Assembly (NCBI GenBank): GCA_963798185.1 | Contig: CAWCSJ010000013.1 | Span: forward strand, 217,628 to 281,627 | Length of the DNA stretch: 64,000 bases | Source of the DNA: an uncultured Acidobacteriaceae bacterium | GTDB taxonomy: Bacteria; Acidobacteriota; Terriglobia; Terriglobales; Acidobacteriaceae | Direction: 5' to 3' | In this document: one piece after another, positions 1-64,000 of the stretch | Position numbering within the stretch: the first letter of the stretch is position 1 | How the letters are laid out: each line of letters starts with the position of its first letter | Translations under genes and position numbers: made by a program | The notes under the pieces: model-generated | The model's input: only the letters and a program-made list of their open reading frames with translations | Databases searched by the model: none | What the model was told of the DNA's origin: nothing

Positions 1-1
1 C

Positions 2-766
2 CTCGGTGGAGTATCGTTTTTCGTCGATCAAACGCAGTCGCGACTGGGCGCACGTGAGAGCCTCAGTGACGTGGCGCATAACCTGGAGCGCTGGGTTGAC
101 GGCGTAGTGCTGCGGACGTTCGCTCACGACACCGTCATCACCATGGCCGCGCATGCGTCGATCCCCGTGATTAATGCCCTGAGCGAATTGGAGCATCCGT
201 GCCAGGCGCTGGCCGACATGCTGACCTTGCAGGAACGTTTCGGCGACCTGCGCAACGTGCGTCTCGCCTATCTCGGCGACGGCAACAACGTCGCTCACTC
301 ACTGATGCTCGCGGCGGCCAGTCTGGGAGCGACTATCGCGGTGGGAACGCCCGCGGGATACGAGCCCAGCGAAGCTATTCTGAGCGCGGCGCAAGAGTTG
401 GCGGCGGCTTCTGGCGGGGCCGTGCAGGTGGTCAACGATCCCATCGAAGCGGTGGCCGGAGCCGACGCAATCTACACCGACGTGTGGGCCAGCATGGGTC
501 AGGAAGACGAAGCCGCCGCGCGGCGCGAAATTTTCCTGCCCTTTCAGGTGAATCAGAAGCTGTTCGCCCGGGCCGCCAAGCACGCGGTCTTCATGCACTG
601 CCTGCCGGCACATCGTGGAGACGAGGTTGCTACGGCGGTCATCGATTCGCCGCGATCGGTGGTCTTCGACCAGGCAGAAAATCGCTTGCACGTTCAAAAA
701 GCCATCATGGTTTTATTGCTGGAAGGCGGCGTTCATCGCTTTCCGCCAAGGAGTTCCTATGCGTGA
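2..766 (+). CDS. argF: ornithine carbamoyltransferase, 5' end cut by window edge
   Basis: Frame is open from nt 2. OTCase blocks HPCQALADMLT, YLGDGNNVAHSL, DVWASMGQE and FMHCLPAHRGDEV are present. argG and argH follow. Confidence 0.9.
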   Translation, partial: LGGVSFFVDQTQSRLGARESLSDVAHNLERWVDGVVLRTFAHDTVITMAAHASIPVINALSELEHPCQALADMLTLQERFGDLRNVRLAYLGDGNNVAHSLMLAAASLGATIAVGTPAGYEPSEAILSAAQELAAASGGAVQVVNDPIEAVAGADAIYTDVWASMGQEDEAAARREIFLPFQVNQKLFARAAKHAVFMHCLPAHRGDEVATAVIDSPRSVVFDQAENRLHVQKAIMVLLLEGGVHRFPPRSSYA

Positions 767-1964
767 GAAAGTCGTACTGGCATATTCCGGAGGGCTCGAC
801 ACCTCCATCATCATTCCGTGGCTGAAAGAGAATTACGACTGCGATGTCATCGCCTACGTTGCCGACGTGGGACAAGGCGATGATCTTGATGCTGTAGTCG
901 CCAAGGCGTACGCCACCGGCGCAAGCAAGGTTATTGTCGAAGACCTGCGCCGCGAATTCCTTACCGACTATGTCTTTCCCGCGATCCAGGCGGGCGCGGT
1001 GTATGAGCACAAGTATCTGCTGGGCACGTCGCTGGCCCGGCCAATCATTGCCAAGTATCAGGTGCAGGCGGCGTTGCGGGAAAATGCTACGGCCGTGGCG
1101 CACGGGTGCACCGGTAAGGGCAACGATCAGGTGCGCTTCGAACATGCGTACCAGGCGCTGGCGCCCGAGCTGAAAGTGATCGCCCCGTGGCGGGAGTGGA
1201 CACTGCAGTCGCGTGAAGATTGTCTCGACTACGCCCAGCAACACGACATTTCGGTGGCGCAGAGCCGCGAGAAGATTCACAGCCGCGACCGCAACCTGCT
1301 GCACGTCAGCCATGAAGGCGGCGAACTGGAAGATCCAAATAATCCGCCCCTGGCGAGTACCTGGACGTGGACGAAGTCGCCGCAGCAAGCCGCCGACAAA
1401 GTTGAACAGGTTACGATCGAGTTCACACAGGGCGTGCCGGTTGCGGTGAACGGCGTCATTCTCGATCCCGTGGCGATTGTCGAAGTGCTGAACGAAGTCG
1501 GCGCGCGCAATGCGATTGGCCGCGTCGATCTGGTCGAAAACCGCTTCGTGGGAATCAAGTCGCGCGGCTGCTATGAGACGCCCGGTGGCACGCTGCTACT
1601 GGCCGCGCATCGCGAGCTTGAGGCGCTGTGCCTTGATCGCGACCTAGCGCACTTCAAACAGCACATCGCCTTGAAGTATGCCGAGGTCGTGTACTTCGGG
1701 CTTTGGTTCACTCCTTTGCGTGAGTCGTTGCAGGCTTTCGTGGAAAGCACGCAGCATGATGTCAATGGCAAGGTGACGCTGCAACTGTACAAAGGCAACA
1801 TCGAAGTTACGGGCCGGCGCTCGCCGACGACGTTGTACCGTCCCGACATTGCCAGCTTCACCATGGGCGCGGGTTACCAGCAGAAGGACGCGGAGGGTTT
1901 CATTCGCATCCTGGGACTGCCGGCGCGTTCGCGTGCGCTGGTGCATGCGGAGAGTCTGAAATGA
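759..1964 (+). CDS. argG: argininosuccinate synthase
   Basis: ATG at 759 is preceded by AAGGAG (748-753). N-terminus is MREKVVLAYSGGLDTS (PP-loop). Overlaps the argF stop. Confidence 0.93.
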   Translation: MREKVVLAYSGGLDTSIIIPWLKENYDCDVIAYVADVGQGDDLDAVVAKAYATGASKVIVEDLRREFLTDYVFPAIQAGAVYEHKYLLGTSLARPIIAKYQVQAALRENATAVAHGCTGKGNDQVRFEHAYQALAPELKVIAPWREWTLQSREDCLDYAQQHDISVAQSREKIHSRDRNLLHVSHEGGELEDPNNPPLASTWTWTKSPQQAADKVEQVTIEFTQGVPVAVNGVILDPVAIVEVLNEVGARNAIGRVDLVENRFVGIKSRGCYETPGGTLLLAAHRELEALCLDRDLAHFKQHIALKYAEVVYFGLWFTPLRESLQAFVESTQHDVNGKVTLQLYKGNIEVTGRRSPTTLYRPDIASFTMGAGYQQKDAEGFIRILGLPARSRALVHAESLK

Positions 1965-3355
1965 AGATGTGGTCGGGCCGTTTCGGGCAGGCGCAGGACC
2001 CCGACTTCGAGCAATGGCAGCGCTCGTTTCCATTCGATCGCGCGCTGCTGCCCTACGAGGTGGCGGCGAGCCGCGCCCATGCGAACGCGCTGGCAAGGGC
2101 TGGCGTGTTGAATGAGCCGGAGCTGGCGGCAACGCTGGCGGCGCTGGATCAGATGGCCCGCGAGGGCGTGCCGCAGGATGACGATCCCACGGTCGAAGAT
2201 GTGCACCACTTCGTCGAGAAGCGGCTGGTGGAGTTGGCCGGCGATGTCGGCTACAAGTTGCACACCGGGCGCAGCCGCAACGAGCAGATTGCGACCGACC
2301 TGCGGCTGTATGTGCGCCAGCAGATCGACGCCACGTCGCAAGCGCTGATCGAATTTCTTGGCCAGTTCGTGAAGCAGGCGGAAGATGCCGGCGAGAACGC
2401 GATGCCGGCTTACACGCATCTGCAGCGCGCCGAGCCGGTTCTGGTGGCGCATTGGCTGCTCGCGTATGTCGAAATGTTTTTGCGCGATCTCGACCGGCTG
2501 GCCGATTGCCGCACGCGGCTGAACGAATGTCCGCTCGGTTCGGGAGCGGTGGCTGGAACGATTCTGCCGCTCGATCGCGAGACCCTGGCGAACGATTTGC
2601 AATTCGACTCGCCGACCGCCAACAGCCTCGACGCCACCAGCGATCGTGATTTTGCGATTGAGTTCGTCCAGGGGTTGTCGCTGGTCGCCCTGCATCTGAG
2701 CCGGTGGGCCGAGGAGTTGATTCTGTTTTCGACCACCGAGTTTGGCTTTGTGAAGTTGCCGGAACCGTATTCGACGGGCAGCAGCGCCATGCCGCAGAAG
2801 AAGAATCCCGACGCGCTGGAGCTGATTCGCGGGAAAGCCGGACGAGTGTTGGCCAACGCGACCGAGTTATGGATCTCCGTCAAGGGACTGCCGCTAGCCT
2901 ACAACAAGGACATGCAAGAGACGCAACAGCCTGTCTTCGCCGCGGCTGACCAAGTCGCGAGCATGTTGCGCGTGGCGACTGGATTTCTCGCGACGGTTCA
3001 GTTGGACGCAGAACGGATGCAACAGGCGGCGAGTGGCGGATTCATGAATGCCCTGGCGCTGGCCGCGCTGCTGGTGCGTCGTGGAGTTCCGTTCCGCCAG
3101 GCGCATGAACAAGTGGGCCAGGCGGTTCGCTCCGCCATCCAGAAGAGTTGCGAACTGGAGCAACTGTCGCCGGAAGACTACGCGCAGTGCGGCATCGCAG
3201 CCGATGTCGAAATGTACCGTGCGTTGTCGCTGGGTGAAGTTCTGGCGGTGCACGACGTGCCCGGCGGTACCGCGCCGTTGCGCGTTCGTGCGGCATTAGC
3301 GGCAATCAAAGAGAAGCTATCCATCTACGCAGGAGCTGCGCATGCAGGCACGTAA
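1961..3355 (+). CDS. argH: argininosuccinate lyase
   Basis: ATGA overlap with argG. Fumarate-lyase signature GSSAMPQKKNP. 464 aa. Confidence 0.93.
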   Translation: MKMWSGRFGQAQDPDFEQWQRSFPFDRALLPYEVAASRAHANALARAGVLNEPELAATLAALDQMAREGVPQDDDPTVEDVHHFVEKRLVELAGDVGYKLHTGRSRNEQIATDLRLYVRQQIDATSQALIEFLGQFVKQAEDAGENAMPAYTHLQRAEPVLVAHWLLAYVEMFLRDLDRLADCRTRLNECPLGSGAVAGTILPLDRETLANDLQFDSPTANSLDATSDRDFAIEFVQGLSLVALHLSRWAEELILFSTTEFGFVKLPEPYSTGSSAMPQKKNPDALELIRGKAGRVLANATELWISVKGLPLAYNKDMQETQQPVFAAADQVASMLRVATGFLATVQLDAERMQQAASGGFMNALALAALLVRRGVPFRQAHEQVGQAVRSAIQKSCELEQLSPEDYAQCGIAADVEMYRALSLGEVLAVHDVPGGTAPLRVRAALAAIKEKLSIYAGAAHAGT

Positions 3356-3869
3356 TGCAACCCTTCCCGATGCCATCGGTATCGAGCAAATGATTCAGGT
3401 CCACGTGGCCGACGGGACGCTACTGCCGCGCTCTCTGGCCGAGATTTGCGAGAACATTCGCGACTTCGTGGTGGTGGAACACGATGGCGAAATCCTCGGT
3501 TGCGGCGCGCTGCATTTGTACGGAATGCATCTGGCGGAAATTCGCTCCATCACCGTGACCGCCAGAGCGAAGGGCCGAGGCGCCGGACGGGTGCTGGTTG
3601 ACGCGCTATTGCTCGAGGCGAAGCGGCAGAGCGTGACCTGCATCTGCCTGTTCACGCGCATCCCCGACTTCTTTGGCCAAATGGGTTTTCAGGTTGTGGA
3701 CAAGGAAGCGCTGCCCGACAAGATGCACAAAGATTGTTTGCAATGTCCGCGGCTGCATGCCTGCGATGAAACCGCGATGTATCTGGGCATCCTGCCGAAA
3801 CACGCGCCCGGCGCCATGTCTGCGCGATCGGCTCCGGAGTTTGTGCAGATTGCGCAGGCGCAGAGCTGA
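3342..3869 (+). CDS. GNAT acetyltransferase, probably a short single-domain N-acetylglutamate synthase
   Basis: 175 aa and overlaps the argH end. GNAT acetyl-CoA loop is RAKGRGAGRVLV. Its position in the arg cluster supports the call. Confidence 0.6.
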   Translation: MQARNATLPDAIGIEQMIQVHVADGTLLPRSLAEICENIRDFVVVEHDGEILGCGALHLYGMHLAEIRSITVTARAKGRGAGRVLVDALLLEAKRQSVTCICLFTRIPDFFGQMGFQVVDKEALPDKMHKDCLQCPRLHACDETAMYLGILPKHAPGAMSARSAPEFVQIAQAQS

Positions 3870-3965
3870 GTTGAGTTGAGGAATGTGGCGTCCCGCGAGG
3901 GACTTGGATCTCTTTCTCGCCTCACCCTGCACTTCGCCGGCGGCTTCGTGCTGGGCTAGACTGAG

Positions 3966-4037
3966 CCGCGCCTATGGCGCTGGATTCTCGGTGGAAGCCC
4001 CGCATTTATGCGGGGGGAGGAGCGCTTCAGCGCTCCC
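3966..4037. repeat. REP-like multi-hairpin element (C-type)
   Basis: Hairpins GCGCCTATGGCGC, GAAGCCCCGCATTTATGCGGGG and GGAGCGCTTCAGCGCTCC. The same hairpin units recur at 14228, 21676, 29119, 32751, 42860 and 63425. Confidence 0.8.
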
Positions 4038-4060
4038 GAAAGTCTCCCTTGATGTGTGAG

Positions 4061-4160
4061 TTGTCATCACGAACGGCCTTGGCCGTGAGGGACCTGCTTT
4101 TCCCTTGATTCGTGACAGACGCACATAAAAGCAGATTCCTCGCTTCGCTCGTAATGACAA
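4061..4160. repeat. nested-palindrome MITE-like element (A-type)
   Basis: Terminal inverted repeat TTGTCATCACGA.../...GCTCGTAATGACAA. Inner arms are GGGACCTGCTTT / AAAGCAGATTCC. Near-identical architecture at 30238 and 44043. Confidence 0.8.
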
Positions 4161-4182
4161 TTTCCGGGCCCCACCGAAATCC

Positions 4183-5364
4183 TTACTTGCGATCGGCCGT
4201 CGGCGCCGTTCCCAGCTCGCGGCCACGCGGTCCCGTCGATCCCTTGCCCTTGCCAGCCGCCGCGACGTGCGCGCTCGCCTGCGTGTCGTAACGTTCCAGC
4301 AGAACTGGGACCAGCGCGCCCTCGGCCTCTTTCACAAAAGTCATCTTCCCGTCGCCATTCAAATCGATGCGGATAAAATCGCCGAGCTTCACTTGTCCGG
4401 TGGCCACCAAATTAGCCAGCGGAAACACGACGTTGCGTTCAATCGCACGCTTGAGATGGCGCGCGCCATATTTCAAGTCGGTGCCTTCACTCAACAGAAA
4501 CTGCTTGACCGGAACGGTGCAGCTGAAAACAAACTGATGGTTGCCGGCGATCTGCAGAATGCGCTGCTGCACCAGGCCCAGTTCGATTTCCAGAATCTGT
4601 TCCAGGTGCTCGGAGCGCAAGGTGCGGAAGACTACGATCTTGTCGATGCGGTTCATGAACTCAGGCGAGAACTTGCGGCGCGCCGCTTCCACGGCGGTGC
4701 GATTGATTTTCTCGTCGAGCCTGGAGTCGAGCTGCGCGGGCGTCTGCGCAAATCCCATCGAACCGTTAATCAACTCGTTCATTTCGGTTGCGCCCAGGTT
4801 TGAGGTCATCACGATCACGCATTGCGACAGATCGACGCGGCGGTTATCGCCCAGGGTCAGCGTCGCCTTATCGAGAATGCCCAGCAGCAATTGCCACAGC
4901 GCGTCGGAAGCTTTCTCGATTTCGTCGAACAGCAAGATCGAGAGCTTCAACTTCTCCGTGTGCCAGTGATTGAGCGCTTCCTGCGTCAGCAGCGGATGGG
5001 TCTCGCGGTGGCCCAGGTATCCCGGCGGCGAGCCGATCAGTTTGGCGATCTCATGGGAATGCTGAAACTCGGCGCAATCAATCTTGATGCAGGCATGAGG
5101 GTCGCCGAACAGCGACTCCGCCATGGCCTCCACCACGCGCGTCTTGCCGGAGCCGGTTGGTCCCAGGAAAAGCAAATTTCCCACCGGCCGTCCGGGAGGA
5201 TTCAGTCCTGCGAGAAACATCTGGTAGATCTCGGCCACCTTTTCGACAGCCGGGTCCTGTCCCACAATCCTGCGCCGCAGAGAGGTTTCGAATTCCAACG
5301 CGTCGCTGCTGCGGAGCGTGGGATCGAGGGTTGCGTTCAATCCAGTTTTCATAGTTCTTGCCAT
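4183..5364 (-). CDS. single-ring AAA+ ATPase resembling the ClpA/ClpB D2 module
   Basis: 393 aa. Walker A is GPTGSGKT, Walker B is LLFDEIEKA. Also has SPPGYLGH, TSNLG and GARHLKR. No N-domain, D1 or middle domain. Confidence 0.8.
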   Translation of the reverse strand: MARTMKTGLNATLDPTLRSSDALEFETSLRRRIVGQDPAVEKVAEIYQMFLAGLNPPGRPVGNLLFLGPTGSGKTRVVEAMAESLFGDPHACIKIDCAEFQHSHEIAKLIGSPPGYLGHRETHPLLTQEALNHWHTEKLKLSILLFDEIEKASDALWQLLLGILDKATLTLGDNRRVDLSQCVIVMTSNLGATEMNELINGSMGFAQTPAQLDSRLDEKINRTAVEAARRKFSPEFMNRIDKIVVFRTLRSEHLEQILEIELGLVQQRILQIAGNHQFVFSCTVPVKQFLLSEGTDLKYGARHLKRAIERNVVFPLANLVATGQVKLGDFIRIDLNGDGKMTFVKEAEGALVPVLLERYDTQASAHVAAAGKGKGSTGPRGRELGTAPTADRK

Positions 5365-5724
5365 TTCATCAGCTCAGTCTGGCTCTGATGGACGGAGGTA
5401 CTCCGTAACCATAATGAGATGGATGCTGGTGGCCATTGAGTTGTTTCGTGCCTCACAAAGCTCCCGCACCTGCCCATCGTCCCACCGTCCTTTGGCGTAC
5501 GTCACATTAGGATGCCAGCGTCAGCATTAGCGGCGGCTTACTGAATAGTCAACAGTGTCAAGAAAGTGGCGCTTGTTCTGGTCACGCGTCAAGACCCCTG
5601 TACCCGTCAACTCCGCTGTGGCTCATGACGCGGGATGTGGTGGGTAGTGGCAGGCGTAGAATACGAACATTCGGCAGCGTGGCGTTGGTGAGGATGCGGC
5701 CGTGACCCTGGAGGTATCCAGCCT

Positions 5725-7236
5725 TTGAGCAAACTTCCACAGACCCTGGGCGAGCTGCGCGGTAGCTCGCAGTTTTCTGAGCAACAGGTGCGCACCCGCC
5801 GCGTTAAAGACGAAATGCGCGACAACCTGATGGCGCGCCTGCGCCATGATGGTCCCATCTTTCCCGGCATCGTCGGCTATGACGATACGGTGGTGCCGCA
5901 GATCGTGAATGCGGTATTGTCCCGCCATAATTTCATTCTTCTGGGATTGCGCGGGCAGGCCAAGAGCCGCATTCTGCGCGCGCTGGCCAGCTTGCTCGAT
6001 CCGCATGTGCCTTACCTGAGCGGCTGCGAAATCCACGACAATCCTTATGCGCCGATTTGCCGCCGCTGCCGCGAATTGCTGGCCAACAATCCCGACAACG
6101 CGCCAATTTCGTATCTGACTGCCGAAGATCGCTACGTGGAAAAGCTGGCGACGCCCGACGTCACCATCGCGGACCTGATCGGCGACATCGATCCCATCAA
6201 GGCGGCCAAGGGCGGCCACGAGCTGGGCAGCGAGTACACCGTCCACTACGGACTGTTGCCGCGCGCCAATCGCGGCATCTTCGCTATCAACGAACTGCCC
6301 GATCTCGCCGGCAAAATTCAGGTGGGGCTGTTCAACATCATGCAGGAAGGTGACGTGCAGATTAAAGGCTACCCGGTGCGCATGCCGCTCGACGTGGCGC
6401 TGGTGTTCAGCGCCAACCCCGAGGATTACACCGCTCGCGGCAAAATTATTACGCCGCTGAAAGACCGCATCGGCTCCGAGATTCGTACGCATTATCCGGC
6501 GAGCATCGAAGAGGGCATTGCCATCACGGCGCAGGAAGCGTGGACGGCGCGCAACGGCCTGCAGTTACAGATTCCGGAATTTGTGAGCCAGGTGATCGAG
6601 CAGATTGCCTTCATCGCGCGCGAAGACAAGCGCGTGGACAAGCGATCCGGTGTGAGCCAGCGGCTGCCCATCAGCGCCACGGAAAACGTCGTCTCCAACG
6701 CCGAGCGGCGCGCGATTCGCTCGGGCGAGAAGCTGGTGGTGCCGCGCATCGGCGACATCTACGCCGCGCTGCCGGCGATGACCGGCAAACTCGAGCTGGA
6801 ATACGAAGGCGAACTGAAGGGCGCAGACAACGTGGTGCGCGAGATTATTCGCGCCGCGGTCGCGCGCGCCTACGACAAATATTTTCATGGCAGCGGCAAC
6901 ATGAACCAGGTGGTGCAGTGGTTCGATCTGGGTGGCGAAATCCAGATGCGCGACTCCGCCGGCGCGCAGGAGATGCTGCACAACCTGCGCAGCATTCAAG
7001 GGCTGCTGGATAAATTGAGCGGCCTGGGGCTTAGTGGGAAAGAGCCGTCGGAGGTGCTGGTTTCGGGGGCGGAGTTCATTCTGGAAGGCCTCTATGCGCA
7101 CAAGAAAATTGGGCGCAGCGAAGAGCGGACATTCACCGCCGGCGAGAAACAGCCGGTACGCGAGAAGCCGCGCGTCCGCACCGAAGAGGACGACGAAGTG
7201 CCGGATTTGCGGAGGCACAGAAGGCCGTTCAATTAG
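5725..7236 (+). CDS. BchI/ChlI-like AAA+ ATPase (Mg-chelatase-related; often annotated as sigma54-interacting)
   Basis: TTG start with GGAGG about 10 nt upstream. P-loop-like LLGLRGQAKS, Walker B-like IFAINELPDL. 503 aa. A vWA partner lies downstream. Confidence 0.75.
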   Translation: MSKLPQTLGELRGSSQFSEQQVRTRRVKDEMRDNLMARLRHDGPIFPGIVGYDDTVVPQIVNAVLSRHNFILLGLRGQAKSRILRALASLLDPHVPYLSGCEIHDNPYAPICRRCRELLANNPDNAPISYLTAEDRYVEKLATPDVTIADLIGDIDPIKAAKGGHELGSEYTVHYGLLPRANRGIFAINELPDLAGKIQVGLFNIMQEGDVQIKGYPVRMPLDVALVFSANPEDYTARGKIITPLKDRIGSEIRTHYPASIEEGIAITAQEAWTARNGLQLQIPEFVSQVIEQIAFIAREDKRVDKRSGVSQRLPISATENVVSNAERRAIRSGEKLVVPRIGDIYAALPAMTGKLELEYEGELKGADNVVREIIRAAVARAYDKYFHGSGNMNQVVQWFDLGGEIQMRDSAGAQEMLHNLRSIQGLLDKLSGLGLSGKEPSEVLVSGAEFILEGLYAHKKIGRSEERTFTAGEKQPVREKPRVRTEEDDEVPDLRRHRRPFN

Positions 7237-7242
7237 GGGCGA

Positions 7243-7291
7243 GCAATCAGCAATCAGCACTCAGCACTCAGCATCCAGCACTCAGGCTTCA
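7243..7291. repeat. heptanucleotide tandem array (GCAMTCA units)
   Basis: About 7 units, starting 6 nt after the stop at 7236. It is the reverse complement of the 7717-7835 array. Confidence 0.9.
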
Positions 7292-7320
7292 GAACGAGAA
7301 TCGCAGATCGGAGATTCAAA

Positions 7321-7698
7321 ATGAAGGACTTCAGAGATTTGGATGTTTGGAGGAAGGCGCACTCCGCCACTTTAGCTGTTTATCGCGCCACCGCCGATTA
7401 TCCGAAGGAAGAGCTGTACGGACTGACTTCACAGATGCGAAGGTGCTGCGCTTCTATTCCGGCGAATATTGCGGAAGGGTGCGGACGGCGCGGAAATGGC
7501 GAGTTCCATCGATTTCTGACGATAGCGATGGGCTCAGCTAGCGAGTTGGAGTATCACCTTTTACTCTCGCATGACCTGGGCTTTCTGGAGTTGACAAAAT
7601 TCGACGCTTTGACTTTTCAGACGCAGGAAATCAAGAAAATGCTGGCGTCGTTGATTCGGCGGGTCGATTCGGAACGTGCCCACGCCATGCCAGCCTAG
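7321..7698 (+). CDS. four-helix-bundle protein (23S rRNA intervening-sequence protein family)
   Basis: 125 aa. DLDVWRKAH, YGLTSQMRRCCASIPANIAEG and GSASELEYHLLLS are typical of the family. GGAGA lies 8 nt upstream of the ATG. Confidence 0.85.
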   Translation: MKDFRDLDVWRKAHSATLAVYRATADYPKEELYGLTSQMRRCCASIPANIAEGCGRRGNGEFHRFLTIAMGSASELEYHLLLSHDLGFLELTKFDALTFQTQEIKKMLASLIRRVDSERAHAMPA

Positions 7699-7716
7699 TT
7701 ACAGGTGTTCGTTTTG

Positions 7717-7835
7717 GCTGCGTGCTGAGTGCTGAATGCTGAGTGCTGAATGCTGAGTGCTGAATGCTGAGTGCTGAGTGCTGAGTGCTGAGTGCTGAGT
7801 GCTGAGTGCTGAGTGCTGACTGCTGACTGCTGAGT
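7717..7835. repeat. heptanucleotide tandem array, 17 units of GCTGAGT/GCTGAAT/GCTGACT
   Basis: Exact 7-nt phasing counted from 7717 to 7835. It ends 8 nt before the ATG at 7844. Confidence 0.95.
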
Positions 7836-7843
7836 GCTTCTTC

Positions 7844-9085
7844 ATGCGATTCATCAAATACAAAAAATACGTTCCCGAGCCGGCCTCTGAGATGAGCATG
7901 GAGGACCTGCTCAGCGCGCTTTCCGATTATCTGCTGCAGAGCGGTTTCCAGCAGCAGTACATGGATTTCTACGACCTGAAGGACGCGGAGCAAACGCTGG
8001 ACGATCTGCGCCAGGCCATCGCCGAGGCGCTGCTTAACAGCGACATGCTGGACCAGCAAATGCGCGAGCAGATCGAGAACATGAGCCCTGAGCAGATGGA
8101 AGACCTGATCGAGCAGCTGATCGAGCGCATGGAGCAGGAAAACTACATCAACGTGGATGCGCCGCACGATCCCACGCGCAGCTCGACCGCCGGGGGCCAG
8201 GTCGGCGACGCGCAATCGCAGGCGCGCTTCGAGATCACCGACAAGGGGCTCGACTTCCTCGGCTTTCGCGCGCTGCGCGATCTGCTGGGCTCGCTCGGCA
8301 AATCGAACTTCGGCCGCCACGACACGCGCGACCAGGCCACCGGCATCGAGGCCAGCGGCGCGTCGAAGACCTACGAATTCGGCGACACGCTGAACCTGGA
8401 CATCACCGCGACGCTGTCGAACGCGATTCAGCGCGAAGGCCTGCACCTGCCGCTGAATATCGAGTACAGCGATCTGCAGGTGCATCAGTGCGAATATCAG
8501 TCGTCGTGCGCCACTGTGCTGCTGCTCGACTGCTCACACTCCATGATTCTGTATGGCGAGGACCGCTTTACGCCCGCCAAGAAAGTGGCGATGGCGCTGT
8601 CGCATTTGATCCGCACGCAATACCCTGGCGATTCGCTGTCGCTGGTGCTGTTTCACGATTCGGCGGAGGAGTTGCCGCTGTCGCAGCTGGCACGCGTCAA
8701 GGTCGGGCCGTATTACACCAACACGCGCGAGGGCCTGCGCCTGGCGCAGCGCATCCTGCAACGCCAGCGCAAAGACATGAAGCAGATTGTGATGATTACC
8801 GACGGCAAACCATCAGCGCTGACCTTGGAGGATGGCCGCATCTATAAGAACGCGTTCGGACTGGACCCGCTGGTGGTGAGCGAGACGTTGAAGGAAGTTT
8901 CCAAGTGCAAGCGTGCGGGAATCCTGATCAATACGTTCATGCTCGCGTCTGATTACGGGCTCATCCAGTTCGTGCAGAAGGTCACCGAGATGTGCCGCGG
9001 GAAAGCGTACTTCACCACGCCGTACACGCTGGGCCAGTATCTGCTGATGGACTACATGTCGCGCAAGACCAAGACGGTGCACTGA
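7844..9085 (+). CDS. von Willebrand factor A (vWA) domain protein, partner of the BchI-like ATPase
   Basis: 413 aa. MIDAS DxSxS is present in LLLDCSHSM, and ITDGKPSA follows later. Confidence 0.8.
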
Positions 9086-9158
9086 GGTAGGGGATAGGGG
9101 TTTGGGCTAGGCGAGCATCTGCTTACTCCCATGTGTGGGATAGTGATATTCTCGGCCT

Positions 9159-9425
9159 ATGGAGATCACCGTCAAGCTGCCGGACGACCTGGCCCAGCAT
9201 CCCGATCCAGGACGCGAGGCCCTGGAAGCGCTGGTGATCGAGGGCTATCGCTCGGGTGCGCTCTCGCATTACCAGGCAAGCCAACTACTGGGAATCTCAC
9301 GTTTTGAATTTGACGGCTTTCTCAAGGAACGTAACGTCTACGAACATGCCTACGACATCCAAGACCTGGACCGGGACCAGGAAACGCTCCGGAAGCTTCA
9401 AAGCAACGGCTTCCTCGAGAGATGA
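9159..9425 (+). CDS. UPF0175-family antitoxin-like protein
   Basis: 88 aa. HTH-like segment SHYQASQLLGISRFEFDGFL. 4-nt overlap with the downstream gene. Confidence 0.7.
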   Translation: MEITVKLPDDLAQHPDPGREALEALVIEGYRSGALSHYQASQLLGISRFEFDGFLKERNVYEHAYDIQDLDRDQETLRKLQSNGFLER

Positions 9426-9913
9426 TCGTCGTAGCGGATACCTCGCCGCTTAACTACCTAATTCAAGTTGATTGTGAATCGCTCCTCCCGTCGCTTTACA
9501 AACGAGTTCTCATCCCGGCAGCGGTTCTTGAAGAACTTGGCGATCCTGCCGCGCCCGCAAGCGTCAATCGATGGTTGTTGAACGTCCCCACATGGGTCGA
9601 AGTTAAAAAAACCACGACCTCTCCTGATGCGGCGCTGAGCTTTCTTGATCCCGGTGAACTACAAGCGATTCAACTAGCGCAGGAGCAGCGGGCTGACCTG
9701 CTCCTGATCGATGAACGCAGAGGCCGTCTTGAGGCTATGCGGCGCGGATTAGCAACAACGGGAACCCTGGGAATCCTGCTTACCGCTGCTGAGCGCGGCT
9801 TGATCGACGCAGCCGCCGTATTCCATCGGCTCATTACCGAAACCAATTTCCGCACGACAGCTGACCTTCGCAGCAGGTTTTTGGCGGAAGTGCGAGACAT
9901 AGATAAGCGCTAG
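9422..9913 (+). CDS. DUF3368 (PIN-like) putative toxin
   Basis: 163 aa. N-terminus is MIVVADTSPLNYLIQV. Paired with the UPF0175 gene. Confidence 0.7.
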   Translation: MIVVADTSPLNYLIQVDCESLLPSLYKRVLIPAAVLEELGDPAAPASVNRWLLNVPTWVEVKKTTTSPDAALSFLDPGELQAIQLAQEQRADLLLIDERRGRLEAMRRGLATTGTLGILLTAAERGLIDAAAVFHRLITETNFRTTADLRSRFLAEVRDIDKR

Positions 9914-10170
9914 ACGCCGGGTTTTGGTTCTGATGGTGCGGTGTCGTCGGCTTTCTTCACCGCAGCTTCGGCGGCCTGGAAGCCAATCTTGGAATGGGTC
10001 CCGTCGCAGAAAGGTTTATTGACCGATCCACCGCAACGGCACAGAGAAAATGCTGTCTTGCCGGTCAGGTCGTAGGGATTGCCGTCAGCATCCACCAATT
10101 CGACTACGCCCTCGGGCGCTTCTATGCGGAACGGCCCATCTCTGCGGACCGTGATTTTCACTTGTGCCAT
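9910..10170 (-). CDS. CDGSH iron-sulfur domain protein
   Basis: 86 aa with the exact CDGSH signature CRCGGSVNKPFCDGTH. Confidence 0.85.
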   Translation of the reverse strand: MAQVKITVRRDGPFRIEAPEGVVELVDADGNPYDLTGKTAFSLCRCGGSVNKPFCDGTHSKIGFQAAEAAVKKADDTAPSEPKPGV

Positions 10171-10210
10171 GTGTTGCCTCCATCTCGATTGTAACGGAGA
10201 GGGGACGATA

Positions 10211-10430
10211 GCAATCAGCAGTCAGCTCAGCAGTGCGTCGAAAATTATTCACCACAGAGACACGCAGGGCACGGAGTGGCAGATGCGGCGCAACTGGGCT
10301 TTTTTGGATCAAGAGGGTCAAGTCGCAGGAATAGGGGTTCTTCGACTCCTCGCTGCGCTCCTCGCCGCGGATGACAATCAAAAGCAGGTCCCTCAGCTCG
10401 GTCGTCGCGGCGACCTCGGTCGGGATGACA
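10211..10430. repeat. composite repeat block
   Basis: Short heptamer run at 10211-10235, CACCACAGAGACAC motif at 10247-10285, and a B-type hairpin element (AAAGCAGGTCCCTC...CGGTCGGGATGACA) at 10336-10430. Confidence 0.75.
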
Positions 10431-10445
10431 GCTCGAAACTGAAGT

Positions 10446-10529
10446 GCTGATAGCTGACGGCTGATAGCTGATAGCTGATGGACGACAGCTGAATGCTGAG
10501 TGCTGACGGCTGACAGCTGATAGCTGACA
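10446..10529. repeat. heptanucleotide tandem array, 12 units of GCTGAnn
   Basis: Phasing was counted unit by unit. A partial 13th unit, GCTA, runs into the stop-codon complement at 10531-10533. Confidence 0.95.
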
Positions 10530-10530
10530 G

Positions 10531-12750
10531 CTATTTTTTGAACGCCACGTTTACCAGCAGCTTCTCGCCTTCCACATCGACGACGTTGCAAAACGTCCGA
10601 TCGCCGCGGCGGGTGAAGTCGAGACCCACGCGGCTGCTGGCGATGCGCAAGTTGCGAATGTGCAGATGGTCGAGCCAGTCGGGCAGTCGCGGGTTGATGA
10701 TGTTCAACTCGCGGCGCGGCGCGCTGGGCCGAATTCCCAGCACCGACGCCAGGACCAGAAACATTGCACCCGAGGCCCAGGCCTGCGGCGAGCATGACAC
10801 CGGATAATGCACCGGCTCATCGTATTCGCGACGCTGCATTCCGCAAAAAAGTTCAGGCAGGCGATAGTCGCGAAATTCCACCGCCGTCTGGTACAGCGAG
10901 GTCAGGATGCTGAGGGCGCCGTCGCGCAATTCGTTGACGGCCATGCCGTGCGCGATGATGGAATTATCGTGCGGCCACACCGAGCCGCGATGGTAGCTGA
11001 GCGGATTGAACACCCGCTCTTCCTGCGACATGGTGCGCCATCCCCAGCCGGTGAACATATCATCGCGCATCAGGCGATTGGCGACGGTGCGGGCGCGTTC
11101 CTTGCTGATGATGCGGCCGAACAGCAGATGCCCCGGGTTAGACGAAATCACCTCCAGCGGCTTCTTGTCGGCGTCGAGCGCCATGGCGTAGAAGCTGCGG
11201 CTCGGCACCCAGAAGGCGCGGTCGAAGCGGCGGGCCAGCTCCAGCGCATCGCGCTTCAGCCGGTCGGCGATCTTGATGTCGCCGAATGTCCGCAGCAGCG
11301 ACGACATGCGATACTTTGCGTCGTACACGTAGCCCTGGACTTCGCACAGCGCGATGGGCGGCTTGGCGATGGTGCCATCGCGATGCATGTTGGCGTCCCA
11401 GGAATCCTTCCAGCCCTGGTTGACCAGGCCCTTGGGCGAGCGCCGCAGATATTCGACAAAGCCGTCGCCGTCAAGGTCGCCGTACTTGTCGATCCACTCC
11501 AGCGCGGCGTAGGCATGCGGCAGCATCTCCTGAACCAGTGCTTCGTCGCCGGTCCAGTTGAAGGTCTCGCTTAGCAGGACGAGGAACAGCGGTGTGGCAT
11601 CGACCGAACCGTAGTAGGGGCCGAAGGGCATTTCGTCGTGACGGGTCATTTCGCCGTCGCGATACTCGTGCAGAATCTTGCCCGGCTCTTCGTCGCGCCA
11701 GTCGTTGTATTCCTTGCCCTGGTAACGGGCCAGCACGCGCAGGGTCTCGACCGCCAGTTGTGAATTCAGCGACAGCGACTGATAGGCCGCAATGATGGAG
11801 TCGCGGCCAAACATGGTGGCGAACCAGGGAATGCCAGCGGCGATGATGTGCTGATCGCCATCGGGAATTTGCAGCGCGTGAAAATCGCCGATGCCGGTCT
11901 TGAGCATCTCGTCGAAGACTTCGTTGTCGCTGGTGAAATTGGTGGAGCTGGATTCCCAGCGCGAGAAATTGGCGCGACGCTGCCGGAGCTGGTAATCGAA
12001 ATCGTAGTTCTGGGCGCGCGATGGCCGGGCTTCCACGAATGGCGTTACCGATATTTGCAGCTCGACGCGCTTCAACGGCTCCAGCCGCAAATCCCAACGG
12101 GCAATGCGTTCCTCGACTTGGGCGGGCAGGGGCGCCAGCTTGATCAGGGTCTGGCGCATCACGTTGTCGAGCCCGCGGTAATAAAAGGCGATGGTATTTT
12201 CGCCGACCACGGGCTGGTAATACTGGCCGTGCTGTTCCCGGGCCACGCCGCGCACCTGAAACACGTCGACGAAGTCGGCGTCGAAGAGCAGCTCGACGGT
12301 AAAGTCCACGGGGATGAGATTGAAGTTTTCAAAGCTCAGACGGTCGAAGAGCATCTCCGACGCCAGCACCTGTTCCCGGCGCACGTGGACGGTGTTCTGA
12401 GGAAGATCGAAAGAATCGCGCAGGGTGATGTTGCCGGTGGTCAGCTCGATCTGCGCGGAAAATGTTTTTTCGGTGCTCGACGAGAGCACCATGGCGCGAT
12501 GGCCGCCGATGCGCAGCTCCAGGTGGCTGAGGAAGCGCGTGTCGTCGTGGAAAAAACCAACGTCTGGCGCGCCCGCCGGATGAATGTCGCCGGCGACATT
12601 GGTAGCGCTGAAGGTTTTGCCGTCGATGAGGGTCAGGTTGTCAACCTTCCGCGGCTCCATCGCGGGAAAGGCAAAACGCGGCTCCAGGTAAGGCGACGGG
12701 ATCTCGATCAACCGCTGGTCGGGAAGTGTGAGATACGTACTCATCAGCAA
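10531..12750 (-). CDS. glycogen-debranching-enzyme-like protein (N-terminal GDE domain plus amylo-alpha-1,6-glucosidase six-hairpin domain)
   Basis: 739 aa. The block GIPWFATMFGRDSIIA and overall length are typical of bacterial/archaeal GDE_C proteins. Confidence 0.75.
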   Translation of the reverse strand: MLMSTYLTLPDQRLIEIPSPYLEPRFAFPAMEPRKVDNLTLIDGKTFSATNVAGDIHPAGAPDVGFFHDDTRFLSHLELRIGGHRAMVLSSSTEKTFSAQIELTTGNITLRDSFDLPQNTVHVRREQVLASEMLFDRLSFENFNLIPVDFTVELLFDADFVDVFQVRGVAREQHGQYYQPVVGENTIAFYYRGLDNVMRQTLIKLAPLPAQVEERIARWDLRLEPLKRVELQISVTPFVEARPSRAQNYDFDYQLRQRRANFSRWESSSTNFTSDNEVFDEMLKTGIGDFHALQIPDGDQHIIAAGIPWFATMFGRDSIIAAYQSLSLNSQLAVETLRVLARYQGKEYNDWRDEEPGKILHEYRDGEMTRHDEMPFGPYYGSVDATPLFLVLLSETFNWTGDEALVQEMLPHAYAALEWIDKYGDLDGDGFVEYLRRSPKGLVNQGWKDSWDANMHRDGTIAKPPIALCEVQGYVYDAKYRMSSLLRTFGDIKIADRLKRDALELARRFDRAFWVPSRSFYAMALDADKKPLEVISSNPGHLLFGRIISKERARTVANRLMRDDMFTGWGWRTMSQEERVFNPLSYHRGSVWPHDNSIIAHGMAVNELRDGALSILTSLYQTAVEFRDYRLPELFCGMQRREYDEPVHYPVSCSPQAWASGAMFLVLASVLGIRPSAPRRELNIINPRLPDWLDHLHIRNLRIASSRVGLDFTRRGDRTFCNVVDVEGEKLLVNVAFKK

Positions 12751-12764
12751 TGATGTTAAACCGG

Positions 12765-13832
12765 TCAGGCCACCATCGGGACGGTGGTGGTTGATTTCGC
12801 CAGAGCGCCGGCTTCACCGGCCATTTCGTCATACAGGGCCATGTAGTCGGCCACCATGCGTTCGACTGAGAAATATTGCTGGCAATACTGCCGTACCGTG
12901 GCGGGCTTGAAGATGGCGGACAGGTCGCGACAGCGTAGTGCCATCTCGTCCGGCGTCTGGCAAACAAATCCGGAGATGCCATTGCGTACCACTTCGTCCA
13001 CCGAGCCGCCAGGCAAGGCGAGGACGGGCGTGCCACAGGCCATGGCTTCGATCATGACCAGTCCAAAAGGCTCGTCCCATTGAATAGGGAACAGCATCGC
13101 CAGGGAATTACTGAGCAATTCGTTCTTGGCGGCAAGATCGGCTTCGCCCACGTACTCGATGAACCTGCCGTCAAGGTGCGGTTTGATCATGGTATCGAAG
13201 TAATCCTGAAATATGGGCTGCACTTCGCCCGCGATCTTCAACGGAATGCCGCTTTTGTTCGCCACCTCGATGGCGAGGTGAGTGCCCTTAATGGGCGCAA
13301 TCCGCCCCAGGAAGCTGAGGTAGTTCTGCTTCTTTGCCTGCAGGGGATACAGGCCGAGGTCGATGCCGTGATGAATGGAGCGCATGCGGGGCATGCTCTC
13401 CCGCTGTCTCTGGAACTCGCTGATGGTAACGAATTCGACCTCAGGGAAGAAATGGTAAATCTCGCTGAGGCCCTCCTCATGCACATGGTGGATGGTGTAC
13501 ACGAACTGGTTTTTTACAAAGCGGCTGAACATCAGCGCCGGCACGTTGTGGATGTGAATAATATCGCAATCCGCGGCGGCGTCGGCGACCGCCCAAGAGG
13601 CATGATTGAAGTCTTTGAGATTGTCGTAAATTTCGCCGCTGACCGGCCACTGAAGATCTTTATAGAGCCAGCGAGACTCCACGCCAGCCGTGGACTCGCC
13701 GTTGGTGTAGAGCACAACATCGACGCCGGAGTTCTTCAACCCTTCCGCCAGTTGCGCGATGAAGAGCTCGGTCCCGCCGTATCGTTCAGGCGGAACCGGA
13801 AGGAATGGAGGGGCGACCAGAGCTACTCTCAT
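12765..13832 (-). CDS. glycosyltransferase family 4 (GT-B, group 1)
   Basis: 355 aa. N-terminus is MRVALVAPPFLPVPPERYGGTE. C-terminal EPFGLVMIEAMACGTPV motif. Confidence 0.85.
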   Translation of the reverse strand: MRVALVAPPFLPVPPERYGGTELFIAQLAEGLKNSGVDVVLYTNGESTAGVESRWLYKDLQWPVSGEIYDNLKDFNHASWAVADAAADCDIIHIHNVPALMFSRFVKNQFVYTIHHVHEEGLSEIYHFFPEVEFVTISEFQRQRESMPRMRSIHHGIDLGLYPLQAKKQNYLSFLGRIAPIKGTHLAIEVANKSGIPLKIAGEVQPIFQDYFDTMIKPHLDGRFIEYVGEADLAAKNELLSNSLAMLFPIQWDEPFGLVMIEAMACGTPVLALPGGSVDEVVRNGISGFVCQTPDEMALRCRDLSAIFKPATVRQYCQQYFSVERMVADYMALYDEMAGEAGALAKSTTTVPMVA

Positions 13833-14077
13833 TTAAAAGTCCTTTTTCCCTACACGTCGGAAAGAATGATTGGAATGCGCTTGCGCTTAAAAATCGGAGA
13901 GCTAACTCGCTTATCAAGATAGATGCAGGAAATTGCAGCGGGGTGTGCCGGTTCGAGGCCACGGCGTCGGTTTCTGATGCTAGGAATCTGGCGCTTCCGA
14001 TTGGATGCAAAAGCAGATTCATAGCTCCCCACCCCATCGAGGGCAAAAGCGGCCCTCGCTGGGGACGCCGGATACGC

Positions 14078-14146
14078 TTGTGATGACAATTCGAGAAAGG
14101 ACTCACCGCTGTGCTCGTGATGACAATTCAACTCGTGATGACAATT
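14078..14146. repeat. three tandem A-type arm copies (CTTGTGATGACAATTC / GCTCGTGATGACAATTC / CTCGTGATGACAATTC)
   Basis: Direct reading. Same arm sequence as the A-type elements. Confidence 0.7.
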
Positions 14147-14227
14147 CAAAAAGATCCGTCGTTGCGCTCGCTAGGGTCGGATTTTTGGTTCCGACCTTGT
14201 CATGCCGATTCTCAATTGGTGTGTGGG

Positions 14228-14340
14228 TGAAGCCCCCGCATTTATGTGGGGAAAAAGATCGAAGTTGATCTCGCGCTTTAGCGCCGGGTTTAAAGCCCAT
14301 TCCTAAAGCGACTTCTTTCCCCCGCTTAAGCAAGGGGGGC
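14228..14340. repeat. REP-like multi-hairpin element (C-type)
   Basis: GAAGCCCCCGCATTTATGTGGGG, GCGCTTTAGCGCC and CCCCCGCTTAAGCAAGGGGGG hairpins. Confidence 0.75.
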
Positions 14341-14562
14341 CTCCACGAACGTCGGGCGGAAGGATTTCTCCTAATTTGGAACCAAATGTGAGAGTAGTGC
14401 AGCTACTGTCGCGTTTTGGACGGGCACTTCTTACATGTTAATAGGGAAAAACACAACAATTTGCCGCAAACTACTGAATTTAAGCACGATATATACTTGC
14501 AAAACCGTGTCATTTTTGGCTGGAATGTGCTATATTGAACCTAGAATTGAGATTGAGAGAAG

Positions 14563-14590
14563 CCCAGCTAACCGCTGGGTTTTCGTGTTT
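14563..14590 (+). terminator. candidate intrinsic terminator or attenuator hairpin in an AT-rich leader
   Basis: CCCAGC-TAACC-GCTGGG followed by TTTTCGTGTTT. An extended -10-like TGCTATATT lies at 14528-14536. Confidence 0.3.
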
Positions 14591-14717
14591 CAGCAGTGCT
14601 CCAACCCTGTCCGCTGGCGAACATCGGCGTTACGCTGGCGGACATTGCAACCATCCCTCCACCTGTAAACTACTGATAAATCAGCTCCCCAGCGTGGCCA
14701 GCGCCTTGCACTGAAAG

Positions 14718-14752
14718 CAGTTGTCAGTAGCCAGTTGTCAGTTGTCAGGCTG
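14718..14752. repeat. heptamer array CAGTTGT CAGTAGC CAGTTGT CAGTTGT
   Basis: Ends 14 nt before the ATG at 14767. The same 28-mer occurs at 33181, and its first 24 nt at 17310. Confidence 0.9.
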
Positions 14753-14766
14753 CTAAAGGCAAAATT

Positions 14767-17301
14767 ATGCACACCATCTGGCATGAGATTCGATACGCAC
14801 TGCGTCAGTTGCGCAAAGCGCCGGGCTTTGCCGCCGTCGCGGTTCTGACGCTGGCGCTGGGGATCGGCGCAAACATCGCGGTGTTCTCCGTGACCAACGC
14901 GGTCATGCTGAATCCCAGCGGAATTCCTCATGCCGCCGGGATGGTGGCGTTGCGGGCCCGCTATCGCGCCATGCCCGATCTGAACAACATCGGCATGTCG
15001 GCGCCGGACTTCGGTGACGCAGCCGACGGCAAGACCATCTTCTCGTCAGGCGCGGTCATGCAGCCCGCAAGCTTCAACTACGCCCGTGAAAACGGCAATC
15101 CTGAATTGTTGCAGGGCGCCACCGTTTCGTCGGGCTGGTTCGATACGTTCGATGTGCGGCCGTACCTGGGGCGCGTGTTCACGCCCGAAGAAGACCAGCC
15201 GGGCGCCGCGAATGAGGTCGTGTTGTCGTATCGGGTGTGGAAGAAGAGGTTCGGCTCCGATCCTAGTATCGTTGGCCAGACGCTGATGCTCGACAATCAG
15301 GCGTATCGCGTAGTGGGGGTGATGGGGCGGTCGTTCAATTGGCCGAACCAGGCGGAGATTTGGGTGCCGATAGCGCTGCCGCCGGCCCGCTATCACGATC
15401 AGAAATTTCGCTATAACGAAAACCTGTTTGCGGCGGGGCGACTGCAGCCGGGAATGACCGTGCAGCAGGCGAACGCCTATCTCGATCACAAGGCCGAGGA
15501 GAGCATCGCCTCGGAAGGCGGCAAGAGTTACGGCCGGGCCAGCGGGTGGGGCATGTTCGCGATGCCGCTGAGCGAATATATTGGCGGCAGCCTGCGCAAG
15601 CCGCTGACCATGTTGCTGATCGCGGTGGGCATGGTGCTGCTGATCGCATGCGCCAACATTGCGGGATTGCAGATGGCGCGGGCATCGGCGCGGGAGCGCG
15701 ATTTGGCCATCCGCGTTGCCCTGGGCGCGCAGAGGGTCCGGTTGCTGCGTCAGGCGCTGATGGAGAGCATCGTGATCACCGTCGCCGGAGTCGCGCTGGG
15801 ATTCGTGGTGGCGTGGGTGACGGTTCCGCTGTTGTTGCGTTACCTTCCGGATGCGCTCAGCACGACCATTCAGCCGTCGTTGGGCGGTCCCGTGCTGTTG
15901 TTTGTGACCGGCATTGCGGTGATGTGCTCGCTGCTGTGCGGACTGGTTCCCGCCTGGCAGCGTACCCAGCCGGGATGGTTCAACGCACTGCAGGAGGGCG
16001 GCCGCTCGGGCACGGGCAGCCTGATGCAGCAGCGGGCGCGCTCGTTTCTGGTGGTGGCACAGATCGCGCTGTCGCTGTTGTTGCTTACGGGCGCGGGCCT
16101 GCTGATGACCAGCCTGAAGGCGCTGGAGCAAGTGGAAACTGGGTTTCAACCGAGCGGTTTGCTGTCGGCGCGTTTCTCGTTGCCGCAGTCAGTTTACGGT
16201 GTGAAGCCACCGGTGACCAGCGGTCCGACGGCGAATGACGCGGCGGCGAAAGAAGCTGCGGCCAAGGAAGCGGCGGCGGCACAGGCCGCCAGCGATGCGA
16301 AAATTGCGGCATTCCTCAGCACGGTGCAAGAGCGGCTGCACAGTACTCCCGGGGTGGGCGGCGTAGCACTCGCCGACTCCATGCCCTTCGATAATCAGGG
16401 CGGCTCGTCGAGCTTTTACATTGAAGGGCGTCCGGCGGGACCGAATGATCCGGGACCGCACGGCAACGTTCGGGTGGTTTCGCCAGAATACTTTTCCACC
16501 CTACACCAGCCGCTGATGATGGGGAGGGAGTTCGTAGCGCAGGACCGCCAGGGCACCGAACAGGTCGCGGTCGTCGATTCGGTGTTGGCGCGCCAATACT
16601 GGCCGGGCAAAAATCCTATCGGCGAGCACATCGGATTCAACGATCCCGTGAAAGGCCCGTGGTACACGATTGTTGGGCTGGTCGGGCACGCCAGTTCCAC
16701 ATCGCTGGAGTCGGACCCCAACGAGGGCTTCTACTACATTGACTCGGCACAGTCGCCACAGTTGTCAAACACGGTCGTGGTGCGCAGTTCGCGGTCGCTG
16801 GCGGATTTGAAAAACGGCATGGCCGCCGCGGTGCGGTCGGCGGATTCCAGCATTCCGATCTACGACGTGAAGACGATGGAGCAGCGCGTGGACGAGTCGC
16901 TGCTGGGCCGCCGCTTTGTGGTGCTGTTGCTGACGACGTTTGCGGGATTGGCGTTGTTGCTGGCGGCGTTGGGGCTGTATGGGGTTATCAGCTACTCGGT
17001 ACGGATGCGGACGCGCGAACTCGGCGTGCGCATGGCCCTAGGCGCGCAGCGGGTCGAGGTGATGCAACTGGTGTTGATGCAGGGCATGCGGCTGGCGGTG
17101 ATCGGAGTAGTTTTTGGCGCGCTGGCGGCGCTGGCGTCGGGACGAATTTTTTCCAGTCTATTGTTCAAGGTGGGGATGTTGAACCCGCTGCCGTGGATCG
17201 GGGCGATGGCGATCCTGGTGGCGACCGTGTTGCTGGCCAGTTATCTGCCGGCGCGCCGTGCGGCGTCGATTGAGCCTATGCAGGCGCTGCGGACGGAGTA
17301 G
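14767..17301 (+). CDS. ADOP-family duplicated FtsX/MacB-like ABC permease
   Basis: 844 aa. Signature N-terminus IRYALRQLRKAPGFAAVAVLTLALGIGAN. Two FtsX modules, each preceded by a periplasmic domain. Confidence 0.9.
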   Translation: MHTIWHEIRYALRQLRKAPGFAAVAVLTLALGIGANIAVFSVTNAVMLNPSGIPHAAGMVALRARYRAMPDLNNIGMSAPDFGDAADGKTIFSSGAVMQPASFNYARENGNPELLQGATVSSGWFDTFDVRPYLGRVFTPEEDQPGAANEVVLSYRVWKKRFGSDPSIVGQTLMLDNQAYRVVGVMGRSFNWPNQAEIWVPIALPPARYHDQKFRYNENLFAAGRLQPGMTVQQANAYLDHKAEESIASEGGKSYGRASGWGMFAMPLSEYIGGSLRKPLTMLLIAVGMVLLIACANIAGLQMARASARERDLAIRVALGAQRVRLLRQALMESIVITVAGVALGFVVAWVTVPLLLRYLPDALSTTIQPSLGGPVLLFVTGIAVMCSLLCGLVPAWQRTQPGWFNALQEGGRSGTGSLMQQRARSFLVVAQIALSLLLLTGAGLLMTSLKALEQVETGFQPSGLLSARFSLPQSVYGVKPPVTSGPTANDAAAKEAAAKEAAAAQAASDAKIAAFLSTVQERLHSTPGVGGVALADSMPFDNQGGSSSFYIEGRPAGPNDPGPHGNVRVVSPEYFSTLHQPLMMGREFVAQDRQGTEQVAVVDSVLARQYWPGKNPIGEHIGFNDPVKGPWYTIVGLVGHASSTSLESDPNEGFYYIDSAQSPQLSNTVVVRSSRSLADLKNGMAAAVRSADSSIPIYDVKTMEQRVDESLLGRRFVVLLLTTFAGLALLLAALGLYGVISYSVRMRTRELGVRMALGAQRVEVMQLVLMQGMRLAVIGVVFGALAALASGRIFSSLLFKVGMLNPLPWIGAMAILVATVLLASYLPARRAASIEPMQALRTE

Positions 17302-17309
17302 GGGTAGTG

Positions 17310-17337
17310 CAGTTGTCAGTAGCCAGTTGTCAGTGAA
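17310..17337. repeat. heptamer array CAGTTGT CAGTAGC CAGTTGT CAGTGAA
   Basis: Starts 8 nt after the stop at 17301. It is a direct repeat of 14718-14741. Confidence 0.9.
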
Positions 17338-17390
17338 AGCGGACTCATCGTTGGGTGAATGGTGGGTGGATAGTGGACAGCAAAAGCTGG

Positions 17391-17555
17391 CCCTTCGACT
17401 CCTCGGTCGCCACGGCGACCTCGCCGCTCAGGATGACATCCGTGGTGCCAAGGGGACGGGAAAGCAGGTCCCTCCGCTCGGACTAACCTACACCCCAACA
17501 AGCGCAAAATCGGCGCTCGTTGGGGACCCCGGTTCGTCCTCGGTCGGGATGACAA
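17391..17555. repeat. B-type hairpin element (long form)
   Basis: CCCTTCGACTCCTCGGTCG..., AAAGCAGGTCCCTCCGCTCGG, CGCAAAATCGGCGCTCGTTGGGGACCCCGG and TCCTCGGTCGGGATGACAAAG. The core is shared with 36293-36384. Confidence 0.8.
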
Positions 17556-17560
17556 AGTTA

Positions 17561-17623
17561 TTGCTGAAAGCTAAGGGCTGATGGCTAAGACCTAATGGCT
17601 AATTGCTAGTTGCTAGTTGCTTA
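17561..17623. repeat. heptamer array, 9 units (TTGCTGA ... TGGCTAA ... TTGCTAG)
   Basis: 7-nt phasing counted. Ends 10 nt before the ATG at 17634. Confidence 0.85.
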
Positions 17624-17633
17624 AGGAATGATC

Positions 17634-20132
17634 ATGCAGCTTCTTCAAGATTTACGTTTCTCGTTGCGCCAACTGCGCAAGGCGCCCGTCTTCGCGCTGG
17701 TGGCCGTCGCCACATTGGCGCTTGGCATCGGCGCCAACACGGCCATCTTCACCTTGCTCGACCAGGCGGTGCTGCGTTCGCTGCCGGTCAGCCATCCTGA
17801 GCAACTGGTGCGGCTGCGCTACACGGGCGATGCTCCCGGCCACTACAACTCGTTCGGGGGCGATGACAACGATTATTTTTCTTATCCGATGTACCGCGAT
17901 CTGCGCGACAAGAGCCCTGATTTTGCGGGCCTCATCGCCAATGACCAGCAGAACGTTGCGGTCGAGTGGAACAACAAGCCCGACATGGTGAACTGCGAAC
18001 TGGTGTCGGGCAATTACTTCCCGGTACTGGGATTGCGGCCGGCCATGGGACGTCTTCTGCTGCCGTCGGACGAATCGCCCAGCGCCCCTGCCGTCGTGGT
18101 GTTGAGCTTCAACTACTGGATGCGCGAGTTTGGCGGCGATCCGCATGTGGTCAATCAGACCCTGCACATCAACGCACATCCGTTCACGATTGTTGGTGTC
18201 GCGCCGCCGCAGTTTCACAGCATCGTGGCCGGCTCGCCGCAGGACGTATTCGTTCCCATTTCAACCAAGAATGTCATCACGCCCCGCTGGCAGGACCTGA
18301 ATGACCACGATTCTTATTGGATGACCGTGGTTGGCCGGCTGAAGCCTGGTGTCAGCCGGGAGCGGGCGGAGATTTCGACCGGCCTTCTGTGGCACAGCTT
18401 GCGCGAGGAAGAGTTTAAGACCTTCACGCATCAGGCGCGCTGGCGCAAGCGGTTTCTGGATGACGCCAAGCTGCAAATCATCGACAGCGCCCGCGGCTTT
18501 TCTCCCTTCCGTGATCAGGTGAGCACGCCGTTGATGGTGCTGATGGGCATGGTGGGGCTGCTGGTGATCATGGCTTGCGTCAACGTGTCGAGCCTGCTGC
18601 TGGTTCGGGCCGCCGGACGCGCGCGTGAAATCTCGGTGCGCTACGCCATGGGCGCGGGACGCTGGCAGATCGTTCGCCAGTTGCTGACCGAAGGATTGAT
18701 GCTGGGCCTGCTGGGCGGTTTGCTGGGAGTTGTGCTGGCTCCGGTGGTAACGCGCACTCTTCTACGCCGCATCGTCGGCGCCTCGGCCACCGATCTTCCG
18801 TTTACCACCCGCCCCGATTTGCGCATTCTGCTGTTTGCGTTTGCTCTGTCCCTGCTGGTCTCGTTGGCGTTCAGTCTAGCTCCGGCGTTGCGCTTTCTGC
18901 GGCCCGACCTGGTGAGTTCGTTGAAGCAGCAAACCGGCACCGGCTCCAGTGGCGTGTTGCGTTTTCGCCGAATATCGGTCGGGATGCAAATCGGTCTCAG
19001 CTTAATACTGCTGGTGGGCGGGGGACTGTTTGTCCGCACACTGCGCAATCTGCGCTCTGTAGGTCTGGGATTCACGTCCGAGCATCTGGTGGGTTTTGGC
19101 ATCAATCCCCGGCTGGCGGGATATCAACCCGAACGGGCGTTCGATCTCTACAAGCGGGTTGACCAAACCCTGGCGGCGTTGCCGGGCACGCGCAACGTCG
19201 GCGGCACCGACGATCCGGATCTGGTGGGGACTTCGCAGACCGGTGGGGTGACCATCGCGGGCTATGTTTACAAGGAGGACGAGAAGAAGCAGGTTGAAGA
19301 ACCGGCAGTCACGCCCGGCTATTTTTCCACGTTGCAAATTCCTTTGCTGGCAGGCCGCACCTTTACCGATCAGGACGTCGCCGGCAAACCTAATGTGGTG
19401 GTGGTAAATGCCGCCTTTGCCCGTCGCTATTTCGGCGAGCCGCGCAACGCCGTGGGCCATATGATCTCGTTCGGCGGCACTGAGTCCAAAATGGACACCG
19501 AGATCGTCGGCGTTGTGGGAGATACCAAGCACACTCTGCGTGACCCGACATTGCCCACCGCCTACCGTCCGCGTTTTCAGTTGGCCGAGCCCAACAATCT
19601 CTATTTCTACGTGCGCACCTGGCAGTCGCCTGAGCTGGCGATGGGGAACATCCGGACCGCGATGCAGCAACTTGACTCGCGGCTGGCGCTGACCAATTTG
19701 CGAAGTGTGGACGATCAGATTGCCGAGAACCTTTCGACCGAAAGCCTGATCGCGTTGCTCTCAGCTGCTTTTGCAATGCTGGCGGTGCTGCTGGCGGCCA
19801 TCGGGCTGTACGGCGTGCTGGCCTATTCCACGGAACAACGCACGCGTGAGATTGGGATTCGCATGGCCCTGGGGGCGCAACGAAGCAGTGTCATGCGACT
19901 GGTGCTGGTGGATGTGTTGTGGCTGGCCGGAATCGCGATCGCGGTGAGCTTGCCGGTATCTTTGCTGCTGGCGCGGCTGTTGCGCAGCGTACTGTTTGGA
20001 GTAAGCCCCAGCGATCCGCTTACGCTGCTGCTGGGAACTTTGCTGGTCGGCGTGGTGGCTTCTCTGGCCGCGCTTATACCGGCTCGGCGCGCAGCATTGA
20101 CAGATCCGATGAGAGCGTTGCGGAGCGAGTGA
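17634..20132 (+). CDS. ADOP-family duplicated FtsX/MacB-like ABC permease (second copy)
   Basis: N-terminus MQLLQDLRFSLRQLRKAPVFALVAVATLALGIGAN. I prefer ATG 17634 (AAGGA 7 nt upstream) over ATG 17628. Confidence 0.88.
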   Translation: MQLLQDLRFSLRQLRKAPVFALVAVATLALGIGANTAIFTLLDQAVLRSLPVSHPEQLVRLRYTGDAPGHYNSFGGDDNDYFSYPMYRDLRDKSPDFAGLIANDQQNVAVEWNNKPDMVNCELVSGNYFPVLGLRPAMGRLLLPSDESPSAPAVVVLSFNYWMREFGGDPHVVNQTLHINAHPFTIVGVAPPQFHSIVAGSPQDVFVPISTKNVITPRWQDLNDHDSYWMTVVGRLKPGVSRERAEISTGLLWHSLREEEFKTFTHQARWRKRFLDDAKLQIIDSARGFSPFRDQVSTPLMVLMGMVGLLVIMACVNVSSLLLVRAAGRAREISVRYAMGAGRWQIVRQLLTEGLMLGLLGGLLGVVLAPVVTRTLLRRIVGASATDLPFTTRPDLRILLFAFALSLLVSLAFSLAPALRFLRPDLVSSLKQQTGTGSSGVLRFRRISVGMQIGLSLILLVGGGLFVRTLRNLRSVGLGFTSEHLVGFGINPRLAGYQPERAFDLYKRVDQTLAALPGTRNVGGTDDPDLVGTSQTGGVTIAGYVYKEDEKKQVEEPAVTPGYFSTLQIPLLAGRTFTDQDVAGKPNVVVVNAAFARRYFGEPRNAVGHMISFGGTESKMDTEIVGVVGDTKHTLRDPTLPTAYRPRFQLAEPNNLYFYVRTWQSPELAMGNIRTAMQQLDSRLALTNLRSVDDQIAENLSTESLIALLSAAFAMLAVLLAAIGLYGVLAYSTEQRTREIGIRMALGAQRSSVMRLVLVDVLWLAGIAIAVSLPVSLLLARLLRSVLFGVSPSDPLTLLLGTLLVGVVASLAALIPARRAALTDPMRALRSE

Positions 20133-20200
20133 AGAAGCAGCAACTAGCAGCTAGCCACAGAAGTAACCCAGGACGCCAGTCCCGCGTGGACGACCAGCCG

Positions 20201-20231
20201 GCGACACGGGCAGCTAGCGCTGGCCGTGTCG
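20201..20231. terminator. hairpin between convergent genes, a possible bidirectional terminator
   Basis: GCGACACGGG-(11 nt)-GCCGTGTCGC gives a 9 of 10 bp stem. It lies between the ADOP stop and the stop of the small minus-strand gene. Confidence 0.35.
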
Positions 20232-20275
20232 CTTGCTAACGACAGATCCTGCGCGGTACGCCGATTTAGACCGCT

Positions 20276-20422
20276 CTACACTGTTCTTCGGCCAGTCACC
20301 AGGTTGATGATCAGCACAATCACCGCAACCACCAACAACAGGTGGATTAAGCCTCCTGCGATGTGGAAGCCCCATCCCAACAACCAGAGAACCAACAGAA
20401 TCGCGAAAATTGTCCAAAGCAT
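20276..20422 (-). CDS. 48-aa lmo0937-like small membrane protein
   Basis: Absent from the ORF track because it is under 60 aa. My translation is MLWTIFAILLVLWLLGWGFHIAGGLIHLLLVVAVIVLIINLVTGRRTV. GAGGTGA Shine-Dalgarno lies 6 nt upstream. Confidence 0.8.
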   Translation of the reverse strand: MLWTIFAILLVLWLLGWGFHIAGGLIHLLLVVAVIVLIINLVTGRRTV

Positions 20423-20497
20423 TCTTGTCACCTCGGGTCAGCAAAGCTGCCGTAACGAGTAAGAACCAGAATTTCGGTATGGCGTTGTATGGAGAAA

Positions 20498-20706
20498 GTG
20501 GATAGTGGGTGGTGGCTAGTGGATAGCGCTATCGATAAAGCTTCTGCCAGGGACGGAAACAGCAGGTCCCTCCGCTCGGACTGAAGTCCTCGGTCGGGAT
20601 GACAAAATCAAAGAAGTGGATAGTTGTGGAAAAGTGGATAGTCAAGCGTGCCGATCAAAGGTCTGGTTAAAGCTGATAGCAGATGGCTGAAAGCTGACGG
20701 CTGGTT
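20498..20706. repeat. composite repeat block
   Basis: GTGGATA-type heptamers at 20498-20525 and 20616-20643, a short B-type hairpin at 20556-20606, and GCTGAnn heptamers at 20672-20706 that run into the stop codon of the gene ending at 20705. Confidence 0.85.
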
Positions 20707-21487
20707 AAGGCTGGCCGGGCCCGGTGCTCGTGCTGGTCGGCACACTTGCCTCGGTGGGTTCGTTGGCTTCAGACCAGCTGTTGTTCTGGTCCAAATGGTT
20801 GGAGTACTTGTCGAAGACCACGACGTGCAGGACCGGCTGGCTCTCTTCGATGGGGTCGATCATACCCGACTCTTTCAGAGGCAGCATGTAGGTGAGGATC
20901 CAGGCATACTGCTGCATGGTCAAGCCGCGCCGCGAGAGATCGAAGGTAACTCCGGTCAAATGGGTGGAAGCGGTATCGCCCCACTCCGGCGCGGCATAAC
21001 GATTGTGCCGCCGCAGCCGTCCCTGCTGCTCCATGGTGCGCACCAGGGAATTGATCTGCAAGGAACTGTGGAATTGGTTGTAGTAAGCCTGGCTGAAATC
21101 CTGCAGGAAGTCGCGCGTCCACGGCCGACAGTAGCGCCGGCTATCGGGAAGGTCGGCCGCCAGCTTGAGCGCATCGGTCTCGGCAACCTGGACCAGAACT
21201 CCGGAAACCTCGTAGCGTATGAGCTCTGCCTCGTCGGCAATGCGCGGCAGTTGCAAGCGGTTCAGTTCTTCGTTTTGACGCACCAGCAAGTCGTGCGAGC
21301 CGGGATACATGCGGGAATATTGGCTGGCGTTCCAATGAGAGCTGGGATTGAGAGCGCGGTGGTGGGTCTTATGTACTTTCGGGGTGGGCGTCACTGCCGA
21401 GGCTGGGGCGCAGACCACCAGGGCCAGCAGACACAGCCCCGCCAAGGGAGCGAGCTTGCGAAAGTTTAAAAGTGGCGGAACTGGCAT
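20705..21487 (-). CDS. secreted protein of unknown function, possibly a LAS/M15-like peptidase fold
   Basis: 260 aa. Signal peptide LAPLAGLCLLALVVCAPASA. The STHLTGVTFDLS segment resembles the SxHxxGxAxD metal site. Function is uncertain. Confidence 0.55.
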   Translation of the reverse strand: MPVPPLLNFRKLAPLAGLCLLALVVCAPASAVTPTPKVHKTHHRALNPSSHWNASQYSRMYPGSHDLLVRQNEELNRLQLPRIADEAELIRYEVSGVLVQVAETDALKLAADLPDSRRYCRPWTRDFLQDFSQAYYNQFHSSLQINSLVRTMEQQGRLRRHNRYAAPEWGDTASTHLTGVTFDLSRRGLTMQQYAWILTYMLPLKESGMIDPIEESQPVLHVVVFDKYSNHLDQNNSWSEANEPTEASVPTSTSTGPGQP

Positions 21488-21675
21488 ATTTGGTTATGAA
21501 ATCTTGGAAACTGTACTGATAAAAATGACGCTAATGCATTACATCACAAAAGCGACGGCGGACAAAGCTTTTTCCCCACTTGTGATGGGTATCAGGGCCC
21601 GAAGATCGGGCTTCGAGCGGCTTATCTGTAAAGATGCAGGCAGTGCTGAATTTGCCGTCCGAAGGATTGTCGGGC

Positions 21676-21734
21676 CCGGCGCTAAAGCGCGGAATCGAGA
21701 ACTGACTTTCTTCCGCATAAATGCGGGGGCTTCC
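21676..21734. repeat. REP-like hairpins (C-type, inverted orientation)
   Basis: GGCGCTAAAGCGC and CTTCCGCATAAATGCGGGGGCTTC. Confidence 0.7.
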
Positions 21735-21806
21735 ATCGGGAATCTTGAAATGCCCCCTCACGGCTTTGCTCAGGCCAGGCGCTATAAGCTGGGCCCGTTG
21801 AAATCT

Positions 21807-23477
21807 TTACGCCTGGCCGCGATAGAGCATCTCGGTGATGGTGCAGTCGTCGGTCAAGGCGGTATCGCCACGGAAGGCGGTAACGGCCTTCTCGATGGCC
21901 GCAAATCCGTCAACGCCGCAGCTCTCCAGCCGCTCCATGCCGAAGAACTCACCTTGCGCATCCTCGGCTTCAGTGACGCCGTCGGTTACCAGCAGCAAAC
22001 GATCTCCGGGCTTCAGTTGCACGCGAGAAACTTGGAATTCCGCACCGGGCACCAGGCCCACGGGCAAGTTGCCATCCTCCAGCTTGGTGATGGAGCCTTC
22101 AGAAACCAGCAGGGGAGGGACGTGGCCGCAGTTGATCAGTTCCATTTCTCCGGTCTGGACCAGGCGGGCGATCACCAGCGTGGCGTATTTCTGGCCGCCC
22201 ACTTTGTCGCACAGAAAGCGATTGACCGCCGCAATCATCTCGGGCAGGGAAGAATCGCGGGCCAACTGCGAGTACAACATGCCCTGCAGGATGGATGCGA
22301 CCACTGCCGCGGAAACGCCTTTGCCGGAAACATCGGCGACGATCAGCGACAGTCCCGCTTCGGTGTAAACCAGGTCGAAGAAATCTCCGCCGATATCTTT
22401 GCAGGCATAACTGACGGCGTTAACTTTGGCGAAGGGCACGTCCGGCACCGTTACCTTCATCAGGTTCTGCTGGATTTCTGCGGCGATGGCCAACTCCTGG
22501 CGATAGCGCTTGGCCGCATCTTCCGACTGCACCAGGGAGGCGTTCTCCACCAGCGTCGCGGCGCCGTTGGCGATAGTGCGCAGAATGTCGTGGCTCACCG
22601 ACGACAATTTGCCTGACAGGAAATGCGCATCCAGATACAACACTCCCTGCACATCCTGCTCGCCGGGCTGGGTGTCCTCTTTTATTTTGTCCTGAATGAC
22701 CGTCTTGCGCAGAGGAATGCAGATCACGCTGTGCAAGTTGTGCGCCACGATGCTCTCGCGGCCAGCCAGCTTGCCGGTGTCGTCCGTATCGGTGACCAGA
22801 AACTCGGACGCGCTCTTGGCGGCATCGCGCAGCACCGAGCGCGAGATGGCGCTGTCATCGGTAATGCTTTCACCCTTCTTATCGCGTCCGGCGGCCAGGC
22901 GAAGTTCGCCATCGGGATGACGCAAAAACACGAAGCCGCGCTCAGCGTGGGTCAGTCGCAATGCAGCTTCCAGCAAAGTCTGCAATACGTCGTCGAGCAC
23001 GCCACTGGTGTTCAGCTTGCGGGCCGCCTCGAGAAATACATTGAGCATTTCCAGGTCGGAGCCCGCTCCGGTGGCCGGCTTCCAACTCGAGAACTGGCTG
23101 AGGAACTGTTGGGCGGCGCTCGAAGGCGAACGGTCTGGGCTGAACAGGGCGTAAGCGGCGCCTTGTACGCCGAATTCCACGCGATCGTTGCGTGCCAGCT
23201 TGCGCCGATTGATGCGTTCTCCATTGACGAAGGTGCCGTGGCGGCTGCTCTGGTCCACCAGGTAGGTGCCGTCGGGCTCGTGAATGAATTGCGCATGCTC
23301 GCGCGAGACCCGTGGATCGGCCATCACCAGGTCCCGGTCGGTGCGGCGGCCCACCGTGAAGGGGAAATGCTCGAGCACCAGCGTGCGCCGGTCGTTGCCT
23401 TCCACCACCACCAACACCAGGGGATCGCCGGTGGATGAGGTGTCCAGTTTGCGCACCCAGATGCCCGTAGCGCCCAT
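21807..23477 (-). CDS. FHA-GAF-PP2C (SpoIIE-type) serine/threonine phosphatase
   Basis: 556 aa. The N-terminal FHA region has FTVGRRTDRDLVMADPRVSREHAQF and HGTFVNGERI. The C-terminal PPM region has DIGGDFFDL, VADVSGKGVSAA and LLLVTDGVTEA. Confidence 0.85.
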   Translation of the reverse strand: MGATGIWVRKLDTSSTGDPLVLVVVEGNDRRTLVLEHFPFTVGRRTDRDLVMADPRVSREHAQFIHEPDGTYLVDQSSRHGTFVNGERINRRKLARNDRVEFGVQGAAYALFSPDRSPSSAAQQFLSQFSSWKPATGAGSDLEMLNVFLEAARKLNTSGVLDDVLQTLLEAALRLTHAERGFVFLRHPDGELRLAAGRDKKGESITDDSAISRSVLRDAAKSASEFLVTDTDDTGKLAGRESIVAHNLHSVICIPLRKTVIQDKIKEDTQPGEQDVQGVLYLDAHFLSGKLSSVSHDILRTIANGAATLVENASLVQSEDAAKRYRQELAIAAEIQQNLMKVTVPDVPFAKVNAVSYACKDIGGDFFDLVYTEAGLSLIVADVSGKGVSAAVVASILQGMLYSQLARDSSLPEMIAAVNRFLCDKVGGQKYATLVIARLVQTGEMELINCGHVPPLLVSEGSITKLEDGNLPVGLVPGAEFQVSRVQLKPGDRLLLVTDGVTEAEDAQGEFFGMERLESCGVDGFAAIEKAVTAFRGDTALTDDCTITEMLYRGQA

Positions 23478-23564
23478 CAGAAAATTTCCTCCTCATGCAC
23501 AATACAGGTTATCGATGAAGTTTTGAATATAGACCAATGGCGACGCGCTCGCCACCAGTATTGC

Positions 23565-23987
23565 TCAGCCGTTTTCTTTTCTGGCCCGTGGCAGCTTCAG
23601 CAGGCGAAGTTTGGGAACGCGCTCAAAATGGCTTACGTCCGCGGTCACGAGTACACGCTGAGTTCCGGTGAGCGCGGCGGCAAAGGCGTCGGCATACGGT
23701 ATGTTGTACTGGGCCTTCAGTTTCGCAGCGCGCACCGCATCTTCTGGCGTTACCCCCACCACAGAGAGCGGGACATTCTGCTCCAGCTCTGCCATCAGTG
23801 TTTCTGTCTTACCCAGGCCCACGCGCTTGACCAGGCTGTAGAACACCTCGCCCCAGTTGACAGCAGAAATCAACGCGACAGTACCCTCCTCCGCAGCGCC
23901 TTTGAAGACCTGAATGACTATCTCCGCGCCGTCACCCTTGATCAGATAGCGGTAGAGTGCGCTGGCATCCAGGACTTGCCTTCTCAT
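23565..23987 (-). CDS. PIN-domain (VapC-like) toxin
   Basis: 140 aa. N-terminus is MRRQVLDASAL. 4-nt overlap with the upstream antitoxin gene. Confidence 0.75.
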   Translation of the reverse strand: MRRQVLDASALYRYLIKGDGAEIVIQVFKGAAEEGTVALISAVNWGEVFYSLVKRVGLGKTETLMAELEQNVPLSVVGVTPEDAVRAAKLKAQYNIPYADAFAAALTGTQRVLVTADVSHFERVPKLRLLKLPRARKENG

Positions 23988-24214
23988 TCAAGCTCACGAT
24001 CAGCTTCGTGCTCAATGTCCGGTGGCAAGCCCAAGCCGGCCAGAACGCCACAATAATGTTGAATAGCATCCTCGTACTTTGGATAGATGCCAATCCCGCC
24101 TTGAATGCGCGCGAAGCGCACCCGAGTACCTCGCCCGATGCGAAAAGCACGGCGCAGCTTAGCCGGGATCACCAACTGGCCCTTCGACGTAATCACTCCT
24201 TCGAACTGATCCAT
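23984..24214 (-). CDS. AbrB/SpoVT-type antitoxin (VapB-like)
   Basis: 76 aa. The swapped-hairpin motif ITSKGQLVIPAKLRRAFRI is present. Confidence 0.75.
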   Translation of the reverse strand: MDQFEGVITSKGQLVIPAKLRRAFRIGRGTRVRFARIQGGIGIYPKYEDAIQHYCGVLAGLGLPPDIEHEADRELE

Positions 24215-24243
24215 GTCTTACATTTTATCATGAGAGGTAAGAC
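24215..24243 (-). promoter_or_regulatory. inverted repeat GTCTTAC-N15-GTAAGAC abutting the antitoxin ATG; candidate operator and promoter
   Basis: Perfect 7-bp arms. On the minus strand a TAAAAT box sits 7 nt before the ATG and no SD is visible. Confidence 0.3.
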
Positions 24244-24537
24244 ATCGTTGAATATGGCTTGAATGGCTGCCATTGATTTCCCGAATTCAAACGGTTTGCG
24301 TAAGGCGAAGCCGACTGTCGGCGCCGGTATTCCTTCGCTTTTTCAATAACATAGGCTTGTGACGCAGGTCACCATTCAATGTTTGATACTGCCTCTGGCC
24401 CGCTAAATCCGCCCGCTTGCTCCATCTTGGTTGGCCTTTCCAGCCTGGCCTATTAACTTAATCAATAGAGAAGTGTGGGACTTGGCCCGTGTGATTTGGG
24501 GTGGGCCGTTCTTAATCCATTTGTACGAGAGGCGTGA

Positions 24538-26643
24538 ATGCACAAGCCAGTGAAGTATGTTGAGAAAGCCGTCACCGTTGCTGCCAAAGGCGCATGGGCT
24601 GTTTTCGATAAGCTGAATAGCATCAATCCCAATCCTTCGTTTACGCCCAAGTGGTCCGATAAGCCACTCTTGAAGTCGTACCAGAAATCCAAACCGCCGC
24701 TGGGATGGCCGCGCGCGACCGATTCGCTGTGTCCCAAGTGCGTCCCGCAGATCCGTCAGGAGATTATCGACGGCAAGCTGCCGCTCGAAGTTCTGATGAA
24801 CGAGAAGGCGGGCGAGATCAAGGCGCAGATCATCGAGCGCGACGGCAAGATCCTGATGGTGAAGGACTGCCCGATCCACGGCCACTTTGAAGACGTCATG
24901 GCCATGGACACCGCATTCTTCAAGCATCTTGAAGAAGTTTTTCCTGGCCGCGACATTCGCGCGCACAACGACGAGAAGCTGCATCATCACGGCAGCAGCA
25001 CGGTGCTGCACGGCCGCGGCTCGGTGCTGACCATCGACCTGACCAACCGCTGCAACATGATGTGCGACCCCTGCTTCATGGACGCCAACCAGGTTGGCTT
25101 CGTCCATGAGCTGACGTGGGACGAAATCAAGACGATGCTCGACAACGCCATCACCATTAAGCCGCGGCGCCAGATGTCGGTGCAGTTCTCCGGCGGCGAG
25201 CCGACGTTGTCGCCATACTTCCTGGACGCGGTCGCTTACGCTCGCAAGGTGGGCTACAACAGCGTGCAGGCTGCGACCAACGGCATCGAGTTCGCCAAGA
25301 GTCCCGAGTTCGCCAAACAGGCTTTTGAAGCGGGTCTGCGCTATGCGTACCTGCAGTTCGATGGCATCGGCAATGCCGCCAACTCGCATCGCCTGGTCGG
25401 CAATCTGTTCGACGTAAAGTTGCAGGCGATCGAGAACCTGCATAACGCCGGCGTCGAGATTGTGCCGGTGGTGACGATCGTCAATGACCTGAACAACGAG
25501 CAGGTCGGACGCATCATTCAGTTCGCGCTCGACAATCCCAAGCGCATTTCGTTCCTCTCATTCCAGCCGGTATCGTTCACCGGACGCGACGAGGCGATCA
25601 CGGATGAGCGGCGTCAGGCGCAGCGCTACACGCTGTCGCATCTGGCGCACGACGTGAAGAGCCAGACTGGACTGGGCGAGCCGGTCCGCGACTGGTTCCC
25701 GATTTCGTTCATGAGCACCTTCTCCGATTGGGCCGACCTGGTTCACGGGCCAGACAAAGATTGGGGCGCGCTGAGCTGCGGTTGCCACCCGAATTGCGGC
25801 GTCGGCATGGCCGTCATGATCGACAAGGAAACCAAGGAAGCGGTCCCGGTGACGGCGTTCCTGAACGGCGACACCATCGCGAAAGACATTGCGAAGGTGA
25901 ACGACGCAGCGCGCGGCAAGTGGATGTCGATTGCGGGCATGACGCTGGCGCTACTGAAGAATTACGATCCGTTCAAGTCGCCGACGCACTTCAAGTTCAC
26001 GGACCTGCTGAAGAAGTTCGACAAGACCTTCGGCGCGACCGGCAAAGATTACGGCAAGGTCACGGGCGACCGTACCGAAACCGACATCGAGCGCCGCCGT
26101 CGCGATCGCTGGAATTTTCTGTTCATCGCGGGCATGTGGTTCCAGGACCTGTTCAATTACGATTTCCGCCGCACCGAGCAGTGCATTATTCCTTACGCCA
26201 CGCAGGAAGGCGAGATCAGCTTCTGCGCGTACAACACCGGCGTGGGCTGGCGCAATATCGTGGAGAAGATGCACATGACGGCGACTCTGACCAAGTGGTA
26301 CGAGGAGCATGGGCGTCACGAGATTTTCGCCGGCGGCAAGAAGGTCGGGCTGGAGACCACGGCGCATACCCTCAAGCTGGTTGACGAGCACGTTAATGCC
26401 GAAGCCAATCACACGCTTGACGATCTCGGTATCGCCAAGAACGCTCGCCAGGAAAAGTTCAAGGCGCGCGACGAACGCGTGAAGGCCGAAGCTGAGAAAG
26501 CTCGCATGCTGGCGCTCTACAAAGAGCACGTGCTGGGCGAGAAGCCGGTCGTCAACGACGGCTTCATTCCGCTGGGCAGCATCGGCGGCATCAAGCCCGC
26601 GCAGCCCGCAGTGGAAGAGCGTGAAGCCGTGTACGGGGACTAG
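24538..26643 (+). CDS. radical SAM enzyme of the COG1964 / archaeal Tes (tetraether lipid synthase) type
   Basis: 701 aa. CxxxCxxC is present in NRCNMMCDPC. The N-terminal Cys/His pattern is CPKC...CPIHGH. Blocks SVQFSGGEPTL, ATNGIEFA, YLQFDG and FQPVSFTGRD match what I recall for this family. Confidence 0.7.
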   Translation: MHKPVKYVEKAVTVAAKGAWAVFDKLNSINPNPSFTPKWSDKPLLKSYQKSKPPLGWPRATDSLCPKCVPQIRQEIIDGKLPLEVLMNEKAGEIKAQIIERDGKILMVKDCPIHGHFEDVMAMDTAFFKHLEEVFPGRDIRAHNDEKLHHHGSSTVLHGRGSVLTIDLTNRCNMMCDPCFMDANQVGFVHELTWDEIKTMLDNAITIKPRRQMSVQFSGGEPTLSPYFLDAVAYARKVGYNSVQAATNGIEFAKSPEFAKQAFEAGLRYAYLQFDGIGNAANSHRLVGNLFDVKLQAIENLHNAGVEIVPVVTIVNDLNNEQVGRIIQFALDNPKRISFLSFQPVSFTGRDEAITDERRQAQRYTLSHLAHDVKSQTGLGEPVRDWFPISFMSTFSDWADLVHGPDKDWGALSCGCHPNCGVGMAVMIDKETKEAVPVTAFLNGDTIAKDIAKVNDAARGKWMSIAGMTLALLKNYDPFKSPTHFKFTDLLKKFDKTFGATGKDYGKVTGDRTETDIERRRRDRWNFLFIAGMWFQDLFNYDFRRTEQCIIPYATQEGEISFCAYNTGVGWRNIVEKMHMTATLTKWYEEHGRHEIFAGGKKVGLETTAHTLKLVDEHVNAEANHTLDDLGIAKNARQEKFKARDERVKAEAEKARMLALYKEHVLGEKPVVNDGFIPLGSIGGIKPAQPAVEEREAVYGD

Positions 26644-27029
26644 TTTCTTTACACTGTCATCCTGTCTATAACGACGTTGGCATTGTCAAGAGCACACGAA
26701 TCCTCTGCGCGCCGGAAGCGGAGTCAAGGGCGCCATCTTTTGGCGTTCATCTCGACCTTGACGCCGGTTCCGGCGCGCCCACCATGGAGCGAGGAACGAA
26801 GCGCAGCGCGGTAGAGCTGAGCTTCGTTCCTTAGCAGAAGATTTGGTCTTTCCTTGCATCCGATCTCCGGCTCGTTCTTCTGTAATCCGGCGATGGGACT
26901 GTCACCGGCACTCCCACCAGCCATCTATTCGGGTCTCCCATTCCCTTGCGGGAGGTTGGCCCATGATTACGGCTTCGATCTCCCCACCGTCTGCGGCAGG
27001 GAGGCAGGCTGCCCACTCAAGCGTTCGGT

Positions 27030-28077
27030 CTACTTTCGACCACAGTATGACTCGGGCTCACCTGCATGCGAGCGCCGGCGGCTGCGCCATTCGGCATAGC
27101 TGATGCCGTCGCGCAACATACAGTACAATCGCACCGCCAGCTTGCGGGCCACCGCTACTTTGGCCACCCCCGCGTGGGCGTGGGTGTGCTTGCAGTGGCC
27201 GTAAAAACGTTTCAACTCCGGGTCCAGACGCGCCGCACTGTGCCCGCCCTGCACCAGCAGGTAGCGCACAAACGAGTTGCCCTGCTTGCTGATGCCGCCC
27301 AACCGCTGCTTGCCTCCGCTGGAGCGTTCGCGCGGAATCAACCCGAAATAGCTGGCCACCTGGCGCGCTCCGGCAAATCGCTCCACCGGACCCAGCGTAA
27401 CCACCAAAGCCAAACTGATCACCGGCCCCACTCCGGGATGGCTCATCAGCCGTACCGCATCGGGTCGCGCTTGGGCTTCGCACCAGCACCGCCGTGTCTA
27501 GGCTGGCGATCTGCTGTTCCAGTTGGTCCAGCAGCCCAGCAAAGTCGTCCGCCGTTGGGCCGCGTACCGACCCAACGGCAGGGCTTCCAGTTGCTGCCGT
27601 CCGCTCCGCGTCCATAGTCGCCACTTCAGCTGCAGCCCCTGATTCAGCGCCAGAAACTGCAACTGATTCTTGACCTGGGTTTGCCACTGCACCAGCTTGT
27701 GCCGATGCACCAGCAACTGCCGCGCATCCCGGTCCGCCGCGACGGTACCCAGATGCGCGGAAAGCGCCCTTCCACCAGCAGCTTCACGATGTGCTCGGCA
27801 TCCCGCTTATCGGTCTTCTGCTGGCGGGTCATCGAAGCCCGGATCTGGGTGGCATCGCCCATCCATACCTGGTGCCCCAGCCCTTCCAGCAGGCGCTCGA
27901 ACCACCCGCTGAAACCCGTGCTCTCGATCCCCACCAACGCCCCCGCAGCCAGGCCACCATAGAACTCGATCGCCTCTTGCGGATGCGCTAGTCGCCGCTG
28001 CTGATCTCCCCCGTCTGTTTGTCAAAGATCGCTACTTGCTGAAACCCCGGATGGTAATCGCATCCTATAATCAACAT
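27030..28077 (-). mobile_element. IS110-family transposase gene, degraded (at least 3 frame disruptions)
   Basis: N-terminal MLIIGCDYHPGFQQVAIFD (ATG 28077) runs into a TAG. It continues in other frames as QQRRLAHPQEAIEFY..GIESTGFSGWFERLL, KLVQWQTQVKNQLQ and the C-terminal GVGPVISLALVV..FGLIPRERSSGGK. Element ends were not identified. Confidence 0.8.
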
Positions 28078-28272
28078 GGTCGGCTCCTTCTGAGCCCTTG
28101 ATCGGATTGCACCATCAATGTATGAGTTGGAGGAGTGTTGTAATAAGCGCAGGCGGCGCGTCGCCGCCGGAGTCGAAGGATCTGCGGTTCAACCGGTTGC
28201 GCCAGCGGCCGGTTTTTTTGTCATCCTAAGCGGCGAGTGAGGGAGGAGTCGAAGCACACCTGTTCTTCCCGT

Positions 28273-29058
28273 CTACTTCCCTTTGAACTGCGCCGGGCGC
28301 TTCTCCAGAAAGGCGCGGGTGCCTTCGTTCTTGTCCTCGGTGGCGCAGCAGACGGCAAACAGTGTGGCCTCCAGAAAAAGCCCGTCGGCCAGGGTGAGAT
28401 CGAAGCCGCGATTCACCGCTTCCATTGCGTACTGAATAGCAAGCGGCGCGTTGGCGATGATCTTGGCAGCGATGGCCTCGGCGCGCGCGATGAGGTCCGC
28501 TTGCGCAACGACCTCGTTCACCAGGCCAATGCGATGGGCTTCCTGCGCGGTAATCATCTCGCCAGTCAGAATCTGCTGCATCGCCAGTCCCTTGCCCACC
28601 AGCCGCGACAGCCGCTGGGTGCCGCCATATCCGGGGATCAGCCCAAGCTTTACCTCAGGCTGGCCGAGTTTGGCGTTGTCGCTGGCCAGGCGCATGGTGC
28701 AGGCCATCGCCAGCTCGCAACCGCCGCCAAGCGCGAAGCCGTTCACGCAGGCAATCACCGGCTTGCCAAGATTTTCGATGGCATCGACGATGGCCTGCCC
28801 GCGGTGGGTGTATTCCTTCGCCGAAACCGGTGTCTGCTGCGACAATTCGCCAATGTCGGCGCCGGCGACGAAGGCCTTCTCGCCCGCGCCGGTCAGGATG
28901 GCGACGCGCACGTCGGCGTCGTCCTTGATGGACGCGAAAGCATCTTTGAGCTCCTGCATGGTGGCCATGTTCAGCGCGTTAAGCACCTTCGGCCGGTCAA
29001 TGGTGATGTAGGCAATGTGGTTTTTCTTTTCGAACTTGATGTTTTGGAAGTCGGTCAT
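28273..29058 (-). CDS. enoyl-CoA hydratase (crotonase family)
   Basis: 261 aa. ITIDRPKVLNALN and GAGEKAFVAGADI are present. Confidence 0.88.
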   Translation of the reverse strand: MTDFQNIKFEKKNHIAYITIDRPKVLNALNMATMQELKDAFASIKDDADVRVAILTGAGEKAFVAGADIGELSQQTPVSAKEYTHRGQAIVDAIENLGKPVIACVNGFALGGGCELAMACTMRLASDNAKLGQPEVKLGLIPGYGGTQRLSRLVGKGLAMQQILTGEMITAQEAHRIGLVNEVVAQADLIARAEAIAAKIIANAPLAIQYAMEAVNRGFDLTLADGLFLEATLFAVCCATEDKNEGTRAFLEKRPAQFKGK

Positions 29059-29118
29059 GGATTTGCCTTTCGGCTAATGAGAATTGTGAATGCGATGCGT
29101 GAAAGTTTTGTGTCGACG

Positions 29119-29212
29119 TGTGCCGTCCCTACGGGACTCGGTTCTTAAAACACTCCCACCCAGCGCTGAAGCGCTGGGCTATCTTATGCCGTCCCACTGC
29201 GTGGGACTCGTT
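29119..29212. repeat. REP-like multi-hairpin element (C-type)
   Basis: GTCCCTACGGGAC, CCCAGCGCTGAAGCGCTGGG and GTCCCACTGCGTGGGAC. Its reverse complement is colinear with 63425-63515. Confidence 0.85.
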
Positions 29213-29240
29213 TCTAAAAACAGCATTCAGCATCGCCAAA

Positions 29241-29282
29241 GCACTTGCTAACGGCTAATTGCCAAATGCTAAATGCTGGTTG
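29241..29282. repeat. heptamer array, about 6 units (CTAACGG CTAATTG CCAAATG CTAAATG)
   Basis: Ends 1 nt before the stop-codon complement of the gene ending at 29284. Confidence 0.8.
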
Positions 29283-29283
29283 G

Positions 29284-30180
29284 CTATACAAACTTTCCCG
29301 GCACCGGCTTGTTGGGGTCGGTGTAATCGTAGAAGCCTTTGCCGGTCTTGCGGCCGTACCAGCCGGCCAGCACCAGTCGGCGCAGCAGCGGAGGCGAGGC
29401 GAAGCGCGGCTCCTTGAATTCGTCAAACATGACGTGCGTGATGTAATACGTGGTGTCGAGGCCGACAAAATCGAGCAGCGTAAACGGTCCCATCGGGTAT
29501 CCGCATCCCAGCTTCATGGCTTCGTCGATGTCGGTGATGGAGCCGACGCCCTCCTCATACGCGCGAATTGCGTCGAGTAAATACGGTACCAGCAGCCGGT
29601 TTACGATGAATCCAGTTTTATCGCTGGTGCGCACCGGCACCTTGCCCAGCTTCTTGGCGAACTCATACGCGGTGTCGTACACCTCGGGCGCGGTGGCGAT
29701 GGTCTTTACCACTTCCACCATCTTCATCATGGGGACAGGATTGAAGAAGTGCAGCCCGATGAAGCGCTCCGGCCGCTTGGTGGCCGTCATCAACTCGGTG
29801 ACAGAGATCGATGACGTGTTGGTGGCGAAGATGGCGTCCTTCTTCACGACGGCGTCGAGCTGCGCGTAGGTCTTGCGTTTCTCTTCGACGTTTTCGATGA
29901 TGGCCTCGATGACGATATCGCGGTCGGCGAGGTCCTGCATGTTGGTCGTGCCCTTCAGGCGCGACTGCGCTTGCGTTTTTTGCTCGGCGGTCAGGCCGCC
30001 TTTCTCCGGACCGCGCTCGACCAGGCGCGACAGGGATTTCTCAATGCCGGCAAAGCCCTTGTCAAGAAACTTCTGGTCTTGTTCGAGCACCACCACGTCG
30101 AAACCCGCGGTGGCCGCCACTTGCGCGATGCCTGAGCCCATCAGGCCACAACCGAGCACGCCAACTTTTTTGATATCCAT
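29284..30180 (-). CDS. hbd: 3-hydroxybutyryl-CoA / 3-hydroxyacyl-CoA dehydrogenase
   Basis: 298 aa. Rossmann N-terminus is KKVGVLGCGLMGSGIAQV. Confidence 0.88.
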   Translation of the reverse strand: MDIKKVGVLGCGLMGSGIAQVAATAGFDVVVLEQDQKFLDKGFAGIEKSLSRLVERGPEKGGLTAEQKTQAQSRLKGTTNMQDLADRDIVIEAIIENVEEKRKTYAQLDAVVKKDAIFATNTSSISVTELMTATKRPERFIGLHFFNPVPMMKMVEVVKTIATAPEVYDTAYEFAKKLGKVPVRTSDKTGFIVNRLLVPYLLDAIRAYEEGVGSITDIDEAMKLGCGYPMGPFTLLDFVGLDTTYYITHVMFDEFKEPRFASPPLLRRLVLAGWYGRKTGKGFYDYTDPNKPVPGKFV

Positions 30181-30237
30181 GAGTGCGCCTTCCTTCTTTG
30201 AATGGATCGATCAGTCAAAGGTGCTGAGTCCATAATT

Positions 30238-30328
30238 TTGTCATCACGAGCGAAGCGAGGGATCTGCTCTTGGGTGGTTGGGGAAAAAGCAGATTCCTCG
30301 CGCCAAAATCCGGCGCTCGTAATGACAA
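30238..30328. repeat. nested-palindrome MITE-like element (A-type) inside an operon
   Basis: TTGTCATCACGAGCGAAGCGAGGGATCTGCT ... AGCAGATTCCTCGCG ... GCGCTCGTAATGACAA. Confidence 0.85.
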
Positions 30329-30329
30329 T

Positions 30330-30758
30330 TCATAACGTCCTGGCGCCTGCTTCCTTCTGTCCCGTGCCCGCTTCCGTGATGCGAGTGTTTTGCATTGCCG
30401 CAATGCGCCAGTTGCCGTCGACTTTTTCGGCAACGATGGTCGGGCGCGCTTCCACGTCGCCAGCAGCGCCGCCCTCTGGAAACTGCAAAAACTGGCGAAG
30501 GAGAATGATGGCGACGCCCGGGCGCAGAAACCGGATCTTCTCGACGCTATACCTTACGGTGCTCCCTTTGTAGATGGTTCCGAAGATCATGCGGTGGCCG
30601 GTTTCGATGGCAGCTCGTCCGGCATAGTAACCGCCGAGAATGTGGATGAAGTCGGCATCGTCCATGAAGAGCGCAGCAAAGCTGGTGCTGTCGGCCGCAT
30701 TCCATGCAGCTTCCAACTGATACACCATCCCATGCAATGCCCGTTCTTCGCTGGTCAC
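30330..30758 (-). CDS. NTF2-like (SnoaL/DUF4440, SgcJ/EcaC-type) protein
   Basis: I prefer the GTG start at 30758 (AAGGA 8 nt upstream, just after the thiolase stop). The LEAAWNAADSTSFAALFMDDADFI pattern is present. Confidence 0.65.
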   Translation of the reverse strand: MTSEERALHGMVYQLEAAWNAADSTSFAALFMDDADFIHILGGYYAGRAAIETGHRMIFGTIYKGSTVRYSVEKIRFLRPGVAIILLRQFLQFPEGGAAGDVEARPTIVAEKVDGNWRIAAMQNTRITEAGTGQKEAGARTL

Positions 30759-30769
30759 GCTTAATGTCC

Positions 30770-31972
30770 TTATCGCTGCAGATTTTCGATGATGACCGCG
30801 ATGCCCTGGCCGCCACCAATGCACGCGGTCGACAATCCGTACTTACCCTTGCGACGGCGGAGTTCGTTCATCAGCGTGATGAGCAGGCGCGTGCCGGTTG
30901 CGCCCAACGGATGCCCGAGCGCGATGGCGCCACCATTGACGTTGACCTTTTTGCGGTCCAATCCCAACTCTTTCTCGACGGCCAGATACTGCGCGGCAAA
31001 GGCCTCGTTCACTTCGATCAAATCGATGTCGTCGAGCTTCAGCCCGGCTTTCTTCAGCGCGATGCGCGTGGAGGGAACCGGCCCGGCGCCCATAATCTTG
31101 GGATCGACACCGGCAATTCCCCAAGCCACGATTCGCGCCATGGGCTTCAGATTACCTTTCTCAGCTTCGGCAAGTGGCATCACGACAACGGCCGCGCCGC
31201 CATCCACAATTCCGCTGGCATTGCCGGCGGTGACCGAGCCGTTCTTCCCGAACGCGGGCTTCAGCTTCGCCAGGGTCTCCATTGTGGTCTCGGGACGGCG
31301 ATGGTCGTCCTCGGTGAACATCTCGCCCGTCGGCTCGCCTTTGCGATTGCGCAGCGCGACCGGGGTTGTCTCTTCCTGATGCCGTCCCGCCTTGTGGGCT
31401 TCGTCAGCAAGCTGCTGCGAGCGCAGCGCGAACTCATCCTGCATTTCGCGCGTCACGCCGTGCTGGCTGGCGTAAAGCTCGGCCGTGTTCGCCATGTACA
31501 GGCCGCAATAGGTATCGAGCAGCGCCACCATGAGCGAGTCCTCAAGCTTGCCTTCGCCGAGGCCGACCCCCCAACGCATGCCGCGGATCACGTGCGGGGC
31601 TTGCGACATGGATTCCATGCCCCCGGCGAGCACAGTTGTAGCCTCGCCCAGTTGAATCATCTGCGCGGCACTCACCACGGACTGCATGCCTGAGCCACAC
31701 AGCCGGTTCACGGTCAGCGCCGGCACTTCGATGGGCACACCGGCTTTGAGCGATACGTGACGCGCGCCGTACAGAGCATCTCCTGAGGTCTGCTGCGCGT
31801 TGCCCATCACCACGTGATCAATTTCGGCGGGCTCGACGCCCGAGCGTCGCATGGCTTCCTCGGAGGCGATTGCGCCCAAATCCATGGCGGTAAAGTCGCG
31901 CAGCTTGCCGCAGTAGCGGCCCATGGGCGTGCGGGCCCCGTTGACGATAACAATTTCCGTTGTGTTCGACAT
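30770..31972 (-). CDS. acetyl-CoA C-acetyltransferase (thiolase II)
   Basis: 400 aa. NRLCGSGMQS (active Cys), GHPLGATGTRLL and CIGGGQG are present. Confidence 0.92.
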   Translation of the reverse strand: MSNTTEIVIVNGARTPMGRYCGKLRDFTAMDLGAIASEEAMRRSGVEPAEIDHVVMGNAQQTSGDALYGARHVSLKAGVPIEVPALTVNRLCGSGMQSVVSAAQMIQLGEATTVLAGGMESMSQAPHVIRGMRWGVGLGEGKLEDSLMVALLDTYCGLYMANTAELYASQHGVTREMQDEFALRSQQLADEAHKAGRHQEETTPVALRNRKGEPTGEMFTEDDHRRPETTMETLAKLKPAFGKNGSVTAGNASGIVDGGAAVVVMPLAEAEKGNLKPMARIVAWGIAGVDPKIMGAGPVPSTRIALKKAGLKLDDIDLIEVNEAFAAQYLAVEKELGLDRKKVNVNGGAIALGHPLGATGTRLLITLMNELRRRKGKYGLSTACIGGGQGIAVIIENLQR

Positions 31973-32295
31973 AGGTAGTAAGGAAGGTGAGGCGAAGACC
32001 TGACGTAACCTTCGAGTTTATCAGCCTGCGAAGAGGAGCGGCAACCGCAGGCACGACTCCCACTCGTTCGAAAACCGCGAATGTGTGCACCCGGCAAGCT
32101 GTTCGCTTCTGGACAAGAAATCCTGAATCCGGACGTTCGCGCCTTCTTGCTGTGGCGCATGCGCGAGCGTATGTCTGTTCAGCCACAGTAATTTGCGCAG
32201 GCATTAAGGATGGTCAAGCAAATGTAGTAGATGTAGGGAGAAATCTGCGGCTGTGGCACTACGTGCACTCTCTTGGGATGAGGAAAGAGGCGGGT

Positions 32296-32736
32296 ATGGC
32301 AAAGATTGAGCGCATTCGTCAGGACGCACCGGGCTCATTTGGGCCGGAAGAGTTGGCGCAGAAGGCCGGACAGGGCTGGAAGCTGGTCGCGGCGGAATGG
32401 GAGCGCGAAGTCCCCGACGAGCAGGCTGCCGCGCACGCTGCGGAGGAAGTGCCATTCGGGTTGCAGGTGGTTGCCAACGATCCTCCGCATCTGGCAGAAA
32501 ATCCTACTGAGCGGGAAGTGCTGTTCCTGATGATGGAGTTCACCATCCAGGATGGGCCGTATTCGGTGATCGCCGAAGAACTAAACCGGCGAGGATATCG
32601 CACTCGTCAAGGAATGGCATGGACGCCGATTTCGGTTTTTCAGATGTTGCCACGACTGATTGAGGTGGGGCCGCGAATTTTCGCGACTGAGGAATGGCAA
32701 CAGCGCAGGGCGCGGCTGGGGAAGGTGGGGACATGA
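32296..32736 (+). CDS. orphan protein with a serine-recombinase 'Recombinase' domain-like segment and no catalytic domain
   Basis: ATG at 32296 follows AGGAAAGAGG. The segment SVIAEELNRRGYRTRQGMAWTPISVFQML resembles the PF07508-type motif. Confidence 0.5.
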   Translation: MAKIERIRQDAPGSFGPEELAQKAGQGWKLVAAEWEREVPDEQAAAHAAEEVPFGLQVVANDPPHLAENPTEREVLFLMMEFTIQDGPYSVIAEELNRRGYRTRQGMAWTPISVFQMLPRLIEVGPRIFATEEWQQRRARLGKVGT

Positions 32737-32750
32737 ATCGCTTTGAAAGG

Positions 32751-32840
32751 GTGCGGCTTCAGCCGCGCCGTTAGTTGCGCATTGAGCTTTGGGCTTCAGC
32801 CCCTGAGGGGACCCGCACCTAGGGCGCACCCCGCGGACCG
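32751..32840. repeat. REP-like hairpins (C-type variant)
   Basis: GGCTTCAGCC appears twice. GC-rich palindromes resemble those at 42860-42960. Confidence 0.55.
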
Positions 32841-32873
32841 TTGAGGTCGAGGTCGGCAATGCAACCGGGTCAG

Positions 32874-33110
32874 CTACTGAATGATGTCGCTGAGCGGTTG
32901 GCCCCAGGATTCGCGCCGCGTGCCGAAGGTCTCTTCGCAGGCGTCGCAGTACCATTCGGGGCTGTCTGGGCGAATGCAACAGCCTCCCAGCACGTATCCG
33001 TCCTGAGCGAATTCCGGCGGTTCGTCTGAGGGCAGACGCCCGTAAGCAATCTTCTTCACATCGTCCTTGCTATCGCACCGGGGGCAGATCGGGGTTGGAC
33101 GGGGTTTCAT
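32874..33110 (-). CDS. small Cys-rich (zinc-ribbon-like) protein
   Basis: 78 aa with CPRC ... GGCC ... CDAC spacing. No family recognised. Confidence 0.45.
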   Translation of the reverse strand: MKPRPTPICPRCDSKDDVKKIAYGRLPSDEPPEFAQDGYVLGGCCIRPDSPEWYCDACEETFGTRRESWGQPLSDIIQ

Positions 33111-33180
33111 CTCTTCATGATTGTACTGGTTGGGTAAGGCTGGTCAAGCCTCTGGTGTCAACGTTGCGTGTGATAAGAAG

Positions 33181-33256
33181 CAGTTGTCAGTAGCCAGTTG
33201 TCAGTTGTGAGCGAGAGCAACCCCAGACCCTTCGACTCCTCGCTTTGCTCGTCGCT
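33181..33256. repeat. heptamer 28-mer CAGTTGTCAGTAGCCAGTTGTCAGTTGT plus a B-type arm fragment
   Basis: The 28-mer is identical to 14718-14745. CCCTTCGACTCCTCGC lies at 33228. Confidence 0.85.
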
Positions 33257-33292
33257 TAGAGGTGACAGAGAGAGCTATCTGTAGCCGAAGGT

Positions 33293-33994
33293 TTATTGAA
33301 CCTGGTGCACCAATATCCGACTTCGAGAGCGGATGGTTTGCCCTTGCTGCACTTGCGTTCCGCTGCATTCAGTTCTGAAACTTGAGCGATTGGAGTAGGA
33401 GTTGGAGTCCGACTCGGCCTGGTCGCTGTCGGCGGCAGAATCAGAGATCCGCAGGGAAACCTGCATTTGTTCTGCGGCCATCCGAGCGCTTTGGGCGGCG
33501 ATGCGCTTCGCAATTGCGGCGGTTTGGGCCCGAAGCTGGCGATCGATATCGGCCGCCATGTTTGCTCCCCACTTAATCTGAATGGCGCTGTTGTGCGCCA
33601 TCCGGTCGCGCATTCTCGAGGCTTGGCGCTGAGCGCGGTCCGCTTCACGCCGGCCCAGTTCGGCCTGACGCAAGGCGGTGTCGCGCGCGCACTGGGCGGC
33701 TGCGATGTTCTGCCGCGCGACTTCTTCGGCGGCCTTGGCTTGTGCCATTGCAATGGGCAGGTTCATGTCGGCCATCAACTGCGCCTCGTCGGGATAATCC
33801 GGAGACAGGTAGGTCCGCACCTTGCTCATGAAGTGGGACAAGGCAGAGGTATCAGCGTTGCACTTCGCTTTCAGGTTCGCTCCGGCATTTTGACTATACG
33901 AAAGCAAAGCCGGCTCGACCGTCCGCAATCCGTTAGAGAACACCGCGAAGGTCGCAATGACCGCCAGGGTCGCCACCAGATATCTGCGCTCCAT
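33293..33994 (-). CDS. hypothetical exported or membrane-anchored coiled-coil protein
   Basis: 233 aa. AGGAGG lies 5 nt upstream. N-terminal hydrophobic helix, then an Ala/Gln/Arg-rich helical body. Confidence 0.6.
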   Translation of the reverse strand: MERRYLVATLAVIATFAVFSNGLRTVEPALLSYSQNAGANLKAKCNADTSALSHFMSKVRTYLSPDYPDEAQLMADMNLPIAMAQAKAAEEVARQNIAAAQCARDTALRQAELGRREADRAQRQASRMRDRMAHNSAIQIKWGANMAADIDRQLRAQTAAIAKRIAAQSARMAAEQMQVSLRISDSAADSDQAESDSNSYSNRSSFRTECSGTQVQQGQTIRSRSRILVHQVQ

Positions 33995-34283
33995 ACTGCC
34001 TCCTGGTACATCTTTAAGACGCGAGAGCTATTCGATCGTTAGGATTTTTCTTGTCCTATAATCGGCGTTCTTTACGGAAGATAAGTACACGTGGCGTGCC
34101 ATTCGGGGATTCTCGTAAGTAGTTGCTGAAATTAGGGTTGTGGCCATGAAGAGTTAGGCCTGGTGCAGGCGAGCGCCCGAAATCAGAATGGCTTGTCCAC
34201 GGGCGGACAGGCAGGCCTGTTAACCTTTCCGAGACGCCTGAAGACTTTACACACTTTTTGGATTGCTTGCATTTTAGGCAAGG

Positions 34284-34484
34284 TCAGCGAAACAGCTTCT
34301 TGTGGAACTTGGGGCCGTCTCCGTCAGGGTTCAGCGCGATCGAGACGAATCCGAACGAGTTTCTAACCTGTCCGTAGGCTTTGCCGCCGGGACCCATCAC
34401 TTCTCCCGACACCTGTAGGAACTCTCCTGAAAAAGCAATACCACCCTCGCCGAAGACATGCCATTTGCCCTCTGCACGTTTCAC
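34284..34484 (-). CDS. hypothetical small protein; possibly the 3' half of a frameshifted gene
   Basis: GTG start overlaps the upstream stop (GTGA). One extra G in the G5 run (34488-34492) would fuse it to 34481..34693. Confidence 0.4.
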   Translation of the reverse strand: MKRAEGKWHVFGEGGIAFSGEFLQVSGEVMGPGGKAYGQVRNSFGFVSIALNPDGDGPKFHKKLFR

Positions 34485-34693
34485 TGTCCCCCACTATCCA
34501 ACTCCTGCTGGAAGCTGTGATCAGGCTTCAGAACCAAGGTCGCCTTTTCCCGACGCAGTTGAAGGGTGTATGTTCCGGCTACAGCGCGATCACTGAAATT
34601 TTCGCCTTCCCAAAACCAGAATGTAAAGATCCCGGTAATCAGCAGGAAGATCACACCTAATCCCGCAAAATATTTTGAGGCAGTCATCTTCAT
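34481..34693 (-). CDS. hypothetical small membrane protein; possibly the 5' half of a frameshifted gene
   Basis: Starts MKMTASKYFAGLGVIFLLITGIF, 2 nt after the M50 protease stop. Confidence 0.45.
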   Translation of the reverse strand: MKMTASKYFAGLGVIFLLITGIFTFWFWEGENFSDRAVAGTYTLQLRREKATLVLKPDHSFQQELDSGGQ

Positions 34694-34695
34694 CA

Positions 34696-35691
34696 CTAGC
34701 TGCCGAACAACGAGCCGCCGCGAATGGGCGCGAGGGCGAACGTCAAGACGAGCAGGAGGACAGCCACCAGCACAATCAATCGGCGATTGTCGTCGAGCGG
34801 AGGCCACTGAGGAACGTTAGGGTGGCGCAGGCCGGTGAATGCCAGTATCACGGCCCAAACCAGCCATCCCGGCCAGAAGAAAATACCCAGAGGTATGAGC
34901 ACAAGAATGCAGGAGCGCGTCACCCACTTGTGGGCTCGCGGCGCGACCGCATAAATGATATGACCGCCGTCGAGTTGTCCACCGGGCAGAAGGTTCAGCG
35001 CAGTGGCAAACATTCCGACCCAGGCCGCAATTCCGACCGGATGCAGATAGAGGTCGGCGAGCGGGACCGCATGGTGCGTCAGGGGTGCCAACATGCGATG
35101 CACGAGGCTGAAGATGAGGGGATAGCCGAGATTCAACGCTGAATCGGCCGCCATGGGAGGCGTCGGTTTGGAAAGCGCCAGGCCCCAGAACAGCACTGGC
35201 AGCGCTACCACAAAGCCTGCGATGGGGCCGGCGATGCCGATGTCGAACAACGCCTGCCGCGAGCGAATGGGCGACTTGATGCGAATGACCGCGCCGAAGG
35301 TGCCGATTAAAGTTGGGGCTGGAATGAAATAGGGAAGTGTCGCGTAAACGCCATTTCTCTGCGCGACGATGAAATGCCCGAACTCGTGCGCCAGCAGAAT
35401 CCCCATCAGAGTCAGCGAGAAGGGAATGCCGAGCACCAGGTTTGACGGGTGCTGCAGCAGCCATTTCAGGTGAAACAGCGGCAGCACAACCGAGTCCTCA
35501 GAAAATGCCGGTAGGTTGTGCAGAAAATTGTATTGCAGGCGCGCGCCCACCGTCAGCGTCGTAAACAGCGTGACCAGCAACAACAAGATGTGCAGCCAGT
35601 ACGGTCTCCGCGGACGGGGAGCGACGATATAGACCGGGGGCCGGGCCGGGACTTCGAAGGTGTAAGAGGCCGGTGGCGTGGGATCAGACAT
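34696..35691 (-). CDS. site-2 protease family (M50) membrane metalloprotease
   Basis: HEFGH zinc motif in LLAHEFGHFIVAQ. Multiple TM helices. I prefer ATG 35691 (MSDPTPP) because the longer ORF overlaps the HU gene. Confidence 0.8.
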   Translation of the reverse strand: MSDPTPPASYTFEVPARPPVYIVAPRPRRPYWLHILLLLVTLFTTLTVGARLQYNFLHNLPAFSEDSVVLPLFHLKWLLQHPSNLVLGIPFSLTLMGILLAHEFGHFIVAQRNGVYATLPYFIPAPTLIGTFGAVIRIKSPIRSRQALFDIGIAGPIAGFVVALPVLFWGLALSKPTPPMAADSALNLGYPLIFSLVHRMLAPLTHHAVPLADLYLHPVGIAAWVGMFATALNLLPGGQLDGGHIIYAVAPRAHKWVTRSCILVLIPLGIFFWPGWLVWAVILAFTGLRHPNVPQWPPLDDNRRLIVLVAVLLLVLTFALAPIRGGSLFGS

Positions 35692-35818
35692 CGTGTACTT
35701 GGATGATAGACGAAGCGCGCGAAAAACGACTAACCAGCACGCATCGCCGGTCGGCGGCGGGGTGAACACAACTGCCAAGCAACGTAAGTTGACGAGGCCC
35801 GGCCAACCGCCGGAGTCG

Positions 35819-36088
35819 CTACTCGATCGATTGCAGTTCCTTGCCAGGTTTGAAGCGAACCGCTTTGCCGGGCGGAATGTTGACTTCGGCGCCGGTACGC
35901 GGGTTGCGTCCAATGCCGGTCTTGCGCGGCCGCACGGTAAAGACGCCGAAGCCGCGCAACTCGATGCGATCGCCGCGCGCCAGCGCCTTCTTCATGCTCT
36001 CAAATACGGTTTCAACCGCGGTTTCGGCCTTGGTTTTGGTGACGCCGGTCGTGGTGACGACTTCGTTGATCAGATCCAGTTTGATCAC
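35819..36088 (-). CDS. HU/IHF-family DNA-binding protein
   Basis: 89 aa. GFGVFTVRPRKTGIGRNPRTGAEVNIPPGK beta-arm motif. Confidence 0.9.
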   Translation of the reverse strand: MIKLDLINEVVTTTGVTKTKAETAVETVFESMKKALARGDRIELRGFGVFTVRPRKTGIGRNPRTGAEVNIPPGKAVRFKPGKELQSIE

Positions 36089-36292
36089 TAGTGGCTCCGC
36101 TATCTCAGCTCGCAGGGACGAAACAACCCAGACTGCGGCAAACTGATGCGATTGTAAATGACCCGCAGCGTTTCGGTAAGTCTTAGGAAGATTTCGAGTT
36201 ATAAGCCGATGCGCGAATCGTAGTGAAGCCGGGACGCATTGTCAACAGGGCAGTGGGGCAGGGGGTCAGGAAACGGGAACAGTGCAATAGTA

Positions 36293-36384
36293 AAAGCAGG
36301 TCCCTCCGCTCAATCTCCCACCCCGCCAGCCGCAAAATCGGCGCCCGTCGGGGGCCCCGGTAAAGTCATCGGTCGGGATGACAA
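36293..36384. repeat. B-type hairpin element
   Basis: AAAGCAGGTCCCTCCGCTC ... CGCAAAATCGGCGCCCGTCGGGGGCCCCGG ... CGGTCGGGATGACAA. Confidence 0.8.
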
Positions 36385-36406
36385 ACTTTAGGTCTGTCGT
36401 TTGATA

Positions 36407-36441
36407 GTCTGACAACTGATAACTGACAACTGAAAACTGCC
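36407..36441. repeat. heptamer array GTCTGAC AACTGAT AACTGAC AACTGAA AACTGCC
   Basis: Ends 1 nt before the stop-codon complement at 36443. Confidence 0.85.
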
Positions 36442-36442
36442 T

Positions 36443-36847
36443 CTACTTCCGCGGGCCGGCTTCGCTTTCCTTATACATATATTTAATGCTGGGTTTGTAA
36501 ATCAGCAGATTGGTGGCGCCGTTGCGGTTCACTTTCAGGCAATACTTGTCGTACCACTCGATGACACCATGGACCTCTTCGCCGTCGTGCAGCACCAGGA
36601 CCATTGGCGTCTTGGTTTGCATTTGCTTCTGATAGTAAAAATTCTCGGCATGGGTCTGCTCTGGCGGCGGGGTCTTCTTGGCTCCATTCATGATGGGGCT
36701 GGGACGATCGCTGCGCGGCCGGCGTTCAGGCGCTTCCTGGCGCGGGTGGTCGTTGCGGTTAAGTGCGGGACGAATCAGCTTACGATTGGCAAACACTTCG
36801 GAGTCGAGCGCTCGACCCACGGCAGTGGAATCCATGGAATCTTTCAT
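36443..36847 (-). CDS. Hfq-like Sm-fold protein with an N-terminal extension of about 65 aa
   Basis: ATG 36847 has AGGAGC 8 nt upstream. The C-terminal PMVLVLHDGEEVHGVIEWYDKYCLKV...LLIYKPSIKY parallels the Hfq Sm1/Sm2 (YKHAI) layout. Confidence 0.6.
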   Translation of the reverse strand: MKDSMDSTAVGRALDSEVFANRKLIRPALNRNDHPRQEAPERRPRSDRPSPIMNGAKKTPPPEQTHAENFYYQKQMQTKTPMVLVLHDGEEVHGVIEWYDKYCLKVNRNGATNLLIYKPSIKYMYKESEAGPRK

Positions 36848-37049
36848 GGTGTTTGCTCCTAAGGTGGAATGCACACCAGCCTTACGGATACCGTCAACTC
36901 AAGCGTGATCTCAATGCAGGGGTCGCGGATACGCGGACTCGAATTGTCCCAGGCTTTTAAAGGTGTGTGAACTTGCAGATACCCTAACACAGCCGAATCT
37001 GCAAAACAATCCGAATACGACTTTGGCGGATTACCCTGGCTGTGCCCGC

Positions 37050-38144
37050 TTAGCGCTCCAACGAGGTTGCGAACGTGTCGAGTGCAAGCGAGCGCAGCAG
37101 GTTCCGGCGCATACCAGTTTCCAATTCTCCCAGCCGCTGCGTCGCGGTCACGATCCAGTCAAACTCTACCTGCGACGCCATCTTCTCCAACTCCGCCTGC
37201 AAGTCATGATTGCGCACCAAGTCGGGCGTTCCCGACTTCAGGAACAGCAGATCTTCCAGCAGGGAATACAGCGTCCGAACTAGCTGCTCGGTCTTGGCTT
37301 TGCCATCAGCGCCAGCGCGGTAGGCGTCGGTCACCCGGAACAGTGCGCTGTGGTCGGCACTTCCCATCGCGGGGCCAAGCAGCGCCAACGCGTCCCGGCG
37401 CGCGGCAACGTAAGCGGGCAGATCGAAACTGCGGGCCCGGCCCAGACCTCCGCCGCAGACTCGCGCGACCAGCGACCGTTCGCGGGTCTTCCATTCCGGA
37501 CGCACCTCGGCAAGATACTGTTCGACTTCAGCGGCAGCGACCGGCGCCAGACGCAGGTGCATGCAGCGTGAACGGATCGTAGGCAGCAGCGCCGCGGGAT
37601 TGTCGGTCAGCAGAAAGAGCGTGGCGAATTCCGGCGGCTCTTCCAGAATCTTGAGCAGCGAGTTGGCAGCTTCCTTCATGAAGTCGGCGTCGCTGAAAAT
37701 GTAAACCCGCTCGCGCCCCTCGACTGGCTTGTAGTAAATCTCGTGAATGACGTGGCGAATCTGGTCCACCTTCACCAGCATCTGCGGCGGGTCGGGCGGA
37801 ATGATCAGCACGTCGGGATGGGTCTGCACGAACAGGCGAGTGTCGCGCTTGTCGGCCTCGCGCAAGTTCTCGCGCGCCTCCACGGCCTCGGCAAAGCGCT
37901 CTTCCAGCGCGTCGGCTTGGGCAATTCGCACGCAGTTGCTGCAATGTCCGCAGAAATCGGGCAGCCCGTCCGTGACAGGTCGCTCCAGACAGTTCATCGC
38001 TTTCGCAACCATTTGACTCAGCGTGAATTTGCCTGAGCCCTGCGGGCCCGACAGGATTACTGCGTGGGGAAAGTGTTCGTGCGCCAGCATCTCGCGCAGG
38101 GTGTGAACAACTTCGGCATTGCCATGAAAATCAGAAAAGGGCAT
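37050..38144 (-). CDS. holB: DNA polymerase III subunit delta'
   Basis: 364 aa. GPQGSGKFT P-loop and the CGHCSNC zinc module. Adjacent to tmk. Confidence 0.85.
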   Translation of the reverse strand: MPFSDFHGNAEVVHTLREMLAHEHFPHAVILSGPQGSGKFTLSQMVAKAMNCLERPVTDGLPDFCGHCSNCVRIAQADALEERFAEAVEARENLREADKRDTRLFVQTHPDVLIIPPDPPQMLVKVDQIRHVIHEIYYKPVEGRERVYIFSDADFMKEAANSLLKILEEPPEFATLFLLTDNPAALLPTIRSRCMHLRLAPVAAAEVEQYLAEVRPEWKTRERSLVARVCGGGLGRARSFDLPAYVAARRDALALLGPAMGSADHSALFRVTDAYRAGADGKAKTEQLVRTLYSLLEDLLFLKSGTPDLVRNHDLQAELEKMASQVEFDWIVTATQRLGELETGMRRNLLRSLALDTFATSLER

Positions 38145-38156
38145 AAGGCGCTTCGG

Positions 38157-38843
38157 TCAGATGGTTGAGGCCTTTCCTTTCAGCAATCGGTCAAACACTA
38201 CGCGCATGATTTGTGGATGCACAATCTCCAACGGCGGTCGCGCATCCACCAGCACGACCCGTTGCGGCTCGCGTTTGGCGATTTCCAGAAACGCATTGCG
38301 CACCCGCGTAAAGAAAGCGTAACTCTCTTTCTCGAAGCGGTTCTCGTCCGGCGTCTCCTGGGAGGCAGCCCGGTTACGACGGCGGGCGCGCCCCACGCTG
38401 GAACTCACATCACAGTCCATAAGAATGGTGAGGTCAGGCCACAATCCGCGACAGAGCACCTTGTGCAACTGCAGCACGGCCTTGCTGCCAAGCTTCCGGC
38501 CGCCGCCCTGATAGGCTTCAGTGGAGTCGGTGAAGCGATCGCACAGTACCCACCGACCGAGTTGCAGCGCGGGCTCGATCACCTCGGCAATCAGTTGCGC
38601 GCGCGCAGCAAACATCAGCGCCATCTCGGCCCGCGGGTCCAGGCCGGCGGTGCGGGAGTCGAGCAATACCGCACGGATGCTCTCGCCGATCACCGTGCCT
38701 CCTGGTTCACGCGTGGTGACCACGTCAATTCCGCGGGCGCGCAAAACCGCTGCAAGTTTTTCTTGTTGCGTGGACTTGCCGCAACCGTCGAGTCCTTCGA
38801 AGGTGATGAACTTGCCGCGCACGGGTATGACCACCGCCATCAT
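38157..38843 (-). CDS. tmk: dTMP (thymidylate) kinase
   Basis: FITFEGLDGCGKSTQ P-loop. 228 aa. Confidence 0.9.
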   Translation of the reverse strand: MMAVVIPVRGKFITFEGLDGCGKSTQQEKLAAVLRARGIDVVTTREPGGTVIGESIRAVLLDSRTAGLDPRAEMALMFAARAQLIAEVIEPALQLGRWVLCDRFTDSTEAYQGGGRKLGSKAVLQLHKVLCRGLWPDLTILMDCDVSSSVGRARRRNRAASQETPDENRFEKESYAFFTRVRNAFLEIAKREPQRVVLVDARPPLEIVHPQIMRVVFDRLLKGKASTI

Positions 38844-38943
38844 ACCAACCTCTTATTCATCGCGATGCGGTCGATTGCGCAACAAGAAGAAGCGCGCCGT
38901 TGCCAGCGCGCCTCTTGTAGTGGATACGGTTTGTGAAGCCGGT

Positions 38944-41241
38944 TTAGTCAGCAGCGGTAGCGCCTACTGCCTCGACACCTGCCGGAACCACGCTGTCTTG
39001 TGCGTCAATCACGGCGATGGTGGTTATGTTGACGATGTCCTCAACCTCAACTCCTCGGGCCAGCAGGTGCACTGGCTTGGCCATGCCCATGAGTATGGGG
39101 CCAACCGCTTCGGCGCCGCCAACGCTGGTCAGCAGCTTGCAAGCGATATTGCTCGCTTCAAGATTGGGGAAGATCAGTACATTCGCCCCGCCTTGCAATG
39201 GGGAGAACGGGAATGCCTCTTCCATTTTCTTGGCGTTGACCGCGACGTCGCCTTGGACTTCGCCGTCGATGATGAGGTTTGGGTCGGCGTAGCGCACCAG
39301 TTCCGTCGCCCGGCGTATTTTGTCGCACGACGGATGCTTGGTACTGCCGAAGCTGGAGAAGGAGAGCATGGCCACGCGCGGTTCAATGTCGAACCGTCGT
39401 GCTTCTTCGGCGGCGCAGAGCGCGATCTCTGCCAGTTCCTCGGCGCTGGGTTCAATGTTGACCGTGGCATCGGCCAGGAAATACGGCGTGCCCTTGCGGG
39501 TGATGATGAGATAAAGGCCTGAGACTTTGTGGATGCCTTCACGAACTCCGATCACCTGTAATGCCGGACGAATGGTGTCGGCATAGTTTTGAGTGACGCC
39601 CGAGACGATGGCATCGGCGTCGCCCATACGGACCATCATGGAGCCGAAGATGTTGCGATCGTTCATCAGTTCGTCTGCCGATCCCAGGGTGACGCCGCGG
39701 CGCTGCCGCAAGCGATAGAGCTCGCGAACATATTCCTGACGACGGGGAGCGGTTTCCGGATCAACGATGGTGAAACCGTCGAGCGGCAATCCCAATTCGT
39801 CAGCCGTGCGTTGGATTTCGCTGGCGCGACCGAGCAGAATCGGAACCGCAATCTTCTCTTCCTTTAGGACATGACAGGCGCGCAGGATCTTCTGGTGCGA
39901 GCCCTCGGGGAAAACCACGCGTTTGGGATGTGCCCGGGCCTTGTGAATCATGGAGCGCATTAACTCGTGCGCTTTGCCCAGCCGCTTCTCAAGTTGCTCG
40001 CGGTAATCAGCCAGGTTCACCGGATTTTGCGCGACGCCGGTGTCCATCGCCGCTTTGGCGACGGCAGCCGCTTCCCACACCAGTACCCGCGGGTCGAACG
40101 GCTTGGGAATAATGTAGTCAACGCCAAACTTCAACGTCTCTACCCCATAGGCGCGGCAGACGGAGTCGGGAACATCTTCCTTGGCCAGCGCCGCCAGAGC
40201 GTAGGTGGCTGCCAGCTTCATTTCTTCATTGATGGTCGTTGCGTGCACATCGAGAGCGCCACGGAAGATGAACGGGAATCCCAAAACATTGTTGACCTGG
40301 TTGGGATAATCGGAACGTCCGGTTGCCATGATGAGGTCGTCACGAACGGCGCGGGCTTCGTCGTAGGTAATCTCGGGATCGGGATTCGCCATAGCAAACA
40401 CCACCGGCCGCGGACCCAGCGACGCGATCATCTCCGCGGTAAATGCGCCCTTCTTTGACAGGCCGAGCAGGCAGTCGGCGCCTTTCACAGCGTCAGCGAG
40501 GGTCCGCATTGAGGTCTCTTTGGCAAAGCGCTCCTTATATGGATTCATACCTTCTTTGCGGCCCTTATAGATGACACCTTTCGTGTCAACCATGGTGATG
40601 TTCTCGCGCTTCACGCCCATGCAGATGTAGTGTTCGGCACAGGCGATACCGGAAGCTCCGGCGCCATTGACGACTACCTTGATCTGGTCCATGCGCTTTC
40701 CGGTCAGTTCCACCGCGTTGGCCAGAGCCGCGCCGGAAATGATGGCCGTGCCGTGCTGGTCGTCGTGGAAGACGGGGATCTTCATCGTTTTCTTCAACGT
40801 TTCTTCGATGTAGAAGCACTCGGGCGCCTTGATGTCTTCGAGATTGATGCCGCCGAAGGTGGGCTCCAGCAGTTGGCAGGTCTTGATAATTTCGTCGGGA
40901 TTCTTGGTGTCGAGCTCGATGTCGAACACGTCGATGTCTGCGAATCTCTTGAACAGGACACCCTTGCCTTCCATGACCGGCTTGCCGGCCAGTGCGCCGA
41001 TGTCGCCCAGTCCCAGCACCGCGGTCCCGTTGGTGACCACTGCGACCAGGTTGCCCTTGGCTGTGTACTTGAATGCGTCCTGCGGGTTCTTCTCGATCTC
41101 CAGACAGGGATCGGCGACACCCGGTGTGTAAGCGAGACTGAGATCACGCTGGGTAAGACAAGGCTTGGTGGAAGTGACTTCGATCTTCCCCGGCCGTGAC
41201 CCAAAGTGGTAGTCGAGAGCATCCTGCTTAGTGATTGCCAT
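38944..41241 (-). CDS. maeB: NADP-dependent malic enzyme with C-terminal phosphotransacetylase-like domain
   Basis: 765 aa. N-terminus is [16 protein letters not shown], with [10 protein letters not shown] and [11 protein letters not shown]. Long PTA-like C-terminus. Confidence 0.9.
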
Positions 41242-41512
41242 GACGGCCTCCGATACAAATGAACCTGTGATTGCGTGTAGGGGAAAATGTTCCGGCTCGA
41301 TTACGGCCGTGGCAGCTTAACGATGGAGCAGCAGGGCAGTAACACGTTGACGATCAAGTGTCTTCCACAGGAACACACGGACTCTCATGAGCCGGGAAGA
41401 AATCCCCTCATGGTCAAGCATGGGCTTGTTGCCACTTAAGCAAAAGTGCGGAAGTCACACGAGATTGTGAGGGAGAACACAAAATGGTGATCAGGGGCCA
41501 GGGACAAAGTTG

Positions 41513-41908
41513 TCAGGCCTGGCGTTTCTTCGGAGCGGCGTGCTTGACTTTTTCGGCAAGCTCCTTGGCCCGAAACTTCGCGATGCGCTCGATTAACTTC
41601 GCGGGAACAGGTTCGGAGAGCGAGAAGCGAACGGTGGCCTTGGCGATTTTGTACGGCGAAAGTTCGTCCTTGAACGCCGCGACCACGTGGTCGGACACGG
41701 GGTACAACGAGAAATGCTGCTTCCATCCAGCGAAATAAATCACCGTGTCGCCATACAGGTTGTACGCAGGGATCTGGTACGAGATTACTTCCGCAGCTTT
41801 GGGCACCGCTCTGCGGATGGCGGTCCGCACCTGCTTGAGCACGTTCTGCGCGCCCTCAGGCTGCGAGGCGATGTACTCGTCCACGGATTTGAAGTTGGTC
41901 TTGGCCAC
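41513..41908 (-). CDS. DUF1801 (YdhG-like) domain protein
   Basis: 131 aa. FKSVDEYIASQPEGAQNVLKQVR and WKQHFSLYP are present. Confidence 0.7.
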   Translation of the reverse strand: MAKTNFKSVDEYIASQPEGAQNVLKQVRTAIRRAVPKAAEVISYQIPAYNLYGDTVIYFAGWKQHFSLYPVSDHVVAAFKDELSPYKIAKATVRFSLSEPVPAKLIERIAKFRAKELAEKVKHAAPKKRQA

Positions 41909-42077
41909 GGTAGCTCCAAACTGCGCGCTTCCGTTAGGACGCCCTTTGTGCGCTCATCGAACAGCGGAAGACTGGGTATTATCGCACGGACAACTTTGGC
42001 GAGGTCGTTGTCGGCGAAGTTGAGATGAACCCAAGATTCGTGCCGAGAGTTTATACTCAAAATTTCGTGAGGACCTC

Positions 42078-42827
42078 ATGATCGACAAGAAAACCATGGC
42101 CGCGGATGAGCGGTTGCGCCAGGAATTTAACGAGTGGGCGGAGCAGGGGCGCGGCGAAGACATGGAAAACCATCACATTAGCATTACCGAGCAAACGCTT
42201 GTACATATGGCACTTAAGCCTGGCGACCGCGTACTCGACCTGGGTTGTGGCGCGGGATGGGCGAGCCGGCTGATGGCCGACGCCGTCGCCATCGGCGACA
42301 AACCCGGACAAGTGATCGGGCTGGATGTATCGGACGAAATGATTCGGCGGGCGCGTGCCGGCTCGACCTCCTACGATAACTTGATGTTCGTGGTCGGCTC
42401 CGCTCAGCAGATTCCCTGGGAGGAAAATTTCTTTGATAAGGTGCTGTCGGTGGAAAGCTTTTATTATTACGCCGATCAGGACCGCGCTCTGGCCGAACTG
42501 TTCCGGGTGATGGCGCCCCACGCCGAGATGTTTATCCTGCTCAATCTTTATAAGGACAATCCGTACTCGCTGCGCTGGGTCGAGGAGCTGAAGGTGCCGG
42601 TGCAGGCGCGGTCGGAGCAGGAGTACATCGAGTTGCTGAAGGCGCACACCTTTGAGGATGTGCGGGCGGCGCGCATTCCGGATTTAACTCCCACGCCAGA
42701 GGAGTACAGCGGAAAGTGGTTTAAGAATGCGGAGGAGTTGCGGGACTTCAAGCGGATAGGGGCGCTGTTGTTAATGGCGCGCAAGCCTGGATTTCACTCG
42801 CCGCCTCCGGGGTATGAGGTGTACTGA
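42078..42827 (+). CDS. class I SAM-dependent methyltransferase
   Basis: Motif I is VLDLGCGAGW. 249 aa. Confidence 0.8.
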   Translation: MIDKKTMAADERLRQEFNEWAEQGRGEDMENHHISITEQTLVHMALKPGDRVLDLGCGAGWASRLMADAVAIGDKPGQVIGLDVSDEMIRRARAGSTSYDNLMFVVGSAQQIPWEENFFDKVLSVESFYYYADQDRALAELFRVMAPHAEMFILLNLYKDNPYSLRWVEELKVPVQARSEQEYIELLKAHTFEDVRAARIPDLTPTPEEYSGKWFKNAEELRDFKRIGALLLMARKPGFHSPPPGYEVY

Positions 42828-42859
42828 GAGGGTGGCGCCGGAATAACGACTACATTACG

Positions 42860-42960
42860 GAACGGCTGAAGCCGTGCCCCTTCAAATCCTCAGGTTTGTA
42901 GCGTCGAGATATTCCCGGAGCGCTGAAGCACTCCTTCCCCCGCGTAAATGACGGCTTCCA
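42860..42960. repeat. REP-like multi-hairpin element (C-type)
   Basis: GGCTGAAGCC, GGAGCGCTGAAGCACTCC and CCCCCGCGTAAATGACGG units. Confidence 0.7.
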
Positions 42961-42967
42961 CCGATTT

Positions 42968-43939
42968 TCACTTGCACGACTCTACGCCGTTCTCGATGGC
43001 GGTGCCCTCCTCGTAATCGTTCCAGGTCTCGATCATGAGGAAGGGAAGCGGGCGCTGTTCGTTGTAATAACGGCGGAACATTCGCAAGGTGTCATCGAAA
43101 GTGCGGCCACAGCGCGCGCTTATCTTGCGGTTCTGGCTCCAACTGGCCTTGGCGTCGTTGAAGCCCGGCCATGCCGCTCCCACCGCAATCTTGTTGGGAT
43201 AGGTTGTGATCATGGTGCGGTAAAAGCTGTCGAGATATTGCTGGCCCCAATTGCTGCCGTCAGGTTTCCAGCCTCCGGGGCCTGGCGTCACCCAGGCATA
43301 AAAGCCGTCGAATGCATTGGCGACTTGGGGGCGGATGTCTTTGATGATCAGCAGCGGCGGCTCATCCCACGAGTTCACCGCCTGGCGCACGCGGTTCCAA
43401 TCCGTATGTCCGGCCTTGGGAAAGATGAAAATCATGGGGCGGGCATCGTAGCGCAGGTAAGCGCCGCGGGGAACGACAGCCTGTGGCCCGAGATAGCGAT
43501 CGTGCGCGTATTGCAAATCGGCGATGACGGCGTCGGTCGCGCTGGCGGGATCACTGTCGTCTTCGTCGTACATCAGCGCGACCTTGAAGTTCTTCTCCGC
43601 CGCCACTTCCTGCATCAAGGCATATGCCTTGTCTTCAAAATCATGATGCGCGCCATACCAGTTCACCACGAAGCCAGTGATTCCCAGTTGTTTGGCTTGC
43701 TCAATCTGTTTCTCGATCTGAACACGATCCTGCGACGAGTAGCCGGGATTGATATGTCCCGGGCGACCGAACCAGGGCTGGTAAGCGGCCAGCATGACCG
43801 GATTGCTGGAGCCACTCACAAACTGATTGGCGGCAAGCGCCGTGTGCATTCCCGTGTGCTGGCAGCCGGCGGCCATCAGCAAAACCATCGTTATCGCCGG
43901 CAACAGAAGCCAGCGCGCATTCATTTTCCCAGAAGACAT
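42968..43939 (-). CDS. lipoprotein, putative glycoside hydrolase (GH99/GH71-like TIM barrel)
   Basis: Lipobox LMAAGC. YQPWFG, GFVVNWYG and ETWNDYEEGTAIE resemble GH99-like motifs. Family assignment is tentative. Confidence 0.5.
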   Translation of the reverse strand: MSSGKMNARWLLLPAITMVLLMAAGCQHTGMHTALAANQFVSGSSNPVMLAAYQPWFGRPGHINPGYSSQDRVQIEKQIEQAKQLGITGFVVNWYGAHHDFEDKAYALMQEVAAEKNFKVALMYDEDDSDPASATDAVIADLQYAHDRYLGPQAVVPRGAYLRYDARPMIFIFPKAGHTDWNRVRQAVNSWDEPPLLIIKDIRPQVANAFDGFYAWVTPGPGGWKPDGSNWGQQYLDSFYRTMITTYPNKIAVGAAWPGFNDAKASWSQNRKISARCGRTFDDTLRMFRRYYNEQRPLPFLMIETWNDYEEGTAIENGVESCK

Positions 43940-44042
43940 GATTGTGACGTTAACTTTGAATAAGATTTGCCCAAGGATTCGGTCAAGAAAGTTAGATGTG
44001 GAATTGCGCGTCGGCGTTGGACGAGGAAAGAAAGCGTCTGAC

Positions 44043-44143
44043 TTGTCATCACGAGCGGGCTTCAGCCTGCGAGGGATCTGCTGTTCCTAGTTGTCGTTGC
44101 GGGCGCAAAAAAAGCAGATTCCTCGCTGCGCTCGTAATGACAA
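44043..44143. repeat. nested-palindrome MITE-like element (A-type)
   Basis: TTGTCATCACGAGCGGG...GAGGGATCTGCT...AGCAGATTCCTCGC..GCGCTCGTAATGACAA. Confidence 0.85.
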
Positions 44144-44170
44144 TTCCAGTGGGTGACGCAGGCGACGACT

Positions 44171-44887
44171 TCAAAAATGGTCGCGCAGGCGGCCAAAGCT
44201 TTCGACCTGCAGCAAGCGGCCATCGCCAATCTCACGACGCAGTTCGTCGCGCTCCAGCATCCAGGTGTTGTGGTGGGGAACAAAGACGGCGTGCAGTCCG
44301 GCTTCCAGCGCCGGGTTGATATCGGACTTGGGACTGTTGCCGATCATCCATGTGCGCTCACGCAACAAACCGTACTTCTCGACCACCGCGTTGTAGGTAG
44401 CGGCATCCTTTTCGGCCACCACTTCGATGGCGGTGAAATGCTGCTTGAGGCCGGAACGCTCGACCTTGCCCGATTGCTCTGTGATGTTGCCTTTGGTCAC
44501 CAGAAAAAGGTAGTGGCGCTGGGCAAGGTCAGCCAGCGTTTCCGCCACCTCCGGCAGGACCTCCATGGGATGCTCGGCGATGGCGTAGGCAAAGCCGCGA
44601 ATGGTTTCGTGCAGAGCGGGCGTCAGGGGCTCGACCGACAACTGCTCGAAGCATCGTACCAGCGCCAGCGCGAAGCTGTGCATACCATACCCGTGAGTGC
44701 GGATGTGGTCGCGCTCCACGTCATATAGCACCTCGCGCACCTGGTCGGGCGTGAACTCATGATGATTCAGGAACGAAATGAAGTTGGCGATCGCCCGCTC
44801 GAAATAAACGTTGTTCTCCCAAAGGGTGTCGTCGGCGTCGATGAGGAGGTGCTGGCCGGGCGGAATCTTGTGCGAGATCGGACTCAT
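44171..44887 (-). CDS. HAD-superfamily hydrolase
   Basis: Motif I is LIDADDTLW. 238 aa. Confidence 0.75.
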   Translation of the reverse strand: MSPISHKIPPGQHLLIDADDTLWENNVYFERAIANFISFLNHHEFTPDQVREVLYDVERDHIRTHGYGMHSFALALVRCFEQLSVEPLTPALHETIRGFAYAIAEHPMEVLPEVAETLADLAQRHYLFLVTKGNITEQSGKVERSGLKQHFTAIEVVAEKDAATYNAVVEKYGLLRERTWMIGNSPKSDINPALEAGLHAVFVPHHNTWMLERDELRREIGDGRLLQVESFGRLRDHF

Positions 44888-44902
44888 GGATTCGCGCCAG
44901 CC

Positions 44903-46381
44903 TCAGTGCTCTCCCGGCCCTTGCTGCATCAGACTGGCCGGCGGCGGTGGGATGGAGATATCCAGTTCCTGCACCGGGCCAAGCGTGCTCAGGGGCTTGT
45001 CGAATTCGGTGTCGTTGCCCACTACCAGCACCGCCATCCGCTCCTTGTGAACATACTTGTGCGCGACTCGCGAGACGTCCTCGGCTGTAACCTTCTCCAC
45101 TTCGCTGCGATAGCGTTCCAGAAAGTCGAGCGGATAATGATAGAACTCGTAAGCCATCTTCTCGCGCAGAACTTTTTCCGGGGTGTCGAACTGGAAGATG
45201 AATGAGTTGAGGATGTCGTCCTTAGCGCGCTTTAGTTCTTCCGGAGTGGCCGCGTTCTTTTGCAGATCATCGATCTCGTCCTGGAGTCCCTGAATGCCTT
45301 CCACGGTGCTGCCACTCTTGGTTTGCATTTGGATGTTGGTAATGCCCGGGTGGTCCCAGCCGGAACCCACACCTCCGCCAACGCTGTAGGCAAGCCCTTT
45401 CTCCGACCGGAGAGTGTCAAACAGGCGTGAGGAAAAGCTGCCGCCGAATATCTCGTTCATCACGGTGACGGCAAAGTAGTCGGGATTGCTGCGCTCGATG
45501 CCAAGGTCGAGCATGTCGATGCTGCTCTGGTTCACGTCCGTCTTGCGGACGAAATACAGGCCTGGCTTGGGTTCCGTGAACTTCATGTCCGGCTGCTTGG
45601 CCTCGGGCCCCTTCTGCCACGAATCGAATGCCTGGCGTAGCTTGACTTCCATCGACTTGGGATCGAAGTCGCCGGTGATACCGAAAATGGTGTTGTTGGG
45701 AAACACATACTGCCGGTGCCAGTTCAGCAGGTCCTCACGGGTGACCGGCGCAACCGTGGCGTACTCGGGAATGCGTGCGTAAGGATTGTCTTTGCCGTAG
45801 GCGATGATGCGGCTTTCGCGATGCACGATGGAGTCTACGTCATCGTTGCGGCGGGAAATCTCCGTGTACATCTGCTCCTTCGCCAGTTCCAGTTTGTCGG
45901 GACGGAACTCGGGATTGTGCAGCAGATCGAGAAACATCTCGAACACGGCGTCGAAGTCGCCCTTCAGACAGTTCAGCGAGATTGTGGTCGAGTCCGGCTG
46001 GTTGTCAGTTTCGATCTTGGCGGCGCGCGCCTCCAGGAAGTCGTCCATCTGGTCGCCAGTCTTCGTCTTGGTGCCACCGGTGCGCCAGACGTCGCCGTAC
46101 AGGTCCGTGAGTCCAGATTTGTTCGCGGGCTCGGAGATCGAGCCGCCACGAATGCGCGCTGTCGCATCGATTAGCGGGAGTTCATGGTCTTCCTGGAGAA
46201 AGATCACCATACCGTTCGGCAACTGAATGCGAACGGGCTCTTGGGGCTTGAATGCGGGCAGCGGCGGGGCCTGAATCTGGTTCCAGGGCTTAACCTGAGC
46301 GGGGCTGAGAGTGGCCACCAGTAACAGAAAGCAGAAGGGCGCTAACCGGACACGAAATTTGGAAATCTCAGGAGTGCTCAT
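44903..46381 (-). CDS. M16-family peptidase-like protein, non-catalytic subunit type
   Basis: 492 aa with a signal peptide. M16 fold layout, but HxxEH is replaced (LTDLYGDVWRTGGT). Confidence 0.75.
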   Translation of the reverse strand: MSTPEISKFRVRLAPFCFLLLVATLSPAQVKPWNQIQAPPLPAFKPQEPVRIQLPNGMVIFLQEDHELPLIDATARIRGGSISEPANKSGLTDLYGDVWRTGGTKTKTGDQMDDFLEARAAKIETDNQPDSTTISLNCLKGDFDAVFEMFLDLLHNPEFRPDKLELAKEQMYTEISRRNDDVDSIVHRESRIIAYGKDNPYARIPEYATVAPVTREDLLNWHRQYVFPNNTIFGITGDFDPKSMEVKLRQAFDSWQKGPEAKQPDMKFTEPKPGLYFVRKTDVNQSSIDMLDLGIERSNPDYFAVTVMNEIFGGSFSSRLFDTLRSEKGLAYSVGGGVGSGWDHPGITNIQMQTKSGSTVEGIQGLQDEIDDLQKNAATPEELKRAKDDILNSFIFQFDTPEKVLREKMAYEFYHYPLDFLERYRSEVEKVTAEDVSRVAHKYVHKERMAVLVVGNDTEFDKPLSTLGPVQELDISIPPPPASLMQQGPGEH

Positions 46382-47952
46382 TGCTGTTCCGCTCCTTTGC
46401 TGACCGCCGGACCCGCCTGATTAGTCGCCGTTTGCGTTTGAATGATTCCGACCGTGCGATTGGTGTCGGCGAAAACCTGGTTTGACACGCGCCGAATGTC
46501 AGCTTTGGTCACTTTGTCCACGCGGTCGAGATAACGGAACAACTCGCGCCAATCGCCATAGCGAGTCTGGTAGCTCGCCAGCTGTTGCGCAAGACCTTCG
46601 TTACTGGCGAGCCCGCGAATCAGGTCGGCCTTGGTGCGCGTTTTGAACATCTGCAATTCTTCGTCGCTGACGTCCTGCGTCTTCAGCTTCACAATCTCTT
46701 CGTGCACCGCCTTTTGCACCTCATCGTTGGTATGGCCGGGCAAGGGGACGCCATAGAACGCAAACAGGTGGCTGTACTTTATTCCTGGAAAGCCGGTAAA
46801 TCCGGCCGCGACGGCGGCGATCTTTTTGTCGCGAACCAGCGAGCGATACAACCGCGAGATGCGGCCATTCGACAGAATGTCGCTGATGGCGTCGTACACC
46901 GCATCATCTGGCGCGAGATAGCTGGGCCGATGGTAGCCCTCCAGGTAGAAAGGCTGCGAAGGATCAAGCAGCGTGACCTCGCGCACCGAGTTCTGGGGCG
47001 CTTCCGCGGTGACCGGCTCTTCCGGCTTGGAGGTTGTCGAGAGCCGGCCAAAATATTTTTCCACGATGGGGAAGACCTGCTCGGGAGTTAGATCGCCAAC
47101 CAAGCCGATCACCATATTGCTGGGCACGTAATAACGTTGGAAGAATTCCGCCGCGTCCGTCGCGGAAAAGCTCAGCAAATCGGAAGCGTAGCCGATGGTT
47201 GGCCGATGGTAGGGATTCGCCATGAAGGCCGTCCCCAGAAACTGTTCGACCAGCCGTCCGGTAGGCTGGCTATCGGTGCGCATGCGCCGCTCCTCCATCA
47301 CCACGCTGCGTTCCTTGTAAAACTCGCGCATCACAGGATGTCCCAGGCGGTCCGATTCCAGCGCCGCCCACAGCTCGATCATGTTCGACGGCATGGAATA
47401 CATGTAGGCGGTCTCGTCGTAGTTGGTGAACGCGTTGACGCCCACGCCACCGTGGCTCTCCAGGATTTCGCCGAATTGGTTCTGGATCACGTACTTGTCG
47501 GCTTCTTTGATCGCTTGCTCCCAGGCGGCCTTCAACTGGGCCAGCTTCTTCGGGTCCTGACCTACTCGCTTGATGCGCTCGGCCTCGTAAGCTGCGTAGG
47601 CTTGCTCAACTTTTTCCAGCGCTGGCTTCTCCGCAGCGTAATCCTTGGTGCCGATGTCCGGCGTCCCCTTGAAGGCCATGTGCTCCATCATGTGCGCCAG
47701 ACCGGTCTTGTGTAGTGGGTCCTGCGCCGAGCCGGCGTCAACCAGTGTGAAGAACGAAAATACCGGGGCTTCGGGCCGTCGCCAAAGGACGACCGTCAAG
47801 CCGTTCGGTAGGATCTTCACCGACACTCGTTTTTCGTACGACGACAGGTCCTGCGCCGCCAGAGGCAGAGCGGTTATTAGAAGAAGCAGGCAGGTCAATG
47901 TGGCAAACCAGCGTTTCATCGTGCCTCCGTTAGGGCAGACGTCAGTATGCAT
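46378..47952 (-). CDS. M16-family zinc peptidase (pitrilysin type), catalytic subunit
   Basis: 524 aa with a signal peptide. Inverted zinc motif HMMEH in GLAHMMEHMAFKGT. 4-nt overlap with the partner gene. Confidence 0.85.
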   Translation of the reverse strand: MHTDVCPNGGTMKRWFATLTCLLLLITALPLAAQDLSSYEKRVSVKILPNGLTVVLWRRPEAPVFSFFTLVDAGSAQDPLHKTGLAHMMEHMAFKGTPDIGTKDYAAEKPALEKVEQAYAAYEAERIKRVGQDPKKLAQLKAAWEQAIKEADKYVIQNQFGEILESHGGVGVNAFTNYDETAYMYSMPSNMIELWAALESDRLGHPVMREFYKERSVVMEERRMRTDSQPTGRLVEQFLGTAFMANPYHRPTIGYASDLLSFSATDAAEFFQRYYVPSNMVIGLVGDLTPEQVFPIVEKYFGRLSTTSKPEEPVTAEAPQNSVREVTLLDPSQPFYLEGYHRPSYLAPDDAVYDAISDILSNGRISRLYRSLVRDKKIAAVAAGFTGFPGIKYSHLFAFYGVPLPGHTNDEVQKAVHEEIVKLKTQDVSDEELQMFKTRTKADLIRGLASNEGLAQQLASYQTRYGDWRELFRYLDRVDKVTKADIRRVSNQVFADTNRTVGIIQTQTATNQAGPAVSKGAEQQ

Positions 47953-48101
47953 ACGTTAAAAAGTTACAGATAAGGACGCGCAAGTCAAACTGAGGACAGC
48001 AAACATGCCGGCGCATTCTAGGGAACCTCTCGACATTGCTTGGCAAGTTGCATACTTTGCGGCTCAACCTGCATCATTCCTGTGCAGCCTAGCGAGGAGA
48101 C

Positions 48102-49169
48102 ATGGCCAAAGAGACTGTGGTTGACATCGAAGGGAAGCACCTGAAGCTGTCGAACCTGGATAAGGTGTTGTATCCAGAAGCCGGATTCACCAAGGGGCAG
48201 GTGATCGACTATTACGTGCGCATAGCGCCGGTGCTGCTGCCGCACTTGCGCGGACGCCCGCTGACCATGAAGCGCTATCCCAACGGCGTGAGTGGGCAAT
48301 TTTTTTACGAAAAAAATTGTCCCGCGCATCGTCCCGAGTGGGTGCAAACCGCAAAGGTGTGGAGCGAGGGCAATAACCGTTGGATGGACTACTGCATGGT
48401 GCAGGACCTGGCGACGCTGGTTTGGGCGGCAAATCTGGCCGACCTCGAGTTGCACACCAGTCTGTCGTTAGCCAAAGACGTCCTGCAGCCAGCATTTCTT
48501 GTTTTCGATCTCGACCCGGGTCCGCCGGCGAACATCGTGCAATGTTGCCAGGTCGGTCTGTGGGTGCGTGACATCTTTGCCCAACTAAAATTGCAAAGTT
48601 TCGCAAAGACATCGGGATCAAAAGGCCTGCAGGTCTACGTTCCGCTGAACACTGCCGTTACCTACGACCACACCAAGTCCTTTGCGCATGAGCTGGCTCG
48701 ATTGCTGGAGCGGCAGCATCCGCAGCTGGTCGTCTCAGATATGAAGAAGGCGTTGCGCACTGGCAAGGTGCTGGTTGATTGGAGCCAGAACGACGATCAC
48801 AAGACGACGATATGCGTGTACTCGTTGCGCGCCAAAGAACGGCCGACGGTTTCAACGCCAGTGAAGTGGGAGGAAGTTGAGACCTGCTTGAGGAAGGGCG
48901 ATGCGAGTCTTCTGGTGTTTGAATCGGACGAAGTGTTGTCGCGAGTGAAAAAGTATGGGGACCTGTTCGAGCCGGTACTCAAGCTGAAGCAGAAACTGCC
49001 GCCGGTTGGGACGCAGCAGCAGGTGCAGGTAGGAGCGGCTGCTAAATCCGAAGCTGCGACAAGACGCGCGCCGGCGCCGGCTGCGCCGACGAAGAAAACC
49101 GCTGCCACGCGTGCCAAGGGTAAATCCGGCAATACCAAGAAGGCGTCTTCGGCACGCAAACGCGTGTGA
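48102..49169 (+). CDS. stand-alone LigD polymerase/primase (PolDom) domain protein with a Lys/Ala-rich tail
   Basis: LKLSNLDKVLYPEAGFTKGQVIDYY, RYPNGV, FFYEKN and DLDP blocks. The C-terminal 60 aa or so are rich in K, A, T and R. Confidence 0.8.
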   Translation: MAKETVVDIEGKHLKLSNLDKVLYPEAGFTKGQVIDYYVRIAPVLLPHLRGRPLTMKRYPNGVSGQFFYEKNCPAHRPEWVQTAKVWSEGNNRWMDYCMVQDLATLVWAANLADLELHTSLSLAKDVLQPAFLVFDLDPGPPANIVQCCQVGLWVRDIFAQLKLQSFAKTSGSKGLQVYVPLNTAVTYDHTKSFAHELARLLERQHPQLVVSDMKKALRTGKVLVDWSQNDDHKTTICVYSLRAKERPTVSTPVKWEEVETCLRKGDASLLVFESDEVLSRVKKYGDLFEPVLKLKQKLPPVGTQQQVQVGAAAKSEAATRRAPAPAAPTKKTAATRAKGKSGNTKKASSARKRV

Positions 49170-49185
49170 TACTGTTTCCAGCGCA

Positions 49186-49998
49186 ATGAGCGAACCCAGC
49201 AACCAAAAGAACGATGCCCAGACCGCTGGAGCGCCAGCCAGCGCAGCAATTCCCGCACCGGACGCTTCAAGTCTCCCGCTCTACGTTGGCACCTCGGGTT
49301 GGGCGTACACCATCTGGAAGCCCGACTTCTATCCCAAAGAAGTTTCGTCAAAAAATTTTCTGAAGTATTACGCGACCCAGCTTACTGCTGTGGAAGTGAA
49401 CTACACGTTTCGCCGCCATTTGACAGAGAAGGCCGCGATGGGATGGATGGCCGATGTCGGTTCGAATTTCCGCTTCGCGCTCAAGGCCAATCAGTACATC
49501 ACGCACATCCGCCGGCTGCAGAACGTGGAAGAGGCGATGCAGCGGTTTCTGCCTACGCTACAGCCGTTGGCTAAACAACTGGGCCCGGTGCTCTTTCAGT
49601 TGCCGCCAACTGCCAAGGCGGATGTCGCCGTGCTGCGTGATTTCCTCTTGCTGCTGCCGACGAATTTCAAAGCTGCATTCGAATTCCGTCATGCGTCATG
49701 GTTCAGCGACGAAATCTATCAGGTCTTGCAGGACCGCAATGTCACGTTGTGCATCGCCGAAACTGAGAAGCTCAATACGCCCGAAATCCGCACCGCCAGC
49801 TACATCTATTTTCGCTTCCGCCAGCCTAGTTACTCGGCCGACGATCTCAAAAAGCTGATTGAGCGCGTGGGCCTCTGCGTCGCCGACGGCTTGGAGACTT
49901 ACGTTTTCTTCAAGCACGAGGAAGATCCGCGCAGCCCGCACAATGCGGTGGATGTCTTGAGGAGCGTGCAGCGAGAGGCCGGAAGCAAGGCGTCGTAA
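49186..49998 (+). CDS. DUF72 (UPF0759, YecE-like) protein
   Basis: ATG at 49186. YVGTSGWAYTIWKPDFYP and VEVNYTFRR are present. Confidence 0.8.
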   Translation: MSEPSNQKNDAQTAGAPASAAIPAPDASSLPLYVGTSGWAYTIWKPDFYPKEVSSKNFLKYYATQLTAVEVNYTFRRHLTEKAAMGWMADVGSNFRFALKANQYITHIRRLQNVEEAMQRFLPTLQPLAKQLGPVLFQLPPTAKADVAVLRDFLLLLPTNFKAAFEFRHASWFSDEIYQVLQDRNVTLCIAETEKLNTPEIRTASYIYFRFRQPSYSADDLKKLIERVGLCVADGLETYVFFKHEEDPRSPHNAVDVLRSVQREAGSKAS

Positions 49999-50028
49999 GG
50001 GAATCGTTTCGCTCCACTTCTTCAAAAA

Positions 50029-50195
50029 CCATTCACCACGGAGGCACGGAGATCACGAAGGTTTATAGGGTCAAGTATCCTCGGTGATCTTCATGTCTCT
50101 CGTGGTGTGCCAGCTTTTTTTCGATCCGTTTCCCAACTCGCAGGTCACAGAGGTTCGTTTCTTCTCTGTGCCCTCTGTGTCTCCGTGGTGAATAA
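50029..50195. repeat. D-type palindromic element (CACCACGGAGGCACGGAGATCACG arms)
   Basis: The left arm at 50030-50060 and the right arm at 50160-50195 are inverted copies. Confidence 0.8.
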
Positions 50196-50227
50196 TTTCT
50201 GCATCCCGCATCTCGCTCGTTATTCCC

Positions 50228-51193
50228 GTGTCGCCCGCCCGCGTTCATACTCATCTCGTGCAGAGTGCCGATCCCAATTTGCGGCTGCTGAACTCCTTTC
50301 TCGACTACCTCAAAGTCGAAAAGGGATTGGCGCCGCTGAGCGTGTCGGCCTATCGCTCCGATCTCGATCAGTACTCGGAATTTCTGCTGAAGCGCAAGTG
50401 CGCCCTGCGCGAGGCACGCCGGCAGGACGTTCGCGACTTCCTCAACGCGTTGCTCTCGAACGGCGTGGATGGGCGCAGCGTGGCACGCAAGCTTTCGGCC
50501 CTGCGGCACTTCTACAAGTACCTGCTGCTGGACCGCTACATCACCGCCGACCCAACGCTGAACATTGATTCGCCGCGGCAGTGGAAGGTTCTGCCGAAAT
50601 CGCTTGCTGCCGATGAGGTCGAGAGCGTACTGCAAGGACCGCCGCGGGCCAAGGACGATCGCCTGTCGCAAGCTTTGACGTCGCGCGATCGGGCGATGCT
50701 GGAAGTGTTCTATGCCGGGGCATTGCGGGTCTCCGAGGTCATCACCCTGAAGTTGGAAGACCTGAAGTTGGAACTGGGATATGTCCTGGTCCGCGGCAAA
50801 GGCGATAAAGAACGCATCGTTCCACTGGGGCATGCTGCGCAGCAAATGGTGCAGCAGTATTTGCAGCATGCGCGTCCGGTGCTGGCAGCGGAGAAGTCGT
50901 CTCCGTTTCTATTCATCGCGCGCGGTGCGCGACCGATAACACGGCAGCGTGTGTGGCAGGTGGTCAACGACGCGTCAGCGCAATCGGCTCGTCATGCCAG
51001 CCCACACATGCTGCGCCACAGTTGCGCCACCCACATGGTGGAGAACGGCGCTGACCTGCGCACAGTGCAAACCATCCTCGGGCACGCTGACATTTCGACC
51101 ACGCAGGTTTATACCCACCTCGCACTTGATCGCCTGAACCGCGTGTACAAAGAGCATCATCCGCGCAGCAAGAGGGCAGGGAAGAGCGCATGA
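50228..51193 (+). CDS. xerD: tyrosine recombinase, XerD-like
   Basis: [43 protein letters not shown] and HHPRS are present. The exact start (GTG 50228) is uncertain. Confidence 0.8.
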
Positions 51194-52116
51194 CCAAGCG
51201 CGCAATAACCATCGTCGAAAAAGCTGTGGCGCAATTCATTCGTTCGCTGCAGGAGCGCAATGCTTCGCCGCACACCATCAAAGCCTACCGCACCGACCTG
51301 GCGCAGTTCGCCGAATACGTTGGGCCGCAGAAGTGGAGCGACATCGATCATGTGCTGATTCGCGGCTATCTCTCCAGCCTGTACGAGCGAGGGCTGAGCA
51401 AGACGTCGGTGGCGCGCGCGCTGGCGGCATTGCGGTCGCTGTACAAGTGGCTGGCGCAGGAAGGCGAGGTCGAGCAGAATCCGGCGGCGCTGGTCGCCAC
51501 ACCGAGGCTGCCGAAGAAACTTCCGCGCGTGCCCACCATCGAGGAGGTCAACACCGTCCTTGATGCGGCAATGCCCGAGTGTTCGGCATTCACGGAACGC
51601 GATCAGGCGATCCTGGAATTGCTCTACGGCTGCGGCATTCGCAACTCGGAGCTCATCGGCATTAACGTTGACGATATCCGATGGTCCAACGAGCTTATTC
51701 TGGTGCGCGGCAAGGGCCGCAAGGAACGATTCGTCCCGTTTGGCGATTCGGCAAAGGCTGCGGTGCAGGCCTATTTGCCGGCGCGCCAACGGGTGCTGGG
51801 CGAAACCAAGCGCACGACGGAGCGGGCTTTGTTAATCAACCTGCGCGGATCGCGACTTACTACCCGCAGCGTGGGCCGCATCGTGAAGCAGATTGCAGTG
51901 GCGCGCGGACTCTCGCCCGACGTGCATCCCCACACTCTGCGCCACGCATTCGGCACGCACATGCTGGAGGAAGGCGCCGACCTGCGCGCTATCCAGGAGA
52001 TGCTCGGCCATGAACGGCTCTCGACCACCCAGCGTTACACCCAGCTCACCGTCAAGCACGTGATGGAGGTTTACGACCGTACCCATCCGCACGCCAAGGG
52101 CGAACGGGGAGGGTAG
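51190..52116 (+). CDS. xerC: tyrosine recombinase, XerC-like
   Basis: ATGA overlap with xer[24 protein letters not shown] and [13 protein letters not shown] are present. Confidence 0.8.
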
Positions 52117-52194
52117 GGCAACGCCCCTAAAACTTGGGCCAGCAATCCTCCAGGCCGTGCGCCGCCTGACTGTATAATCTAATTTTCCCCTTCC

Positions 52195-54096
52195 ATGAGT
52201 TACCAGGTTCTGGCGCGCAAATACCGTCCACAAAAGTTCTCCGATGTCATCGGGCAGGAGCACGTCACTCGCACGTTGAAGAACGCCATCACTCAGGGAC
52301 GTATCGCTCACGGCTACATTTTTAGCGGTCACCGCGGCATTGGTAAGACGACCATCGCGCGTATTTTGGCGATGGCGCTCAACTGCCAGTCGCAGGACCA
52401 TCCTGTGCCCGAGCCGTGCGGAGTTTGCGATTCCTGCGTCGAAATCCGCGCCGGCAACTCGGTGGACGTGATCGAGATCGACGCGGCCACCAACCGCGGC
52501 ATCGATGAGATTCGCGAGTTGCGCGAGGCGGCGCGTTATCGCCCGGCGCGCGACCGTTTCAAGATTTACATTCTCGACGAGGCACACCAGATTACCGACG
52601 CGGCCTTCAATGCGCTGCTGAAGACGCTGGAAGAGCCACCCGGCCACATCGTCTTTATGATGGCGACGACCCAGCCAGAGGACATTCCGCAAACCATTCG
52701 CTCGCGCTGCCAGCATTTCAGCTTTCACGCCGTCCGCTTCGACGACATCGTTCAGCAACTGCGCGACATCGCCAAGCAGGAAGGCATCGCATACGACGAC
52801 AATGCGCTGGCCATGCTGGCGGAGGTGGGCGACGGTTCCATGCGCGACGCGCTCAGCATCATGGACCAGGCCATCGCTTGCTGCGGGACTACGCTGAGTG
52901 GCGATGTGGTGCGCGGGCTGGTCGGAACGGTCTCGTCGGATGTGCTGGAAGATGTGATGGACGCGGTTGCGCGCAATTCCACGGCAGATGTTTTGCGGGC
53001 CATTGACCGGCTGCTGGTTGAGGGGCAAAGTGCGCAGCACTTCGCGCGGCAAATGTTGCGCTTCTTGCGGAACGTGATGGTGGCGAAAGTGGCGGGGAGC
53101 GATTCATCGGTGTTGCAGATTTCCTCGGACGAACGGGCGCGGGTGGCGCGCGTGGCAGAACGCTTCAGCGAGGAAGACCTGGCGCGCTTCATGCAGATTA
53201 TGTTGCGCACGCATAGCGATCTGGGCTACAAGCAGGAGCAACGCTTCCATCTGGAGTTGGGATTGCTGAAGCTGGTGCATGCCCAGCGCCTGTTGCCGCT
53301 GGAAGAGTTGCTGAGCGCGGAGGCAGGAAAGACTACTGCGACGGGATCAGTAGCCCGCGCGGGCGGCGCAACACCGCGGCCGGCAGCTTCTCCGACAACG
53401 CGACCGGGCATGACCACCCCGGCCGGAAAAGACGCTAAGCCGCAATCGTCGCGCGCGCCTGCGGAGTCGCCATTCACGAGGCCGTCTCCGTTCGAGGCGG
53501 ACCGCAAGCGCAAGAGCGAACCGAAAGCTGAAGCCTCGCCCGACTTTTCGTCCTCACCGGCAGTTTCTGCTCCGGTGGCCCACTCAACCGTTTCATCAGA
53601 AAAAAATATCTCAGATGGCCATTCCTCGATCGCGGTAGAAACTGGCGTAGCAATTGCGGTTGCGCTCGATCCGGAGCCGGCTCCGCAACCCACCACTAGT
53701 GAGATCTCGGTCGAGTCGGCGCGGGAAGCCGTGCTGGCAGCATTGGAAGATGCCGGCCAGCAGATGTTGGCGCACAACCTGGAAGAAGCGCAGTGGTCGT
53801 TGCAGGGAATCGATGTCACGGTGACCGTTGGCATGTCGCAGGTGCTGATCGATGTGGCGTTGGGGCCCGAACCGAAGCGCGTGATTCAGGCCGCGCTAAG
53901 CAAGGCCACGGGCAGGCCGCTCAGGTTCAAGATGGTGAGCGGCGGTGCGCAGATTGCGCCGAAGCCGGCCGCGCCGCGTCCCAGCAACGGTGCGGGGGCG
54001 CGCAGCCGGGCGGCCGCCGATCCAATCGTGCAGCGTATGCAGGAAAAGTTCGGCGCCGAGATTCGTACGGTCATCGACCACAAAGATCGCGGCTGA
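52195..54096 (+). CDS. dnaX: DNA polymerase III subunit gamma/tau
   Basis: YQVLARKYRPQKF, GHRGIGKTT, zinc module CGVCDSC and ILDEAH. 633 aa. Confidence 0.92.
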   Translation: MSYQVLARKYRPQKFSDVIGQEHVTRTLKNAITQGRIAHGYIFSGHRGIGKTTIARILAMALNCQSQDHPVPEPCGVCDSCVEIRAGNSVDVIEIDAATNRGIDEIRELREAARYRPARDRFKIYILDEAHQITDAAFNALLKTLEEPPGHIVFMMATTQPEDIPQTIRSRCQHFSFHAVRFDDIVQQLRDIAKQEGIAYDDNALAMLAEVGDGSMRDALSIMDQAIACCGTTLSGDVVRGLVGTVSSDVLEDVMDAVARNSTADVLRAIDRLLVEGQSAQHFARQMLRFLRNVMVAKVAGSDSSVLQISSDERARVARVAERFSEEDLARFMQIMLRTHSDLGYKQEQRFHLELGLLKLVHAQRLLPLEELLSAEAGKTTATGSVARAGGATPRPAASPTTRPGMTTPAGKDAKPQSSRAPAESPFTRPSPFEADRKRKSEPKAEASPDFSSSPAVSAPVAHSTVSSEKNISDGHSSIAVETGVAIAVALDPEPAPQPTTSEISVESAREAVLAALEDAGQQMLAHNLEEAQWSLQGIDVTVTVGMSQVLIDVALGPEPKRVIQAALSKATGRPLRFKMVSGGAQIAPKPAAPRPSNGAGARSRAAADPIVQRMQEKFGAEIRTVIDHKDRG

Positions 54097-54110
54097 GATT
54101 GGGAGAGTTC

Positions 54111-54416
54111 ATGGATGGATTCAATTTGCACGAAATGCTGGCGCAGGCGCGCCAGCAGGCAGAGAAGCTGCAAGAAAAAATGCAGCAGGTCACGGTGGAA
54201 GCGTCGTCAGGCGGCGGTAGCGTGACCGTGAAGATGACCGGTCAGAAACAATTGTTGAGCGTGGTGATTGAACCCGAAGTGGTGAAGTCGGGCGACATCG
54301 AAATGCTGCAGGACCTGGTGACCGCCGCGGTCAACGAGGCGTCGCGCAAAGTGGATGACGCGCTGAAAACCAGTCTGGGAGGCATGTTCGGCGGCATGGG
54401 CCTGCCGGGAATGTGA
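54111..54416 (+). CDS. ybaB: YbaB/EbfC-family nucleoid-associated protein
   Basis: ATG 54111 follows GGGAGAG. SSGGGSVTVKMTGQKQLLSVVIEPE is typical. Sits in the conserved dnaX-ybaB-recR order. Confidence 0.88.
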   Translation: MDGFNLHEMLAQARQQAEKLQEKMQQVTVEASSGGGSVTVKMTGQKQLLSVVIEPEVVKSGDIEMLQDLVTAAVNEASRKVDDALKTSLGGMFGGMGLPGM

Positions 54417-54423
54417 GGGTGGT

Positions 54424-54592
54424 TTTCACCACAGAGACACAGAGACACAGAAATTGTTTTTCACCACGGAGGCCACGGAGATCACGGAGTTTATTGTTTT
54501 CTTGTTTTGTTCTCTGTTCTTCAGGGCCCTCCGTGTTCTCCCTGGTGAAGAAATTCTTCTTTGCGCCTGTGCCTGAGTGTCTCCGTGATAAG
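54424..54592. repeat. D-type palindromic element
   Basis: TTCACCACAGAGACACAGAGACACAG and TTCACCACGGAGGCCACGGAGATCACGGAG, followed by inverted partners CCCTCCGTGTTCTCCCTGGTGAAG and GTGTCTCCGTGAT. Confidence 0.8.
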
Positions 54593-54618
54593 AAAAATCA
54601 AGCAGTGGAGGCCGTGTA

Positions 54619-55218
54619 GTGTCGAGATTTGCCGAACCGATGGTTCGACTGATTGATGAATTGAAGAAGCTGCCCGGAGTGGGCGGCAAAAGCGCGCAGC
54701 GCTTCGCTTTTTACATCCTGCGCTCCAGCGATGAGGATGCCGAGTTGCTGGCCAATGCCATTCGCGAAGTGAAGGCCAGCCTGCGCCTGTGCTCGGTGTG
54801 CAACAACATCACCGACGTCGATCCTTGCACCTACTGCACCAGCGCGACCCGCAATCTGCGGCTGGTTTGCGTGGTCGAAGAGCCCACCAACATCGCCGCG
54901 GTTGAGAAAACGCGGCACTACAACGGCGTTTACCACGTGCTGCACGGCGCGCTGTCGCCGCTGCATGGCATTGGTCCCGACCAGTTGCGCATCAAGAACC
55001 TGGTGAAACGAGTGGAGTCGGGTGATGTGGACGAATTAATCGTCGCGACCAATCCTACAGTGGAGGGCGAAGCCACAGCGACTTACCTTTCGCGATTGTT
55101 CAAGTCGGCGTCGGTAAGGGTCACCCGCATTGCCACCGGCGTGCCAGTCGGCAGCGATATCGAGTATGCCGATGAAGTCACTATGCAGAAGGCGATGGAG
55201 GGGCGGCGAGAGCTATAG
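54619..55218 (+). CDS. recR: recombination protein RecR
   Basis: GTG start. [14 protein letters not shown] (HhH), the C4 zinc finger CSVC...CTYC and a Toprim region. Confidence 0.92.
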
Positions 55219-55304
55219 AACCCGGGCCCTGTTTTGTCAGCCCACCCGGCCGGTGCAATGCCGCTGCAACTGGACAAGCTACTCTCCAGCTGATCGGAGC
55301 TGCA

Positions 55305-55628
55305 TTACGTCCCGAGAAGATTGGTCAGCTTGGTCAGCTTAAATAAGTCTTTGACGAGGGGCGACAGATTAACGAACTCCAAAGTACAGTATGCCGCCGA
55401 GGCTGCCGAGACCTTCAAGCCGACGAGGGTGCCCAACCCGGAGCTGTCCACGAAGTTGACGTCGTTGAGGTCGAGAACAATCCGGCGGCATTTCGGTATC
55501 ATCGGCTTCACGAGTTGCTTGAGTTCGTCCGCGGTGTCGGCCACGATTCTGCCGTGACATTTCACCGTGGTGTTATCTCCCGAAATTTCCACTTCGTAGC
55601 TAAAACCCCGTGCGGCTGGGGACTCCAT
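55305..55628 (-). CDS. STAS-domain anti-sigma-factor antagonist
   Basis: ATG 55628 has GGAGGA upstream. LDLNDVNFVDSSGLGTLV motif. 107 aa. Confidence 0.8.
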   Translation of the reverse strand: MESPAARGFSYEVEISGDNTTVKCHGRIVADTADELKQLVKPMIPKCRRIVLDLNDVNFVDSSGLGTLVGLKVSAASAAYCTLEFVNLSPLVKDLFKLTKLTNLLGT

Positions 55629-55722
55629 ACATTTCCTCCGAACAACCTGCCGAGATTGTCCATCCTCCACAGAAGGGAAGCGGGCGTGCAATTGATAATT
55701 GGCTATTGTAGTAGAGAAGCCC

Positions 55723-56139
55723 CTATTTCTCGCCGATTTTTTCGAAATATCCGTTGATCGCGTCGCCCCACTCCTGACCTGCTCTTGCATCCTCGTCGGC
55801 CAATTGCTGAACATGAGCGTTGGCTTTAGGCGCCAGCGCCGTGCGTTCATACACCACAGTAACTCCGGTCTTCTGCGCGCTCTCTCGCGTCAAGTTAATG
55901 TCGATCAGCGTGGTCATGGTCTCGTAGATTACGTACACGTACTGAACATGTCCAGCCGCCAGATCGAACGCGGTATTCACCCACACGCTGGTGAATTGTC
56001 CCTTCGGCACGGTGAACACCATGCCCGGCTGATCGCGCGCGGGAGTTGGATAGATGAACTTCGGATCCCATCCGGGTGCCCACTTGCGCTCCTCCAAGGC
56101 GCCAAACAGCGGCGCGACCTGGTCGAACGGCGCGTCCAC
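55723..56139 (-). CDS. SRPBCC/START-like protein (N-terminus uncertain)
   Basis: 138 aa from GTG 56139. The frame stays open 14 codons further upstream (to 56181) with no ATG, GTG or TTG in that stretch. Confidence 0.55.
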   Translation of the reverse strand: MDAPFDQVAPLFGALEERKWAPGWDPKFIYPTPARDQPGMVFTVPKGQFTSVWVNTAFDLAAGHVQYVYVIYETMTTLIDINLTRESAQKTGVTVVYERTALAPKANAHVQQLADEDARAGQEWGDAINGYFEKIGEK

Positions 56140-56191
56140 CCCAAAGCTGAATTCGGTACGGGTGTGGAAGGAGGTTTCGGCTGAAATTGCC

Positions 56192-56560
56192 TTATCCCCT
56201 CAACTTTGCCAGCAGGTCGGATGGGTGGACGGGCTTGCCCAGGATTTCGAACTCGTGTCCTTGGGCCCGGGCGTTTTCCAGCAGGTCGGCGGTGGCCGCT
56301 TGTCCTGAGAAAAGCAGGATCTTGCACTCCGGCAAAAAGCTGCGAATGCGGATAGCAGCCTGGATGCCGTCCATGTCGGGCATGATCACATCGCTGATGA
56401 TGAGGTCGGGCTGGAGCGACCTCGCGCTTTCCACGGCTGCGGTCCCTGTGTAAACCGCAGAGGCTTCATAGCCGTTGAGATCGAGGATTTTGGCCAGAGT
56501 GTCTGCGATGACTTGCTCGTCGTCGACGACCAGAACTTTGCGCTTTCTAACCACGTGCAT
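56192..56560 (-). CDS. single-domain response regulator (receiver only)
   Basis: ATG 56560 has AAGGAG 7 nt upstream. VLVVDDE and the phospho-acceptor context LIISDVIMPDMDG. 122 aa. Confidence 0.85.
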   Translation of the reverse strand: MHVVRKRKVLVVDDEQVIADTLAKILDLNGYEASAVYTGTAAVESARSLQPDLIISDVIMPDMDGIQAAIRIRSFLPECKILLFSGQAATADLLENARAQGHEFEILGKPVHPSDLLAKLRG

Positions 56561-56990
56561 GCACGCGCTCCTTCTCCGATTGCGAAGCCGAATTCCGATT
56601 ATAGCTGAGACTTGAAATTGCCAGGAATTCACACTTGGGATGAACAAATTACCTTGTGCGCACCGTGACTGAGTCGAGTTTCCAACTACTTGGTTGGCTT
56701 ACTGCTTTAACTATTAAGTAAATAGCAACTGGGGTGCCAAAACGGCATCCGCCAAACGACGGTTACGTTTCGTTACAAACGGGGCCCTAACTCCGCCAGG
56801 CCATCTGCGTTGCGGGGCCTCGGCTACAGTGGTTCACAGGGCAAAATCCCCTTGTGCGCTACCTCACAACAGGCGAGTGATTAGTATCACCGCCTTAATG
56901 GTTGCCGAATTTGTACATTGGACTTGGCGGAACAACCGCCCAGCTGTCGCGATGAGGGTGGCAGCAATACCAAAATCGGAGATCGCAATC

Positions 56991-57242
56991 ATGGCCTACG
57001 TCATTACTGATACTTGCACCAAAGACGAACTTTGCGTCGAAGCTTGTCCCACCGACTGCATTCATCCTAAGAAGGATGAAGAGAAGTTTGAAGCCGCGAC
57101 CCAACTTTATGTGGATCCCGAAGGCTGCATCGATTGTGGCGCCTGCGTTCCGGTTTGCCCGACCAATTCGATCTTCATCGTGGATGAGGTCCCGGCCGAC
57201 AAGCAGGAATTCATCGAGAAGAACGCCGCCTATTACGCGTAG
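56991..57242 (+). CDS. dicluster [Fe-S] ferredoxin
   Basis: 83 aa. The Cys patterns are CTKDELCVEACPTDC and CIDCGACVPVCP. Confidence 0.85.
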   Translation: MAYVITDTCTKDELCVEACPTDCIHPKKDEEKFEAATQLYVDPEGCIDCGACVPVCPTNSIFIVDEVPADKQEFIEKNAAYYA

Positions 57243-57393
57243 AAGAAACGGTCATAGGTAGGCTTCGGTCCGCGGCGACTGGCGAGAACGGCGGTGCGCC
57301 GAGCTTTGATCATCTTCTCGGCGTACTTCACCGGATTGCGAAGTCGGTTCAGCGACGGTTGACCACGCGCGCGGCCGAGCCTACATTACTTGC

Positions 57394-57606
57394 ATGAAAA
57401 TACCCCGGCTTGGGGCATTATTCCTCGCATTCGTTCCTTTTGTTGCAATGTGTTTTACGGTTTCGCTCTGGGACCGCGTCTTTCCTTTGGTACTCGGCCT
57501 TCCCTTCAATCTCTTTTGGCTAATCTGCTGGGTCCCGTTGACTAGCGTCTGTTTGTGGGGTGCATACCGCCTGCAGCGCGGCGGCGCTAAAGGCACACGC
57601 GAATGA
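57394..57606 (+). CDS. DUF3311 small membrane protein (symporter accessory)
   Basis: 70 aa with two TM helices. 4-nt overlap with the symporter gene. Confidence 0.7.
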   Translation: MKIPRLGALFLAFVPFVAMCFTVSLWDRVFPLVLGLPFNLFWLICWVPLTSVCLWGAYRLQRGGAKGTRE

Positions 57607-59078
57607 AGCCCAGCATGGTCTCATTGATCATCATCTTTGGCATTATCTTGCTGGGTGCAATTACCGGCGTCTATTCGGGACGTCGCCGGCAGATGAACCT
57701 GGAGCAATGGTCGGTTGCAGGCCGGGGCTTTGGCGTGGTATTTGTCTGGCTCTTGATGGCAGGAGAGGTGTATACGACCTTTGCTTTTCTGGGAGCAAGT
57801 GGGTGGGCCTATTCGCGCGGTGGCCCCACGCTTTACATCATCGCCTACCTGACCCTGGCCTATGTTATATCCTTCTTCATCCTGCCGGAGATTTGGGAGG
57901 CGGGCCGCAAGTTCACTCTGCACACGGAGTCCGACTTCTTTCAGCAGCGCTACGGCAGCAAGCCGCTGGCCTCGTTGGTGGCGATTGTCGGCGTGGCCTT
58001 CATCGTCCCGTATTTGCAGCTGCAATTGACTGGGCTGGGAATCATTGTGGAAGTAGCCAGCCTGCATGCCATCAGCCGCCCGCTGGCGATATTGATTGCC
58101 TTCGTCATTGTCGCCGGATTCGTTTTCTCCAGTGGCGTTCGTGCGGTGGCTTGGGTGAGCGTGCTAAAGGATTCCCTGATGCTGATTGTCGCCTTCAGCA
58201 TCGGCATAGGCATCCCCTACCACTACTTTGGCGGAATCGGGCCCATGTTCAAGGTGCTCACTTCGGCGAAGGCGGCACATCTCACCATGCCGGGCAGCAC
58301 CAGCAATCTCGGACACGCCTGGTATATCTCGACCGTTTTGCTTACGGCGTTTGGCTTCTACATGTGGCCTCACGCATTCGGCTCCGTGTTCACCGCGAAG
58401 AACGGCGACACGCTGCGGCGCAATGCCGTGATTATGCCGCTGTACACCATTACGTTGCCGCTCCTCTTCTTTGTGGGCTTCACGGCGATCCTGGTCATCC
58501 CGGGACTTAAGAGCGGCGATCTGGCCCTTTTGACCCTGGTCCGGCAGACATTTCCTCCGTGGTTTCTGGGCGTGGTTGGCGGAGCGGGCGCACTGACGGC
58601 CATGGTTCCGGCGGCCATCCTGATACTGAGCGCCGCCACTTTGTTTACCAAGAATTTCTATCGGCCGATCTTCAAGCCGTCCATGAAAGATGACGACGTC
58701 GCTAGGCTGGCGAAAATTATGGTGGTGCTAATCACCGGCGTCGCCCTGTATTTCGCGATTTACAGCTCCACTACTTTGGTCGGCTTGCTTTTGCTGGCAT
58801 ATGCCGGCATCGCACAGTTTTTCCCTGGCGTGGTCTTCGGTCTCTACTGGAAACGAGTAACGACCGCGGGGGTATTCGTAGGTATCGTCGTTGGAGTAGG
58901 TATGGCGATGGTCTTGGTATTCACCAAACACGATCCATTTATCGGCTTAAATGCCGGCTTCGTGGCGCTGTGCGTGAACGCTACGGCAACCGTTGTGGCT
59001 AGCCTGCTAACGCCCGCCCAGCGAGACGGACTCGAAGAAGTCGGCAGCCGGGTTGCGGCGGCAGCAATTACCAGCTAG
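57603..59078 (+). CDS. sodium:solute symporter family (SSS) transporter
   Basis: 491 aa and polytopic. N-terminal GRGFGVVFVWLLMAGEVYTTFAFLGASGWAY region. Confidence 0.85.
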   Translation: MKPSMVSLIIIFGIILLGAITGVYSGRRRQMNLEQWSVAGRGFGVVFVWLLMAGEVYTTFAFLGASGWAYSRGGPTLYIIAYLTLAYVISFFILPEIWEAGRKFTLHTESDFFQQRYGSKPLASLVAIVGVAFIVPYLQLQLTGLGIIVEVASLHAISRPLAILIAFVIVAGFVFSSGVRAVAWVSVLKDSLMLIVAFSIGIGIPYHYFGGIGPMFKVLTSAKAAHLTMPGSTSNLGHAWYISTVLLTAFGFYMWPHAFGSVFTAKNGDTLRRNAVIMPLYTITLPLLFFVGFTAILVIPGLKSGDLALLTLVRQTFPPWFLGVVGGAGALTAMVPAAILILSAATLFTKNFYRPIFKPSMKDDDVARLAKIMVVLITGVALYFAIYSSTTLVGLLLLAYAGIAQFFPGVVFGLYWKRVTTAGVFVGIVVGVGMAMVLVFTKHDPFIGLNAGFVALCVNATATVVASLLTPAQRDGLEEVGSRVAAAAITS

Positions 59079-59134
59079 GCACACTTTAGGCCTTACCACC
59101 GCGGCGGACATGAACCTCGGCAAACAAACCTGTC

Positions 59135-59545
59135 ATGCCGAACCTGCATCCCACAGGCATGCGTGCGAATGCGGTTCTACTGGCGATAGTCCTGAGTGCG
59201 GCCCAGATTGTGCTTACCGGTTGTGTCTCCTGTAATACCCAGCCCTCCAATCCAGACCAGGTCAGGCAAAAGACTGCAGAAGCCACTGCGGAGATGAAAG
59301 ATAACGCGAAGGCGGTCGCGCAAGGCATCCGCGAGGGGCTGAGCCGGCCTTCATCCGATCACCCCCTCGATTTGAACCGTGCCTCGAAGACGCAGCTCAT
59401 GAGCCTGCCCGGCATCGACGATGCCGCCGCCGACCGCATCATTGCGGCGCGGCCCTTTGACAATACCCACCAGCTCATCGATAAGCGAATCGTCTCTCGC
59501 GACGAGTACGGCAAAATCGCCGACAGCATCACCGTACACAGATAG
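59135..59545 (+). CDS. ComEA-like helix-hairpin-helix lipoprotein
   Basis: Lipobox LTGC. HhH segment DLNRASKTQLMSLPGIDDAAADRIIAARPF. Confidence 0.7.
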   Translation: MPNLHPTGMRANAVLLAIVLSAAQIVLTGCVSCNTQPSNPDQVRQKTAEATAEMKDNAKAVAQGIREGLSRPSSDHPLDLNRASKTQLMSLPGIDDAAADRIIAARPFDNTHQLIDKRIVSRDEYGKIADSITVHR

Positions 59546-59576
59546 AATTCGCGCCCACGGCTTTGCCGTGCCCTTA

Positions 59577-60761
59577 TTATGGCTTCGCCGGACATGGCTG
59601 TGCGTTAATCCAGCTCGTAAGATTTGTCAGTACGTTTTCCCAGGTTGCGCGGATGGCCTGTCCTGGCTGAGTGGGCACATAGACCCAAACAAAGAGCCGG
59701 GCCTCACTGTCATCCGCCGAAACTGTGTAGCCCGAGTCTTTCGTCGCGTTCCCGAGGCTCTCGTCTTTCACGAATCCCAACTTGTTCATGAATACGCGCG
59801 TGGCGTCCGCCTTGCCGAAACAGCCCGAGGGCGGCGGCGGCTTGGTCTTGTCCTTGTGTAGATTCTTGGGGTCAAGGATGGCGAAGCGGACCAGCGCAGG
59901 TTCGTCATCTGAGGCTAGATGGTCCTTTTCGATCCACTCCACCCAGTTGGTTGCAAAGTTCTGCCCGTCCTCGCGGACCTGCGGAGAAACAGCCAATAAA
60001 ATATCGATTAGTTTCTGATCGACCAGCGGGCGGCCATTCAACGGGACGCCAAGATTCAACTCCCATACCCACACAAACGGGGCTGCATTAACCAGGTTAG
60101 GTACGAGATACTCCGGAACCATCGCGGCGGCGGCGTTCGAGCGTTGCACCGGTTCGGAGTTACCTGCCCCGATGAATCGTTCGTCCACGCTGAGGCGTTT
60201 TTGCAGTACGTCATGGACGGTTGGATTGGCCAACAGTACTTGCCCAGCGATCACCGCGCTGGCTAGTTTTGCGCTCGCATTATTAGACTTGGGACGGTTT
60301 TCCAGAACAGGCTCGAGCTGCGTGCTCAGGCAGCTTTCCGGTGTCGGGCTCTTCTTACACTTTGCTGCTGACAGCTCCAGAGACGTCTGCCAGTCCAGCC
60401 ATGTCTTTCCCAACAACGTATTCTGCTTTTCGGCACGGTATGGGACAACAACCAGAACTAGAACCAGGGTCAATCCCAGCAGCGCAGTTACCAGCCAAGG
60501 CAGCACAATCGAAATCGATCTTGCTTTTGAGATGCCGGGGAGAAATCTTAAGCCAATCGCAACCAGCAAAGCAGCCACGGCGCAGAGAGCCAGAGTCCGC
60601 TGACTTTCCGTGCAGAAACTGGCGACAACGGTTACTAAGGTGGGAAGTCCAGCCAGCTCACGGGCGATCTCCAGCGCTCTCTTATGCCAGGGATCTTCTT
60701 CCGGCCTTTCTCGATCCAGTCCCGTGGCCGGCAGGGCGGCGAGCTTTGACGCGGTCCTCAT
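59577..60761 (-). CDS. hypothetical membrane protein
   Basis: 394 aa with 2-3 N-terminal TM helices and a large extracytoplasmic domain. No motif recognised. The flanks look locally lower in GC. Confidence 0.55.
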   Translation of the reverse strand: MRTASKLAALPATGLDRERPEEDPWHKRALEIARELAGLPTLVTVVASFCTESQRTLALCAVAALLVAIGLRFLPGISKARSISIVLPWLVTALLGLTLVLVLVVVPYRAEKQNTLLGKTWLDWQTSLELSAAKCKKSPTPESCLSTQLEPVLENRPKSNNASAKLASAVIAGQVLLANPTVHDVLQKRLSVDERFIGAGNSEPVQRSNAAAAMVPEYLVPNLVNAAPFVWVWELNLGVPLNGRPLVDQKLIDILLAVSPQVREDGQNFATNWVEWIEKDHLASDDEPALVRFAILDPKNLHKDKTKPPPPSGCFGKADATRVFMNKLGFVKDESLGNATKDSGYTVSADDSEARLFVWVYVPTQPGQAIRATWENVLTNLTSWINAQPCPAKP

Positions 60762-61024
60762 GAGATGAACCCAGGGTTGTTCTAACTGAAAGTTTCTTCC
60801 GAAAAGTGGAAATTAATATACACCGGCGTGCGGTTCCGAGAAACATTTTGTTCTGAGTTTCACTCTGCATTGTTATGGGATAGAACAGGAAAGCCTGACT
60901 ACACGGCCTAAGAAATTTCGCCCGAGCAAGCAAGGTGGGATGAGTGTACTTCAGCTTTCTTGTCGAGGGAAGTGTCGGCGCCACCAGCGAGCTAACCGGC
61001 CGCCGCCGGCCACACAGAGAGCTA

Positions 61025-61546
61025 TTACTGGCTTGCACCGCGACCGGTAGTGATGGATTTCAGGTAAGCCAGGACCGCCTCGGCATCTGCGCGGGTCATG
61101 TGAAACTCAGGCATCGGGGAGCGAAGCGGCTGACCTGTGGTCCAGATACCAGTGGTCAGCAGCGTGATCATCTGGGCATCGCTTGCCGGCGGCAATCCCC
61201 CGATGCGGGGGCAGAGAAGCGGCCAATCGGCTTGCGGCTGGGCCGGCAGATACGGCACCGGCCCTCCGGCCAGCCAGCGGTTGTAATCGAGTTCGCCATT
61301 TGGCGTGCGCGGAGTGTGGCAGTTACCACATTTCGCAACCTCGGTCACGATGTACTTTCCACGGGCCACAGAGCCGGAATTAGCGCTGTTATTGGCGGGT
61401 GCCGGCGCCTGTTTCTTTTCCTGCGCCAGGGAAAGGTTGACTCCGGCGGCGACCAGCAGTACAAATGCGGCCATGAATAGCGCGGCAATTACGTGTCTGC
61501 GACCACGATTCACTCCCGAACCTTCAAACCACGGGCTAGGCTGCAT
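61025..61546 (-). CDS. mono-haem c-type cytochrome
   Basis: Signal anchor, then the CGNCH haem-binding site. 173 aa. Confidence 0.8.
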   Translation of the reverse strand: MQPSPWFEGSGVNRGRRHVIAALFMAAFVLLVAAGVNLSLAQEKKQAPAPANNSANSGSVARGKYIVTEVAKCGNCHTPRTPNGELDYNRWLAGGPVPYLPAQPQADWPLLCPRIGGLPPASDAQMITLLTTGIWTTGQPLRSPMPEFHMTRADAEAVLAYLKSITTGRGASQ

Positions 61547-61603
61547 GGGGTCCTCCGGTTTCTCCGATTACTACCCACCATCACATCCACTAACCGCTTT
61601 TCT

Positions 61604-62983
61604 TCACTGCCCCAATATCTGGAAGAAGCGAATGATCGATTCGATCCCACGATAGAAGTTGGGGATGTGGAATTTCTCATTGGGAGCATGCAGGTTGTCG
61701 TCGGGCAGTCCCATGCCCATCATGATGCTGGGAATCTTCAGGTCTTCCTCGAACTGGGTGACGATCGGAATCGAACCGCCCGAGCGAATGTACACGGTGT
61801 CTTTCCCGAAGATTTCGTGCATGGCTTCCACGGAGGCGCGCGCGTACTTGTTGTCGGTATTGACCACGCACGCCGGGCCCTTGCTGTGCACCTTGATGTT
61901 GATCTGGATGCCTTTGGGCGTATTCTTCTTGATGTACTCGGTGTACTTTTTCAGGATGTCGTCCGGGTCCTGCTTGGGTACCAGACGCATCGAAACCTTG
62001 GCCGACGCGCGCGCCGGAATCACCGTCTTCGCGCCCGGCGCGATGAAGCCGCCCGGCATGCCGTGTACCTCCAGCGTGGGACGCGCCCAGGTGCGATACA
62101 GCACGGAGAAGCCCGGCTCGCCGGTCAGAACGTTCGATCCCACTTCCGCCTTGCGATAGTCCTCTTCATTGAAGGGCAGCCGCTCCCAGGCTTTCAGCTC
62201 GTCGGCAGTCGGCTTTTGCACGTCATCGTAGAAACCGGGAATCAGGATCTTCCCGTCGGCGTCCTTCAGCTTGCTGATGATCTCGACCAGGGCGAACAGC
62301 GGATTGGGCGCCGCTCCGCCGTACACGCCCGAGTGCAGATCGGTCTTTGCTCCCTGCGCCTGGATCTCGGTGTAGAGCAGGCCGCGCAAACCGACGCACA
62401 GCGTAGGAAGATCGGGCGCAAACAACTCCGTGTCGGTAACCAGGGCGAAGTCGGCCTTCAGCTTGCCCGAGCCTGCATTCTTCTTCACGAACTCTTCAAT
62501 GCTCTCGCCGCCCACTTCTTCTTCGCCTTCGATCAGCACCCGGACGTTGATGGGCAGCTTGCCACTGCCCGCCTGGAACAGTGACTCAAACGCTTTCAGC
62601 TGCATCCACAGCTGGCCCTTGTCGTCGACGGCGCCGCGTGCATAGATGTTCTGATTGCGCTCGGTGGGCTCGAACGGCGGAGTGTGCCACTCGTCCAGCG
62701 GCTCGGCCGGCTGCACGTCGTAATGCGCGTAGCACAGCGCTGTGGGCTTACCCGCAGCATGCAGCCAGTCGGCATAAACCAGAGGATGGCCATTGGTGGG
62801 GATGATCTCAACATTCTCAAAGCCAATCCTCTTCAGATCGTTGGCCACCATCTCGGCAGCCTTGCGGACATCGCCTTTGTGCTCTTCGGCGGTGCTGACG
62901 CTGGGAATGCGGAGCAAATCTTTCAATTCGTCGAGAAAGCGTTTCTGGTTCTCGCGGGCATAAGAAACGGCTGCGGATGACAT
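61604..62983 (-). CDS. M20-family dipeptidase / ArgE-DapE-type metallopeptidase
   Basis: 459 aa. AHYDVQP, GRGAVDDKG and LIEGEEEVGG blocks. Confidence 0.85.
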   Translation of the reverse strand: MSSAAVSYARENQKRFLDELKDLLRIPSVSTAEEHKGDVRKAAEMVANDLKRIGFENVEIIPTNGHPLVYADWLHAAGKPTALCYAHYDVQPAEPLDEWHTPPFEPTERNQNIYARGAVDDKGQLWMQLKAFESLFQAGSGKLPINVRVLIEGEEEVGGESIEEFVKKNAGSGKLKADFALVTDTELFAPDLPTLCVGLRGLLYTEIQAQGAKTDLHSGVYGGAAPNPLFALVEIISKLKDADGKILIPGFYDDVQKPTADELKAWERLPFNEEDYRKAEVGSNVLTGEPGFSVLYRTWARPTLEVHGMPGGFIAPGAKTVIPARASAKVSMRLVPKQDPDDILKKYTEYIKKNTPKGIQINIKVHSKGPACVVNTDNKYARASVEAMHEIFGKDTVYIRSGGSIPIVTQFEEDLKIPSIMMGMGLPDDNLHAPNEKFHIPNFYRGIESIIRFFQILGQ

Positions 62984-63125
62984 AGGAAAAATTCTCCTTC
63001 CAGAATTAGAGCAGCTTGCGCGCTACCGCTGGCAAACATTAATAGGCAAACCCCAAAGTATATCGCAACGGAGGCGGGAGAGTTGGGGGCTGGCGGGGAA
63101 ACAGGTAACTACCGGCGGCCGAACA

Positions 63126-63311
63126 TTAGAGCTTTGCTCTTTTCAAGCGCGCGGACTTGATGATCTGGTCAATCCTTCTTGATGTGAGTAGATTGGTACC
63201 CTTGCGCTTTGATTCTTCTCCAATGACCTTGAGGATTTTGGGCTCGGATGCGGCAAGGCGAACGCGCTGGGAGGAAATAACAGAGGTTTTAGTCGTATCA
63301 GTTCGCGTCAT
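63126..63311 (-). CDS. hypothetical 61-aa basic protein
   Basis: Strong AAGAGGAG lies 7 nt upstream of the ATG. No family recognised. Confidence 0.45.
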   Translation of the reverse strand: MTRTDTTKTSVISSQRVRLAASEPKILKVIGEESKRKGTNLLTSRRIDQIIKSARLKRAKL

Positions 63312-63424
63312 CTCGAACTCCTCTTAGTTATCGCAACGGTAACAGTTTGATCCGCAACCGGCCAAGCGGAATAGGCTGCCCGGGGTGCAAAGCGTACGTC
63401 GCACTTCGCTGGAACCGGCGGTAT

Positions 63425-63515
63425 CCGAGTCCCGCACAGCGGGACGAAAGAGCTTAGCCCAGCGCTTTAGCGCTGGGTAGGCATCAGCATAGATCCCGGG
63501 TCCTGTAGGGACGGC
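63425..63515. repeat. REP-like multi-hairpin element (C-type) just upstream of the RAYT-like gene
   Basis: GTCCCGCACAGCGGGAC, CCCAGCGCTTTAGCGCTGGG and GTCCTGTAGGGAC. It is the reverse complement of the layout at 29119-29212. Confidence 0.85.
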
Positions 63516-63582
63516 AGAGACAAACATCGCAACGTGCCGACCATCACCGCAAAGTCTAATTCCACAAGATTATTCTCGCCTC

Positions 63583-64000
63583 ATGGCGCACACCCACACT
63601 TGTAACCTGGTTCATTGCGTCTTCAGCACGAAAGACCGGGCGAACCTTATTCCCGACCCGAAAAGACTATGGCAATACGTCGGCGGAATCGCGCGTCAGA
63701 AACAGATTCTGTTACTGGCTGCCGGCGGCACCGCTAACCATCTCCATCTCCTCATCTCGTTGCCGCCGACCATCGCATTGGCAAAGGCAATACAAGAGTT
63801 CAAAGGGAACACCTCACGCTGGCTGAATGAATCAACTCGCTTTGCGTGGCAGGAGGGATACAGCGCGTTCAGCGTGGGACAGTCGCAATGCAAGGCCGTG
63901 GTGGATTACATCGACCGCCAGATTGAACATCACGCGAAGTGGAGCTTCGAACAGGAGTTCCTGACGTTGCTGAAGAAATCAGGCATTCCGTACGATCCGC
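63583..64000 (+). CDS. IS200/IS605-type Y1 (HUH) transposase, RAYT-like; 3' end lies beyond the window
   Basis: Absent from the ORF track because it has no stop in the window. My translation is MAHTHTCNLVHCVFSTKDR...ANHLHLLISLPP (HUH)...WQEGYSAFSV (catalytic Tyr context)...IDRQIEHH. Confidence 0.8.
   Translation, partial: MAHTHTCNLVHCVFSTKDRANLIPDPKRLWQYVGGIARQKQILLLAAGGTANHLHLLISLPPTIALAKAIQEFKGNTSRWLNESTRFAWQEGYSAFSVGQSQCKAVVDYIDRQIEHHAKWSFEQEFLTLLKKSGIPYDP

Follow-up and report, generated by a model that had tools for sequence, protein, structure and literature searches.

Why should a small gene for a four-helix-bundle (4HB) protein sit between the genes for an ATPase and a vWA protein, which normally lie side by side, and why should it be bracketed there by long inverted arrays of a 7-nt repeat? 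The locus that raises these questions lies in a 64,000-nt stretch of DNA from an uncultured Acidobacteriaceae bacterium (here, the window), and its arrangement is real and non-random. Our analysis indicates that positions 7242 to 7838 probably represent one of a class of cassettes, made up of a PF05635 gene within complementary arrays of 7-nt repeats and placed between co-transcribed genes. The features of the locus, in window coordinates, are as follows.

5725..7236, + strand: upstream host gene, a BchI/ChlI-like AAA+ ATPase of 503 aa (open reading frame; stop codon TAG at 7234-7236)
7242..7292, + strand: left (5') arm, ~7 units of AGCAMTC (Tandem Repeats Finder and inverted-repeat arm 7242-7295)
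7293..7320, + strand: leader with the Shine-Dalgarno site GGAG at 7310-7313, 7 nt before the ATG (sequence)
7321..7698, + strand: 4HB gene, 125 aa, PF05635/TIGR02436 (profile matches; sole open reading frame in the spacer)
7699..7716, + strand: trailer, from the stop codon to the right arm (sequence)
7717..7838, + strand: right (3') arm, 17 units of GCTGAKT (GAGTGCT, GAATGCT, GACTGCT) (Tandem Repeats Finder; complementarity)
7844..9085, + strand: downstream host gene, a vWA-domain protein of 413 aa (open reading frame; VWA_2, E = 1.3e-9)

The open reading frames at 5725-7236 and 7844-9085 leave a spacer of 607 nt (7237-7843) between the ATPase and vWA genes, as the initial annotation had stated, and the single 125-aa 4HB gene that it had described there with its own Shine-Dalgarno site was recovered at 7321-7698, behind GGAG at 7310-7313. 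The ATPase matched the Mg_chelatase, AAA_5, and Sigma54_activat profiles weakly and TIGR02442 and TIGR02030 partially; its orthologues are 86 to 95% identical across ~100 relatives. The left arm begins 6 nt past the ATPase stop codon, and its units run, in order, AGCAATC (twice), AGCACTC (twice), AGCATCC, AGCACTC, and AGGCTTC; Tandem Repeats Finder delimited this array at 7242-7285 (period 7, 6.3 copies). The right arm is the reverse complement of the left arm and ends 5 nt before the vWA ATG, with its array at 7717-7838 (period 7, 17.4 copies, 92% matches). Both inverted heptamer arrays reported around the gene were thus found and are complementary, and the ~31-nt pairing with a single mismatch that had been noted is also present, with the left arm pairing with CTGAGTGCTGAATGCTGAGTGCTGAGTGCTG. 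The full complementarity of the arms spans 54 nt at 89% or 44 nt at 91%. Among inverted repeats within 900 nt, they rank first across the entire 64-kb window, with an arm-pair score of 39 against a control threshold of 12. A fold of the spacer had been proposed in the initial annotation, and in the predicted RNA structure of 7230-7850 the arm-arm stem indeed closes the minimum free energy (MFE) fold (-252 kcal/mol; z = -3.55; none of 20 shuffles as good).

Searches of the locus for other signals were largely negative. No promoter-like (including sigma-70-like) or terminator-like sites were found in the spacer (7237-7843), the Rfam search returned no relevant family (one sub-threshold sRNA match fell inside vWA), and no rRNA match was found in 6900-8200; the element sits between the ATPase and vWA genes and not in 23S rRNA. 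The cassette contains no transposase or recombinase, the 4HB gene being its only open reading frame. We rejected an autonomous transposon or MITE on the grounds that a transposase or recombinase is absent, the arms vary between copies, and no target duplication is definable.

The 4HB protein itself is a clear member of its family, with matches to PF05635 (E = 8.7e-38; 129.2 bits, cutoff 33.8) and TIGR02436 (E = 7.2e-38; 129.2 bits, cutoff 24). It also matched the solved pentameric bundle XCC0516 (PDB 2GSC; E = 5.9e-20) and PDB 2RLD (E = 1.6e-5). The motif R-x3-S-x3-N-x2-E, described as the family motif (PMC3936711), is present in the translation as RRCCASIPANIAE. Against three orthologues, the gene had a dN/dS of 0.04 to 0.12, which places it under strong purifying selection and marks the protein as functional. 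Among the orthologues, dS was higher for the 4HB gene (0.7 to 1.6) than for vWA (0.40 to 0.59).

The expectation that the ATPase and vWA genes adjoin each other was borne out by the relatives: in 76 of 80 related genomes, vWA is the next gene after the ATPase gene (median spacer, 97 nt). Among 29 congeneric genomes, the two genes are adjacent in 23 (spacer, 48 to 531 nt), and vWA no longer adjoins the ATPase gene in five. In one relative, an unrelated 1.3-kb insert occupies the junction. A comparison with empty sites had also been suggested, and the 4HB gene was found at this junction in none of the 29 congeners and in none of 76 further related genomes from several genera. Orthologous filled sites were recovered in three metagenomic lineages, from independent ENA and JGI assemblies, with identities to this locus of 89 to 92% for the 4HB protein, 93 to 94% for the ATPase, and 97 to 98.5% for vWA. 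The filled orthologues share the CAGCAYT/ARTGCTG arm family and a partly conserved leader (as in cassette L064) and trailer, whose motif GTTTTGGCTG is common to L061 and L064 and occurs as a variant in L062. Their arms hold 4 to 8 units each. Since their right arms have 4 to 6 units compared with 17 here, a length that is as assembled in the source metagenome-assembled genome (MAG; peat Terriglobales, 4.7 Mb, 58% G+C, 4.95% contamination), the 17-unit right arm appears to be a recent lineage-specific expansion.

A nucleotide tree of the ATPase gene placed four filled and five empty rows in one clade (SH-aLRT, 100), with the row of this locus sister to the rest of the mixed clade. Well-supported branches force at least two changes between the filled and empty states, and within the 10-row clade, where the branching order is unsupported, a single gain with losses, allele exchange, and repeated gain fit alike. 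Since filled and empty rows are mixed in such a shallow clade, the gain was followed by at least one loss or exchange. Judging from these comparisons, the 4HB gene is an addition to the ATPase-vWA junction that arose in a shallow Korobacteraceae-like clade and, by the same evidence, it has been inherited vertically since its gain and lost at least once. The occurrence of filled and empty alleles among close relatives marks a mobile insert in the broad sense.

The empty junctions are themselves rich in repeats. Heptamer arrays are present in nearly all empty congeneric spacers, and the repeat unit changes from species to species in almost every case; clearly complementary arrays were found in 9 of the 23 empty congeneric junctions, and an inverted repeat scoring at least 12 was found in 40 of the 76 more distant ones. 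Because arrays occur at this junction across the genus, the arms here may be partly resident rather than imported. Arrays sit at filled and empty alleles alike, and for this reason neither a target-site duplication nor an exact empty-site join could be defined at the boundaries between the two states.

The same layout recurs well beyond this junction. In a sample of 111 4HB homologues from ~55 related genomes (arm score threshold, at least 12), complementary arms enclosed 78 homologues, compared with 1 of 220 controls in which the cassette geometry was shifted into flanking genes, and the period was 7 in both arms of 68 of the 78 armed cassettes. Both neighbors were co-oriented with the 4HB gene in 87 cases and both were antisense to it in 2. 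The 111 cassettes fall into 34 junction types, of which 18 are singletons and one, dprA-topA, is filled in 25 genomes. The presence of this kind of unit at unrelated sites, where related genes share arm units across different junctions, again marks a mobile insert in the broad sense.

Comparison of the arms across junctions indicated what moves with what. For cassettes at different junctions, the sharing of left-arm 6-mers rose from 0.005 at a protein identity of ≤45% to 0.44 at >75%, and above 75% identity the arms were shared in 78% of pairs. For cassettes at the same junction with proteins 45 to 55% identical, mean sharing of left-arm 6-mers was 0.014 (n = 65). The dprA-topA junction holds three discrete gene-plus-arm types, with arms CAGCYRT, CGCTNTT, and TTAGCTN; the proteins are 70 to 76% identical within a type and 50 to 55% identical between types, and the topA flank shows the same divergence (81 to 84%) whether types are compared internally or with one another. 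Arm type therefore tracks the gene rather than its location, and for that reason "cassette" is a fair word. A counter-case was found at one junction, where the arms changed while the protein stayed similar (L054/L056 versus L036-L042). On this comparative evidence, gene and arm type behave as a unit in inheritance, relocation, and replacement, and the arms are hypermutable simple-sequence arrays, varying from 4 to 17 units among the orthologues with their complementarity kept. A fixed YAG/CTR polarity of the arms was considered and dropped, since units such as CTAGCAA contain both words.

These results bear on two parts of the initial annotation. It had treated the arrays as part of the insert, which holds in that arm type follows the gene and fails in that empty junctions also carry arrays. 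It had also suggested a selfish cassette: the cassette reading is supported, whereas selfishness is unproven for a gene under strong purifying selection, and mobility in the strict sense is likewise unproven.

A survey of the other 4HB genes in the genome, which the initial annotation had recommended, found five PF05635 genes, and all five lie inside inverted heptamer arms. Their sites are trpE-trpG, dprA-topA, pdxS-like-pdxT, and ATPase-vWA, in each case between co-directional, normally adjacent neighbors; two of the five are strain duplicates at trpE-trpG (C26 and C27), which differ by one heptamer. The arm units at these loci are AGCACTC, AGTTTCG, or TTCGCTN, and the arms differ between copies. 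Decayed 4HB copies (truncated or with internal stops) remain inside arms: the pdxT copy carries an early stop, and a second arm pair beside it encloses only a 3' gene fragment.

Heptamer arrays are also abundant in the genome at large, with 520 arrays of period 7 compared with 135 of period 6 and 184 of period 8. After merging, there were 578 heptamer arrays and 71 inverted neighbor pairs, most of which enclose 50 to 250 nt without a gene (~60 gene-less pairs). Approximately 1.5% of intergenic regions hold hairpins, a background far below the rate at which 4HB genes are enclosed. The commonest array family, CAGTTGN (~90 arrays), has no resident 4HB gene. Some hairpin loops contain a MITE-like GTCATCC...GGATGAC repeat. 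The occurrence of heptamers throughout the genome, many of them gene-less, means that the arrays are not private to the insert. The idea that every gene-less hairpin is a gutted cassette was not supported, as a tblastn search (E ≤ 1) for 4HB remnants in the ~60 gene-less hairpins recovered a single one, at 173912-173959 of contig C13 (the window is 217628-281627 of this contig).

At the scale of the phylum, we counted (CTRANNN)3CTRA arrays, together with a reversed control pattern, and PF05635 genes in 301 Acidobacteriota genomes; the heptamer families covered were those of the CTRANNN and ARTC types. Array load was correlated with PF05635 gene count across the 301 genomes (Spearman rho = 0.69), 186 genera (rho = 0.73), and 89 families (rho = 0.72), and a PF05635 gene was present in 60 of 65 array-rich genomes versus 74 of 236 others. 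The exceptions were 5 array-rich genomes without the gene and 4 gene-rich genomes without the scanned array types. Within families, the sign of the relationship was positive in 17 and negative in 8, which was not significant (P = 0.11).

Given the lack of signals of its own and the strong orientation bias, we infer that the cassette is part of the operon transcript. It would be read from the host operon without a promoter or terminator of its own, and the 4HB protein would be translated from its own Shine-Dalgarno site. The arms span the entire interval between the ATPase stop codon and the start codon of vWA. When single stranded, they would close a stem of ~45 to 54 bp covering the last 50 nt ahead of the vWA gene, and by analogy with the 23S intervening sequences (IVSs) this stem is a plausible RNase III substrate separating the cistrons. 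The mismatches between the arms of the 78 cassettes comprised 51 G·U, 74 A·C, and 70 others, that is, no excess of G·U over A·C; two smaller sets gave G·U:A·C ratios of 19:22 and 9:9. In structured RNAs under selection, G·U is normally in large excess. Since no such excess was seen, we make no claim of selection acting on a sense-RNA stem, and since the spectrum resembles unfiltered mutation, complementarity is more likely kept at the DNA level, perhaps mainly through slippage and through correction of one arm on the template of the other. Relocation probably occurs via recombination between dispersed arrays of one repeat family, a route that we favor because there is no recombinase gene and no definable target duplication.

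How far this cassette reading should be preferred depends on how well other explanations account for the same observations. If the junction had held a resident hairpin kept by the host, the 4HB gene alone may have landed in its loop as the only tolerated place. Such a history would fit the arrays at nearly all empty congeneric junctions (9 of 23 clearly complementary), the inverted repeats at 40 of 76 distant junctions, and the ~60 gene-less pairs in the genome, as well as the fact that loops also host MITE-like repeats and, in one relative, the unrelated 1.3-kb insert. We nevertheless consider insertion of the gene alone unlikely, because the arms track the 4HB lineage (mean sharing of 0.014 at the same junction, against arms shared in 78% of pairs above 75% identity), because three gene-plus-arm types occupy dprA-topA despite equal flank divergence, and because 4HB genes are enclosed far above the ~1.5% hairpin rate of intergenic regions. 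An assembly artefact or a chance arrangement of simple repeats is very improbable: the source is a MAG with some contamination, and long tandem arrays are hard to assemble, but the layout recurs at the orthologous site in the independent ENA and JGI assemblies and 78 of 111 homologues are armed versus 1 of 220 controls. We give equally little weight to the 4HB gene being the Avd accessory protein of a diversity-generating retroelement. PF05635 is the Avd family, and homologues showed a faint match to PF22296 (bAvd); however, no reverse transcriptase was present among the six neighboring proteins scanned, which include a ClpB-like ATPase, the BchI-like ATPase, the vWA protein, and a UPF0175/DUF3368 pair, and the same gene family sits at the trpE-trpG, dprA-topA, and pdxT junctions. 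The retroelement was rejected on the absence of a nearby reverse transcriptase.

Two further readings concern what the cassette might do. The first is that it acts as an IVS-like RNA element, in which RNase III would cut the arm stem, free the 4HB mRNA, and uncouple vWA from the ATPase. The predicted closing stem, with its z score of -3.55 and its position over the 50 nt before the vWA ATG, is consistent with such processing, as is the 87-to-2 co-orientation within operons, and a precedent exists in Coxiella burnetii, where RNase III cuts out an S23p IVS of the same gene family at a 28-bp stem bearing tandem heptamers that vary in number (PMC4990558). Against it stand the arm mismatches, where A·C outnumbers G·U and transversions are as common as either, and the lack of an Rfam family match. 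We hold RNA processing of this kind as a tentative possibility by analogy. The other reading is of a cognate protein-repeat system, in which a 4HB oligomer would bind or propagate arrays of its own type and gene-less arrays would be its targets or relics. This is suggested by the tracking of PF05635 count by array load at all three taxonomic levels, by the presence of the gene in 60 of 65 array-rich genomes, by the covariation of protein clade and arm unit, by the strong purifying selection on the protein, and by the 3' gene fragment still inside one gene-less hairpin. It sits poorly with the CAGTTGN family lacking a resident gene, the exceptional genomes (5 array-rich without the gene and 4 gene-rich without scanned arrays), the within-family sign test (17 versus 8), and the arms that change beside a similar protein, and we regard it as rather doubtful. 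A still wider conception unites PF05635 proteins and inverted heptamer arrays in a single genetic system. The oligomeric protein would be the sequence-specific partner of its own repeat, and gene and arms would spread among transcribed junctions without a transposase, most simply via recombination of dispersed arrays belonging to one family, with gene-less hairpins as losses and 23S IVSs as landings in rRNA; this may be true but we are inclined to doubt it.

The preferred reading, a gene-plus-arms cassette between co-transcribed genes, matters because two old puzzles meet in it, namely the role of IVS/Avd-like 4HB proteins outside retroelements and the existence of genomes full of 7-nt repeats. 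The locus offers a clean and datable case, with a junction empty in ~100 relatives and filled in four lineages. Its selected gene, its arm type tied to the gene, and its changing yet complementary arms make the link between protein and repeat testable. Should the cassettes also act on operon transcripts by cutting or folding them, operon regulation would include a widespread layer that annotations lack.

Our literature search found no paper linking the PF05635 gene family with heptamer repeats, and the locus is apparently a well-resolved member of a variant of IVS-like elements that is undescribed in the literature. PF05635 genes have been noted inside cas operons, without repeats (PMC3936711). 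The likeness to open reading frame-bearing 23S IVSs that the initial annotation had drawn is real, the Coxiella IVS having both the 28-bp stem and the variable heptamers (PMC4990558). Mobility of the 23S IVS has been proposed but never shown (PMC4990558). Like the IVSs of Leptospira and Coxiella, the cassette has an open reading frame of the same family, terminal inverted repeats forming a long stem, copy-variable tandem heptamers in the stem region, and a probable position inside a host transcript. It differs in its location, which is the gap separating two protein-coding cistrons instead of an rRNA helix (helix 25 or 45), in having long arrays of 7 and 17 units as arms, and in carrying a gene under strong purifying selection, whereas the Coxiella IVS open reading frame is decaying and apparently untranslated. 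Avd (PF22296) is a basic, pentameric four-helix bundle with affinity for nucleic acid. The 4HB protein belongs to the same fold superfamily, but its locus, unlike that of Avd, has no reverse transcriptase among the six neighboring proteins scanned and no template/variable repeat.

The arrays have relatives of their own. TAACTGA heptamer repeats of Beggiatoaceae, Cyanobacteria, and Bacteroidetes are direct repeats with no associated gene family (PMC4679880). Like the arrays here, they occupy intergenic DNA up to within a few nucleotides of start codons, and they are abundant genome-wide and patchy across phyla; the CTGACAA array family in this genome is one base off TAACTGA. The arrays described here differ in forming inverted pairs and in a genomic load that tracks PF05635 genes. 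The cyanobacterial STRR are comparable intergenic heptamer repeats. REP/BIME and REPIN-RAYT elements are hairpin-forming repeats scattered through intergenic DNA, often where two co-transcribed genes meet; many copies are non-autonomous, and protein-coding partners are few. The cassette class resembles them as a set of dispersed intergenic hairpins with few protein-coding partners, but its partner is a 125-aa helical bundle where that of REPINs is a RAYT (IS200-like) transposase, and its arms are heptamer arrays of many sequence types where REP is one conserved palindrome.

The four-helix-bundle (4HB) gene at the ATPase-vWA junction was compared with its orthologues at three filled sites in related lineages (L061, L062, and L064), along with the adjacent vWA gene. 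Synonymous divergence (dS) was 0.7 to 1.6 for the 4HB gene versus 0.40 to 0.59 for the vWA gene, approximately a 2-fold difference within identical lineage pairs. This points either to cassette alleles that, having been exchanged between lineages, are older than the flanking DNA, or to a higher mutation rate in the 4HB gene. The features of the window considered here are as follows.

7321-7698 (+), 4HB gene (PF05635) between inverted heptamer-array arms
7844-9085 (+), vWA gene
9159-9913, UPF0175 (88 aa) and DUF3368 (163 aa) gene pair immediately downstream of vWA
9910-10170 (-), CDGSH gene
10203-10532, gene-less heptamer hairpin between the CDGSH and 739-aa genes
10531-12750 (-), 739-aa gene
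14718-14748, 17310-17334, 17570-17621, 20497-20526, 29246-29277, 33181-33208, and 36409-36439, additional intergenic heptamer arrays

The ATPase-vWA junction is a hotspot for change. In L004, the locus from relative G036, it is occupied by 1.3 kb of unrelated inserted DNA, which includes a long ORF and is bordered by a one-unit left remnant on one side and a GCTAATG right array on the other, and in five further relatives the vWA gene no longer adjoins the ATPase gene. Downstream of vWA in the window, the stop and start codons of the UPF0175/DUF3368 pair overlap, and the pair resembles a toxin-antitoxin-type module.

Approximately 44 kb upstream of the window, the pdxT junction (source contig C13, 173827-174500) carries two 4HB units in tandem. 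A CGCTNTT arm pair in the first encloses only a 3′ fragment of the gene, while the second, which has a separate right arm, carries the gene at full length with a TAA stop early in it; the arrangement looks like a cassette undergoing decay.

Heptamer arrays also occur without a 4HB gene. In the gene-less hairpin of the window, the left arm is short (AGCAATC, AGCAGTC), the right arm comprises 12 GCTGAYA units, and the core carries GGATGAC-type repeats at its end; units in the additional arrays include CAGTTGT, GCTAATG, and CTGACAA, among others. CAGTTGN is the most abundant heptamer family in the source genome, yet despite its ~90 arrays no 4HB gene with CAGTTGN-type arms was found in this assembly; such genes are present in relatives (L130, L133, and L144). 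CAGTTGN/NCAACTG hairpins also lie between putative tRNA genes, judged by their end sequences (source contig C10, 28177-28417), and thus arrays may also sit in spacers separating RNA genes.

A repeated element, GTCATCCCGA...GGATCTGCGGTT...GGATGAC, was located inside heptamer-hairpin loops at unrelated sites.

Source contig C16, 5676-5957
ATPase-vWA junction of relatives L016, L020, and L026

This element resembles a MITE that makes use of heptamer-hairpin loops as well.

Follow-up and report, generated by a model that had tools for sequence, protein, structure and literature searches.

Heptanucleotide repeats have been recognised in cyanobacteria since 1990 and later in other groups, and to our knowledge neither their origin nor their function has been established. 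Mazel, in 1990, and Mrazek, in 2007, reportedly dealt with the STRR heptamers of heterocystous cyanobacteria and with long SSRs made of heptanucleotides (as cited in PMC4679880 and PMC4692102). The GGGAATC repeats of Xanthomonas and the GGGGAYT repeats of Nostoc are 89-93% intergenic, lie closer to one of the neighbouring ORFs, and include 70-75 convergent pairs with the potential to form stem-loops or cruciforms; the type of a site (single or paired) is preserved and its length varies between species (Rehm et al. 2015, PMC4692102). TAACTGA direct repeats were described in marine Beggiatoaceae, Cyanobacteria and Bacteroidetes (MacGregor 2015, PMC4679880). In Geobacter metallireducens, arrays of 3 to 5 tandem units of 7-9 nt occupy tens of loci and fall into octa-, nona- and heptanucleotide classes, and the sites of the octa- and nonanucleotide classes are paired on opposite strands at variable distance (Aklujkar 2009, PMC2700814). 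Published work on Xanthomonas and Nostoc, on Beggiatoaceae, Cyanobacteria and Bacteroidetes, on Geobacter, and on the STRR of Calothrix and Nostoc already covers heptamer arrays that are biased towards intergenic DNA, lie near the ends of ORFs, form convergent pairs and vary in length. Another kind of described element, in Coxiella burnetii, is the 23S rRNA intervening sequence (IVS), which is 428-444 nt long, has a 28-bp stem with an S23p ORF in its loop, and is cut by RNase III (Warrier 2016, PMC4990558).

The window analysed here is a stretch of 64,000 nt (C13:217628-281627) from a 4.70-Mb metagenome-assembled genome (MAG; 40 contigs, 4.95% contamination) of an uncultured bacterium from peat and soil that belongs to the Terriglobales ('Ca. 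Korobacteraceae'). The first-pass annotation of this window had listed 14 arrays of degenerate units in strict 7-nt phase, close to start and stop codons. Eleven of the 14 are backed by Tandem Repeats Finder (TRF) at a score of at least 30. The remaining three (10211-10235, 20137-20157 and 20616-20643) are visible, with about three units each, and fall below the threshold as short or degenerate arrays. The distances to starts and stops given for these sites were correct within a few nucleotides (Table 1). In what follows, S denotes the strand on which the units read xAG[C/T/G]xxx or CGCxxxx.

Table 1. Heptamer arrays of the window and the gene enclosed by one pair of them (positions count from the first letter of the window; top is the strand as given).
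Feature	Position	Strand	Context
5' arm, about 7 units AGCAATC/AGCACTC	7242..7291 (TRF 7242-7285)	+	S strand on top; pairs with 7717-7838 in RNA fold; begins 5 nt 3' of the MoxR-like ATPase gene 5725-7236 (stop TAG)
PF05635 gene in the loop of the pair	7321..7698	+	Pfam E 8.7e-38; PDB 2GSC E 6e-20
3' arm, 17.4 units GCTGAGT on top	7717..7838	-	S on bottom; ends 5 nt short of the VWA gene 7844-9085 (ATG)
AGCAATC AGCAGTC AGCTCAG	10211..10235	+	Left spacer edge; below TRF threshold; upstream of the minus-strand gene 9910-10170, about 40 nt from its start; 10446-10532 is its inverted partner
12.4 units GCTGAYA on top	10446..10532	-	S on bottom; TRF; enters the stop of the minus-strand glycogen-debranching-type gene 10531-12750
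CAGTTGT x4.4	14718..14752 (TRF 14718-14748)	+	14 nt before the ATG at 14767
CAGTTGT x3.6	17310..17337 (TRF 17310-17334)	+	8 nt past the stop of the MacB/FtsX permease gene 14767-17301
GCTAATG/GCTAGTT on top	17561..17623 (TRF 17570-17621)	-	S on bottom; 4-6 nt before the ATG at 17628 of a second permease gene
AGCAACT AGCAGCT AGCC	20137..20157	+	4 nt past the stop at 20132; below TRF threshold
AGTGGAT-type, 4.3 units	20497..20526	+	Mid-spacer; TRF
Degenerate AGTGGAT-type	20616..20643	+	Beyond a REP-like hairpin element
GCTGAWA/GCTGACG on top	20672..20706 (TRF 20672-20703)	-	S on bottom; overlaps the stop of the minus-strand DUF5715 gene 20705-21487
GCTAAWT-type on top	29241..29282 (TRF 29246-29277)	-	S on bottom; short inverted partner AGCATTC AGCATC at about 29222-29236; minus-strand 3-hydroxyacyl-CoA dehydrogenase gene 29284-30180 has its stop 1 nt away
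CAGTTGT x4	33181..33208	+	Left side of spacer; upstream of the minus-strand 78-aa CxxC ORF 32874-33110, 70 nt from its start
CTGACAA x4.4 on top	36407..36441 (TRF 36409-36439)	-	S on bottom; minus-strand Hfq-domain gene 36443-36874 has its stop 1 nt away

Across the whole genome, TRF identified 520 arrays of period 7, compared with 135 and 184 at periods 6 and 8, respectively. The period-7 arrays contain a median of four units, with a maximum of 17.4, and represent 134 canonical units, of which CAGTTGT, CGCTNTT, AGCAATT, AGTTTCR, CAGCTGT and AGCACTC are the commonest. A probe blind to the unit itself, which asked for AGY five times at one fixed spacing, matched 166 sites at spacing 7 and only 0-3 sites at spacings 5, 6, 8, 9 and 10, which places the periodicity well above chance. 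As in STRR and long SSRs, the 7-nt units stand head to tail in tandem, and the loci are dispersed, mostly intergenic and built from several unit families. We also considered CRISPR and rejected it, since these 7-nt units are directly contiguous, in contrast to repeats of 24-48 nt separated by unique spacers.

Genes were delimited with our own simple codon-bias caller (3958 genes, 81% of the genome), for which stops are exact and starts approximate. The arrays were intergenic in 80% of cases, and in around 90% at TRF scores of at least 36, in a genome with about 19% non-coding DNA, while repeats of periods 6, 9 and 12 in the same genome were mainly coding. The association with gene borders that had been claimed from the window proved strong in a genome-wide distance test on the period-7 TRF scan: 178 array edges lay within 10 nt of a stop, with 50.6 expected when each array was placed uniformly within its own spacer. 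Starts had 60 edges at the same distance for 34 expected, on rough start positions. The gap between stop and array was mostly 2-5 nt long and 74% purine. TAG accounted for 50% of the abutted stops and for 35% of the stops genome-wide, which indicates that some arrays furnish the stop. Stop codons within the units are nevertheless ruled out as the sole cause of the abutment by units that lack a stop on the sense strand and still lie at stops in one orientation (CAGTTGT 29:1, CGCTTTT 10:1, AGTTTCG 8:0). In one set of arrays that was inspected, no obvious T run, as would follow the short GC-rich hairpin of an intrinsic terminator, came after the array. For annotation, the arrays can be used to flag exact gene ends and to account for odd long spacers in conserved operons.

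Array orientation was tied to the adjoining gene. In co-directional spacers, 76 S-sense arrays were near a stop and one near a start, whereas 35 S-antisense arrays were near a start and five near a stop. In convergent spacers, S was sense to the nearest stop in 44 out of 44 cases, and in divergent spacers it was antisense to the nearest start in eight out of eight. Overall, 163 arrays conform to the rule and six go against it. Geometrically, S lies on the top strand in arrays at the left edge of a spacer and on the bottom strand in those at the right edge, i.e., S always runs 5' to 3' away from the adjoining gene, at either gene end. Such polarity belongs to a palindrome with S as the 5' arm on either strand, and not to transcription. 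Within the window all sites conform except 14718-14752, a single apparent exception that would conform too if the 59-aa ORF at 14535-14714, ending 3 nt upstream, is real.

Neighbouring arrays separated by less than 1 kb were inverted in 67 cases and direct in 16, a ratio that was reversed beyond 1 kb. When arrays were merged, 173 of 576 (about 30%) had an inverted match within 700 nt, compared with 18 for a random-locus control and with 56 direct matches; for around 70% of the arrays a partner was not detected. Most pairs (51 out of 67) were located between co-directional genes, and in about 22 pairs the arms came within 15 nt of both stop and start, so that the operon spacer was filled exactly. 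The loops ranged from 6 to 666 nt. An all-against-all blastn of the 67 loops revealed no shared core, and only REP-like pieces were common. A separate REP-like element, a 'TGTCATC..GAAGGA' hairpin, adjoins many arrays. REP/BIME elements are conserved imperfect palindromes of 20-40 nt, common to a whole genome and tied to a RAYT transposase. There is no single palindrome consensus of this kind among the arrays, which use more than 130 units in tandem instead. The stems were about 89% Watson-Crick paired, with a median of 28 bp. We found no RNA-type mismatch bias in the 51 stems of co-directional spacers, where sense-strand G·U and A·C numbered 47 and 48, respectively, and hence no sign of selection for an RNA helix.

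Some of these pairs enclose a gene of the PF05635 family, a widespread, Avd-related family for which we know of no role outside DGRs. The genome encodes five such genes, and all five lie in loops of inverted array pairs, with a different unit family for each pair; the arrangement of ORF-bearing IVS, a PF05635 ORF in a stem-closed loop, is thus present in every case. The host gene pairs, all of them conserved, are MoxR|VWA, trpE|trpG (twice, on the near-identical contigs C26 and C27) and dprA|topA. The cassette loops measure 406-431 nt and the stems 24-35 bp or longer. The gene in the window encodes a PF05635 '23S rRNA intervening sequence protein' related to XCC0516, a pentameric four-helix bundle (PDB 2GSC). 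The PF05635 protein is also related to the DGR protein Avd (PMC10053308). In the predicted RNA fold of positions 7234-7846 the arms pair (MFE -251 kcal/mol, z = -5.4), and the upstream UAG and the downstream AUG come to lie at the base of the stem. Searching the genome by tblastn with the PF05635 proteins returned one decayed remnant (C13:173912-173959), next to an intact cassette, and the other loops were clean. We therefore rejected the idea that gene-less pairs are simply decayed cassettes: their loops are mostly unrelated, with a PF05635 remnant in this one case only. In the MoxR|VWA spacer, the PF05635 gene was found in this genome only and was absent from all 80 relatives examined. A search for a recently moved copy of the cassette at 7292-7716 in 40 genomes of the same genus gave a best match of 72% DNA identity. 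Given the lack of any closer copy and the absence of the gene from the spacer in the 80 relatives, gene gain or loss took place without sign of recent movement.

The arrays are not peculiar to this genome. Among 301 sampled genomes of Acidobacteriota, 178 had matches to the period-7 probe, in a very patchy distribution: one genus of the same family had almost none, and some genomes had more than 1000 probe windows. Array load correlated with the number of PF05635 genes over the 301 genomes (Spearman 0.70), and did so at the genus (0.70) and family (0.68) levels. Genome size was discarded as a confounder, because the partial Spearman coefficient for PF05635 was still 0.68. The control family RVT_1 gave a coefficient of 0.24, and of 0.11 once genome size was partialled out. 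PF05635 was present in 74 of 78 array-rich genomes of Acidobacteriota and in 87 of the 223 others. Reverse transcriptase was rejected as a driver or confounder, being absent from several array-rich genomes of the family and correlating at 0.24, which leaves a telomerase-like or retroelement origin unsupported.

PF05635 genes are themselves flanked by arrays well beyond this genus. Inverted tandem arrays surround 35 of the best 40 PF05635 matches in Acidobacteriota, drawn from about 23 families, with period 7 in most and period 8 in some. In other phyla, 20 of 23 genomes with long TAACTGA or GGGAATC arrays contain PF05635, and 17 out of 20 and 13 out of 15 of the PF05635 genes are flanked alike, in genomes that were selected for having arrays. 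This brings the total to 65 of 75 genes in at least five phyla, the non-acidobacterial genomes being those selected for arrays, compared with 3 of 200 ordinary small genes of the present array-rich genome. The carriers of flanked genes include Anabaena, Scytonema, Okeania, Moorena, Arcicella, Christiangramia and a Poribacteria MAG. In seven Xanthomonadales, a single-copy PF05635 gene sits between the GGGAATC-type repeats of those genomes. The correlation with PF05635 need not mean a function: it could stem from a common preference, if hairpin loops act as safe harbours.

Comparison of the MoxR|VWA spacer between relatives revealed what changes and what stays. Species of the same genus, and more distant relatives with VWA proteins as little as about 82% identical, almost without exception keep the order stop, S array, inverted array, ATG in this spacer. 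The unit depends on the species, and the two arms co-vary, e.g., TGGCTAG with CTAGCCA, GTCGTTG with CAACGAC, CAGTTGT with ACAACTG, CGCTGTT with AACAGCG, and AGCCGCG with CGCGGCT. In members of another family of the order, this spacer has 12-25 nt and no arrays. Alignments of filled and array-only MoxR|VWA spacers showed no evident target-site duplication. Unit number, which the first-pass annotation had suggested comparing between strains, does differ between relatives. Two of them, L033 and L035, whose VWA proteins are each 98% identical to that of G000, have five and 14 GCTAATT units, respectively, in spacers with flanks that are near-identical by eye, and the near-identical trpE|trpG copies on C26 and C27 differ by exactly one unit. 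Units that turn over, arms that stay complementary and stems without an excess of G·U together point to slippage at the DNA level and to templating from arm to arm.

We consider it rather probable that these arrays are acidobacterial heptamers of the STRR type that serve as the paired or solo arms of polar intergenic palindromes, are shaped by slippage and templating, are coupled to PF05635, and are IVS-like on RNA. Each such element spans the interval from the stop of one gene to the start or stop of the next. Its arms would change by replication slippage in steps of 7 nt, and their complementarity would be kept at the DNA level, e.g., by hairpin-templated strand switching or by gene conversion between arms, so that units would turn over fast while the layout persists. 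The association with PF05635 is an observation, and the nature of the coupling is our reading of it; the PF05635 proteins may bind the arrays. If transcribed, a pair would fold in vivo into an imperfect duplex of 20-60 bp with the upstream stop and the downstream start at its base. Since this build equals that of the ORF-bearing 23S rRNA IVS cut by RNase III, the elements would act as IVS-like inserts in mRNA spacers, putatively cut by the same enzyme. This candidate function of the arrays, like the mechanisms that would shape them, is read from sequence. The first-pass annotation had offered two readings of the border placement. Insertion or expansion targeted to gene borders is the nearer to our evidence. 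The other, a role at the RNA level, is left without specific support, because the polarity is symmetric about the spacer, G·U and A·C are balanced in the stems, and units turn over between species. Turnover at one site also speaks against a sequence-specific binding site.

Another account would treat the arrays as neutral SSRs and nothing else. Units of 7 nt are favoured when the polymerase slips (Mrazek 2007, as cited in PMC4679880), arrays would persist only where lengths other than multiples of three are harmless, and they would look border-hugging because bacterial spacers are short. The 7-nt length differences between near-identical copies, the rapid turnover of units at one site, the stems without G·U excess and the strongly intergenic location all agree with this account. 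Yet slippage by itself accounts neither for edges that lie within 10 nt of stops 3.5 times as often as uniform placement in the same spacers predicts, nor for the polarity (163:6), the inverted partners (173 vs 18), the matching unit families on both arms, or a correlation specific to PF05635 (0.70, against 0.24 for the control); we regard this account as distinctly unlikely. We also think it unlikely that the arrays are cis-acting RNA elements, i.e., platforms of the S1/Csp/CsrA type before starts and 3'-end stabilisers or terminators after stops. They do lie a few nucleotides from starts and stops, with a purine-rich linker after the latter, and a Shine-Dalgarno sequence is often missing from the genes downstream of an array. 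Moreover, they follow the orientation rule of the TAACTGA repeats, forward before starts and reverse after stops (PMC4679880), and the repeats of Xanthomonas are mostly transcribed (PMC4692102). A cis-acting role on RNA is however difficult to reconcile with a polarity that is mirrored across the spacer and extends to convergent and divergent ones, with units that are wholly different between species at one spacer and of more than 130 types in the genome, and with the lack of G·U excess in the stems.

Spread by a transposase, e.g., one of the RAYT or IS200/IS605 type acting on hairpins, would make the arrays MITE- or REP-like elements. This would suit palindromic, intergenic copies that number in the hundreds, are patchy among the genera of one family and often have REP-like 'TGTCATC...' hairpins beside them. 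We rejected membership among MITEs because the loops are not homologous to each other, the arms vary by site and by species, and no target duplication appears when filled and array-only spacers are aligned at orthologous positions. The sole enzyme family tested, reverse transcriptase, correlates weakly with array load, and mobilisation of this kind seems very improbable. Finally, the draft state of the genome, a MAG of 40 contigs with 4.95% contamination and two near-identical contigs (C26 and C27), might raise the suspicion of an assembly or binning artefact of short-read metagenomes. The chance of this is practically negligible: the arrays lie inside contigs, away from their ends, they occupy the same spacers in 18 or more species of the genus, some of them represented by long-read MAGs whose contigs measure 1-2 Mb, and equivalent arrays are found in complete genomes of cultured bacteria. 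Each of these rivals leaves several results unexplained, and the account of the arrays as STRR-type arms of polar palindromes is the best supported.

With the arrays read as arms of polar palindromes, a broader proposal can be made, which we put forward tentatively as a possibility. PF05635 pentamers may be the trans-acting partner of heptamer arrays across bacteria, binding their hairpins as DNA or RNA and promoting their formation, maintenance or processing, in which case STRR, gene-less palindromes and 23S IVS would be one system. If this is true, a 35-year-old puzzle, that of the STRR, and a large uncharacterised protein family share one explanation. Our results set three constraints on any explanation of the arrays: a polarity set by the spacer, arms that co-vary without RNA mismatch bias, and a quantitative link to PF05635. 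This link opens experiments in culturable carriers such as Xanthomonas, which has a single PF05635 gene and for which the structure of XCC0516 of X. campestris has been solved (PDB 2GSC). The present genome also adds the Acidobacteriota, one of the dominant phyla of soil, to the carriers of heptamer arrays.

We found no description of such arrays in Acidobacteria in the searchable literature, in agreement with the first-pass annotation, and PF05635 is not named there as a partner of genome-wide arrays. The polarity, the pairing and the PF05635 link were absent from the text of that annotation on the arrays; a separate entry of it had flagged the single cassette at 7237-7843. Its comparison with the STRR heptamers of cyanobacteria was apt: both have tandem 7-nt units at hundreds of intergenic loci, several unit families per genome, and lengths that vary between strains. 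The arrays described here differ in phylum and units, and in their polarity towards spacer edges, their inverted pairing and their link to PF05635, none of which we found stated for STRR. The repeats of Xanthomonas and Nostoc were interpreted as G-quadruplex formers, without reference to PF05635 (PMC4692102), whereas most units of the present genome cannot form such structures. Those of Geobacter were interpreted as binding sites of global regulators, with neither a polarity rule nor a PF05635 link (PMC2700814).

The cassettes have their closest counterpart in the ORF-bearing 23S IVS of Leptospira and Coxiella, with which they share a PF05635/S23p ORF in a loop of 400-450 nt, a stem of about 28 bp or more, and terminal inverted repeats. 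They differ in their host, which is here a spacer between protein-coding genes (MoxR|VWA, trpE|trpG, dprA|topA) and not helix 9, 25 or 45 of the 23S rRNA; in addition, most pairs of this genome are devoid of an ORF, and excision by RNase III is here predicted from the likeness. The TAACTGA repeats resemble the arrays themselves in more than one respect (PMC4679880). Read on the other strand, TAACTGA becomes the S-type unit TCAGTTA (cf. CAGTTGT in the present genome), length changes in 7-nt steps in both, and the forward copies end one to a few nucleotides before starts while the reverse ones come after stops, a polarity rule identical to the one found here. In BOGUAY, however, one dominant unit occurs mainly at starts and one inverted repeat was reported (PMC4679880), whereas the present genome has more than 130 units, placed mainly at stops and arranged in many pairs.

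The few bases that separate a stop codon from the 5' arm of an array pair are purine-rich (GAAG, AGG, GGAAGG; e.g., window 7237-7241), and pyrimidines often predominate in the short stretch leading from the 3' arm to the ATG (CTTCTTC, CCTTT; e.g., window 7839-7843). Both kinds of linker are also found in the relatives, the genomes with an orthologous MoxR|VWA spacer. The palindrome therefore reaches the codons, and the leader of the downstream gene is often anti-SD-like, not SD-like. Among the called genes of the whole studied genome, 35% end with TAG, 37% with TGA and 28% with TAA. Such a share of TAG is unusually high given that the bacterium has 58% G+C, and it may be connected with the stops supplied by TAG-containing S units, i.e., the repeat units read on the strand pointing away from the neighbouring gene.

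Two ORFs adjoining arrays in the window deserve mention (see table). The 59-aa ORF lies near a promoter-like TTGCAA...TATATT (at about 14497-14535) and could encode a leader peptide, or have arisen by chance. The protein with an Hfq match carries about 80 additional N-terminal residues ahead of this match, and a heptamer array abuts the stop codon of its gene.

Coordinates of the features discussed in this part
Feature	Location	Description
Two tandem array pairs	C13:173827-174460	Loop 1, PF05635 remnant; loop 2, intact PF05635 gene
trpE - PF05635 - trpG	C26:49755-50229; C27:19541-20001	Near-identical contigs
REP-like hairpin elements	window 10341-10432; 14040-14150; 20553-20606	
59-aa ORF	window 14535-14714	Ends 3 nt upstream of the CAGTTGT array preceding the first MacB/FtsX permease gene
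143-aa protein, Hfq match	window 36443-36874	PF17209, E 2e-7, over the C-terminal 50 residues

In the tandem pairs of contig C13, the first loop holds a decayed PF05635 3' end of 16 aa, 94% identical to the neighbouring gene, which looks like a cassette that was duplicated before one copy eroded. The PF05635 proteins of the two trpE|trpG copies are about 96% identical, and their 3' arms differ in length by one heptamer unit. This near-duplicate probably reflects strain heterogeneity in the MAG (contamination of 4.95%), rather than a true duplication.

Besides the heptamer arrays, the genome carries another family of repeats, made up of REP-like hairpins that follow the pattern TGTCATCC(C/T)GAGCG...GAAGGA(T/C)C or GATGACA. 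They occur at the three window sites and at many further loci, frequently between the two arms of a heptamer pair or immediately adjoining an array; an 18-nt piece is tandemly duplicated at window 14114-14149, in the region of one element. The genome also has at least 10 matches to the reverse transcriptase domain RVT_1 (contigs C15, C30, C36, C21, C19 and C14), several of them mutually identical, the pattern usually left by a group II intron or similar retroelement that is present in multiple copies.

What the first reader, a model, noticed from the sequence alone, without database searches (positions are those of the whole stretch)
24538..26643. Tes/COG1964-type radical SAM enzyme: candidate bacterial membrane-spanning (tetraether) lipid synthase, isolated between a TA module and an IS110 relic
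Seen in sequence: this is a monocistronic 701-aa ORF. It has a CxxxCxxC cluster (CNMMCDPC), an N-terminal CPKC...CPIHGH pair and the blocks SVQFSGGEPTL, ATNGIEFA, YLQFDG and FQPVSFTGRD. From memory these blocks match the archaeal MJ0619/Tes (GDGT-MAS synthase) family and not SPASM maturases or MoaA/PqqE types. It also has a C-terminal extension of about 250 aa ending in a Lys/Glu-rich tail. Established knowledge: archaeal Tes joins two lipid tails to make tetraethers. Acidobacteria make membrane-spanning iso-diabolic acid and brGDGT lipids, and to my knowledge the coupling enzyme has not been biochemically pinned down. Inference: this could be that enzyme. The flanking vapBC-like pair (23565-24214) and degraded IS110 (27030-28077) suggest the locus is mobile or recently acquired.
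Basis: partly seen in the sequence, partly recalled or inferred. Interest (0 to 1): 0.7.

Follow-up and report, generated by a model that had tools for sequence, protein, structure and literature searches.

The report
Acidobacterial Tes-like lipid-coupling radical SAM enzyme
This gene encodes a bacterial relative of the archaeal enzyme that welds two lipid tails into a membrane-spanning lipid; it is a credible but still unproven candidate for making the iso-diabolic-acid/brGDGT lipids of soil Acidobacteria, an idea already published in 2022.

Summary
It is a specific homolog of archaeal tetraether synthase Tes/GDGT-MAS. MJ0619 (7TOL) matches at E 5e-59, and an AlphaFold model superposes on 7TOM at TM 0.85; the next fold is MoaA at 0.49. 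It keeps the rubredoxin site, the radical SAM cluster, the C-terminal [4Fe-4S] ligands, the labile Met (M533) and the invariant Tyr (Y553). It is not an equivalog. [quoted passage not shown] It adds an N-terminal amphipathic helix. The C-terminal extension beyond Tes is about 110 aa, not 250. The family occurs in at least 592 species genomes of Terriglobales and Bryobacterales at 78-99% identity, under strong purifying selection (dN/dS 0.01-0.19), with no conserved neighbours. The vapBC pair and IS110 relic are local insertions absent from close relatives, so "mobile or recently acquired" is not supported. The most likely function is tail-to-tail coupling of iso-C15 chains. That hypothesis was published by Zeng 2022, Chen 2022 and Halamka 2023 and remains without direct biochemical proof in the papers I could read.

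The parts
24538..26643 (+). Tes-like radical SAM gene, 701 aa plus stop; candidate membrane-spanning lipid (iso-diabolic acid) synthase
   Evidence: ORF. NCBIfam NF045702 gives 320 bits, E 2e-95. 7TOL matches at E 4.9e-59. The fold superposes on 7TOM at TM 0.85.
24547..24624 (+). N-terminal amphipathic helix (aa 4-29). Absent from MJ0619; possibly a peripheral membrane anchor (inferred).
   Evidence: AF2 predicts helix 4-29 with pLDDT 80-92. The hydrophobic moment is 0.46-0.53, against a protein mean of 0.23 (sd 0.11), and there is no TM segment. The segment is conserved in 80 species.
24709..24903 (+). Rubredoxin-type Fe site domain: C65-X2-C68 ... C111-X2-H114, with a spacer of 42 residues versus 20 in MJ0619
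   Evidence: Pfam PF23545 matches at E 1.4e-12. C111 and H114 align to MJ C33 and H36 and are invariant.
24913..25032 (+). [quoted passage not shown] It has no Cys, is His-rich (H143, H149, H151), and H151 is invariant.
   Evidence: In the MSA, MJ C73 aligns to a gap, C77 to H151 and C80 to S154. H151 and G152 are invariant in 57 sequences.
25033..25587 (+). Radical SAM core with C172-X3-C176-X2-C179 and the GGEPTL SAM-binding motif
   Evidence: Pfam PF04055 matches at E 4.8e-17. The cysteines are invariant.
25588..26304 (+). C-terminal auxiliary [4Fe-4S] and lipid-pocket domain. C420, C549 and C563 align to MJ C338, C455 and C470; M533 to the labile Met439; Y553 to Tyr459. C414, C416 and H417 are additional invariant residues.
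   Evidence: Alignments. This is the most conserved block, with identity 0.97 over aa 526-590 in 80 species.
26305..26640 (+). C-terminal extension beyond Tes (aa 590-701). Residues 590-605 are conserved; then come a variable region, a charged helix at 634-664 and a disordered tail.
   Evidence: The alignment to 7TOL ends at aa 589. Conservation is 0.70 then 0.51. pLDDT is below 50 for 669-701.
24339..24537 (+). Conserved 5' leader/promoter region, including the palindrome TGTGA-N6-TCAC (24358-24372) and the RBS GAGAGG (24527-24532)
   Evidence: Conserved at DNA level in L001-L007 although the flanking genes differ. The half-sites are invariant and the spacer varies. There is no RNA covariation and no Rfam hit.
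23565..24214 (-). Context only: a vapBC-type toxin-antitoxin pair (PIN toxin plus AbrB/MazE antitoxin). It is an accessory insertion, not part of the system.
   Evidence: Pfam PF01850 at 2.9e-11 and PF04014 at 1.7e-5. Absent at this position in L001 and L004.
27030..27937 (-). Context only: a degraded, frameshifted IS110-family transposase
   Evidence: PF02371 at 1.8e-23 and PF01548 at 6e-4, in two frames. Window 26646-28272 replaces about 270 bp of intergenic DNA in L001.

Best explanation
The gene encodes a bacterial, Tes-derived radical SAM enzyme. It most likely joins the terminal (omega) carbons of two iso-C15 chains of membrane glycerolipids, making iso-diabolic-acid-based membrane-spanning lipids. 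In organisms that also reduce esters to ethers, these lipids are the precursors of brGDGTs.

Inferred mechanism, by analogy with GDGT-MAS:
1. The CX3CX2C cluster (C172/C176/C179) reductively cleaves SAM.
2. The 5'-deoxyadenosyl radical abstracts H from a terminal methyl of a chain lying in the hydrophobic pocket.
3. The substrate radical is parked as a C-S bond on the C-terminal [4Fe-4S] cluster (C420/C549/C563), after the labile M533 leaves. Y553 lies nearby.
4. A second SAM generates a radical on the second chain. This attacks the cluster-bound carbon and forms the Csp3-Csp3 bond.

Unlike archaeal Tes, the enzyme is predicted to carry two rather than three [4Fe-4S] clusters plus the rubredoxin-type iron. 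It is also predicted to sit on the membrane through an extra N-terminal amphipathic helix.

Shown here: homology, fold, retention of the catalytic residues, loss of the N-cluster ligands, distribution and selection. Inferred: the substrate, the product and the role of the helix.
For: - Sequence: the best NCBIfam family is Tes (E 2e-95). MJ0619/7TOL matches at E 4.9e-59 over aa 94-589.
- Fold: the AF2 model (pTM 0.83) matches 7TOM at E 3e-32 and TM 0.85. Every other rSAM scores 0.62 or less and covers only the core.
- Catalytic residues: the rubredoxin ligands, the RS cluster, the three [Fe4S4]C cysteines, Met439 and Tyr459 are all conserved in the query. They are invariant in 57 clade members.
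- Selection: aa 526-590, around M533/Y553, is 97% conserved across 80 species. dN/dS is 0.01-0.19 with dS of 0.6-1.3.
- Distribution: at least 592 species genomes, all named ones Acidobacteriota of Terriglobales (SD1) and Bryobacterales (SD3). The literature reports abundant iso-diabolic acid or brGDGTs in exactly these groups (PMC13274423; PMC13159169).
- Alternative enzyme: Mss, the verified bacterial coupling enzyme, is reported absent from Acidobacteria.
- Second-hand: Ca. Koribacter versatilis (family Korobacteraceae, as this window) has a Tes homolog but no Ger and makes only iso-DA tetraesters (PMC13023045 citing Chen et al. 2025).
Against: - No experiment on any bacterial Tes homolog was found in the readable literature. 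A 2025 paper states explicitly that the activity is unconfirmed.
- The protein misses the curated Tes cutoff (320 versus 450 bits) and lacks the [Fe4S4]N ligands. The role of that cluster is unknown.
- Sahonero-Canavesi et al. found Tes homologs in only 3 of 14 iso-DA-producing acidobacteria under stringent criteria and suggested an alternative pathway.
- My similarity values to genuine Tes are 33% and about 300 bits. They resemble the published Edaphobacter hit (32%, 4e-61) more than the Koribacter/Solibacter hits (42%/40%, 1e-149/1e-139). The published prime candidates may therefore be a different, closer paralog.
- No lipid genes are linked to it in 80 loci.
- The hosts are mostly aerobes, and rSAM enzymes are O2-labile.
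Confidence: 0.6

Rival explanations
1. It is a Tes-like lipid enzyme doing a different job from iso-diabolic acid synthesis. Examples are intramolecular macrocyclisation, cross-linking of already coupled chains, or coupling of other hydrophobic tails. The real iso-DA synthase would then be a closer Tes paralog or an unknown enzyme.
For: - It is only about 33% identical to genuine Tes, falls below the equivalog cutoff and has a different cofactor set.
- Several Tes-like lineages coexist in Acidobacteriota: the P0134 type, the P0298/P0300 types and the T. roseus type.
- The published top Koribacter/Solibacter hits are more Tes-like than this family.
Against: - All residues implicated in the Tes coupling chemistry are retained and are the most conserved part of the protein.
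- The distribution matches iso-DA-rich subdivisions.
- No B12 domain or other module suggests methylation or ring chemistry.
Confidence: 0.2
2. It is a conserved gene with a function unrelated to membrane-spanning lipids. One example is the older annotation for MJ0619 relatives, 7,8-dihydro-6-hydroxymethylpterin dimethyltransferase, which JGI still applies to many members. Another is an unknown small-molecule substrate.
For: - JGI names many members 'HMPT dimethyltransferase', and the Pfam domain name retains 'HMPTM'.
- There is no lipid gene context.
Against: - Lloyd et al. could not corroborate the pterin methylase activity and showed that MJ0619 is a lipid synthase.
- Acidobacteria are not known to make methanopterin (background knowledge).
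- Conservation of the labile Met and the Tyr argues for Tes-type chemistry.
Confidence: 0.07
3. One reading: the gene is a recently acquired or mobile cargo gene, carried by or associated with the IS110 element and the TA module.
For: It is flanked by a vapBC pair and an IS110 relic, and synteny is poorly conserved around it.
Against: - The 99%-identical ortholog in L001 has the same downstream genes (ECH, HCDH, thiolase) without the IS. L001 and L004 lack the TA pair.
- The family is present in at least 592 species, and an NJ tree groups the sequences broadly by taxon.
- GC and GC3 are host-like.
- dS of 0.6 against the nearest relative, with dN/dS of 0.01, indicates long vertical residence.
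Confidence: 0.04

Closest known systems
Archaeal tetraether synthase Tes / GDGT-MAS (MJ0619, PDB 7TOL/7TOM; MA_1486; NCBIfam NF045702)
   Same: - The overall four-domain fold matches (TM 0.85).
- The rubredoxin-type CX2C...CX2H site and the CX3CX2C radical SAM cluster are present.
- The C-terminal [4Fe-4S] ligands, the labile Met and the invariant Tyr are retained.
- It has no transmembrane segments and stands alone as a gene.
   Different: - Identity to genuine Tes is about 33%, and the NF045702 score of 320 is below the 450 cutoff.
- All three [Fe4S4]N cysteines are lost, with an invariant His at the C77 position. The protein has only 11 Cys in total, so two [4Fe-4S] clusters are predicted instead of three.
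- The rubredoxin domain carries a 22-aa insertion.
- There is an extra N-terminal segment of about 57 aa with an amphipathic helix, and an extra C-terminal segment of about 110 aa.
- The host is a bacterium, so the substrate would be iso-branched acyl or alkyl G3P lipids rather than phytanyl G1P diethers (inferred).
Bacterial 'Tes homologs' proposed as brGDGT synthases (Zeng et al. 2022; Chen et al. 2022; Halamka et al. 2023; Ca. Koribacter versatilis, Ca. Solibacter usitatus, Edaphobacter aggregans)
   Same: The phylum, the protein lineage and the functional hypothesis are the same. The window comes from a Korobacteraceae/Terriglobales genome (names).
   Different: I could not establish whether the published Koribacter/Solibacter proteins (42%/40% identity to MA_1486) are orthologs of this 701-aa family or a closer paralog. 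This family's similarity to genuine Tes (33%, about 300 bits) matches the figure published for E. aggregans (32%, 4e-61) better.
Mss, membrane-spanning lipid synthase of Thermotoga maritima / Thermoanaerobacter ethanolicus (Sahonero-Canavesi et al. 2022)
   Same: It is a radical SAM enzyme that couples two fatty-acid tails into (iso-)diabolic acids. This is the reaction proposed here.
   Different: It is a different rSAM family. The authors report no Tes homologs in Mss organisms and no Mss homologs in Acidobacteria. It was active only under anaerobic conditions. No Mss sequence was available, so it was not compared directly here.
TrsS radical SAM (seleno)protein (NCBIfam NF045646)
   Same: It is the second-best family hit and shares the N-terminal half (aa 93-378).
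   Different: The score is 204 bits against a cutoff of 490, and the C-terminal domain is not matched. The protein is not a member.

Membership tests
Tes / GDGT-MAS (archaeal tetraether synthase) | Radical SAM CX3CX2C cluster within a partial TIM barrel | tested here: met
   C172/C176/C179 align to MJ C98/C102/C105. PF04055 matches at E 5e-17.
Tes / GDGT-MAS (archaeal tetraether synthase) | N-terminal rubredoxin-type mononuclear Fe site (C9-X2-C12-X20-C33-X2-H36) | tested here: met
   C65-X2-C68 ... C111-X2-H114. PF23545 matches at E 1e-12. C111 and H114 align to C33 and H36 and are invariant. The spacer is 42 residues instead of 20.
Tes / GDGT-MAS (archaeal tetraether synthase) | N-terminal auxiliary [Fe4S4]N cluster ligated by C73, C77, C80 plus His | tested here: not met
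   The aligned positions are a gap, H151 and S154. There is no Cys between residues 112 and 171. The same loss occurs throughout the bacterial clade, while 10 of 11 genuine Tes representatives plus MJ0619 keep all three Cys.
Tes / GDGT-MAS (archaeal tetraether synthase) | C-terminal auxiliary [Fe4S4]C cluster with a labile Met ligand (Met439), the site of the C-S intermediate | tested here: met
   C420/C549/C563 align to C338/C455/C470 and M533 aligns to Met439. All are invariant in 57 sequences. This is by alignment only; metal content was not measured.
Tes / GDGT-MAS (archaeal tetraether synthase) | Strictly conserved active-site Tyr459 | tested here: met
   Y553 aligns to Tyr459 and is invariant.
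Tes / GDGT-MAS (archaeal tetraether synthase) | Score at or above the curated NCBIfam equivalog cutoff (NF045702, 450 bits) | tested here: not met
   The query scores 320.2 bits. Genuine representatives score 463-593.
Tes / GDGT-MAS (archaeal tetraether synthase) | Overall fold of GDGT-MAS | tested here: met
   Foldseek against 7TOM gives E 2.9e-32, target-normalised TM 0.85 and 557 aligned columns.
Tes / GDGT-MAS (archaeal tetraether synthase) | Catalyses Csp3-Csp3 coupling of two lipid tails (GDGT or macrocyclic archaeol formation) | not testable with these tools
   This requires expression or knockout followed by lipid LC-MS.
Mss (bacterial membrane-spanning lipid synthase) | Sequence homology to Tmari_0825 / WP_129545148.1 | not tested
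The literature reports no mss homologs in Acidobacteria.
SPASM/twitch radical SAM maturases, MoaA, PqqE, NirJ/Ahb | Family-specific C-terminal SPASM or MoaA domain, and a score above the curated cutoff | tested here: not met
   Only the rSAM core (aa ~163-365) matches, with scores of 27-75 bits against cutoffs of 180-650. PDB hits to MoaA, SkfB and PqqE have E of 7e-6 or weaker.
TrsS radical SAM (seleno)protein | Score at or above the NF045646 cutoff (490 bits) over the full length | tested here: not met
   The score is 204.6 bits and only aa 93-378 match.

The most novel reading that the evidence does not exclude
The 701-aa Terriglobia family is a distinct offshoot of Tes with two [4Fe-4S] clusters, anchored to the membrane by an amphipathic helix. 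It, rather than the closer Tes paralogs highlighted so far, would be the long-sought iso-diabolic-acid synthase of aerobic soil Acidobacteria. Loss of the surface [Fe4S4]N cluster would be an adaptation to oxic life. Expression would be controlled through the conserved TGTGA-N6-TCAC (CRP/FNR-type) operator, which could explain the O2-dependent brGDGT production seen in cultures.
Probability: 0.25. Interest if true: 0.65.

Novelty: new member of a known kind. Interest (0 to 1): 0.35.

Why it matters
brGDGT distributions are widely used as proxies for past temperature and pH, yet the enzyme that makes their membrane-spanning backbone in Acidobacteria has no direct biochemical proof. This family is highly conserved, single-copy in every locus examined, and nearly ubiquitous among the Terriglobia loci I recovered. 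That makes it a clean genetic marker and a direct target for knockout or expression tests. The clade-wide loss of one of the three Fe-S clusters also gives a natural experiment on what that cluster does in Tes chemistry. The central hypothesis has been in print since 2022, however, so the finding mostly re-identifies a known candidate and does not open a new question.

Tried and rejected
1. Conserved lipid operon. All-against-all clustering of ORFs in 80 loci found no universal neighbour. Recurrent neighbours by my reading of the cluster sequences (not family-scanned) are RlpA/SPOR-like, MutY-like, peptidases and a sigma factor. Elsewhere in the window there are no other rSAM genes and no Ger, ElbD or Grs genes.\n2. 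Riboswitch or leader RNA. Rfam finds nothing in the leader. RNAalifold gives a covariation term of about 0. I therefore read the leader as a promoter/operator.\n3. Which cultured species carry the family. Two cluster look-ups and the third homolog search returned almost only unnamed MAG proteins. The genome scan was truncated at 600 rows. Absence of K. versatilis, S. usitatus or T. roseus from the list is therefore uninformative.\n4. Source record. The look-up of encoding contigs for the exact protein reports it is not on record.\n5. Chen et al. 2025 (GCA 401:190) is not held. The supplements of Zeng 2022 and Sahonero-Canavesi 2022 contain no usable acidobacterial tables.\n6. A possible new metal site formed by H151 with C414, C416 and H417. 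C416 also occurs in several genuine Tes proteins, so the CGCH motif is not clade-specific. I dropped this as a claim.\n7. Rejected outright: SPASM, MoaA or PqqE membership, and recent horizontal or mobile acquisition.
Full report
**Observation**

The ORF at 24538-26643 (+) exists as described. It starts with ATG and encodes 701 aa. A GAGAGG ribosome-binding site lies 5 nt upstream.

| Motif | Position (aa) |
|---|---|
| CPKC | 65 |
| CPIHGH | 111 |
| CNMMCDPC | 172 |
| SVQFSGGEPTL | 214 |
| ATNGIEFA | 246 |
| YLQFDG | 271 |
| FQPVSFTGRD | 342 |

The neighbours are also as described:
- a PIN-domain toxin (23565-23987, -) overlapping an AbrB/MazE-type antitoxin (23984-24214, -);
- a frameshifted IS110 transposase, with Transposase_20 at 27030-27446 and a weak DEDD domain at 27644-27937.

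**What it is**

- Pfam finds a radical SAM core (aa 168-330) and the N-terminal zinc ribbon typical of MJ0619 relatives (aa 58-122).
- Among 18,950 NCBIfam models the best is tetraether lipid synthase Tes, at E 2e-95 and 320 bits over aa 61-580. MoaA, PqqE, NirJ/Ahb and the SPASM maturases match only the core at 75 bits or less.
- Among all PDB sequences, GDGT-MAS from M. jannaschii (7TOL) stands alone at E 4.9e-59 over aa 94-589. The next hit is MoaA at 7e-6.
- An AlphaFold2 model built on 57 homologs (pLDDT 78.7, pTM 0.83) superposes on 7TOM with E 3e-32 and TM 0.85. The next fold is MoaA at TM 0.49-0.53, over the core only.

**Membership versus resemblance**

Lloyd et al. 2022 (PMC9433317) define GDGT-MAS by four metallocofactors. 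These are a rubredoxin-type Fe, an N-terminal [Fe4S4]N cluster, the RS cluster, and a C-terminal [Fe4S4]C cluster whose labile Met439 makes room for a substrate C-S intermediate. Tyr459 is invariant in 1,000 archaeal homologs.

I aligned the query with MJ0619, eleven representatives at or near the NCBIfam Tes cutoff (421-593 bits), and bacterial relatives. The result:

| GDGT-MAS feature | MJ0619 residues | Query residues | Status |
|---|---|---|---|
| Rubredoxin-type Fe | C9-X2-C12-X20-C33-X2-H36 | C65, C68, C111, H114 | kept |
| RS cluster | C98, C102, C105 | C172, C176, C179 | kept |
| [Fe4S4]C cluster | C338, C455, C470 | C420, C549, C563 | kept |
| Labile Met | Met439 | M533 | kept |
| Invariant Tyr | Tyr459 | Y553 | kept |
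| [Fe4S4]N cluster | C73, C77, C80 plus His | gap, H151, S154 | lost |

The protein has only 11 cysteines: 3 in the rubredoxin site, 3 in the RS cluster and 5 in the C-terminal domain. None is left for a third cluster.

The same loss runs through a large bacterial clade. It includes the Terriglobia 701-aa family, P0121, the Thermoanaerobaculia-type proteins of about 620-690 aa, and the P0134 type. Ten of the eleven Tes representatives, and MJ0619, keep the Cys triad.

Consistent with this, the query scores 320 bits on NF045702, against a curated cutoff of 450. Genuine Tes representatives score 463-593.

It therefore works like a Tes in every residue tied to the coupling chemistry. It is a divergent bacterial subfamily, not an equivalog. 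Lloyd et al. state that the roles of the other metallocofactors are unclear, so losing the surface [Fe4S4]N cluster need not abolish the reaction.

**Extensions**

- The alignment to MJ0619 ends at aa 589, so the real C-terminal extension is about 110 aa, not 250.
- Residues 590-605 are conserved across the bacterial clade. The remainder is variable: a charged helix at 634-664 and a disordered tail.
- There is also a conserved segment of about 57 aa at the N-terminus that archaeal Tes lacks. Its helix (aa 4-29) has a hydrophobic moment about two standard deviations above the protein mean, and no transmembrane segment exists. I infer peripheral membrane binding.

**Distribution, selection and context**

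- The protein is 92-100% identical to more than 120 database clusters, several named 'Candidatus Korobacteraceae' or Terriglobales.
The best 80 are 77-99% identical. The named ones come from Terriglobales (Acidipila rosea, Granulicella aggregans, and MAGs labelled Edaphobacter, Terracidiphilus and Sulfotelmatobacter) and from Bryobacterales.
- Against the nearest relative, L001, the protein is 98.7% identical while the DNA is 88.8% identical. That gives dN/dS of 0.01 at dS of 0.60. More distant pairs give 0.05-0.19.
- GC and GC3 match the neighbouring genes.
- No neighbour is conserved across the 80 loci.
- In L001 the same downstream operon (enoyl-CoA hydratase, 3-hydroxyacyl-CoA dehydrogenase, thiolase) follows directly after about 270 bp. 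The window has 1.6 kb there, containing the IS110 relic.
- The vapBC pair is missing from both L001 and L004.

So the TA module and the IS are insertions next to a long-resident, vertically inherited, stand-alone gene.

**Function and prior knowledge**

- Zeng et al. 2022 found 456 bacterial Tes homologs and proposed them as brGDGT synthases. They named Ca. Koribacter versatilis, Ca. Solibacter usitatus and Edaphobacter aggregans.
- Chen et al. 2022 chose S. usitatus for its Tes homolog and showed that it makes brGDGTs. Halamka et al. 2023 proposed a Tes-based pathway.
- Sahonero-Canavesi et al. 2022 verified a different enzyme, Mss, in Thermotoga and Thermoanaerobacter. They found no Mss in Acidobacteria, and Tes homologs in only 3 of 14 iso-DA producers under stringent criteria.
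- A 2025 paper still calls the bacterial Tes activity unconfirmed. A 2026 review mentions bacterial Tes homologs only as bioinformatic detections.
- A 2026 paper cites Chen et al. 2025 as showing Tes involvement in iso-diabolic tetraesters. It says K. versatilis has a Tes homolog without Ger and makes only tetraesters. I could not read that paper.

The best explanation is a Tes-type coupling of two iso-C15 tails that yields iso-diabolic-acid membrane-spanning lipids. My confidence is about 0.6.

**Unresolved point**

Several Tes-like lineages exist in Acidobacteriota. Their best BLAST similarity to genuine Tes representatives differs:

| Lineage | Identity | Bits |
|---|---|---|
| This 701-aa family | 33% | about 300 |
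| P0134 type | 38.6% | 378 |
| Terriglobus roseus type (WP_014786616.1) | 32% | about 250 |

The T. roseus type also lacks the [Fe4S4]C ligands, the Met and the Tyr.

The published values are 42%/1e-149 for Koribacter and 40%/1e-139 for Solibacter, against 32%/4e-61 for E. aggregans. These suggest that the published prime candidates could be a closer paralog, and that this family corresponds to the weaker class of hit.

**Side observation**

About 200 bp upstream of the start codon is conserved at DNA level in eight Korobacteraceae loci, although the flanking genes differ. The conserved block reads TTTCAATAACATAG..C.TGTGA-N6-TCACCATTCAATGT. The half-sites are invariant and the spacer varies.

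There is no RNA covariation and no Rfam match. It looks like a CRP/FNR-type operator. This is suggestive, given the reported effect of O2 on brGDGT production, but it is untested. The pattern alone occurs at chance frequency in the window (1 observed, 0.37 expected).

**Verdict**

This is a real and correctly recognised Tes-family gene. It is ordinary in the sense that it belongs to a published candidate class. The new details are the clade-wide loss of the N-terminal Fe-S cluster, the added termini, the extreme conservation and the conserved operator-like leader. Interest is 0.35.

Noticed in passing
window 24339-24537 (palindrome 24358-24372): The 5' leader of the Tes-like gene is conserved across species. 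It contains TGTGA-N6-TCAC with invariant half-sites and a variable spacer, resembling a CRP/FNR-family operator. 'CCATTCAA' just downstream is also conserved in Acidipila, Granulicella and Bryobacterales loci.
   Followed up: partly
window 29159-29208 (+) and 63428-63477 (-): Two copies of the Acido-Lenti-1 sRNA motif (RF01687; 52 and 46 bits against a gathering score of 37). The first lies between the enoyl-CoA hydratase and 3-hydroxyacyl-CoA dehydrogenase genes.
   Followed up: no
P0137 (Terriglobus roseus WP_014786616.1), P0150, P0185: A further-diverged Tes-like lineage in Acidobacteria and metagenomes. It keeps the rSAM cluster and rubredoxin but lacks the [Fe4S4]C ligands C338 and C455, the labile Met (two of three members) and the invariant Tyr. 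It probably has a different chemistry.
   Followed up: partly
P0255 cluster (MCK4454207.1 and relatives; Candidatus Parcubacteria / Minisyncoccales): CPR bacteria encode a protein that scores as genuine Tes (584 bits, well above the cutoff). In my alignment it shows L/S/Y at the three [Fe4S4]N cysteine positions. This may be an alignment artefact or a second independent loss.
   Followed up: no
window 28273-31972 (-): A crotonase, 3-hydroxyacyl-CoA dehydrogenase and thiolase operon (butyryl-CoA / beta-oxidation type) lies immediately downstream and is syntenic with L001. The IS110 relic sits between it and the Tes-like gene only in this window.
   Followed up: partly
window 14767-17301 (+) and 17628-20132 (+): Two tandem paralogous MacB/FtsX-type permease genes (844 and 834 aa).
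   Followed up: no
window 24538-26643 versus L001 10001-12103: The protein is 98.7% identical while the DNA is only 88.8% identical (dN/dS about 0.01, dS 0.60). This is very strong purifying selection for a 701-aa enzyme, and identity stays near 79% across orders (Terriglobales versus Bryobacterales).
   Followed up: yes
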